This document shows positions 1-26,264 of a stretch of DNA of 26,264 bases, piece after piece; within the stretch, counting starts at the first letter, position 1; each line of letters starts with the position of its first letter. The position numbers and the translations under genes are program-made. Origin of the DNA: an uncultured archaeon (GTDB lineage: Archaea; Asgardarchaeota; Lokiarchaeia; Sigyniarchaeales; Promethearchaeaceae); contig CAYRPF010000011.1 of NCBI GenBank assembly GCA_964426185.1, forward strand, positions 31,862 through 58,125, written 5' to 3'. The notes under the pieces are model-generated. The model was not told where the DNA came from. It searched no databases and saw only the letters and a program-made list of their open reading frames with translations.

Positions 1-610
1 ATTGAACAGTTGTGGAACCTGCTATGCTTAATAACATCATCGGGGCACTTCCAGAATAATTATAGTAAGGATGAGGATTCACCCTATCAAGGATAATTTT
101 GAACTTGGCAGAGAGATAGATTTTATTCAGGTAAATAGGCTTACCTAAAGAAGTATCCCCAATATACTGCTGATTGACCTTATCTTGGGCTTGGTGAATA
201 AAAATATCATACTTCATTAGAATTTCCATTCCAAAAAATGCTCGTATCGCTTTTGGAGAAGGTTTTTGAGCGGTACCCATTGCCAGCAAAATCTTTACTT
301 TTGAATCTGGGATATGAACTTTTTGAAAAATTAAATTTAATTCTTGTAAAAACAAAGAAATTGATTTCGAAGAAATTGAAGGAGAAATTACAATGCAAAT
401 ATAATCTTGGGAATGTTCATCTTGTAAAGTAGCGTCGGAAATCAACTTTGTTAGTGATTTAGTCATAAAAGGTGTTTGAATTGCTGAAGATATTTCATCT
501 AATGGATTATCCAAGGCAGGAACATTCCGTGGATAAACAAAAGTGGGATCCCAAGCATCGGGTAAATTTACTATGGATTTTTTACCACAAGAATTTAGTT
601 CTATCTGCAT
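1..610 (-). CDS. LarA (lactate racemase/DUF2088)-like protein, N-terminal part, runs off the window start; catalytic residues degenerate
   Basis: Not in the ORF track. My translation from the ATG at 610 (preceded by AGGTGA) is open to the window edge: MQIELNSCGKKSIVNLPDAW...YICIVISPS...KILLAMGTAQKP...IFIHQA...YIGDTSLGKPIYLNKIYLSAKFKIILDRVNPHPYYNYSGSAPMMLLSIAG. This follows the LarA pattern (IlxATGxH...lGtTsrGtPvylNk...PHxxAGfSGGrK). Confidence 0.75.
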   Translation of the reverse strand, partial: MQIELNSCGKKSIVNLPDAWDPTFVYPRNVPALDNPLDEISSAIQTPFMTKSLTKLISDATLQDEHSQDYICIVISPSISSKSISLFLQELNLIFQKVHIPDSKVKILLAMGTAQKPSPKAIRAFFGMEILMKYDIFIHQAQDKVNQQYIGDTSLGKPIYLNKIYLSAKFKIILDRVNPHPYYNYSGSAPMMLLSIAGSTTVQ

Positions 611-1211
611 TTTTTCACCTTCTCATTAGATTTAACATTGATTTTAGTTCGATATATTGAGCTAGAATATTTTATTTATTATTTTATTTTTTAATATTTC
701 TTGAATATATTCTAGAATATTTTATTTTAATAATCTTTTATAATATTAATAATTCATCTAATTTATTTGAAATATGATTTAAAGAAAATAAATATCTAAA
801 AATAACGGCTTTAACAAAACTGTTCTTAGAAAAAGGAGTCAGAAAGGGGTAATTATTGCCATTTTCATAAATCTTATAATATTTCACGGATTTCCTATCA
901 TCTTCAGCGAATTATGAGAGGGATTATTCGTAATTGAGCGGTAGAAATGAAATTAATAAGATTAAATAGAATATTTAATATAACAGTTAAAATAACTATC
1001 TTGAAAAAAAAATCTTTTGTTAAACATTTATTTGAAAAAATAATGTCCTTAGATAATAAGATACTACAGAATTGTTTATCAATACTAGGCGATGGAATTA
1101 ATAAACAAATGGAAGAACGAATGTCTCAAATATCAATAAAAATAAAAATCAACGAGAAGTTATTTTATTCGATAAACAATTAAGAAAAAAGAAAGAAATT
1201 ATAAAATTGCA

Positions 1212-1454
1212 TTAATCAACTTCTGGTAAAATGAAAAGAATATTATTCCCCCGAATAAATAATTGGGTATAGTTATTATTTTTTTCTTCATTTGGAACTT
1301 GTTCAGTTACATTTTCCAAAATTACATTCATAAAATTATCATATTCCTTTAAGGTTCCATGATACTCAGTCGAATCTTTTAATCTTACGACAATCTGTTG
1401 ATTTATGCGATTTTGTAACACACGAAGGGGATTTCTAGAATTGTTATAAGCCAT
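1212..1454 (-). CDS. Sm-like archaeal protein (SmAP/Lsm)
   Basis: Sm1 motif (VVRLKDSTEYHGTLKEYDNFMNVILENVTE) and Sm2 motif (LFIRGNNILFI). Start at ATG 1454 (MAYNNSRNP) preferred over 1472. Confidence 0.93.
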   Translation of the reverse strand: MAYNNSRNPLRVLQNRINQQIVVRLKDSTEYHGTLKEYDNFMNVILENVTEQVPNEEKNNNYTQLFIRGNNILFILPEVD

Positions 1455-1542
1455 ATAAAAACACAAACTCATAGTTAATTAAATTATAGATATTTTAGTG
1501 TTCCATCCCTTAAAAAACATTTTAGCACTAAGATGAATTAAG

Positions 1543-2148
1543 ATGATTATGGAAGAAAGTGAAAATCACCCTCATCACAAAAAGAAGAAGATGTTAACCG
1601 CGTATAACGAAGAATCATACATAGAAATCTACGATAAACGCTATTACAGATTGCAAGCATCCAAATTTAAACATTATAGTACACGAAATCACTCCTTTGA
1701 TGGACTTTGGTTGGATTTTGGATGTGGGACGGGTTTGACTTGGGAATTTATGCGAAATTCACTCCATATTCAATTTAGATACATAGGTTGTGATTTATCC
1801 CGAGGCATGCTAAAGAAATTTTACGGTAAAGGAGGCGATACTCATCTAATCTGTACAGATGGAGAAAATTTACCAATAAGAAACAATTCCGTTTCTAATA
1901 TCATCTCTTTGACAACTCTCCAGAATTTACCAAATCCTATTTTAGGATTAAAAGAAATACAACGTATTTGCAAAATTGATGGGATGATTTTAATTAGTGT
2001 GTTAAAAAAAAGTTTTTCTCAAAATCAATGGAAAAAACTGCTTGAAAGTGTGTTTTCTGGACCAAATTTCTCCATAAATTTGCTAAACCAACAAAATTCT
2101 TCAAATTTGGAAGATTGGATTTATGAAATTCAATTTTTGCGAAAATAA
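1543..2148 (+). CDS. Class I SAM-dependent methyltransferase
   Basis: Motif I LDFGCGTG, then GCDLSRGML, DGENLP and EIQRICKIDG (Methyltransf_11-like). Confidence 0.88.
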   Translation: MIMEESENHPHHKKKKMLTAYNEESYIEIYDKRYYRLQASKFKHYSTRNHSFDGLWLDFGCGTGLTWEFMRNSLHIQFRYIGCDLSRGMLKKFYGKGGDTHLICTDGENLPIRNNSVSNIISLTTLQNLPNPILGLKEIQRICKIDGMILISVLKKSFSQNQWKKLLESVFSGPNFSINLLNQQNSSNLEDWIYEIQFLRK

Positions 2149-2156
2149 TAATTCAT

Positions 2157-3047
2157 CTATAATTGAAGTAGGTGTTCCAAATATTTTTCTTGATCAAATT
2201 CAACACCGTAATTTTTCCGGAAAAAAACATTAATGTTGGTTAAATCCCGTTCCAAATAAGAACGAGCGTTGGGATGATCTGTACTTTCCCATTGTGGCCA
2301 ATCAATAATTTGCACGTCCTCTTCAAGTGTTACAAGTAAATTAAATTCACCCAGATCACAATGGATAATGTCCCCTTTTTCATAGATGATCTCAATTTGA
2401 TGTAATATTTTGTTCAATACTTCTTCAGGATCAGCCAATTCAGGAACTGTGCTAATTTCTGTTCCTTCAATTAAGCTCATTACAACCATATGGCGGTTTT
2501 GTCCATAAGGGATGGGTGAATTAACCTTAAGAGGTTCAATTTTCTTTAAAGCTTCAAATTCAGATTCTGCAGAGAGACGACTTACATAAAGCCATGAGAT
2601 GTGACGACGTTTTTGGATATAATTTCTTAGCTTTCGAATTTGACGAAAACTTGTCTGACCGATTCTATGAATCTTCAAAGCACATTCTTTCCCTGTTGGA
2701 AGTTTGGCAATATATACATCAGATTCTTTTCCGCGCCCAATTAAATCTCCAACTGCTATAATTACTTTCTGTTGAGTGAGAGCATTCAAGGCTAAAACAT
2801 CATATGATTCAGAAATAAGTTGATATCCAACATATCCCAATTGAGAATTTCGCTGCAAAATTCCACTTTTATGAAGTTTGTTTAAACGGTATTCCGTCTC
2901 GGATTTTGGGATTCGAGCATAATAACTAATTTGATCCATAGGGACAAATTCAAATCGTCTCATCCCCAGCTCAATCCCAGTTAATACACGAATATCTTCA
3001 TGTTCTAATTCTCGGACCATGTGGGCCGCACGGAATACTTGTGCCAT
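2157..3047 (-). CDS. rio2: RIO2-family atypical serine/threonine kinase
   Basis: N-terminal Rio2 winged helix (VLTGIELGMRRFEFVP...YDVLAL), GRGKESDVY, KIHRIGQTSFR, HCDLGEFN, IIDWPQ. Confidence 0.95.
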   Translation of the reverse strand: MAQVFRAAHMVRELEHEDIRVLTGIELGMRRFEFVPMDQISYYARIPKSETEYRLNKLHKSGILQRNSQLGYVGYQLISESYDVLALNALTQQKVIIAVGDLIGRGKESDVYIAKLPTGKECALKIHRIGQTSFRQIRKLRNYIQKRRHISWLYVSRLSAESEFEALKKIEPLKVNSPIPYGQNRHMVVMSLIEGTEISTVPELADPEEVLNKILHQIEIIYEKGDIIHCDLGEFNLLVTLEEDVQIIDWPQWESTDHPNARSYLERDLTNINVFFRKNYGVEFDQEKYLEHLLQL

Positions 3048-3113
3048 TTTTTAATCGCAGTTTGTTCCAACTTATGATCATACATTTGATAGAAATTTTC
3101 TCGTAAATTGCTT

Positions 3114-3551
3114 TTAAATTTCTTCTACTCTAATCATTTTATCGCCTTGTTCAATAGTTGGAAGAATATCCAATCCTTCTATCACTTGACCGAACACTGT
3201 GTGTTTTCCGTCTAAGTGTTTTGTGGTTTCTCGATTTAAAACTATGAAAAATTGGGAACCACCTGTATCTTTACCCCGATGAGCCATACTTAATGCACCT
3301 AATTTATGGATTAAAGGATTTCCTTCTGTTTCACACTTAATTGTCCACCCAGGTCCTCCAGTTCCATCTCCACGAGGACATCCACCTTGAACAACGAAAT
3401 CAGGGATGACACGATGGAAGGTTAAACCATCATAAAATTTCTGATTAACCAATTTAAGAAAATTTGCAACTGTTCCAGGAGTGTGCTCTGGATAAAGTTC
3501 TATCATTAATATTCCTTTAGTTGTCTCCATTTTAACCTGCGGATTTTGCAT
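3114..3551 (-). CDS. Cyclophilin-type peptidyl-prolyl cis-trans isomerase
   Basis: [48 protein letters not shown] ribosome-binding site 6 nt upstream. Confidence 0.96.
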
Positions 3552-3642
3552 CTTAATTCACCTAGGAAGTAAAAGGATTGGGTTCTATGAAAAGTTACTT
3601 ATCCCGAAAAATAAGTTGAAAAAAAAACGCATTATTATCTTG

Positions 3643-3960
3643 TTAAAATCCTCCAGAATGAGAGGTTACTAAATCTAATTCTGCAATTTTTATTTCTTGA
3701 TCGCCTATAACTTGTTTCTTCTGATTCAAATCGGTGAATAAATCACCTTTTTGAACCACTTTTCCTGAATTAAAAATCTGATGCTGTTCATAAAGCTGTG
3801 CCAATTGCTGGCTTTCTAAGGGCTTCCCAGAATTTTTGAGTTGTGCAATAGCCTCATTAAAAATAGTATCGATACTGATAGCAGGCTCATCTATTTTAAT
3901 GAAAAACGGCTTATTTGAAAGAGCTGAATTGATTTTGACTATATAAGTTTTAGATTCCAT
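3643..3960 (-). CDS. Ubiquitin-like (beta-grasp) protein with C-terminal GG plus one residue
   Basis: HQIFNSGKVVQKGDLFTDL resembles ubiquitin QRLIFAGKQLEDGRTLSDY, and LDLVTSHSGG resembles LHLVLRLRGG. N-terminal beta-beta-alpha pattern. Confidence 0.65.
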   Translation of the reverse strand: MESKTYIVKINSALSNKPFFIKIDEPAISIDTIFNEAIAQLKNSGKPLESQQLAQLYEQHQIFNSGKVVQKGDLFTDLNQKKQVIGDQEIKIAELDLVTSHSGGF

Positions 3961-4074
3961 TAGTTGATTTCCCTCATTTAAAAGAGTTCACTATTTTAAT
4001 AATAGAGAGCGAATATATTTAATTTTGGATTTGCTTTTATAAAATTCGAAAATTCTTAAAAAATACCTATGAAA

Positions 4075-4596
4075 TTAATTTTGATTTCGTAGCTTTATGA
4101 TAGAGTCTTTTAATATTTGCACTTTCTTCTCGTTCTGATCTTCTATCAGCTGTCCTTGTTGGCAAACGGGACAAATGAAGTTATAATCCATCGCTTCAAT
4201 GAAAACATAGCGTCCTTCGCATCCATTTTTGCATTGGAAAAAATAATTTTGTTCTTCATATTTCATGCGTGATTCTAATTTTTCAATAACCCAATTACGT
4301 CGTTCTTCAAGGACCAAGGGCAAGTTGTCAAATGATTCCTGCCAAAAATAGATAAACCACCCCGACCTTTTATCTCGAACTCTTTTAAACTCGGTTAGTT
4401 TATTGTCATTTAAAATATAGAGAATTTTTCGTACCACGTTCAACTTAACTTTGCTTAATTCAGCAATTTTCTCGTCGGTAGTTTCATCTGATGCATCGAG
4501 TAAAACCTTTGCAATTTTAATCGCTTCAGGCCCTCCAAAGTCTTTTAAAACGGCTTTGAGCGTCTTGGAAAGAGTTTTTTTTTTATCGGCAGGAAT
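4075..4596 (-). CDS. tfe: Transcription initiation factor E subunit alpha (TFE/TFIIE-alpha)
   Basis: Winged helix (TTDEKIAELSKVKLNVVRKILYIL...RDKRSGWFIYFW) and Zn ribbon (CKNGC...FICPVC). The frame extends 51 codons upstream of the tracked TTG (4443) to an ATT at 4596 behind AGGTGA, giving 173 aa. The start is inferred. Confidence 0.92.
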   Translation of the reverse strand: MPADKKKTLSKTLKAVLKDFGGPEAIKIAKVLLDASDETTDEKIAELSKVKLNVVRKILYILNDNKLTEFKRVRDKRSGWFIYFWQESFDNLPLVLEERRNWVIEKLESRMKYEEQNYFFQCKNGCEGRYVFIEAMDYNFICPVCQQGQLIEDQNEKKVQILKDSIIKLRNQN

Positions 4597-4714
4597 TAAA
4601 AGTCACCTTGAAAAGCAGTAAGAAAAGTATAAAAGAATAAATCCCTCATTGAAAAAAAATTTTTTCATTTTCTCTCAATAAATAGCATGTGTTGGTATGA
4701 AAAAAGAGTATTTT

Positions 4715-5455
4715 TTACAAAAAGTAATCAAAAGCGCGTTTAATATTAAACAACTGTAAACCAGCAAAATACGGATGAAGGACAGATTCTTGGGATTTCT
4801 CTTTCTTGGTTGCTTCTTCTGCTTTAATATATGCTTCAAGTACGGATTTTCGAAATTTTGCTGCAGTTTCAGCAGAATAAAATGAAACAACAGACAATCT
4901 ACTCTGATCGGTTTTCATTTCTTTTATTTTCTGGCGAATTTCTTGATCAGAATCATTTTCAAGTCGTTTTTCTAATGCAGTCAAATATTTCATCCATTTA
5001 GCTAGAAATTGTGATTGTACTTGTGCAAATGATTGATGAATCTGAATAAATTCCTTTAGTTCAGTATCTGTAACTTCAGAATTTTTACATTTACGTTTAG
5101 CCAGCTTTTCTTCATAATTTTCCACTAATCGGAAGAATTTTGTTGGGATCGAACCACGTGCCTTCTTTTCTCGTGCCAGTACAACTAGTCCCATACGTTC
5201 CATTTCAGATAAATGAATCGAGAGAGTAGATTTTGACTTACCAGTGAATTCTTTTAATTCTTTGAGACTGAGCTCGGGATACATGCTCAATAGGGAAAAA
5301 ATCAAAAATTTGGGTTTACTTCGTAGGACATCTTTCAAAGAAATAGTTTTAGGTGCGTCTTTGGCTTCTTTTTCAACAATTGTCCCACAATCAATTTCAT
5401 TAGAAGATGAAGAAAAGTCAGACTTGGATTTGGTTGGTTTGTAAATAATTATCAC
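4715..5455 (-). CDS. ArsR-like winged-helix transcriptional regulator with C-terminal helical domain
   Basis: FSLLSMYPELSLKELKEFTGKSKSTLSIHLSEMERMGLV HTH followed by the wing RGSIPTKFFRL. Start uncertain because the GTG lies inside an AGGTGA SD-like motif. Confidence 0.82.
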   Translation of the reverse strand: MIIIYKPTKSKSDFSSSSNEIDCGTIVEKEAKDAPKTISLKDVLRSKPKFLIFSLLSMYPELSLKELKEFTGKSKSTLSIHLSEMERMGLVVLAREKKARGSIPTKFFRLVENYEEKLAKRKCKNSEVTDTELKEFIQIHQSFAQVQSQFLAKWMKYLTALEKRLENDSDQEIRQKIKEMKTDQSRLSVVSFYSAETAAKFRKSVLEAYIKAEEATKKEKSQESVLHPYFAGLQLFNIKRAFDYFL

Positions 5456-5551
5456 CTGAATGCTGATACAAATCTCGTGTATACATAAAAAAAAAAATAT
5501 TATTTATTCAACTTTCGGATTAAGTATTGTAAGTATATAAAATGTTCAATT

Positions 5552-6493
5552 TTATGTATTTGATTTAATAGAAGAGTGCAAACCAGTTTTAATAGCCTGA
5601 TCAAAATTCTTTAATTCATTTGCCAATAAATCCCTAAATTCATATAGATCTTCGATTTTCCACACATGTCCTTTACTACCAATAAACATCGAATAATCTG
5701 AATCAATCATAGAATTTATTATCCTCAAAATATTTTGAGGATTCACTGCGGTTTGGAAAAATTTTCGGAATGAAGTTCCATTCAAACAGTTTGGACAGAG
5801 AATTGGTCCTAAAAATGCAATTCCAAACCTAGGTATACTTACCATTAGATCTTCCTCTGTAAAAGCAGATCCAAAATTTTTAACGAAAATTGCCATTTTG
5901 TTATCAACGATTTGGAAATCATTTGGTATTATAAGATTTGGTAGTTGAAAATGAAAATTTGGCTGCTGAAGTAAATGATAAAGTTCGATATCTTGCGTCA
6001 GTCGAATGATTTCATTTTCTTTTTCAGACATGATTAATTGTTGAACTATTGATTCATATGAATCACTCATGTTTTGCACCCAATCGTTCAGAATTGGTAT
6101 GCCTTCTTCACGAATTTTTTGAAATTGTATCGGTCCTGCAAGTATAGAGGTAGTGGGTGAGATATTAACATATCCTAATAGATGATCAAAATGGCAGTGG
6201 CTGTTAATCACGGTTTGAATGGGTTTTTTTAAATTCTCTTCAATGAATTCAAAAAGTTCAGCACTAACTTGTGGGGAGATAAATGAATCTATTAAAACCA
6301 CACCATTTTCCATTTCAATTGCAATAACATTGGATTCGGGATAACCCGAAGCACGTGGTCTTAGAAAATGAATATTACTATGGATTTTCTCGATATCAAA
6401 ATAATTAGAATGAATTTTGGAATGATTAGTGCTGTTTTGGTCTCCATCTACGGAAATAACTGAGTTGGAGTCAAGCCGGGGAGATATATTCAT
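5552..6493 (-). CDS. Metallo-beta-lactamase-fold protein with an incomplete metal site
   Basis: VVLIDS and INSHCHFDH (HxHxDH) are present. Downstream ligand motifs are altered (SAFTEED, FLGPIL, IGSKG). Confidence 0.82.
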   Translation of the reverse strand: MNISPRLDSNSVISVDGDQNSTNHSKIHSNYFDIEKIHSNIHFLRPRASGYPESNVIAIEMENGVVLIDSFISPQVSAELFEFIEENLKKPIQTVINSHCHFDHLLGYVNISPTTSILAGPIQFQKIREEGIPILNDWVQNMSDSYESIVQQLIMSEKENEIIRLTQDIELYHLLQQPNFHFQLPNLIIPNDFQIVDNKMAIFVKNFGSAFTEEDLMVSIPRFGIAFLGPILCPNCLNGTSFRKFFQTAVNPQNILRIINSMIDSDYSMFIGSKGHVWKIEDLYEFRDLLANELKNFDQAIKTGLHSSIKSNT

Positions 6494-6772
6494 AATATTT
6501 ACCTTTGCTTATGGAAATTTTTGAAGATTTTCAAACCTTCGTATGATTGTATAACACCATAACGTTTAATCTTTAGACAAAAAATCAAACGTTAGGATCA
6601 AACTAATATAGTTAAAAATATATTTAAACATTTGTTTTTGTTAACTTCATTTAAAGGAAGGATACTAAAAATTTGAACCATAACTTTTTCTAAAGAGGAA
6701 TCTTTTCTAAAAACATTTAGGAATTAAAATCTTAATCAATCCTATCATAATTCTCAGTAAAGGTTTATAACT

Positions 6773-7573
6773 ATGGCAGATCACTATTTAATGAAATTAA
6801 TTCTTGCTCCTCATTTGGCTGATCCGGTAAAAGAAGCACCCGATGTACACAAGCATTTTACTCGATATTCTAAGGGTTCATTTGATGGCCCAGTAATCAA
6901 GGTTTCTAAAACCAAAGCCAAAATATCCGTTTGGGCATCACATGAATACGAAGATTTACTTTTACGTTTCGCTTTGAAAAATTGTCAAGATGAAAAAGTG
7001 AAAGTCACAGGAAACATTATAGGTGGAATTAATTTCGCACCATTGTTGAAAAAATTAGATTTTCCAGAATCTTGGAATCCAGTTAAAAGTAAGGGACAAA
7101 CAAAAAACTACACCACAGAATTTAAAACGGCTGTAGAAATTGAAACGAGTAAATTGTTAGATTTAGCAACCAAGGGAACCCCATATGTCTATATTTTATT
7201 AAGTTTTACCAGTGCGGATAAATCTATTGTTTTAAAAATCAAGAAAAAACCACCTCGACCCAGTTCTAAAAATCCTGAAGATAGCTCCGCTACGAGTAAA
7301 TTAAAATTCGCTTCCTTAAAACTTCCCAACTCTCCTAAACTACTAGATGGACTCTTGGAAGAGATTGCCGGAGATTTTCGAGACGAAATCCCTTCTAGTT
7401 GGAAATCATTAATTCTTCAAAATACTTATGAAATAACTGAATTGGAACTACCAAAAAATAAGAAGTTAAGCTCCCGTCTCATTCGGTTACACACTTTGCG
7501 AAAAGGGATCCTAAATCGTGTAATAGAAATTGATGGTGAACCATTTAAAAATTCAGTTGCCTTCACCGCTTAA
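6773..7573 (+). CDS. Hypothetical Lys-rich protein
   Basis: 266-aa ORF with coding-like composition and basic patches (KIKKKPPRP, RLHTLRKGILNR). No function recognised. Confidence 0.8.
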   Translation: MADHYLMKLILAPHLADPVKEAPDVHKHFTRYSKGSFDGPVIKVSKTKAKISVWASHEYEDLLLRFALKNCQDEKVKVTGNIIGGINFAPLLKKLDFPESWNPVKSKGQTKNYTTEFKTAVEIETSKLLDLATKGTPYVYILLSFTSADKSIVLKIKKKPPRPSSKNPEDSSATSKLKFASLKLPNSPKLLDGLLEEIAGDFRDEIPSSWKSLILQNTYEITELELPKNKKLSSRLIRLHTLRKGILNRVIEIDGEPFKNSVAFTA

Positions 7574-7880
7574 TTTCTTATTTTATTTTAACGGCACTTA
7601 ATTCACTTTTCTGATAGTATTGCACCCTAAATCACAATAAATGCATCAGAATAGGATACTGCTTTTTACTTAAAATATTATTTCCTTCATTTTGTTATAG
7701 TTCGGCATAGATTACAAAACAACCAAACACTATAGGATTAATTACTGAATGAAATTGCAGAATACGATAAATTACTGGTTGCTACCACGTTTACCATGAT
7801 GAAAAATGAAGATTATTGTAAAAAATTTGAAATGATGTAAAAAAATTTGATAATCACTAGTTTCTCCACTAAGCATGCTT

Positions 7881-9674
7881 CTAATGGAATAAATATAGGA
7901 ACCTTTCCATATAATATAAAAACACTTGATTATAGTATCCGGGAAAATACATATCTGATGCATGACCTGCAAATGGAAAAATCAATAGGCCGCAATCATC
8001 TCGACCATAATCAAAATAGGTGTGTTGGAATTGAATGGCTTTTGGAAGCAAAGGATCCTTATCACCTTGGAAAATTAAACATGGAGGGCTGCTAGCATTT
8101 ACCAATAGATTAGGATCAACCCATTCCGGCCTACTACTAATAGAAAATTCATGTTGGGGATTATTTGCGGGATAATAGGGAATTAAACCTTTTATAGTAT
8201 ATGCCTTAGAAAACTCGGAGTAATTCTTGTGGGCTAAACTTAAAGCCGCTGCACAAGTTAATTGTCCACCCGCAGATCCTCCAGAGACAAATGTTGAACC
8301 CAGATTCGCTCCAAATTCTGAGGCATGAATCTTCAAATACTTAGTGAAATTTCCGATATGTCGCATAATATCATCAATCGAGAAGTTTCCCATCACATGT
8401 TCTGGATGGGGCAGATTCTTAAATAAGTCTGACACATTATTCAACCCGTACTGAATATCAAAAACACAATACCCTTGAGAGGCAAAATACCGATTCATTT
8501 CATTTACATTCATAAATCCCTTATCTCCGACCACCCAACCACCTCCATGAATTCGAATGAGAGTGCTATTTTGACCAGGTAACCCAATTCCTCTATTAGG
8601 AGGTAGAAATGCATCAAAATATAACGTAATATCTTTATCTTGTGGATAAGCAGATTCACTCCCATTGAAATAAAGAATATCTTTGAATGTAATGCAATCG
8701 TAGGTTGAAGGCCCCCAGAAATATTCTGAGAGAATAAAAGGTGAAGAGCGGAAGTATTGGGCTTTTATTGAGGGATCAATACTTCCTTGCCAATCCCCAG
8801 CAAATTCCGGATTAAAAGCCCGTTCAAATTCCATACGGGTTGATTTAATAAATGCAGGTGTAGAAACTAAAGGGATAAACCCAATAGATGAAATCATCAA
8901 TCCTAGAGTAAAAACTGAGATGATCAAGGGGTTTTTCTTTGAAATAATGAACTGCTGCATATGGTTAAAAATTTTGGATGAAGTTGAGATTTCGAGGTAA
9001 GTACTATGAATGATTGCCACCATGCTTATAGCGGTCAGCGTAAATCCAATTAAACCGAAAAAAGTACCCAACATCCCTGCAACTATGCCAATACCAAAAA
9101 GACGGGGCATAGAAGTTCCTGGAACGAAAATTCCTATATCAACATATATTAATAAAACAAATCCACTCACTACGATCACCCAGTGTAGTATGGTAATCGC
9201 ATTATGGAATTTTTTTCTTAATGAAGAAGTCTGTAATTGGCTTTTTGAATTATTTATTTCTTGGTTTTTTAAATTGAACTGAATTAGACCACTATAAATA
9301 TAAATTCCAATTAAAATGTTAATGAACCAAAATAAAACAAAATTAAGACTCTTCATCAACAGATTTTGGAAGATTAAATCATCATAACCGATGAAATTTA
9401 CCATGAAAGCAGCAAAATACCATAAAAGCATGCAAAAAAGAAGCGAAAATGATAACCTTGCATATTTTCGGGCAATAACCTTAGAAGTTTTTTGATAAAT
9501 TTGATTAATTACCATGAAAAGCGCAGTTAAATAATAGAAAATACTAATAATAATAAAAATTCCAACTATGTTCCACAAAATTGCCGATTCAAGAGAGAAT
9601 AAATAAATCAGAGAGAAAATGATATTGAGAAAAGGAATTATGAAAGCTATAATTAATTGCTGCAATTTTCTCAT
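7881..9674 (-). CDS. Membrane-anchored alpha/beta hydrolase (HSL-like esterase/lipase)
   Basis: About 7 hydrophobic segments in the N-terminal half. The C-terminal domain has HGGGW, nucleophile GGSAG, GDKD and AGHA, so the triad appears intact. Confidence 0.88.
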   Translation of the reverse strand: MRKLQQLIIAFIIPFLNIIFSLIYLFSLESAILWNIVGIFIIISIFYYLTALFMVINQIYQKTSKVIARKYARLSFSLLFCMLLWYFAAFMVNFIGYDDLIFQNLLMKSLNFVLFWFINILIGIYIYSGLIQFNLKNQEINNSKSQLQTSSLRKKFHNAITILHWVIVVSGFVLLIYVDIGIFVPGTSMPRLFGIGIVAGMLGTFFGLIGFTLTAISMVAIIHSTYLEISTSSKIFNHMQQFIISKKNPLIISVFTLGLMISSIGFIPLVSTPAFIKSTRMEFERAFNPEFAGDWQGSIDPSIKAQYFRSSPFILSEYFWGPSTYDCITFKDILYFNGSESAYPQDKDITLYFDAFLPPNRGIGLPGQNSTLIRIHGGGWVVGDKGFMNVNEMNRYFASQGYCVFDIQYGLNNVSDLFKNLPHPEHVMGNFSIDDIMRHIGNFTKYLKIHASEFGANLGSTFVSGGSAGGQLTCAAALSLAHKNYSEFSKAYTIKGLIPYYPANNPQHEFSISSRPEWVDPNLLVNASSPPCLIFQGDKDPLLPKAIQFQHTYFDYGRDDCGLLIFPFAGHASDMYFPGYYNQVFLYYMERFLYLFH

Positions 9675-9750
9675 ATTTTGTTATTTAATCAATTTCTATT
9701 TAATGTTTTTGGAATGATTTATTGGATTTTATTCAATAAACAAAATATAA

Positions 9751-9770
9751 TAAATAACAGTTGTTATTTA
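9751..9770. promoter_or_regulatory. Perfect 9-2-9 inverted repeat, probable operator
   Basis: TAAATAACA-GT-TGTTATTTA lies 10 bp before ATG 9781. An extra half-site TGTTATTTA at 9679-9687 sits next to the divergent start at 9674. Confidence 0.55.
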
Positions 9771-9780
9771 AACATAACAG

Positions 9781-10707
9781 ATGCCGAGAAAAATTAATCT
9801 AAATAAAATAAATTATGCAAAAACTCTACTTGAAACAGGCCTTTCAATTCGACAAATTCAAAGTGAATTAAGACGAATTTTTGGCTCTGGAATGTCACCT
9901 AATCAATTAATAGAAATAAGAAATCAAATTAAAGATAGAAAAGAAGAAATTACACCATCTACTTCCTCGCGACAATATCTTCATCAATCTCTTCCAAGTT
10001 CAGTGGATATACGTTATTTTGCTGATCAATTCACACGTAGCATGAATGAATTTACAGAACAACTTAAAACTCAACAAATTTTGCTGGACGAATTGAGTAA
10101 TCGTCTTCCGCCTCGAAAATCATTAAAATCTTCTTCCCTTCCTTTTTCTACTTCTCCTATAACAAATTCTCCTTCATCCGAATCAAGCTCTTTTTCATCT
10201 TCGTCTCCAGACACTTTGTTATTTGATCCTAATTCTTCAGATTTTGATGTTGAAATGGAGGAAAAACTTCTCGATATTCCTTTACCCCGTATCCTTTTCT
10301 TTTTAGAACAGCGAGAAAAACAGATATTATCATTTTTATCCAAGAAGAAGGCAAATCTCCATCAAATTGAGGAGCATTTAGGATTACCAAGGCAAATTAC
10401 TGAGAGAATTCTTCAATACTTGGAATATCAAGGGAAAATCTATTCACTTATTGAAAACCACACTAAAATGTTCCAAATACAGTCTAATGAAAATGTAGAT
10501 GAAGATGAAATGTCGTTGTACTATACTTTTCTCATTAATGTTTTACTTAAGCGTGTTTCTGATGAAATAAAAGCCATGTTACCTAGTGAGAATAAAAAAA
10601 TTTCCCCTATACAATTTCCTCTAAATCGTTTGAATTTAATAAAAGTAGCATTATGGAAAGTTTGGCAAAATTTAGAAAATGAATTTGTATCTTATTTTTT
10701 ATCTTAA
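9781..10707 (+). CDS. Hypothetical protein with N-terminal HTH-like segment, Ser-rich linker and internal winged helix
   Basis: LLETGLSIRQIQSELRRIFG (HTH-like); SSSLPFSTSPITNSPSSESSSFSSSSP; ILSFLSKKKANLHQIEEHLGLPRQITERILQYLEYQGKI (wHTH). Confidence 0.7.
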   Translation: MPRKINLNKINYAKTLLETGLSIRQIQSELRRIFGSGMSPNQLIEIRNQIKDRKEEITPSTSSRQYLHQSLPSSVDIRYFADQFTRSMNEFTEQLKTQQILLDELSNRLPPRKSLKSSSLPFSTSPITNSPSSESSSFSSSSPDTLLFDPNSSDFDVEMEEKLLDIPLPRILFFLEQREKQILSFLSKKKANLHQIEEHLGLPRQITERILQYLEYQGKIYSLIENHTKMFQIQSNENVDEDEMSLYYTFLINVLLKRVSDEIKAMLPSENKKISPIQFPLNRLNLIKVALWKVWQNLENEFVSYFLS

Positions 10708-11189
10708 TTTGAAAGATTTTCAGAATTTTCAAGAGATTTTGGGTTGATAGACGATTCATTAGACATCTCAACATGAAAAGTGATCGGTTTTATCTCATCA
10801 GAGCATACCACGTTGTAAGTTTTTATCCAAACATCTACACGAGTAAGCAAATCTTCTGCTCCGCACGGCATTAAAAGAATGTCTTCGAACATATACTTAA
10901 CTTTCTCGTCTATATCATGATAATGTTTTTTGAGAGACAAACCTATTGCAGGAATATTCATAAAGTGCTCAGAACTTTTAATTTTGTCCAAAATGTTTTG
11001 CAAACCAATCCAAGGTCGATCGGTATTGATGAGAAATAATTTTATGTTCCAATTCGGACTCAACAAATCTAATGAATCAAAATTATCTAGTGGGATTATA
11101 TTATATTTAGAATTCAAATGAGAATCTAGTATTTCAAAGAATTTCGAATCTGTGGCGATAAGGATTATAGTGCCACTCTTATACATCAT
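10704..11189 (-). CDS. Atypical (pseudo) response-regulator receiver protein
   Basis: CheY-like order of elements: ILIATDS, FLINTDRP, IKSSEHFMNIPAIGLS, EDILLMPCGAEDLLTRV. Start at ATG 11189/11186 or 11225. Confidence 0.68.
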   Translation of the reverse strand: MMYKSGTIILIATDSKFFEILDSHLNSKYNIIPLDNFDSLDLLSPNWNIKLFLINTDRPWIGLQNILDKIKSSEHFMNIPAIGLSLKKHYHDIDEKVKYMFEDILLMPCGAEDLLTRVDVWIKTYNVVCSDEIKPITFHVEMSNESSINPKSLENSENLSN

Positions 11190-11343
11190 ATTAATTATAT
11201 TTAGTTGCTGAGGAATATAAATCAAGTTATTTCGTGATTAAAAAAAGTAGGGAGATCTCTTCATAAAGCTATGTAAAAAGCATTCTAAACAATTTGATTC
11301 ATAATTTTTTTATAGTTACGCAATTTCTTTTCAGTGATAACCC

Positions 11344-11601
11344 ATGCTGTATCAAACCAATGTACTGGAAAAGTGGGGTCAAAGCATCAAAGAAACCTTC
11401 CAAAATATGGATTATAACGGATTTTGGGGATGGATTTTAGTCATATTAGGTATTATTACTCTTTTCATATTGATTCTTTTTACCCAATACAAACGTCCAG
11501 AGCGGGATTCCATTAAATTTACAGCAATTACATTAGTTGTTGCCAGTGTATTTTTAGGCTTTGGATTGCACATGATTTTAATCGCTCGCGGAATTTGGTG
11601 A
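11344..11601 (+). CDS. OST5/TMEM258-like two-TM protein (putative oligosaccharyltransferase accessory subunit)
   Basis: 85 aa with two TM helices. VVASVFLGFGLHMILIARGIW aligns ungapped with the recalled TMEM258 segment [21 protein letters not shown]. Confidence 0.68.
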   Translation: MLYQTNVLEKWGQSIKETFQNMDYNGFWGWILVILGIITLFILILFTQYKRPERDSIKFTAITLVVASVFLGFGLHMILIARGIW

Positions 11602-11721
11602 TAACCAAACCAATTTTTTCTTGTTAATCTTCTCTATCTATTCTGTAGTTGCTCTTAACATACTCCTTGGATTTTTATATGATCTTTTATATGATCCAAA
11701 ATTATCTAAAACGATGATTGT

Positions 11722-12159
11722 ATGATTTTACAAACAAGTATTTTTCTAACGATTGTATATATACTAATTGCAAGTATTTTATTATGGCTGATGATTTGGC
11801 TGGCTGCACGTTTGATTATTTCGAAATCCTACGCGGTTGATAAGAAATTTCTCTTATTGATTTCCGCTTTGGTATTAGTTATAGTCATCCCTATAGTGGG
11901 AAGTGGAGCAAGTTATGTCTTAGGACTGATTGGAAATGCATTTGCAGGATTACGCGATTTAATCACACCTGGTCAAGGGCGCAACTACGTAGTGCAGTTA
12001 GTCCCCATCGTGGTTTTCTTTGTATTTTTGGTAATCTTAAAGTTTTTAGCGGGAATGGAATGGCGCGATGCCACTTGGATATCCTTTATCAGTTTACTCT
12101 TGCTCTATTGTCTGTATTCATTAGTTCCAGAATTAGATTTTATGGGATCATTAGTATAA
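11722..12159 (+). CDS. Hypothetical membrane protein (about 4 TM)
   Basis: 145 aa, strongly hydrophobic, with a short LKFLAGMEWRDA loop before the last TM. Confidence 0.78.
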   Translation: MILQTSIFLTIVYILIASILLWLMIWLAARLIISKSYAVDKKFLLLISALVLVIVIPIVGSGASYVLGLIGNAFAGLRDLITPGQGRNYVVQLVPIVVFFVFLVILKFLAGMEWRDATWISFISLLLLYCLYSLVPELDFMGSLV

Positions 12160-12214
12160 TTTTAAATACATTATTTTTTTTACAAATTTTCCTATATTTT
12201 TTGACCTTTTCTTT

Positions 12215-13039
12215 TTATTCGGAAGTATCTTCATCTTCAACAATTTCCTTACAATGCCCAGTTTGAATTAACTCTGGTTTATCGAGAATAAGAAGGATTT
12301 TACGAAAAAAATTGCGAAGATACTCAAATTCTTGCTCAGTAACTAAAGCCCTACCAATTATATTTTTAAAACCAGTTAATGTACGAGAACGACGATATTC
12401 GGCCAAGGGTAATTGGGGCAAAATGTCAGAAATTATCGATAAGATATTCTCTTTTAATTGTGGACCAGCGATATTAACATTTCGCCATTCTTTTTTAGAT
12501 TTATTAGAGAATTCATCTGAAAAATAGATATAGGATAGAATTACGGCAACTGCATGCGAAAGATTTAAAGTAGGATACACCGGATCGCTGGGAATTCGAA
12601 TGAGAAAATCCATATGTTGTAGTTCGGAATTAGTGAGACCTGTTGATTCCCGGCCAAAAACAATTGCGATTCGTTCAGAATTAGGTAATTGAGATAAGTC
12701 GAAATTGGTCAAATCTATGGGCATCCGAGTAATATTTTTATATGTAATTCCTTTAGCACTGGTTCCTATTATAACCTTAAAGGAATGGAAAAAATCTTTC
12801 AACCAGTTATGATATGAATCCAGCCAATTTTTTTGGTGCTCAAACTTGTAGATTTCTGCGTGCTCTAAAACATCTGCAGCATGCATCGCAAATCCAAAGG
12901 CAACATCAGAGTGCGGATCTGCTAATGGATTTATTAGAATTAAGTTGAAAAAGCCGAAATTCTTCATCACTCTCGCAACTGCTCCAATATTTCCTGAATT
13001 CTCCGTACTTATAAGCACAATTGAAATTTTATCATTCAT
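12215..13039 (-). CDS. trmJ: SPOUT RNA 2'-O-methyltransferase, TrmJ/TrmH family
   Basis: NSGNIGAVARVMKNFG, VFGRESTGLTN, IPSDPVYPTLNLSHAV, plus a C-terminal helical extension. Confidence 0.88.
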   Translation of the reverse strand: MNDKISIVLISTENSGNIGAVARVMKNFGFFNLILINPLADPHSDVAFGFAMHAADVLEHAEIYKFEHQKNWLDSYHNWLKDFFHSFKVIIGTSAKGITYKNITRMPIDLTNFDLSQLPNSERIAIVFGRESTGLTNSELQHMDFLIRIPSDPVYPTLNLSHAVAVILSYIYFSDEFSNKSKKEWRNVNIAGPQLKENILSIISDILPQLPLAEYRRSRTLTGFKNIIGRALVTEQEFEYLRNFFRKILLILDKPELIQTGHCKEIVEDEDTSE

Positions 13040-14354
13040 CAGCGGAAGATTCCTGGATTAATTCGATAATTGATTTTGAAGATGCCTCAGTGGGTGAAGA
13101 AAAAAATGATAGTGATATTCGTTCTAAATGACTTTTCATAATGGTAGTCAATTTCTGGAAAAGATCCAAAAAGCGGTCCTTCATAGCTGGGTTTATGGCA
13201 GTTTGGAAGAAAATAATTAAAGCACCCGAAAAATTATATTCATTGCTACGAAAAGGAACTGCCAGAAATGCACCTTCCTTCATTTTTTTCAATTCTTCTC
13301 TTAAAGAACCAGCCAATATTGGAACCATATCCGAAATTGATGAAAAAAATACTGGTTCATTTTGATTAATTGGGTTTTTCAACCATGATTGATTATCCAG
13401 CGAAAAGGAATGAAAACCTTCCAGAAGAAGAGAACCTGGACTTAAATTACTCCAATGGGCAAGAGATTTAAGGTAATTGGTGGAAGGATCTAATACGGAG
13501 AAGAGAAGGTAATTTGCAGTTAAATTAAGATTCCGAAGATAATCATCAGGGTTCATCAATTTTCCTATCATGGCAAAATTTGTCTTCAAATGGTTAATTA
13601 ATTCGTTTTCAGGTGTGGTAATTAGAGTAGTGGCAATATTTAGCAAAACTTGCTCGAAAGCAATTCGATATTGAATTTCTTGTTGTAATATAGTAGTTTC
13701 TGTTACATCTTGACAATTAAGAACTAAGCCGCCAATTTCAGGAGTAGTACGTAAATCGGTAATAGCGGCTTCAATATAATGATATTTCCCGTTAGCGTCC
13801 AAAAAGCGGAAATTAATAGTTTCCTGCACCATTTCATTATTAAAAATACGTAGTAAATTATCGATAATGCCCCTATCTTCGGGATGAACAAGGTTCAAGG
13901 TTTTTTTCTCATCAAATTCGCTGGCCGGAATACCCGTGATTCGTTCTACACTATCACTAATAAAATGGATTCTTATTTTTTGGGGAGCACGAAGTTGTAA
14001 GACAATAATAACATCATTTGAATTTTCAATAAGTGCACGATAGTATTTCTCCCATTTATTCAATCCTTCCTCAGACCACTTGTAAAGTTTTGCTGGTCCG
14101 ATGGTTTTTAGTTCAACACGTCCCAAGAGTTCTAAAATCTCCAACTGTTTGGCAATCCAATTCCGATTCAATTTAGTTAGTTCTTTTAAATCGGTGATGG
14201 TGAGACCATCGGTGTGTTCCTTAAGAGTGTCTTCTAGAAATTGTAATAATTCAGCGGAAACTTCCTTTTTAGTCATCGATAATTCAGCAGAAATCTCATT
14301 CAATCCAATAGTTTCCTTTTTTTGTGTTTCAATATATGTTCGTACTCGTTTCAT
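13032..14354 (-). CDS. wHTH-PAS-GAF sensor/one-component regulator
   Basis: GLTITDLKELTKLNRNWIAKQLEILELLGRVELKTIGPAKLY (wHTH); YRALIENSNDVI...VHPEDR...CQDVTE (PAS/PAC); RIAFEQVLLNIATTLI...AFLAVPF...GALII (GAF-like). No kinase domain. Confidence 0.82.
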   Translation of the reverse strand: MKRVRTYIETQKKETIGLNEISAELSMTKKEVSAELLQFLEDTLKEHTDGLTITDLKELTKLNRNWIAKQLEILELLGRVELKTIGPAKLYKWSEEGLNKWEKYYRALIENSNDVIIVLQLRAPQKIRIHFISDSVERITGIPASEFDEKKTLNLVHPEDRGIIDNLLRIFNNEMVQETINFRFLDANGKYHYIEAAITDLRTTPEIGGLVLNCQDVTETTILQQEIQYRIAFEQVLLNIATTLITTPENELINHLKTNFAMIGKLMNPDDYLRNLNLTANYLLFSVLDPSTNYLKSLAHWSNLSPGSLLLEGFHSFSLDNQSWLKNPINQNEPVFFSSISDMVPILAGSLREELKKMKEGAFLAVPFRSNEYNFSGALIIFFQTAINPAMKDRFLDLFQKLTTIMKSHLERISLSFFSSPTEASSKSIIELIQESSADE

Positions 14355-14537
14355 TAGGAAGCCTCAAAATTATGTTGTTACAAAATAAATTTTTGAGCGA
14401 TAAAAAAGTTAGCAAATTTGCATTGCAAAGTTACCTCATGCACTTTTTGAAGTAAAAAAATGTAAAATTCAAGGAAATTACTGAATTCTAAATTTTTAAG
14501 AGAAAAATGAGAATAAATTTTAGCTCTAAAGAAAAAA

Positions 14538-16634
14538 TCAGGCATGAGTTCCAAATTGGTTAGTAATATTATTAAAAAGCGCTTCCCATTTGCTACTTTT
14601 CTTATAAAATACCGCGGGATAACCAATAGGAACATTGATCTTAAAACTACCAGACGCAAATTCAATACCAGACCACAAATGCACCCATCCATCTTCGGGT
14701 AAATAAAGCGTCTTTTGTACAGTTCCTTCTTTCATTATTGGTGCAACCCAAAGTTCTGGTCCTAAAAGATATTGATCCATCAAATTGGATAGATTAGGAT
14801 CATCTGGATAATGCAAAATAGGTGCTCTTATAACCGGCCATCCATGATGTTGATATTCTTGAATACACATTTCCAAATAAGGCAAAATTGCTATATGAAC
14901 TTGACACATGCGCTTACAAATTTTCAAGGTTTCTGCATCTGAATCAATACTCCACCATGTTGAAGATGGAAATCCCCCTCCAAAATGCATTATTAAAGAA
15001 AAAGCGGCAAATTCAGTCCATCGCAAAAAAAGCTCTTTAGATCGTTTGATACTCCCTCCTAATCCCCAACCACCTACTATGGAATGATGATATCCCAAAC
15101 CACTTAATCCTGCAGAAATTGCTGATGTTATCGCCGCACCAAATCCCTTAGAATAATCCCAACTAGGGTTTAAAACTCCTGCAGATATGATTGAAGTGAA
15201 TGAAAGCGCATTTTGATGTCCTACGGCTGTGAAAAAAATCCTTTCTTCTGGTTTATCAATATTTTTCGATATTTGAGAGTTTTGAATAGCTTCATAGCAT
15301 GTTTGAGCTAGTAATCCTGGATATTGATTATGAAGTTCATATGGATCTTCTCTTTCATGTGCCACAGAATCGATAGGATTTTGATCGCTATCTCCTCCAA
15401 ACCAACCAGAAAATCCTACATTTTCTATTAATTCCTTTTGTAAAGTGTTGGCAAACCATGCACGAGCTTTGGGCAGAGTTAGATCAATCACCGCATTATC
15501 TTGATTTCCTTGGTGTATGATATATTCTGTATCGAATTTTGTACTAAGAAGATGAGATTTATCTGGAATATCTTGATATATATCACCTTTCCGGTTTAAG
15601 AAGCCATTTACATATCCTAACACGTGTACACCTTTCTTATTAAAGTTGTCAACCAATTTGGGTAAATTAGGATACCGAATCGGCCGGTTTGAACCGTTCC
15701 ACTTCCAATCCCAAAATAAGAGCGGTTCAGTTTTATTCATTTTCACTCCCGCCCAATCAGGGCACCAAACTGCCGTAACAGTGATACCAGCTTCTTCTAA
15801 GGCGTTAACTTTAATTTCCAGTTTAGTCTCGGTTTTACTTTCAGCTTCATTTTCGATTTCTTCTTGAATTTGAATCAAATCGCCTGAAACAGTTAAACAA
15901 ACGCCATTTAACACCCATTTTGGAAGAATTGGTTGTCGACCTATCTTGGAAGTTAAATATGTCAAAAGATTCAGAGGATGATTATCATTTTTTATGAGAA
16001 TTTGATCTGGTATGCCCCAAAAATACATCTCATGAAACTGTCCTTTTTTCCCTGTACAATGAAAAGCAATTTCTCCATAAAGAAATGTGTTGATCCAACA
16101 CAAATAATTCATTTCCTTCGCAATAGCTAGAAAAACAGGTAAAGGAAAGGAACTTATACCTTCAGTTACTTTAATTTTCCTTTTATTCCGTACAAATGCA
16201 AAGCGATTATGGATGAATAATGAAATTTTTTGATTATTTAGACATACTCGTCCGAATTGCTGCCCTCCACCATAGACATTTTCATCCATGTGCGATGGAA
16301 GATGAATCCAAATTCGATTTACATCATGATTCTCAGATTTAAAAGTTATTAAAAGCTCATCACCAGCTCGGAATTCCATTTTGATGCTTTCATAGGTATC
16401 TGAATTAGAAAATTGGAAAACTACTCGATTTTGAGTATTAACTTCGACAGAAAAGCGATTCATGGGAATTCTACGTTGGATTTTTTCAGAAATATTAACT
16501 AAACCCGTTTTAATTTTTGGTTTAGGTGTGCTAATTCCCAAAATCACAGCAGGTTCATCATTTCGGTGGGAAAAGAACAAAGAATTTTGGTAGTACAAAT
16601 CGAAGCGATTTCCAGATTTGGCTAAATGTATCAT
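14538..16634 (-). CDS. GH31 glycoside hydrolase, YihQ/sulfoquinovosidase-like, catalytic residues substituted
   Basis: VYGGGQQF, GRQPILPKW, DWAG...WDWKWN...YPNL, LGYVN, HNQYP, KELFLRWTEFAAF, DQYLLGPELWVAP, WVHLWSG, PIGYPAVFY. Confidence 0.85.
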   Translation of the reverse strand: MIHLAKSGNRFDLYYQNSLFFSHRNDEPAVILGISTPKPKIKTGLVNISEKIQRRIPMNRFSVEVNTQNRVVFQFSNSDTYESIKMEFRAGDELLITFKSENHDVNRIWIHLPSHMDENVYGGGQQFGRVCLNNQKISLFIHNRFAFVRNKRKIKVTEGISSFPLPVFLAIAKEMNYLCWINTFLYGEIAFHCTGKKGQFHEMYFWGIPDQILIKNDNHPLNLLTYLTSKIGRQPILPKWVLNGVCLTVSGDLIQIQEEIENEAESKTETKLEIKVNALEEAGITVTAVWCPDWAGVKMNKTEPLLFWDWKWNGSNRPIRYPNLPKLVDNFNKKGVHVLGYVNGFLNRKGDIYQDIPDKSHLLSTKFDTEYIIHQGNQDNAVIDLTLPKARAWFANTLQKELIENVGFSGWFGGDSDQNPIDSVAHEREDPYELHNQYPGLLAQTCYEAIQNSQISKNIDKPEERIFFTAVGHQNALSFTSIISAGVLNPSWDYSKGFGAAITSAISAGLSGLGYHHSIVGGWGLGGSIKRSKELFLRWTEFAAFSLIMHFGGGFPSSTWWSIDSDAETLKICKRMCQVHIAILPYLEMCIQEYQHHGWPVIRAPILHYPDDPNLSNLMDQYLLGPELWVAPIMKEGTVQKTLYLPEDGWVHLWSGIEFASGSFKINVPIGYPAVFYKKSSKWEALFNNITNQFGTHA

Positions 16635-17251
16635 TTCTGAAGCATCCTTGCAGAATATTAATTTTTACGATATATTCAACGGGGAAGTATTTAAAATTTT
16701 TAGCTTTAGCCTAAGTTGAGTTTAATAAAAAGAACTTCATAAGAAAATTAATAAAAAAACACCATTGACACATTTTTAACCATATTTCACCCTAATCTTC
16801 CGAGTATGGAATATAGATAATCTAGAAGATTGTTTATTTTAATTTAGATTTGTTTTATGCACAGCAAAATGTAAAATTAGATTTCTATGGAGTTATGAGT
16901 GATTAATTCAACCTAGTTCATTAATAGATCAATATTTCCTATATATGTTCTTTTCCAAATGCTGACGAAGAATATGTGAGAAATAGCTCTCTATCAATTG
17001 GTATTCTGAAAAATAGATTTTTTACTACTTTCTTTTTCTAGATGTATATATTGTACGAAAATGTATACAGATAGCTGAATATAAATTACGATAATCATTT
17101 TTTTATTGGGCAAAAATTTAAGAATGCCCAATCAAATACAGTTAAGAAGAATATGATTACGAAGAATTAAATGTATTCATTGAAAACATTTTAACCATTT
17201 GTAAGTGGCTAAAACTAATCCATAGTCTTAAATAATTGAGTTCCATTATTA

Positions 17252-17278
17252 TATTAATAATTTCTAAAATTATTAATA
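17252..17278. promoter_or_regulatory. Perfect 12-3-12 inverted repeat upstream of the ArsR gene, possible operator
   Basis: TATTAATAATTT-CTA-AAATTATTAATA. The arms are pure A/T, so chance occurrence cannot be excluded. Confidence 0.4.
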
Positions 17279-17300
17279 AGATCTTTGATCAAATAAAATA

Positions 17301-17633
17301 ATGGGAAGGAGCAGAAAAGTGGAATATATTCAAAACATTCAAACAAACGCATTAGATTCTGGAGGATTTCATCTTGGATCATCGGAACTTACAAAAATTG
17401 CCAAGGCTTTATCTAGCACAACGCGTCAGAAAATTCTTAAGGAATTAGTCAATTCTCCAATGGATGTAAGTGAAATTGCCGCAAAATTAGGACAAACGGA
17501 AGCAAATATTTCCGCACAAATCGCGATTTTGCAAAAAGCTAGCTTAGTTTCATGTGACTATCAACCAGGCGGCCATGGTGTCAGAAAAGTATGTAGGACA
17601 GCCTTGGAAAAAATACAGATTTGGATTAATTAA
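17301..17633 (+). CDS. ArsR-family HTH transcriptional regulator
   Basis: IAKALSSTTRQKILKEL...MDVSEIAAKLGQTEANISAQIAILQKASLV...GVRKVC. Alternative start at GTG 17319 after AGGAG. Confidence 0.88.
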   Translation: MGRSRKVEYIQNIQTNALDSGGFHLGSSELTKIAKALSSTTRQKILKELVNSPMDVSEIAAKLGQTEANISAQIAILQKASLVSCDYQPGGHGVRKVCRTALEKIQIWIN

Positions 17634-17773
17634 CAGCAATTTTTTCATTTCTAATTTTCCTCTTTCTGAATGTAATTCTTTGCAATCAAAAACAAATCTA
17701 TCAAAAATTTTTAATGAATTTACAATTTCTTATACACATCTCTTTAATATAAATATCTAAAAATAACCAGTCT

Positions 17774-17874
17774 GCCAGTGTAGCTTAGTGGTATAGCGCT
17801 TGATTCGTATTTTGTGCCATCATGGCAAAGAAGATAAATCAAGAGGTCCAAGGGTTCAATCCCCTTCACTGGCT
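17774..17874 (+). tRNA. tRNA-Thr(CGU) with a 28-nt intron (17810-17837) at position 37/38
   Basis: Acceptor stem GCCAGTG/CACTGGC plus discriminator T; D-arm GCTTAGTGGTATAGC; anticodon stem CTTGA/TCAAG with spliced loop TT-CGT-AA; T-arm AAGGG-TTCAATC-CCCTT. CCA is not encoded. Confidence 0.92.
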
Positions 17875-17963
17875 CTAAATTTTAACTTTTATTATAAATA
17901 CTTAAATATTACAGTAAAAGTATGTTATGTAAAAAAGAAAAAACGTCAAAATTTATAATAATA

Positions 17964-19436
17964 TCACTGTTTATATCCTAAAAATGCAAGATATCCCAAG
18001 TAGGTGGCATAGACATCCGCAATATGCACGATTTCATATGGGCTGTGCATATTTAGCACAGGTGTGCCTACATCGATTACTTCACAATTGAACGTCTCTG
18101 CCATATATTTAGCTATGGTTCCGCCACCTCCCTTATCAACTTCTCCCAGCTGGCCCATTTGGAAGGGAACTTCCGCTTTGGAAAAGATTTGGCGCATATA
18201 GGCTACAGTTTCAGCATTAGCATCGTTAGCACTGTATTTCCCTCCAGAGCCTGTATATTTGACTAAAGTTATACCTTTGCCTAAAATGGCAGCATTTTGA
18301 ATGTCATGAACTGTTTTAAAGGCAGGATCTACCGCTGCGGACACATCAGAACTTACCATAAAACTATTGCTTAGAACGACATTAAGATTGGATATATTTT
18401 CAGAAATGCCAGTTCGCACCATAAGATCATTCATTACAAAATAAAGCCATTTAGATTCCGCTCCAGTGGCACCATTACTGCCGGTTTCTTCCTTGTCAAA
18501 AAAGCATACTACTGATGTATAAGCAGGCACTTTCTTCAAATCAAATAAGGCACGAGCACTGGTCCAAGCACACACACCATCGTCATGACCAGCAGCTCCA
18601 ATCATGCTTTTATCAAAACCAATATATCTGGGTGGAATGCCTGATACCAAGTTTAATTCTGCCGACAGAAAGTCTTCTTCCAAAATACCATATTTTTCGT
18701 TAAGAATCTGTAAAATATTAAGTTTAAATTTCTCTTTCGCTTTTTTATCCGCTACCGGAAGCCCACCTGCCAATACGGTCATTTCTTCTGCTTTGATAAC
18801 TTCCCGCATGGTCCGTTTGGCTTGGACGGTGGATGAAAGATGAATTAGTAAGTCTGGAATAGTAAAAACCGGATCTTCAGCATCACGGCCCACATCGATT
18901 TCTACTTTAGTGCCGTCTTTTTTAATGATAATTCCCGTTAAATGCAATGGAACGGTTGTCCACTGATATTTTTTAATCCCCCCATAATAATGCGTTTTGA
19001 ACAAACCTACACCAGCTTGTTTGTCATCAACTAATGGATTTACCCGAAGATCTAAGCGGGGCGTATCAATATGAGAGCCGATTAAATGAGTCTTTTCTGT
19101 CATAGATTGAGTCCCGACAACTACCAGAGCAACATTTTTGTGTTTATTTACATAGTAAATTTTATCCCCTGGTTGAAGTGTATTTATCTCTTTTCCCAAT
19201 TCTACTCGTTTGAAGCCAAATTTTTGGGCTTGTTTAACGGCCCAATTAGTTCGTTCTCTTTCAGTTCTAGCATTGCGTAAAAATTCCAGATAATCTTCAG
19301 AAAAATCTCTAACTTGTCTTTTTTGTTCATCAGTGTATTTTTCCCACGCAAATGGAATTTTATGGGTTAACTTTCCTTCTAAAGAAGAATCGCTCGGTTC
19401 TAAGTCGGAAGCTTCCAATTCATTTTTAGAGTTCAT
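17964..19436 (-). CDS. M18-family aminopeptidase (ApeA/aminopeptidase I-like)
   Basis: SHIDTPRL, THYYGGIKKYQW, GHDD, DKEETGS, SSDV, KYTGSGGKY, GGGGTIA, MHSPYE. Confidence 0.93.
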   Translation of the reverse strand: MNSKNELEASDLEPSDSSLEGKLTHKIPFAWEKYTDEQKRQVRDFSEDYLEFLRNARTERERTNWAVKQAQKFGFKRVELGKEINTLQPGDKIYYVNKHKNVALVVVGTQSMTEKTHLIGSHIDTPRLDLRVNPLVDDKQAGVGLFKTHYYGGIKKYQWTTVPLHLTGIIIKKDGTKVEIDVGRDAEDPVFTIPDLLIHLSSTVQAKRTMREVIKAEEMTVLAGGLPVADKKAKEKFKLNILQILNEKYGILEEDFLSAELNLVSGIPPRYIGFDKSMIGAAGHDDGVCAWTSARALFDLKKVPAYTSVVCFFDKEETGSNGATGAESKWLYFVMNDLMVRTGISENISNLNVVLSNSFMVSSDVSAAVDPAFKTVHDIQNAAILGKGITLVKYTGSGGKYSANDANAETVAYMRQIFSKAEVPFQMGQLGEVDKGGGGTIAKYMAETFNCEVIDVGTPVLNMHSPYEIVHIADVYATYLGYLAFLGYKQ

Positions 19437-19705
19437 GATAAGTTTGATAGTTTAGCTTCTTTTTTGAAGTTAGGGGTTAGAAAAATGATCCCAAAAAAGC
19501 CACCAAAAAAAGAAGCTTTTTAAAATTAAAAGCTTAACTTTTTATTCCGAGGGAGACCTTTGAATATTATCATTGAAAGTATTGATGGGAATGAGTGGAT
19601 TGCAATTTAAGCATAATTAAATCTTTGATATATTGAGCCCAACTTACCAACGGAGCATTCTTTGTGATGCATTCATCCTATCAACAATATCAACGAGTGG
19701 TAATC

Positions 19706-21172
19706 ATGATACCGAAGAAAATTAAAGAAGGAATTTATCAAGTCGACCCGGAAATGAAAGTCATAAAATATAATGAAAAAATGTATAATTTTACGATGGT
19801 CGTTCCGGCGCGGATTTATGCCAATGACTATCTCATGCAGCACATTCAACAAGATAGGAGTATTGATCAAATTACGAATGTAGCATGTCTTCCAGGAATA
19901 AGAAAACATGTAATTGCCATGTCGGATGCCCATCAAGGCTATGGGTTTTGCATTGGAGGAGTTGCGGCAACTAGTGTGGACGGAGGGGCAATTAGTCCAG
20001 GCGGGGTAGGATATGACATAAATTGTGGCGTCCGTTTACTTCGTACCGGTTTAAATTATTCCGATATTGCCTCCGAACTTCCGGCATTAACCGAATCTCT
20101 ATTTCATCACATTCCCAGTGGATTGGGATCGAAAGGTAAACTCCACATCACTGAAAATGATTTAAATCATGTTTTGGATGAAGGTATTGACTGGGCAATC
20201 AGTAAAGGTTATGGTTTTGAAAAAGATCGCGAATATTGTGAAGATCACGGTAGGGTGGAAGGCGCAGATTCAAGCATTGTGTCAAGTAAAGCAAAAGCCA
20301 GAGGTATTCGGCAATTAGGATCATTAGGATCTGGAAACCATTTTATCGAAATCCAACGGGTCGAAAAGATTTATGATGAAGAAACCGCAAAAATCATGGG
20401 TATCGAGAAAAACCAAGTTACGGTTATGATCCACACGGGATCGCGTGCCATGGGACACCAAATTTGTACTGATTCTTTACAAGAAATTGACCATATGATG
20501 CATCGAGAAAATATTATCCCACCGGATAGAGAATTAGGCTATGTAATATCGGGAACCAAAGAAGCCGATCGTTATTTGGCTCAAATGCGAGCTGCAGCTA
20601 ATTTTGCTTATACAAACCGCCATATTATTATGCATTGGACAAGAGAAGCTTTTAATGAAATCCTGCACATCAATCCCGAACAAATGGAATTGATCTATGA
20701 TGTAGCTCATAATATTCTAAAGGTAGAGGAACATGATGTAGGGGGAGGTAAACGTGAAATGGTAAACGTACATCGTAAAGGTGCCACGCGGGCTTTTCCA
20801 CCCAATCATCCCGATGTTCCCGCAAAATATCGATCTATTGGTCAACCCGTTTTAATTCCAGGTAGTATGGGTACGGCTTCATATTTATGTGTTGGGCAAG
20901 AAAAAGCTATGGATTTAAGTTTTGCCAGTACCGCTCATGGAGGAGGTCGTGAAATGAGCCGGTCAAAGGCCAAACGTAAATTTTACGGAAAAAATATCCA
21001 GCAAGAACTTAATCAAATGGGTATTGCAGTGAAAGCCGCTTCCATGAAGGTCTTGGCAGAAGAAGCCCCCTTGGCATATAAAAACATTGATCAAGTTGTA
21101 AATGTGAGTCACGATTTGGGAATTGTAAGAAAGGTGGCACGATTAGTCCCGATTGGTGTAACCAAAGGTTAG
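19706..21172 (+). CDS. rtcB: RtcB RNA/tRNA-splicing ligase
   Basis: DAHQGYG, GYDINCG, GNHF, HTGSR, VAHN, HRKGATRA, PGSMG, STAHGGGR, EEAP. ATG 19706 (MIPKK) preferred over GTG 19664. Confidence 0.96.
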   Translation: MIPKKIKEGIYQVDPEMKVIKYNEKMYNFTMVVPARIYANDYLMQHIQQDRSIDQITNVACLPGIRKHVIAMSDAHQGYGFCIGGVAATSVDGGAISPGGVGYDINCGVRLLRTGLNYSDIASELPALTESLFHHIPSGLGSKGKLHITENDLNHVLDEGIDWAISKGYGFEKDREYCEDHGRVEGADSSIVSSKAKARGIRQLGSLGSGNHFIEIQRVEKIYDEETAKIMGIEKNQVTVMIHTGSRAMGHQICTDSLQEIDHMMHRENIIPPDRELGYVISGTKEADRYLAQMRAAANFAYTNRHIIMHWTREAFNEILHINPEQMELIYDVAHNILKVEEHDVGGGKREMVNVHRKGATRAFPPNHPDVPAKYRSIGQPVLIPGSMGTASYLCVGQEKAMDLSFASTAHGGGREMSRSKAKRKFYGKNIQQELNQMGIAVKAASMKVLAEEAPLAYKNIDQVVNVSHDLGIVRKVARLVPIGVTKG

Positions 21173-21190
21173 GTTATTATTTTTTTTAAT
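21173..21190 (+). terminator. Oligo-T tract, possible archaeal terminator after rtcB
   Basis: GTTATTAT followed by a long T run immediately after the rtcB stop codon. Confidence 0.35.
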
Positions 21191-21307
21191 CTCGTATTTG
21201 TAGAGAATTTCTATTTTTTCTTCCCTCAAATTGTTCTTAAAGTGCATGAGAAAAAATTTATAAAGATTTATGATAAAAGTATTTACGATAAAAGGAGCTT
21301 TATCATC

Positions 21308-22264
21308 GTGGTTACAATAGCAGATGGAAGATATATTCTTCCCGACAATCTTCTATATTCGAAAACTCAACATGTTTATCTGGATCGTGTCAAAAAAACA
21401 ATTGGACTGGATCAAATCGGTTATGCTTTCCTGAAAAAACCAACTGAATTAGTCATTCTTTCTGAAACATCTTTAAAAATCGGAGAGCCGTTTGCTGTAA
21501 TTACAACGGAAACGAGTATTACCACGTTAAACTCGCCTTGCACTGGAAGTATTGAGTACATTAATCTAGATGCTTTAAAATATATGGAAAATGACACTTA
21601 TTCTGATGGTTTTATCATAAAATTCAAAGAGATCGAGGACATCCAAGAAGACTTGATTACTGGCGCGAATATCGAGCCGTGGGCTAATCATGAAGTCCGC
21701 GCTCTTTTGAAAAATGAGTATTCCTTCAAAATTATTGAAATTGGTGATTCCGCCACCGGAAAGACCGCCATCAAGGTTCGATTTACCGACGATTATTTCA
21801 AGCAAGATCTAAAGACAACACTGGGTGTTGATTTCGGAAGCAAAGAAATTTCTTGCATGTATACCCCCAATGACATACTTTTTTCGGGAACATACCGGTT
21901 TAAAGTAAAAATTAATTTATGGGATGCAGCGGGCCAAGAACATTTTGCTAAAATTAGAGGTATGTATTATCGTGATGCGAAAGGTGCTTTACTGTGTTAT
22001 GATGTGAATAATCCTGTGTCCTTTCAAAATCTGGATAAGTGGCTGCTGGAGTTAGAAGAGAACCTTGGTCGTATTCCAACTCTCCTGGTGGGCAACAAGA
22101 TAGATTTGGAGCGGAAAGTGTCTCGGGCGGATTCATTAGAATATGTGAAAGCGCATGGTTTGTCTGGTTTTGTAGAAGTTTCTGCGAAAACGGGTGAAAA
22201 TGTGGATGAAGCACTGCAACAGCTTGCGATTGAAATCTATAAACGGGAAGAGAATCTTGCTTGA
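21308..22264 (+). CDS. GcvH-like domain fused to a Rab-like small GTPase
   Basis: N-terminus PDNLLYSKTQHVY...TIGL...GEPFAVITTETSITTLNSPCTGSIEYIN...NDTYSDGFIIKF (H-protein pattern). C-terminus GDSATGKT, TLGVDF, WDAAGQE, YYRDA, GNKID, SAKTG. GTG 21308 after AGGAG preferred over 21242. Confidence 0.88.
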   Translation: MVTIADGRYILPDNLLYSKTQHVYLDRVKKTIGLDQIGYAFLKKPTELVILSETSLKIGEPFAVITTETSITTLNSPCTGSIEYINLDALKYMENDTYSDGFIIKFKEIEDIQEDLITGANIEPWANHEVRALLKNEYSFKIIEIGDSATGKTAIKVRFTDDYFKQDLKTTLGVDFGSKEISCMYTPNDILFSGTYRFKVKINLWDAAGQEHFAKIRGMYYRDAKGALLCYDVNNPVSFQNLDKWLLELEENLGRIPTLLVGNKIDLERKVSRADSLEYVKAHGLSGFVEVSAKTGENVDEALQQLAIEIYKREENLA

Positions 22265-22277
22265 TTTATATTCCAGT

Positions 22278-23408
22278 TTATTTCTTCAATAGTTCTTTTT
22301 TTTCTGCAATTTTCAGAAATACAAATTGAAGAATGAAGAATTCAAAAATCGGAGCCAATAATTGAATTTCCGCATTAAAATCAACCAAGATAATGCGTTC
22401 ATTTTTTCGAAGAATTTGGGATACGCCAGGATTATTACTCAAGACAAGAATTTCCCTCGTTCGTTGCAAAATCAAATTAACCAAGCGATATATGGTGCTT
22501 TCATTAGTGGTATGATCTCCAATTAATAAAATAATACGGATATTTTGTGGATGAATTTTTCTCTCTAAAATTTGAAAGGGTCCATGAAAAAAATGAGATA
22601 TATATATACCTTCTGTTAGCAAACGGGTGAAACTCTTTGCATGAAGGGCACCCAATAGTGCTGCAGCCATAGAAGCAGGATCTCGAGCGATAATATATAG
22701 ATTATCAAAATCACTTAAAAATTGAACGATTTGATCAGTTGTGGATATCCAATTTTGTTTATATTCGGTTAAATCGCCAATAAATCTGCTAAATCGCGCT
22801 TGAAGAGTAGTTGATTGGGGTTTTTCTCCAATAATTACACGCGTAGTTAGGTATACCACAAAAATGGTATTGATAAAAGATTTAGAGCCGAGAACAAATT
22901 CATGTGGAATGAAAAGCTGAAAGATGTTTTGAATTGTGGGGGATAAGTAAGTATTCTCATTATTTGTTATTAGCCATATCAAATCAGGATCAACTTTAGT
23001 AAGCCGTAAATGATCCACACAGCTTTTTAAGAATCGAGATTTTCCAGATTTCGAAATAAAAATATACAAAGCACCTTCCGATTCTGATGGAAGCATGTAG
23101 TCAAAAAATTCACTCAACTCTACGCAGTAAAGTGAAAAGGGAATCTTACGCGCCGTTTCCATGAACATCTGGCGGGAAATTTGACTTGCAAAATAACTAT
23201 AGGTATTCCCGATAAAAAATACTTTAGAAATGGAACGTTCTACCACAATTTGCCGTAGTTTTTCAAATTTAGATTCAAATTCTCCATTAAAATAATGATC
23301 TGCACAGGAAGTTAAGCAATCTATCTCATCAAAAAAGTCATCTCTAATTTGTTCAAATGTAAAAGGCCATTGAAAGGAACTTGGAAACGATGAAGGATTT
23401 CGGTTCAC
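22278..23408 (-). CDS. Double-SIS (GlmS isomerase/AgaS-like) protein, degenerate
   Basis: FFIGNTYSYFAS, FISKSGKS, LITNN, GSKSF, GALHAKS, FFHGPFQIL. The GTG start overlaps the upstream TAG by 1 nt. Confidence 0.8.
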   Translation of the reverse strand: MNRNPSSFPSSFQWPFTFEQIRDDFFDEIDCLTSCADHYFNGEFESKFEKLRQIVVERSISKVFFIGNTYSYFASQISRQMFMETARKIPFSLYCVELSEFFDYMLPSESEGALYIFISKSGKSRFLKSCVDHLRLTKVDPDLIWLITNNENTYLSPTIQNIFQLFIPHEFVLGSKSFINTIFVVYLTTRVIIGEKPQSTTLQARFSRFIGDLTEYKQNWISTTDQIVQFLSDFDNLYIIARDPASMAAALLGALHAKSFTRLLTEGIYISHFFHGPFQILERKIHPQNIRIILLIGDHTTNESTIYRLVNLILQRTREILVLSNNPGVSQILRKNERIILVDFNAEIQLLAPIFEFFILQFVFLKIAEKKELLKK

Positions 23409-24562
23409 TATTGAATAACACCTCTGCGTAAAGCTTGATCTAGAAAAAGATAGTTTAAAACTACCATCTCGAAAATGGGTGCCAAAAATGGATTTTGTGT
23501 AGTGTGTTCAAAAACCCATACATTTTTATTAGCTCTTCCTAAAGAAGAAAGCGACCGATTGTTATTTATTAATATTATACGCCCAGATCCTAACTTTTTA
23601 CTGGCTAAATTAATTAGATTAACGGTATCTTCAATGCTTGTTTCATCACTAACCAAGAGAATACATCGAAAAGAATTATCGATTATTTGAAACGGCCCAT
23701 GCAGAAAGAGTCCAAATGAAATTCCTTCTCCAAATAATCGGAGATATGCTTTACAATTTAAAGCCCCTTGATATGCAGTAGATAAACTTGTCCCCTTTGA
23801 GATAAAGTATAGAAAATCATAATCAACACCCAAGAAATCATTTAGGCTGGAAACATGGAATTCCCAATCTTGTTGGTAAAATTTGATTTCAAAAATCATT
23901 TGCCGAATTTCGTCTTCAATTGTTTTTGAAATAATTTCTTGATTCATAAAGGCTCGAGTAATGAAATATAATACTAAAATATCCGCAGGAAATGAATTCG
24001 AGCCGATAACAATTTCATCCCCGCAGAAAATTGGGAAAAAAAAATGGGCTAATGGTTTAAGATTGTCATTATTGGAGACTAAGGCAATTTTACGAATATC
24101 TACATCATATTTTCTCAATTTCTCGATACCTTTATTAATTTGGATAGAACCGGTGCGGGTTACAAATATAAATAGAGAATTTTCATCAAATTTATAGGGG
24201 TGACAGTATGTTATAAATTCATCTGGTTCAAAAATTAAACATTCTCTTGGTTTTACTTGTTTAACTTGAAGAACCGAGGCATCAATTGATGAATTTATAT
24301 AATAATAGGGAATTAAAGAAGCAAAATAATTATAACTATGACCGATCAGGATTAATCGTGAAATGTTGACTGATTCACAGTAGTTACGAAATCGTTGTAG
24401 CATTTCTGCACCCTCCGGCGAAATATAATAGCGGAGACATTGTAACAAAGTACTTGGAATGGTTAAGAACGAATTTAAAGCGTCGGTGAAGAGAATAGTG
24501 ATCACTATTTCATTATTTTGAAAGAATTTAAAAGTTATACAATGAAAATTGGGAAATTGCAA
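23408..24562 (-). CDS. Double-SIS (GlmS isomerase/AgaS-like) protein, degenerate; paralog of the downstream gene
   Basis: LIGHSYNYFAS, FVTRTGS, LVSNN, GSNSF, SKGTSLSTAYQGALNCKA, FLHGPFQIID. The true start is probably about 50-70 nt downstream of the TTG at 24562. Confidence 0.8.
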   Translation of the reverse strand: MQFPNFHCITFKFFQNNEIVITILFTDALNSFLTIPSTLLQCLRYYISPEGAEMLQRFRNYCESVNISRLILIGHSYNYFASLIPYYYINSSIDASVLQVKQVKPRECLIFEPDEFITYCHPYKFDENSLFIFVTRTGSIQINKGIEKLRKYDVDIRKIALVSNNDNLKPLAHFFFPIFCGDEIVIGSNSFPADILVLYFITRAFMNQEIISKTIEDEIRQMIFEIKFYQQDWEFHVSSLNDFLGVDYDFLYFISKGTSLSTAYQGALNCKAYLRLFGEGISFGLFLHGPFQIIDNSFRCILLVSDETSIEDTVNLINLASKKLGSGRIILINNNRSLSSLGRANKNVWVFEHTTQNPFLAPIFEMVVLNYLFLDQALRRGVIQ

Positions 24563-24857
24563 CTAAAGGGAAAAATGAAGGGTTAATAACCACCTTTATA
24601 AGCAAATCCGAGAAATGATAACTGCAAATCAAAAGAAATGGTTCCTTCGTTTTTAAGATTTTTTGCATAAAATTCTTAAAGGTATTAATGAGAACATATT
24701 AAATTTATTTGATTAATGGGAGAGGTCTTCTTTATTTTCCCCATAATAACTTCTCCATTAACAACCTAACTTAAATAGCATCTCGACAAAAACATAGTAT
24801 GATTTGATTCCTTATTAGGATGCAAGGGTGTGGGAATCAATGAGGGTGTGTGGATAA

Positions 24858-26147
24858 ATGTTTGATATAGACAGTTATTTTAAGGATTTTATGGAAAAGG
24901 AAGAAATTTTTCACGAACGAAATGTTTTACGACCAGAATTTGTTCCCAGCTTTCTTCCTCATCGAGATCATCAAATTCAAAAAGTAGCTGAAATCGTAGC
25001 ATGCACCCTTAAAAATTCAATGCCATCGAACTTATTTCTATTTGGAAAAACTGGAACAGGAAAAACGGCAGTTATCAAGTATGTCAGTGAACATTTGAAT
25101 CAGCAATGTCGAGAATCTGGAATTCCTGAAAGTAAATGGATCTTTTTGAATTGTCAAGAAGTTAATACAGGATATCGAGTTTTAGCAAAAATTTGTGATG
25201 AAATTGATCCAAAACATCCCGTTCCAATTGCAGGATGGCCGATAGATGTAGTATTCGATGCTTTAATTGAAAAAATCAACACCCTCTTACGCGGAAATTG
25301 TTTTATTGTTCTTGATGAAATTGATGTTTTAGTTAAGAAAGCTCGAAAATCGCAAGATGTTTTATATAATTTAGTCAGAATTAACTCTCGATTGCAATCT
25401 ACCAAAGTAAATATCATTGGAATTTCTAATGTTTTGAATTTTAAAAATGAATTAGATCCCCGAGTTATAAGTAGTTTGGGTGATGAGGATATTGTATTTC
25501 CTGCTTATAATGCTCTTGAAATCAAAGATATTTTGGACCAACGCGCAGTAAGAGCATTTTTTCCTCATGCTTTGGATCAAAGTGTGATTCCTTTATGTGC
25601 GGCATTAGCTGCCAAAGAACATGGTGATGCAAGAAAGGCACTTGATTTATTACGCAAAGCAGGCGAATGTGCTGAGCGTAGAAATGCAAAAAAAGTTGTA
25701 ATAGATCATGTTTATGCTGCCCAAGAAAATATGGAAAAAGATAAAATGAAAGAATATTTTGAAGCACTACCTCTTCAAAGTAAAATGATTCTCCTTAGTC
25801 TTTTTCAATTAGAAAAGCACTCAAAGCAAGGTGCTGTTATTACTGGGGATATCTATAACACATATGTTGAACTTGTCAAATTTATCCCTGGATTAAATAA
25901 ATTAACTCAACGCCGTGTTTCTGAATTAATTCGGGAACTTGATCTCGCGGGAATGGTTAATGCACGGGTTAAATCAACGGGAAGATATGGTCGAACTAAA
26001 TTTATCAAATCTAACATAGATATTAAAGATTTGAAAAATTATTTATGCACTGAACCACGTCTGGCTGAAATTGTAGAAATTAAACCTGCAAGTCTCCAAA
26101 ATAAAACGACAATTTACGCCGGAAAACAGTTCAGGAAATTAATGTAA
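24858..26147 (+). CDS. cdc6: Cdc6/Orc1 replication initiator (AAA+ plus winged helix)
   Basis: LPHRDHQI, Walker A GKTGTGKT, Walker B IVLDEID, LDPRVISSL, FPAYNA, sensor-2 GDARKA, wHTH RRVSELIRELDLAG...GRYGRTK. Confidence 0.96.
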   Translation: MFDIDSYFKDFMEKEEIFHERNVLRPEFVPSFLPHRDHQIQKVAEIVACTLKNSMPSNLFLFGKTGTGKTAVIKYVSEHLNQQCRESGIPESKWIFLNCQEVNTGYRVLAKICDEIDPKHPVPIAGWPIDVVFDALIEKINTLLRGNCFIVLDEIDVLVKKARKSQDVLYNLVRINSRLQSTKVNIIGISNVLNFKNELDPRVISSLGDEDIVFPAYNALEIKDILDQRAVRAFFPHALDQSVIPLCAALAAKEHGDARKALDLLRKAGECAERRNAKKVVIDHVYAAQENMEKDKMKEYFEALPLQSKMILLSLFQLEKHSKQGAVITGDIYNTYVELVKFIPGLNKLTQRRVSELIRELDLAGMVNARVKSTGRYGRTKFIKSNIDIKDLKNYLCTEPRLAEIVEIKPASLQNKTTIYAGKQFRKLM

Positions 26148-26264
26148 CTAGATAACAGGGTAATTTTTCGTGACATTTTTTTATTTTCCTTCTCATATTG
26201 TATTTTTAGCGAATATAATCAAGTATTCTACCAGGTCTTCTTAATCTTACATTTATCTCTCCAC

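Follow-up and report, generated by a model that had tools for sequence, protein, structure and literature searches.

The window we analysed, a stretch of 26,264 nucleotides from an uncultured lokiarchaeon that shares its genus with Ca. Harpocratesius repetitus (82% identity), carries a gene that joins an H-protein-like domain to a Rab-like small GTPase, set among housekeeping genes and a convergent pair of SIS genes:

17964 to 19436: M18 aminopeptidase, a flanking housekeeping gene
19664 to 21172: rtcB, a flanking housekeeping gene upstream of the fusion
21257 to 21264, + strand: TATA-box-like element, about 45 nt upstream of the start
21294 to 21297, + strand: Shine-Dalgarno-like GGAG, 10 nt 5' of the GTG
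21308 to 22264, + strand: GcvH-fold/Rab-like GTPase fusion gene, 318 aa, GTG start
22278 to 23408, - strand: SIS (GlmS-C-like) protein 1, convergent, a conserved neighbour of the family
23408 to 24562, - strand: SIS (GlmS-C-like) protein 2, convergent, 34% identical to the SIS protein directly downstream of the fusion at locus L080
24858 to 26147: cdc6/orc1, a flanking housekeeping gene

The fusion is encoded in a single stop-free frame, as a first-pass annotation of this DNA had proposed. Its GTG start at 21308 is supported by the GGAG, by the TATA-like box and by the homologues, all of which start there. A longer frame of 340 aa from a GTG at 21242 was rejected because of the starts of the homologues and the position of the Shine-Dalgarno-like motif. 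The TATA-like box suggests that the gene may have its own promoter, apart from the upstream rtcB; a sigma-70 promoter scan, a type of scan inappropriate for archaea, gave chance level only. The gene is real and conserved in Asgard archaea. Its full-length homologues number about 100, with identities of 45-89%, and an independently assembled public contig (a single one, whose run may represent the source sample itself or a closely related strain) covers 21252-22392 with two synonymous differences. An assembly chimera or a frameshift was rejected on these two grounds, and the fusion is not unique to this assembly.

The N-terminal part of the protein holds two features:

21308 to 21709, + strand: H-protein-fold (GcvH/LbpA-like) domain, residues 1-134, whose terminal helix links to the G domain
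21512 to 21514, + strand: Thr69, at the lipoyl lysine position; at -3, Thr66 replaces the Glu

Taken alone, this domain remains below threshold in profile searches (Pfam GCV_H, E 0.008; TIGR00527, E 3e-4), with 20.8 bits against a GcvH family cut-off of 115.85. It is recovered by a profile of the fusion family, which retrieves the genome's own GcvH end to end (E 7.8e-8) and the H-proteins of the PDB (E about 2e-7). Its AF2 model (pLDDT 95.3, pTM 0.88) has an H-protein fold: the top 22 Foldseek matches are all H-proteins, and in VIA the H-proteins score Z 16.6-12.8 against Z 6.1 for the next fold, the best match being pea H-protein (Z 16.6, rmsd 2.2 Å over 123 aa). The lipoyl lysine of canonical GcvH aligns with Thr69, in keeping with the earlier observation that it is absent. 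Across 104 homologues the site holds, among others, Asn (24), Gln (19), Arg (17), Lys (12) or Ser (9); the glycine that follows it is kept in 101. The 12 lysine-bearing members are scattered, with 8 changes on the tree, and only one of them has the Glu at -3; family-wide lipoylation was rejected for this reason, and individual lysine-bearing members could still be lipoylated. Together, the H-fold, the loss of the lysine and its scattered presence without the -3 Glu argue for a non-lipoylated H-fold module. This supports the idea, put forward in the first-pass annotation, that a carrier fold has been reused as an interaction module. The analogy with ABITRAM and actin that accompanied it fared worse: neither the PDB and atlas matches nor those of the profiles include anything related to ABITRAM or actin, an absence from hit lists that does not exclude affinity.

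The remainder of the protein is a small GTPase:

21716 to 22246, + strand: Ras-superfamily, Rab-like (RasL) G domain, residues 137-313
21743 to 21766, + strand: G1/P-loop
21818 to 21820, + strand: G2 Thr171, in switch I
21851 to 21895, + strand: interswitch (beta2-beta3) insertion region, 11-12 extra residues
21923 to 21937, + strand: G3, with the catalytic Gln210
22094 to 22105, + strand: G4 (NKxD)
22181 to 22189, + strand: G5 (SAK), followed by about 24 residues with no Cys among them

Pfam Ras matches residues 141-311 at E 1.7e-43 (148 bits, cut-off 21.6), and the closest solved sequences, as well as the closest folds by Foldseek, are Rabs, including the Thorarchaeota Rab 7EZB (E 9e-30). 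The G boxes are complete: the Gly, Lys and Thr of G1, Thr171, the Asp, Gly and Gln210 of G3, the Asn, Lys and Asp of G4 and the Ser and Ala of G5 are invariant in 104/104 homologues, and the residues for GTP binding and hydrolysis read as intact. Conservation across the family is highest in switch I (residues 156-179, 92%), and the interswitch insertion, at 56%, is among the least conserved parts. The interswitch segment is 28 residues long, where most of the genome's small GTPases have 16-17, which corresponds to an insertion of 11-12 residues and agrees with the one first described. The lack of a C-terminal Cys for prenylation also extends to the family, none of the 104 homologues having a Cys in its last 10 residues. 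Some divergent members of the fusion family (P0131, P0132, P0134 and P0138) sit on long branches and have a degenerate G3 in which the catalytic Gln is lost or displaced; they are possibly pseudo-GTPase paralogues. Agreement with the motifs RabF1-F5, reported as close, held in part: measured against what we take to be the eukaryotic consensus, F1 and F4 are identical at 4/5 positions, whereas F2, F3 and F5 are weaker or partial. Published phylogeny finds no Asgard sequence that is specifically sister to eukaryotic Rabs (10.1101/2024.02.28.582541), which is why the name of the GTPase should read 'Rab-like (RasL)' rather than 'Rab'. As to how the two halves sit together, the full-length model reaches a pTM of 0.58 against 0.88 for the N-domain alone, with no confident domain packing; the H-fold expected from the first reading is recovered by structure prediction, and a packing of the N-domain on the switch regions, raised there as a question, is not.

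The same architecture occurs in 14 of the 161 Lokiarchaeia genomes: the source genome, 10 of the 13 others of its family, and one genome from each of three further families, of which one genome is from the Helarchaeales. None was found in other Asgard classes (301 genomes searched). The only match among the 135 genomes of family f2 (in genome G222) has gene surroundings of the Promethearchaeaceae type and could reflect misbinning or transfer, and the label 'Hodarchaeota' of P0118 was not accepted as a wider range, because the protein aligns closely with those of Helarchaeales. Several genomes carry more than one copy: the source genome has a paralogue on another contig (C38), and the two cultured Lokiarchaeia, MK-D1 and L. 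ossiferum, have two and three copies. At locus L014 (980-3075) two fusion paralogues are divergently oriented, 174 bp apart. A patchy distribution like this one would suit an N-domain that is largely vestigial, a structural appendage acquired by chance fusion to what is otherwise an ordinary Rab-like GTPase. Most of its invariant residues are fold positions common to stand-alone carriers, and it is conserved at 63% against 70-92% for the G domain. However, the domain is intact in more than 100 sequences from several families, after repeated duplication, and the full-length matches include no close GTPase-only form, all of which makes a vestigial domain very improbable.

Contrary to the initial belief that this architecture had not been described, a supplementary alignment of Tran et al. 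2024 (Commun Biol 7:273, PMC10933270) labels two MK-D1 proteins, WP_147661646.1 and WP_147662223.1, as 'GCVHG'. The main text of that paper does not mention them, and in it we found no mention of the missing lysine, the origin, the neighbours or the function; the non-subscription literature on Asgard GTPases with glycine cleavage or lipoyl, and on ABITRAM with glycine cleavage, held nothing relevant beyond this supplement. The architecture is already catalogued, not characterised. Our analysis adds to it the probable ancestry of the carrier domain (a lysine-bearing type, at several loci Hdr-linked, not a canonical H protein) and the hdr neighbourhood of fusion loci.

The best non-fused matches to the N-domain are archaeal proteins of 140-150 aa that keep the lysine. 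In a careful tree of 57 rows, the fused domains are monophyletic (100/100). Their sister group (87/92) is a clade of lokiarchaeal proteins whose turn motif reads E-A-G-K-G, and a branch with 98/98 support parts the fused domains from canonical GcvH. An AU test did not reject the grouping of fused domains with canonical GcvH (p 0.30), so that the careful tree alone is no proof of ancestry. The base of a larger tree of 189 rows is not resolved, and the carrier trees were built without reference LbpA1 and LbpA2 sequences. Sequence motifs agree with the careful tree: the helix-cap motif G-x-[DSN]-x-[ILV]-G is found in 27/29 rows of fused domains, in 2/3 of the sister clade and in 0/13 of the canonical-like group, and a W-x-x-x-E tail in 24/29, 3/3 and 1/13, respectively. 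The N-terminal start and the glycine after the lysine site are also common to the fused domains and the E-A-G-K-G clade, unlike canonical GcvH. Moreover, one Helarchaeales genome (G304) contains two fusions as well as the lysine-bearing parent type, the latter beside hdrC-hdrB, a co-occurrence that is consistent with duplication and then fusion. We conclude with moderate confidence that the N-domain would have arisen from a duplicated lysine-bearing lokiarchaeal carrier, of the E-A-G-K-G type and in an LbpA-like context, that was then fused to a GTPase.

The stand-alone relatives are found in several contexts. Some lie beside hdrC/hdrB(/hdrA) (L113, L118, L122 and L124), others in DsrE-DsrH-TusA-carrier-hdrC(B) clusters (L092 and L100) and about nine beside a lipoate ligase, while L116, L117, L119-L121, L126 and L127 have no such context; within the sister clade, 3 of about 10 stand-alones adjoin hdr genes. 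At two of these loci (L118:6143-7144 and L122:6038-7057), from genomes of one Lokiarchaeia family (G304 of the Helarchaeales, and G305), a pair of adjacent but different lysine-bearing H-like carriers adjoins hdrC/hdrB(/hdrA). Separately, stand-alone lysine-bearing carriers occur in several Asgard lineages near a gene that by eye is SelD-like (selenophosphate synthetase; L116, L120, L099, L101 and L104).

The first-pass annotation saw a possible link with glycine and lipoate enzymes. One form of it would be an apo-H-protein decoy that binds the P, T or L proteins of glycine cleavage, or lipoate ligase or synthase, and so couples glycine and lipoate metabolism to the switch. The fold is that of a complete H-protein, genes for GcvT, GcvH, GcvP and a homologue of lipoate ligase are present in the genome, many stand-alone relatives adjoin lipoate ligases, and the AU test is compatible with it. 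Yet no fusion locus has gcv or ligase genes beside it within the flanks compared, and the canonical GcvT-GcvH-GcvP of the source genome is on a different contig, C63. Both the lysine and the -3 Glu are lost, the motifs place the fused domain away from canonical GcvH and close to the Hdr/ligase-associated carrier clade, and it carries a net charge near -7, compared with -15 to -21 in canonical archaeal GcvH, where canonical ligases read an acidic surface (10.64898/2026.10.01.755906). These observations weaken the glycine-cleavage link, and leave a decoy quite improbable.

The neighbourhoods of 29 distinct fusion loci point elsewhere. In 10 of them hdr genes lie within 5 kb, on three branches (Promethearchaeaceae paralogue B, including the C38 copy; L080/L148; and L017), and at L013 they are 5.9 kb away; the genomes concerned are related, which gives three or four independent branches at most. 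As a background, 2.5% of the source genome is within 5 kb of an hdr gene, and 2 of its 35 GTPases are hdr-close, one being the fusion paralogue. Paralogue B (C38; WP_147662223 in MK-D1) abuts hdrC-hdrB-hdrA-mvhD-ferredoxin, and in MK-D1 dsrE, dsrH and tusA are found further upstream. No hdr linkage was seen at the window gene, nor at the four Helarchaeales loci and L149 (the branch taken as outgroup is among these five).

SIS genes are within 5 kb of 13 of the 29 loci. In the window they form a tandem of translationally coupled paralogues (22278-24562, - strand), a pair that is conserved beside the fusion and cdc6; indeed, the order rtcB-fusion-SIS-SIS-cdc6 is kept in related genera. Their match to GlmS is far under the cut-off (E about 1e-12), and the pair is possibly a non-catalytic sugar-phosphate sensor. 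At the deep-branching loci L080 and L148 one strand reads hdr...fdx, fusion, SIS, with a single SIS gene at each, co-directional, 27-75 bp downstream, and homologous to the window pair (26%, 34%). The presence of Hdr upstream and SIS downstream suggests that this is the ancestral order, and the simplest history would be that a block of the order hdr-fusion-(longin)-SIS existed in the ancestor and was divided when it duplicated, the window copy keeping the SIS side. It could be argued that these degenerate SIS proteins are themselves the partners, as two sugar-phosphate sensors that relay carbon status by way of the GTPase: their linkage reaches from the window to L080/L148 and persists despite the change of orientation. 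Nevertheless, the pair is convergent in the window and in most relatives, and hence not co-transcribed with the fusion; it is missing near paralogue B and in Helarchaeales; and the recruitment of an H-fold would be left unexplained. We find SIS partners improbable.

A third kind of neighbour is a conserved gene of about 170 aa, longin-like, that adjoins the fusion in 11/29 loci, usually co-directional and 10-110 bp downstream. It lies directly 3' of paralogue B (L136:5800-6318, - strand, which is C38:7799-8317 of the source genome, G000; L077:7975-8484) and is duplicated in some genomes. Its longin identity is a lead: the atlas gives a match (0.89) with a cluster in which Fuz_longin_1 accounts for 22%, one member hits the Pfam model Fuz_longin_1 at E 0.032, and no match was obtained among PDB sequences. 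A complex prediction for the window protein with the C38 longin-like protein scored 0.02, against a mark of 0.32, and counts neither way. This neighbour makes it conceivable that the fusion is a self-contained signalling module, in which the H-fold would be an intramolecular regulator or a targeting domain with a membrane or cytoskeletal partner, the longin-like protein its GEF, and the Hdr linkage an inherited position. Longin and roadblock domains commonly partner Asgard GTPases (PMC10933270), and the strong conservation of switch I would fit such a role. But the longin-like family is present in 119 of the 161 Lokiarchaeia genomes, mostly without the fusion, and its longin call counts as a lead and nothing firmer. 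Also, no fixed packing of the two domains is predicted, there is no membrane anchor, and the searches gave nothing related to ABITRAM or actin. For these reasons we judge a self-contained module to be rather unlikely.

Taken together, the origin of the domain and the genes around the fusions lean towards redox metabolism (heterodisulfide reductase) more than towards membrane traffic. The reading we favour, still tentatively, is that the protein may work as a soluble GTP switch, docked on Hdr redox and sulfur machinery by its cofactor-less carrier domain. A lysine-bearing carrier encoded beside hdrCB(A) or lipoate ligases would have been duplicated and then joined to a GTPase, losing the swinging arm and keeping the binding surface. 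The product would be a non-prenylated Rab-like (RasL) GTP/GDP switch with the H-fold as its docking module. Speculatively, the N-domain would park the GTPase on the cytoplasmic HdrABC-MvhD-ferredoxin or TusA-DsrE redox and sulfur-relay machinery, and the GTP cycle would report or regulate the redox or energy state, with the co-encoded longin-like protein as a candidate GEF. The window copy would be the paralogue that remained with the SIS genes after duplication, and its partner may have shifted. Docking of this kind is plausible because carriers are recognised via distributed surface features, beyond the sequence around the lysine (10.64898/2026.10.01.755906), and because other H-folds are fused to receiver and Fe-S domains.

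In favour of Hdr docking speak the ten hdr-linked fusion loci on three branches and the hdr-adjacent stand-alone relatives. Against it, the window gene, the Helarchaeales and L149 have no hdr linkage, only 3 of about 10 sister stand-alones are hdr-adjacent, and the AU test leaves p at 0.30. The synteny itself may be chromosomal inertia from the position of the parent gene, and the adjacent Hdr is of the canonical HdrABC-MvhD type, whereas LbpA is proven for sHdr. A fuller circuit, in which the cofactor-less lipoyl carrier physically wires a eukaryote-type Rab-like switch to Hdr electron bifurcation and sulfur relay, and in which a longin-like GEF and sugar-phosphate sensors of the SIS type provide the inputs, is conceivable but doubtful.

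To our knowledge, Asgard archaea have dozens of small GTPases in cells without known internal membranes. The fusion family brings a built-in clue, a metabolic carrier fold, to the role of one of them, and it comes with named candidate partners: HdrABC-MvhD, the longin-like protein and the SIS pair. Its presence in both cultured Lokiarchaeia means that the notion of early Rab-like switches serving metabolism, not trafficking, is testable with recombinant proteins. If the Hdr-wired reading were true, cultured Asgard archaea would hold a GTPase circuit for metabolic state built from redox-enzyme parts, a functional analogue of nutrient sensing by Rag and Rheb. The impact is limited in that the architecture is catalogued, was found in only part of one Asgard class and has its candidate partner named from gene context; we also know of no eukaryotic descendant of the fusion.

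Compared with known GTPases, the fusion shares G1-G5, the catalytic Gln and RabF-like motifs with Asgard RasL proteins and with eukaryotic Rab1, Rab11 and Rab27, and it resembles the GTPases of MK-D1 in that none of these has a C-terminal Cys. It differs from Rabs by its N-terminal H-fold domain and by the interswitch insertion of 11-12 aa, although Rab27 aligns to its interswitch over a span of equal length, and it lacks the hypervariable prenylated tail of eukaryotic Rabs. With GcvH (PF01597, TIGR00527) the fused domain has the full fold in common (Z 13-17), but not the lipoyl lysine or the gcv operon; it stays below the cut-offs and has other diagnostic motifs.

LbpA, a homologue of GcvH, is indispensable for sHdr systems and is encoded with hdr, tusA and dsrE (PMC6067878), a context shared by the nearest stand-alone relatives of the fused domain; among the fusions, paralogue B and some relatives have it (with Hdr of the HdrABC type) and the window gene does not. 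LbpA has a strictly conserved lysine and usually two terminal Cys, both missing from the fused domain, and it goes with sHdr, in contrast to the HdrABC-MvhD type that neighbours the fusions. The N-domain is, on these sequence features, not to be filed as LbpA. The carrier pairs of L118 and L122 are reminiscent of LbpA1/LbpA2 pairs, but Hdr there is of the canonical type. The H-fold has been reused in larger or regulatory proteins elsewhere, as in NF045810 (GcvH_rel_desulf) and in fusions with receiver domains and TusA; these lysine-less or fused GcvH-like domains form separate clades in the tree, and none is fused to a GTPase. Further combinations seen in our searches are P0276 (445 aa), a fusion of receiver, GCV_H and 4Fe-4S dicluster domains, and P0141 (1391 aa), in which GCV_H occurs three times in a row with FAD/Fe-S oxidoreductase domains joined to it. 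The source genome also encodes a second GcvH fusion (C15:31259-32173, - strand), which keeps the lysine and has an N-terminal Cys-containing domain, DGC-like by eye. Closest of all are the 'GCVHG' proteins of MK-D1, a member of another genus: WP_147661646.1 and WP_147662223.1 have the same architecture and length as the window protein, with 66% and 65% identity over 100% of the length, and the former sits in the same neighbourhood of rtcB, SIS pair and cdc6.
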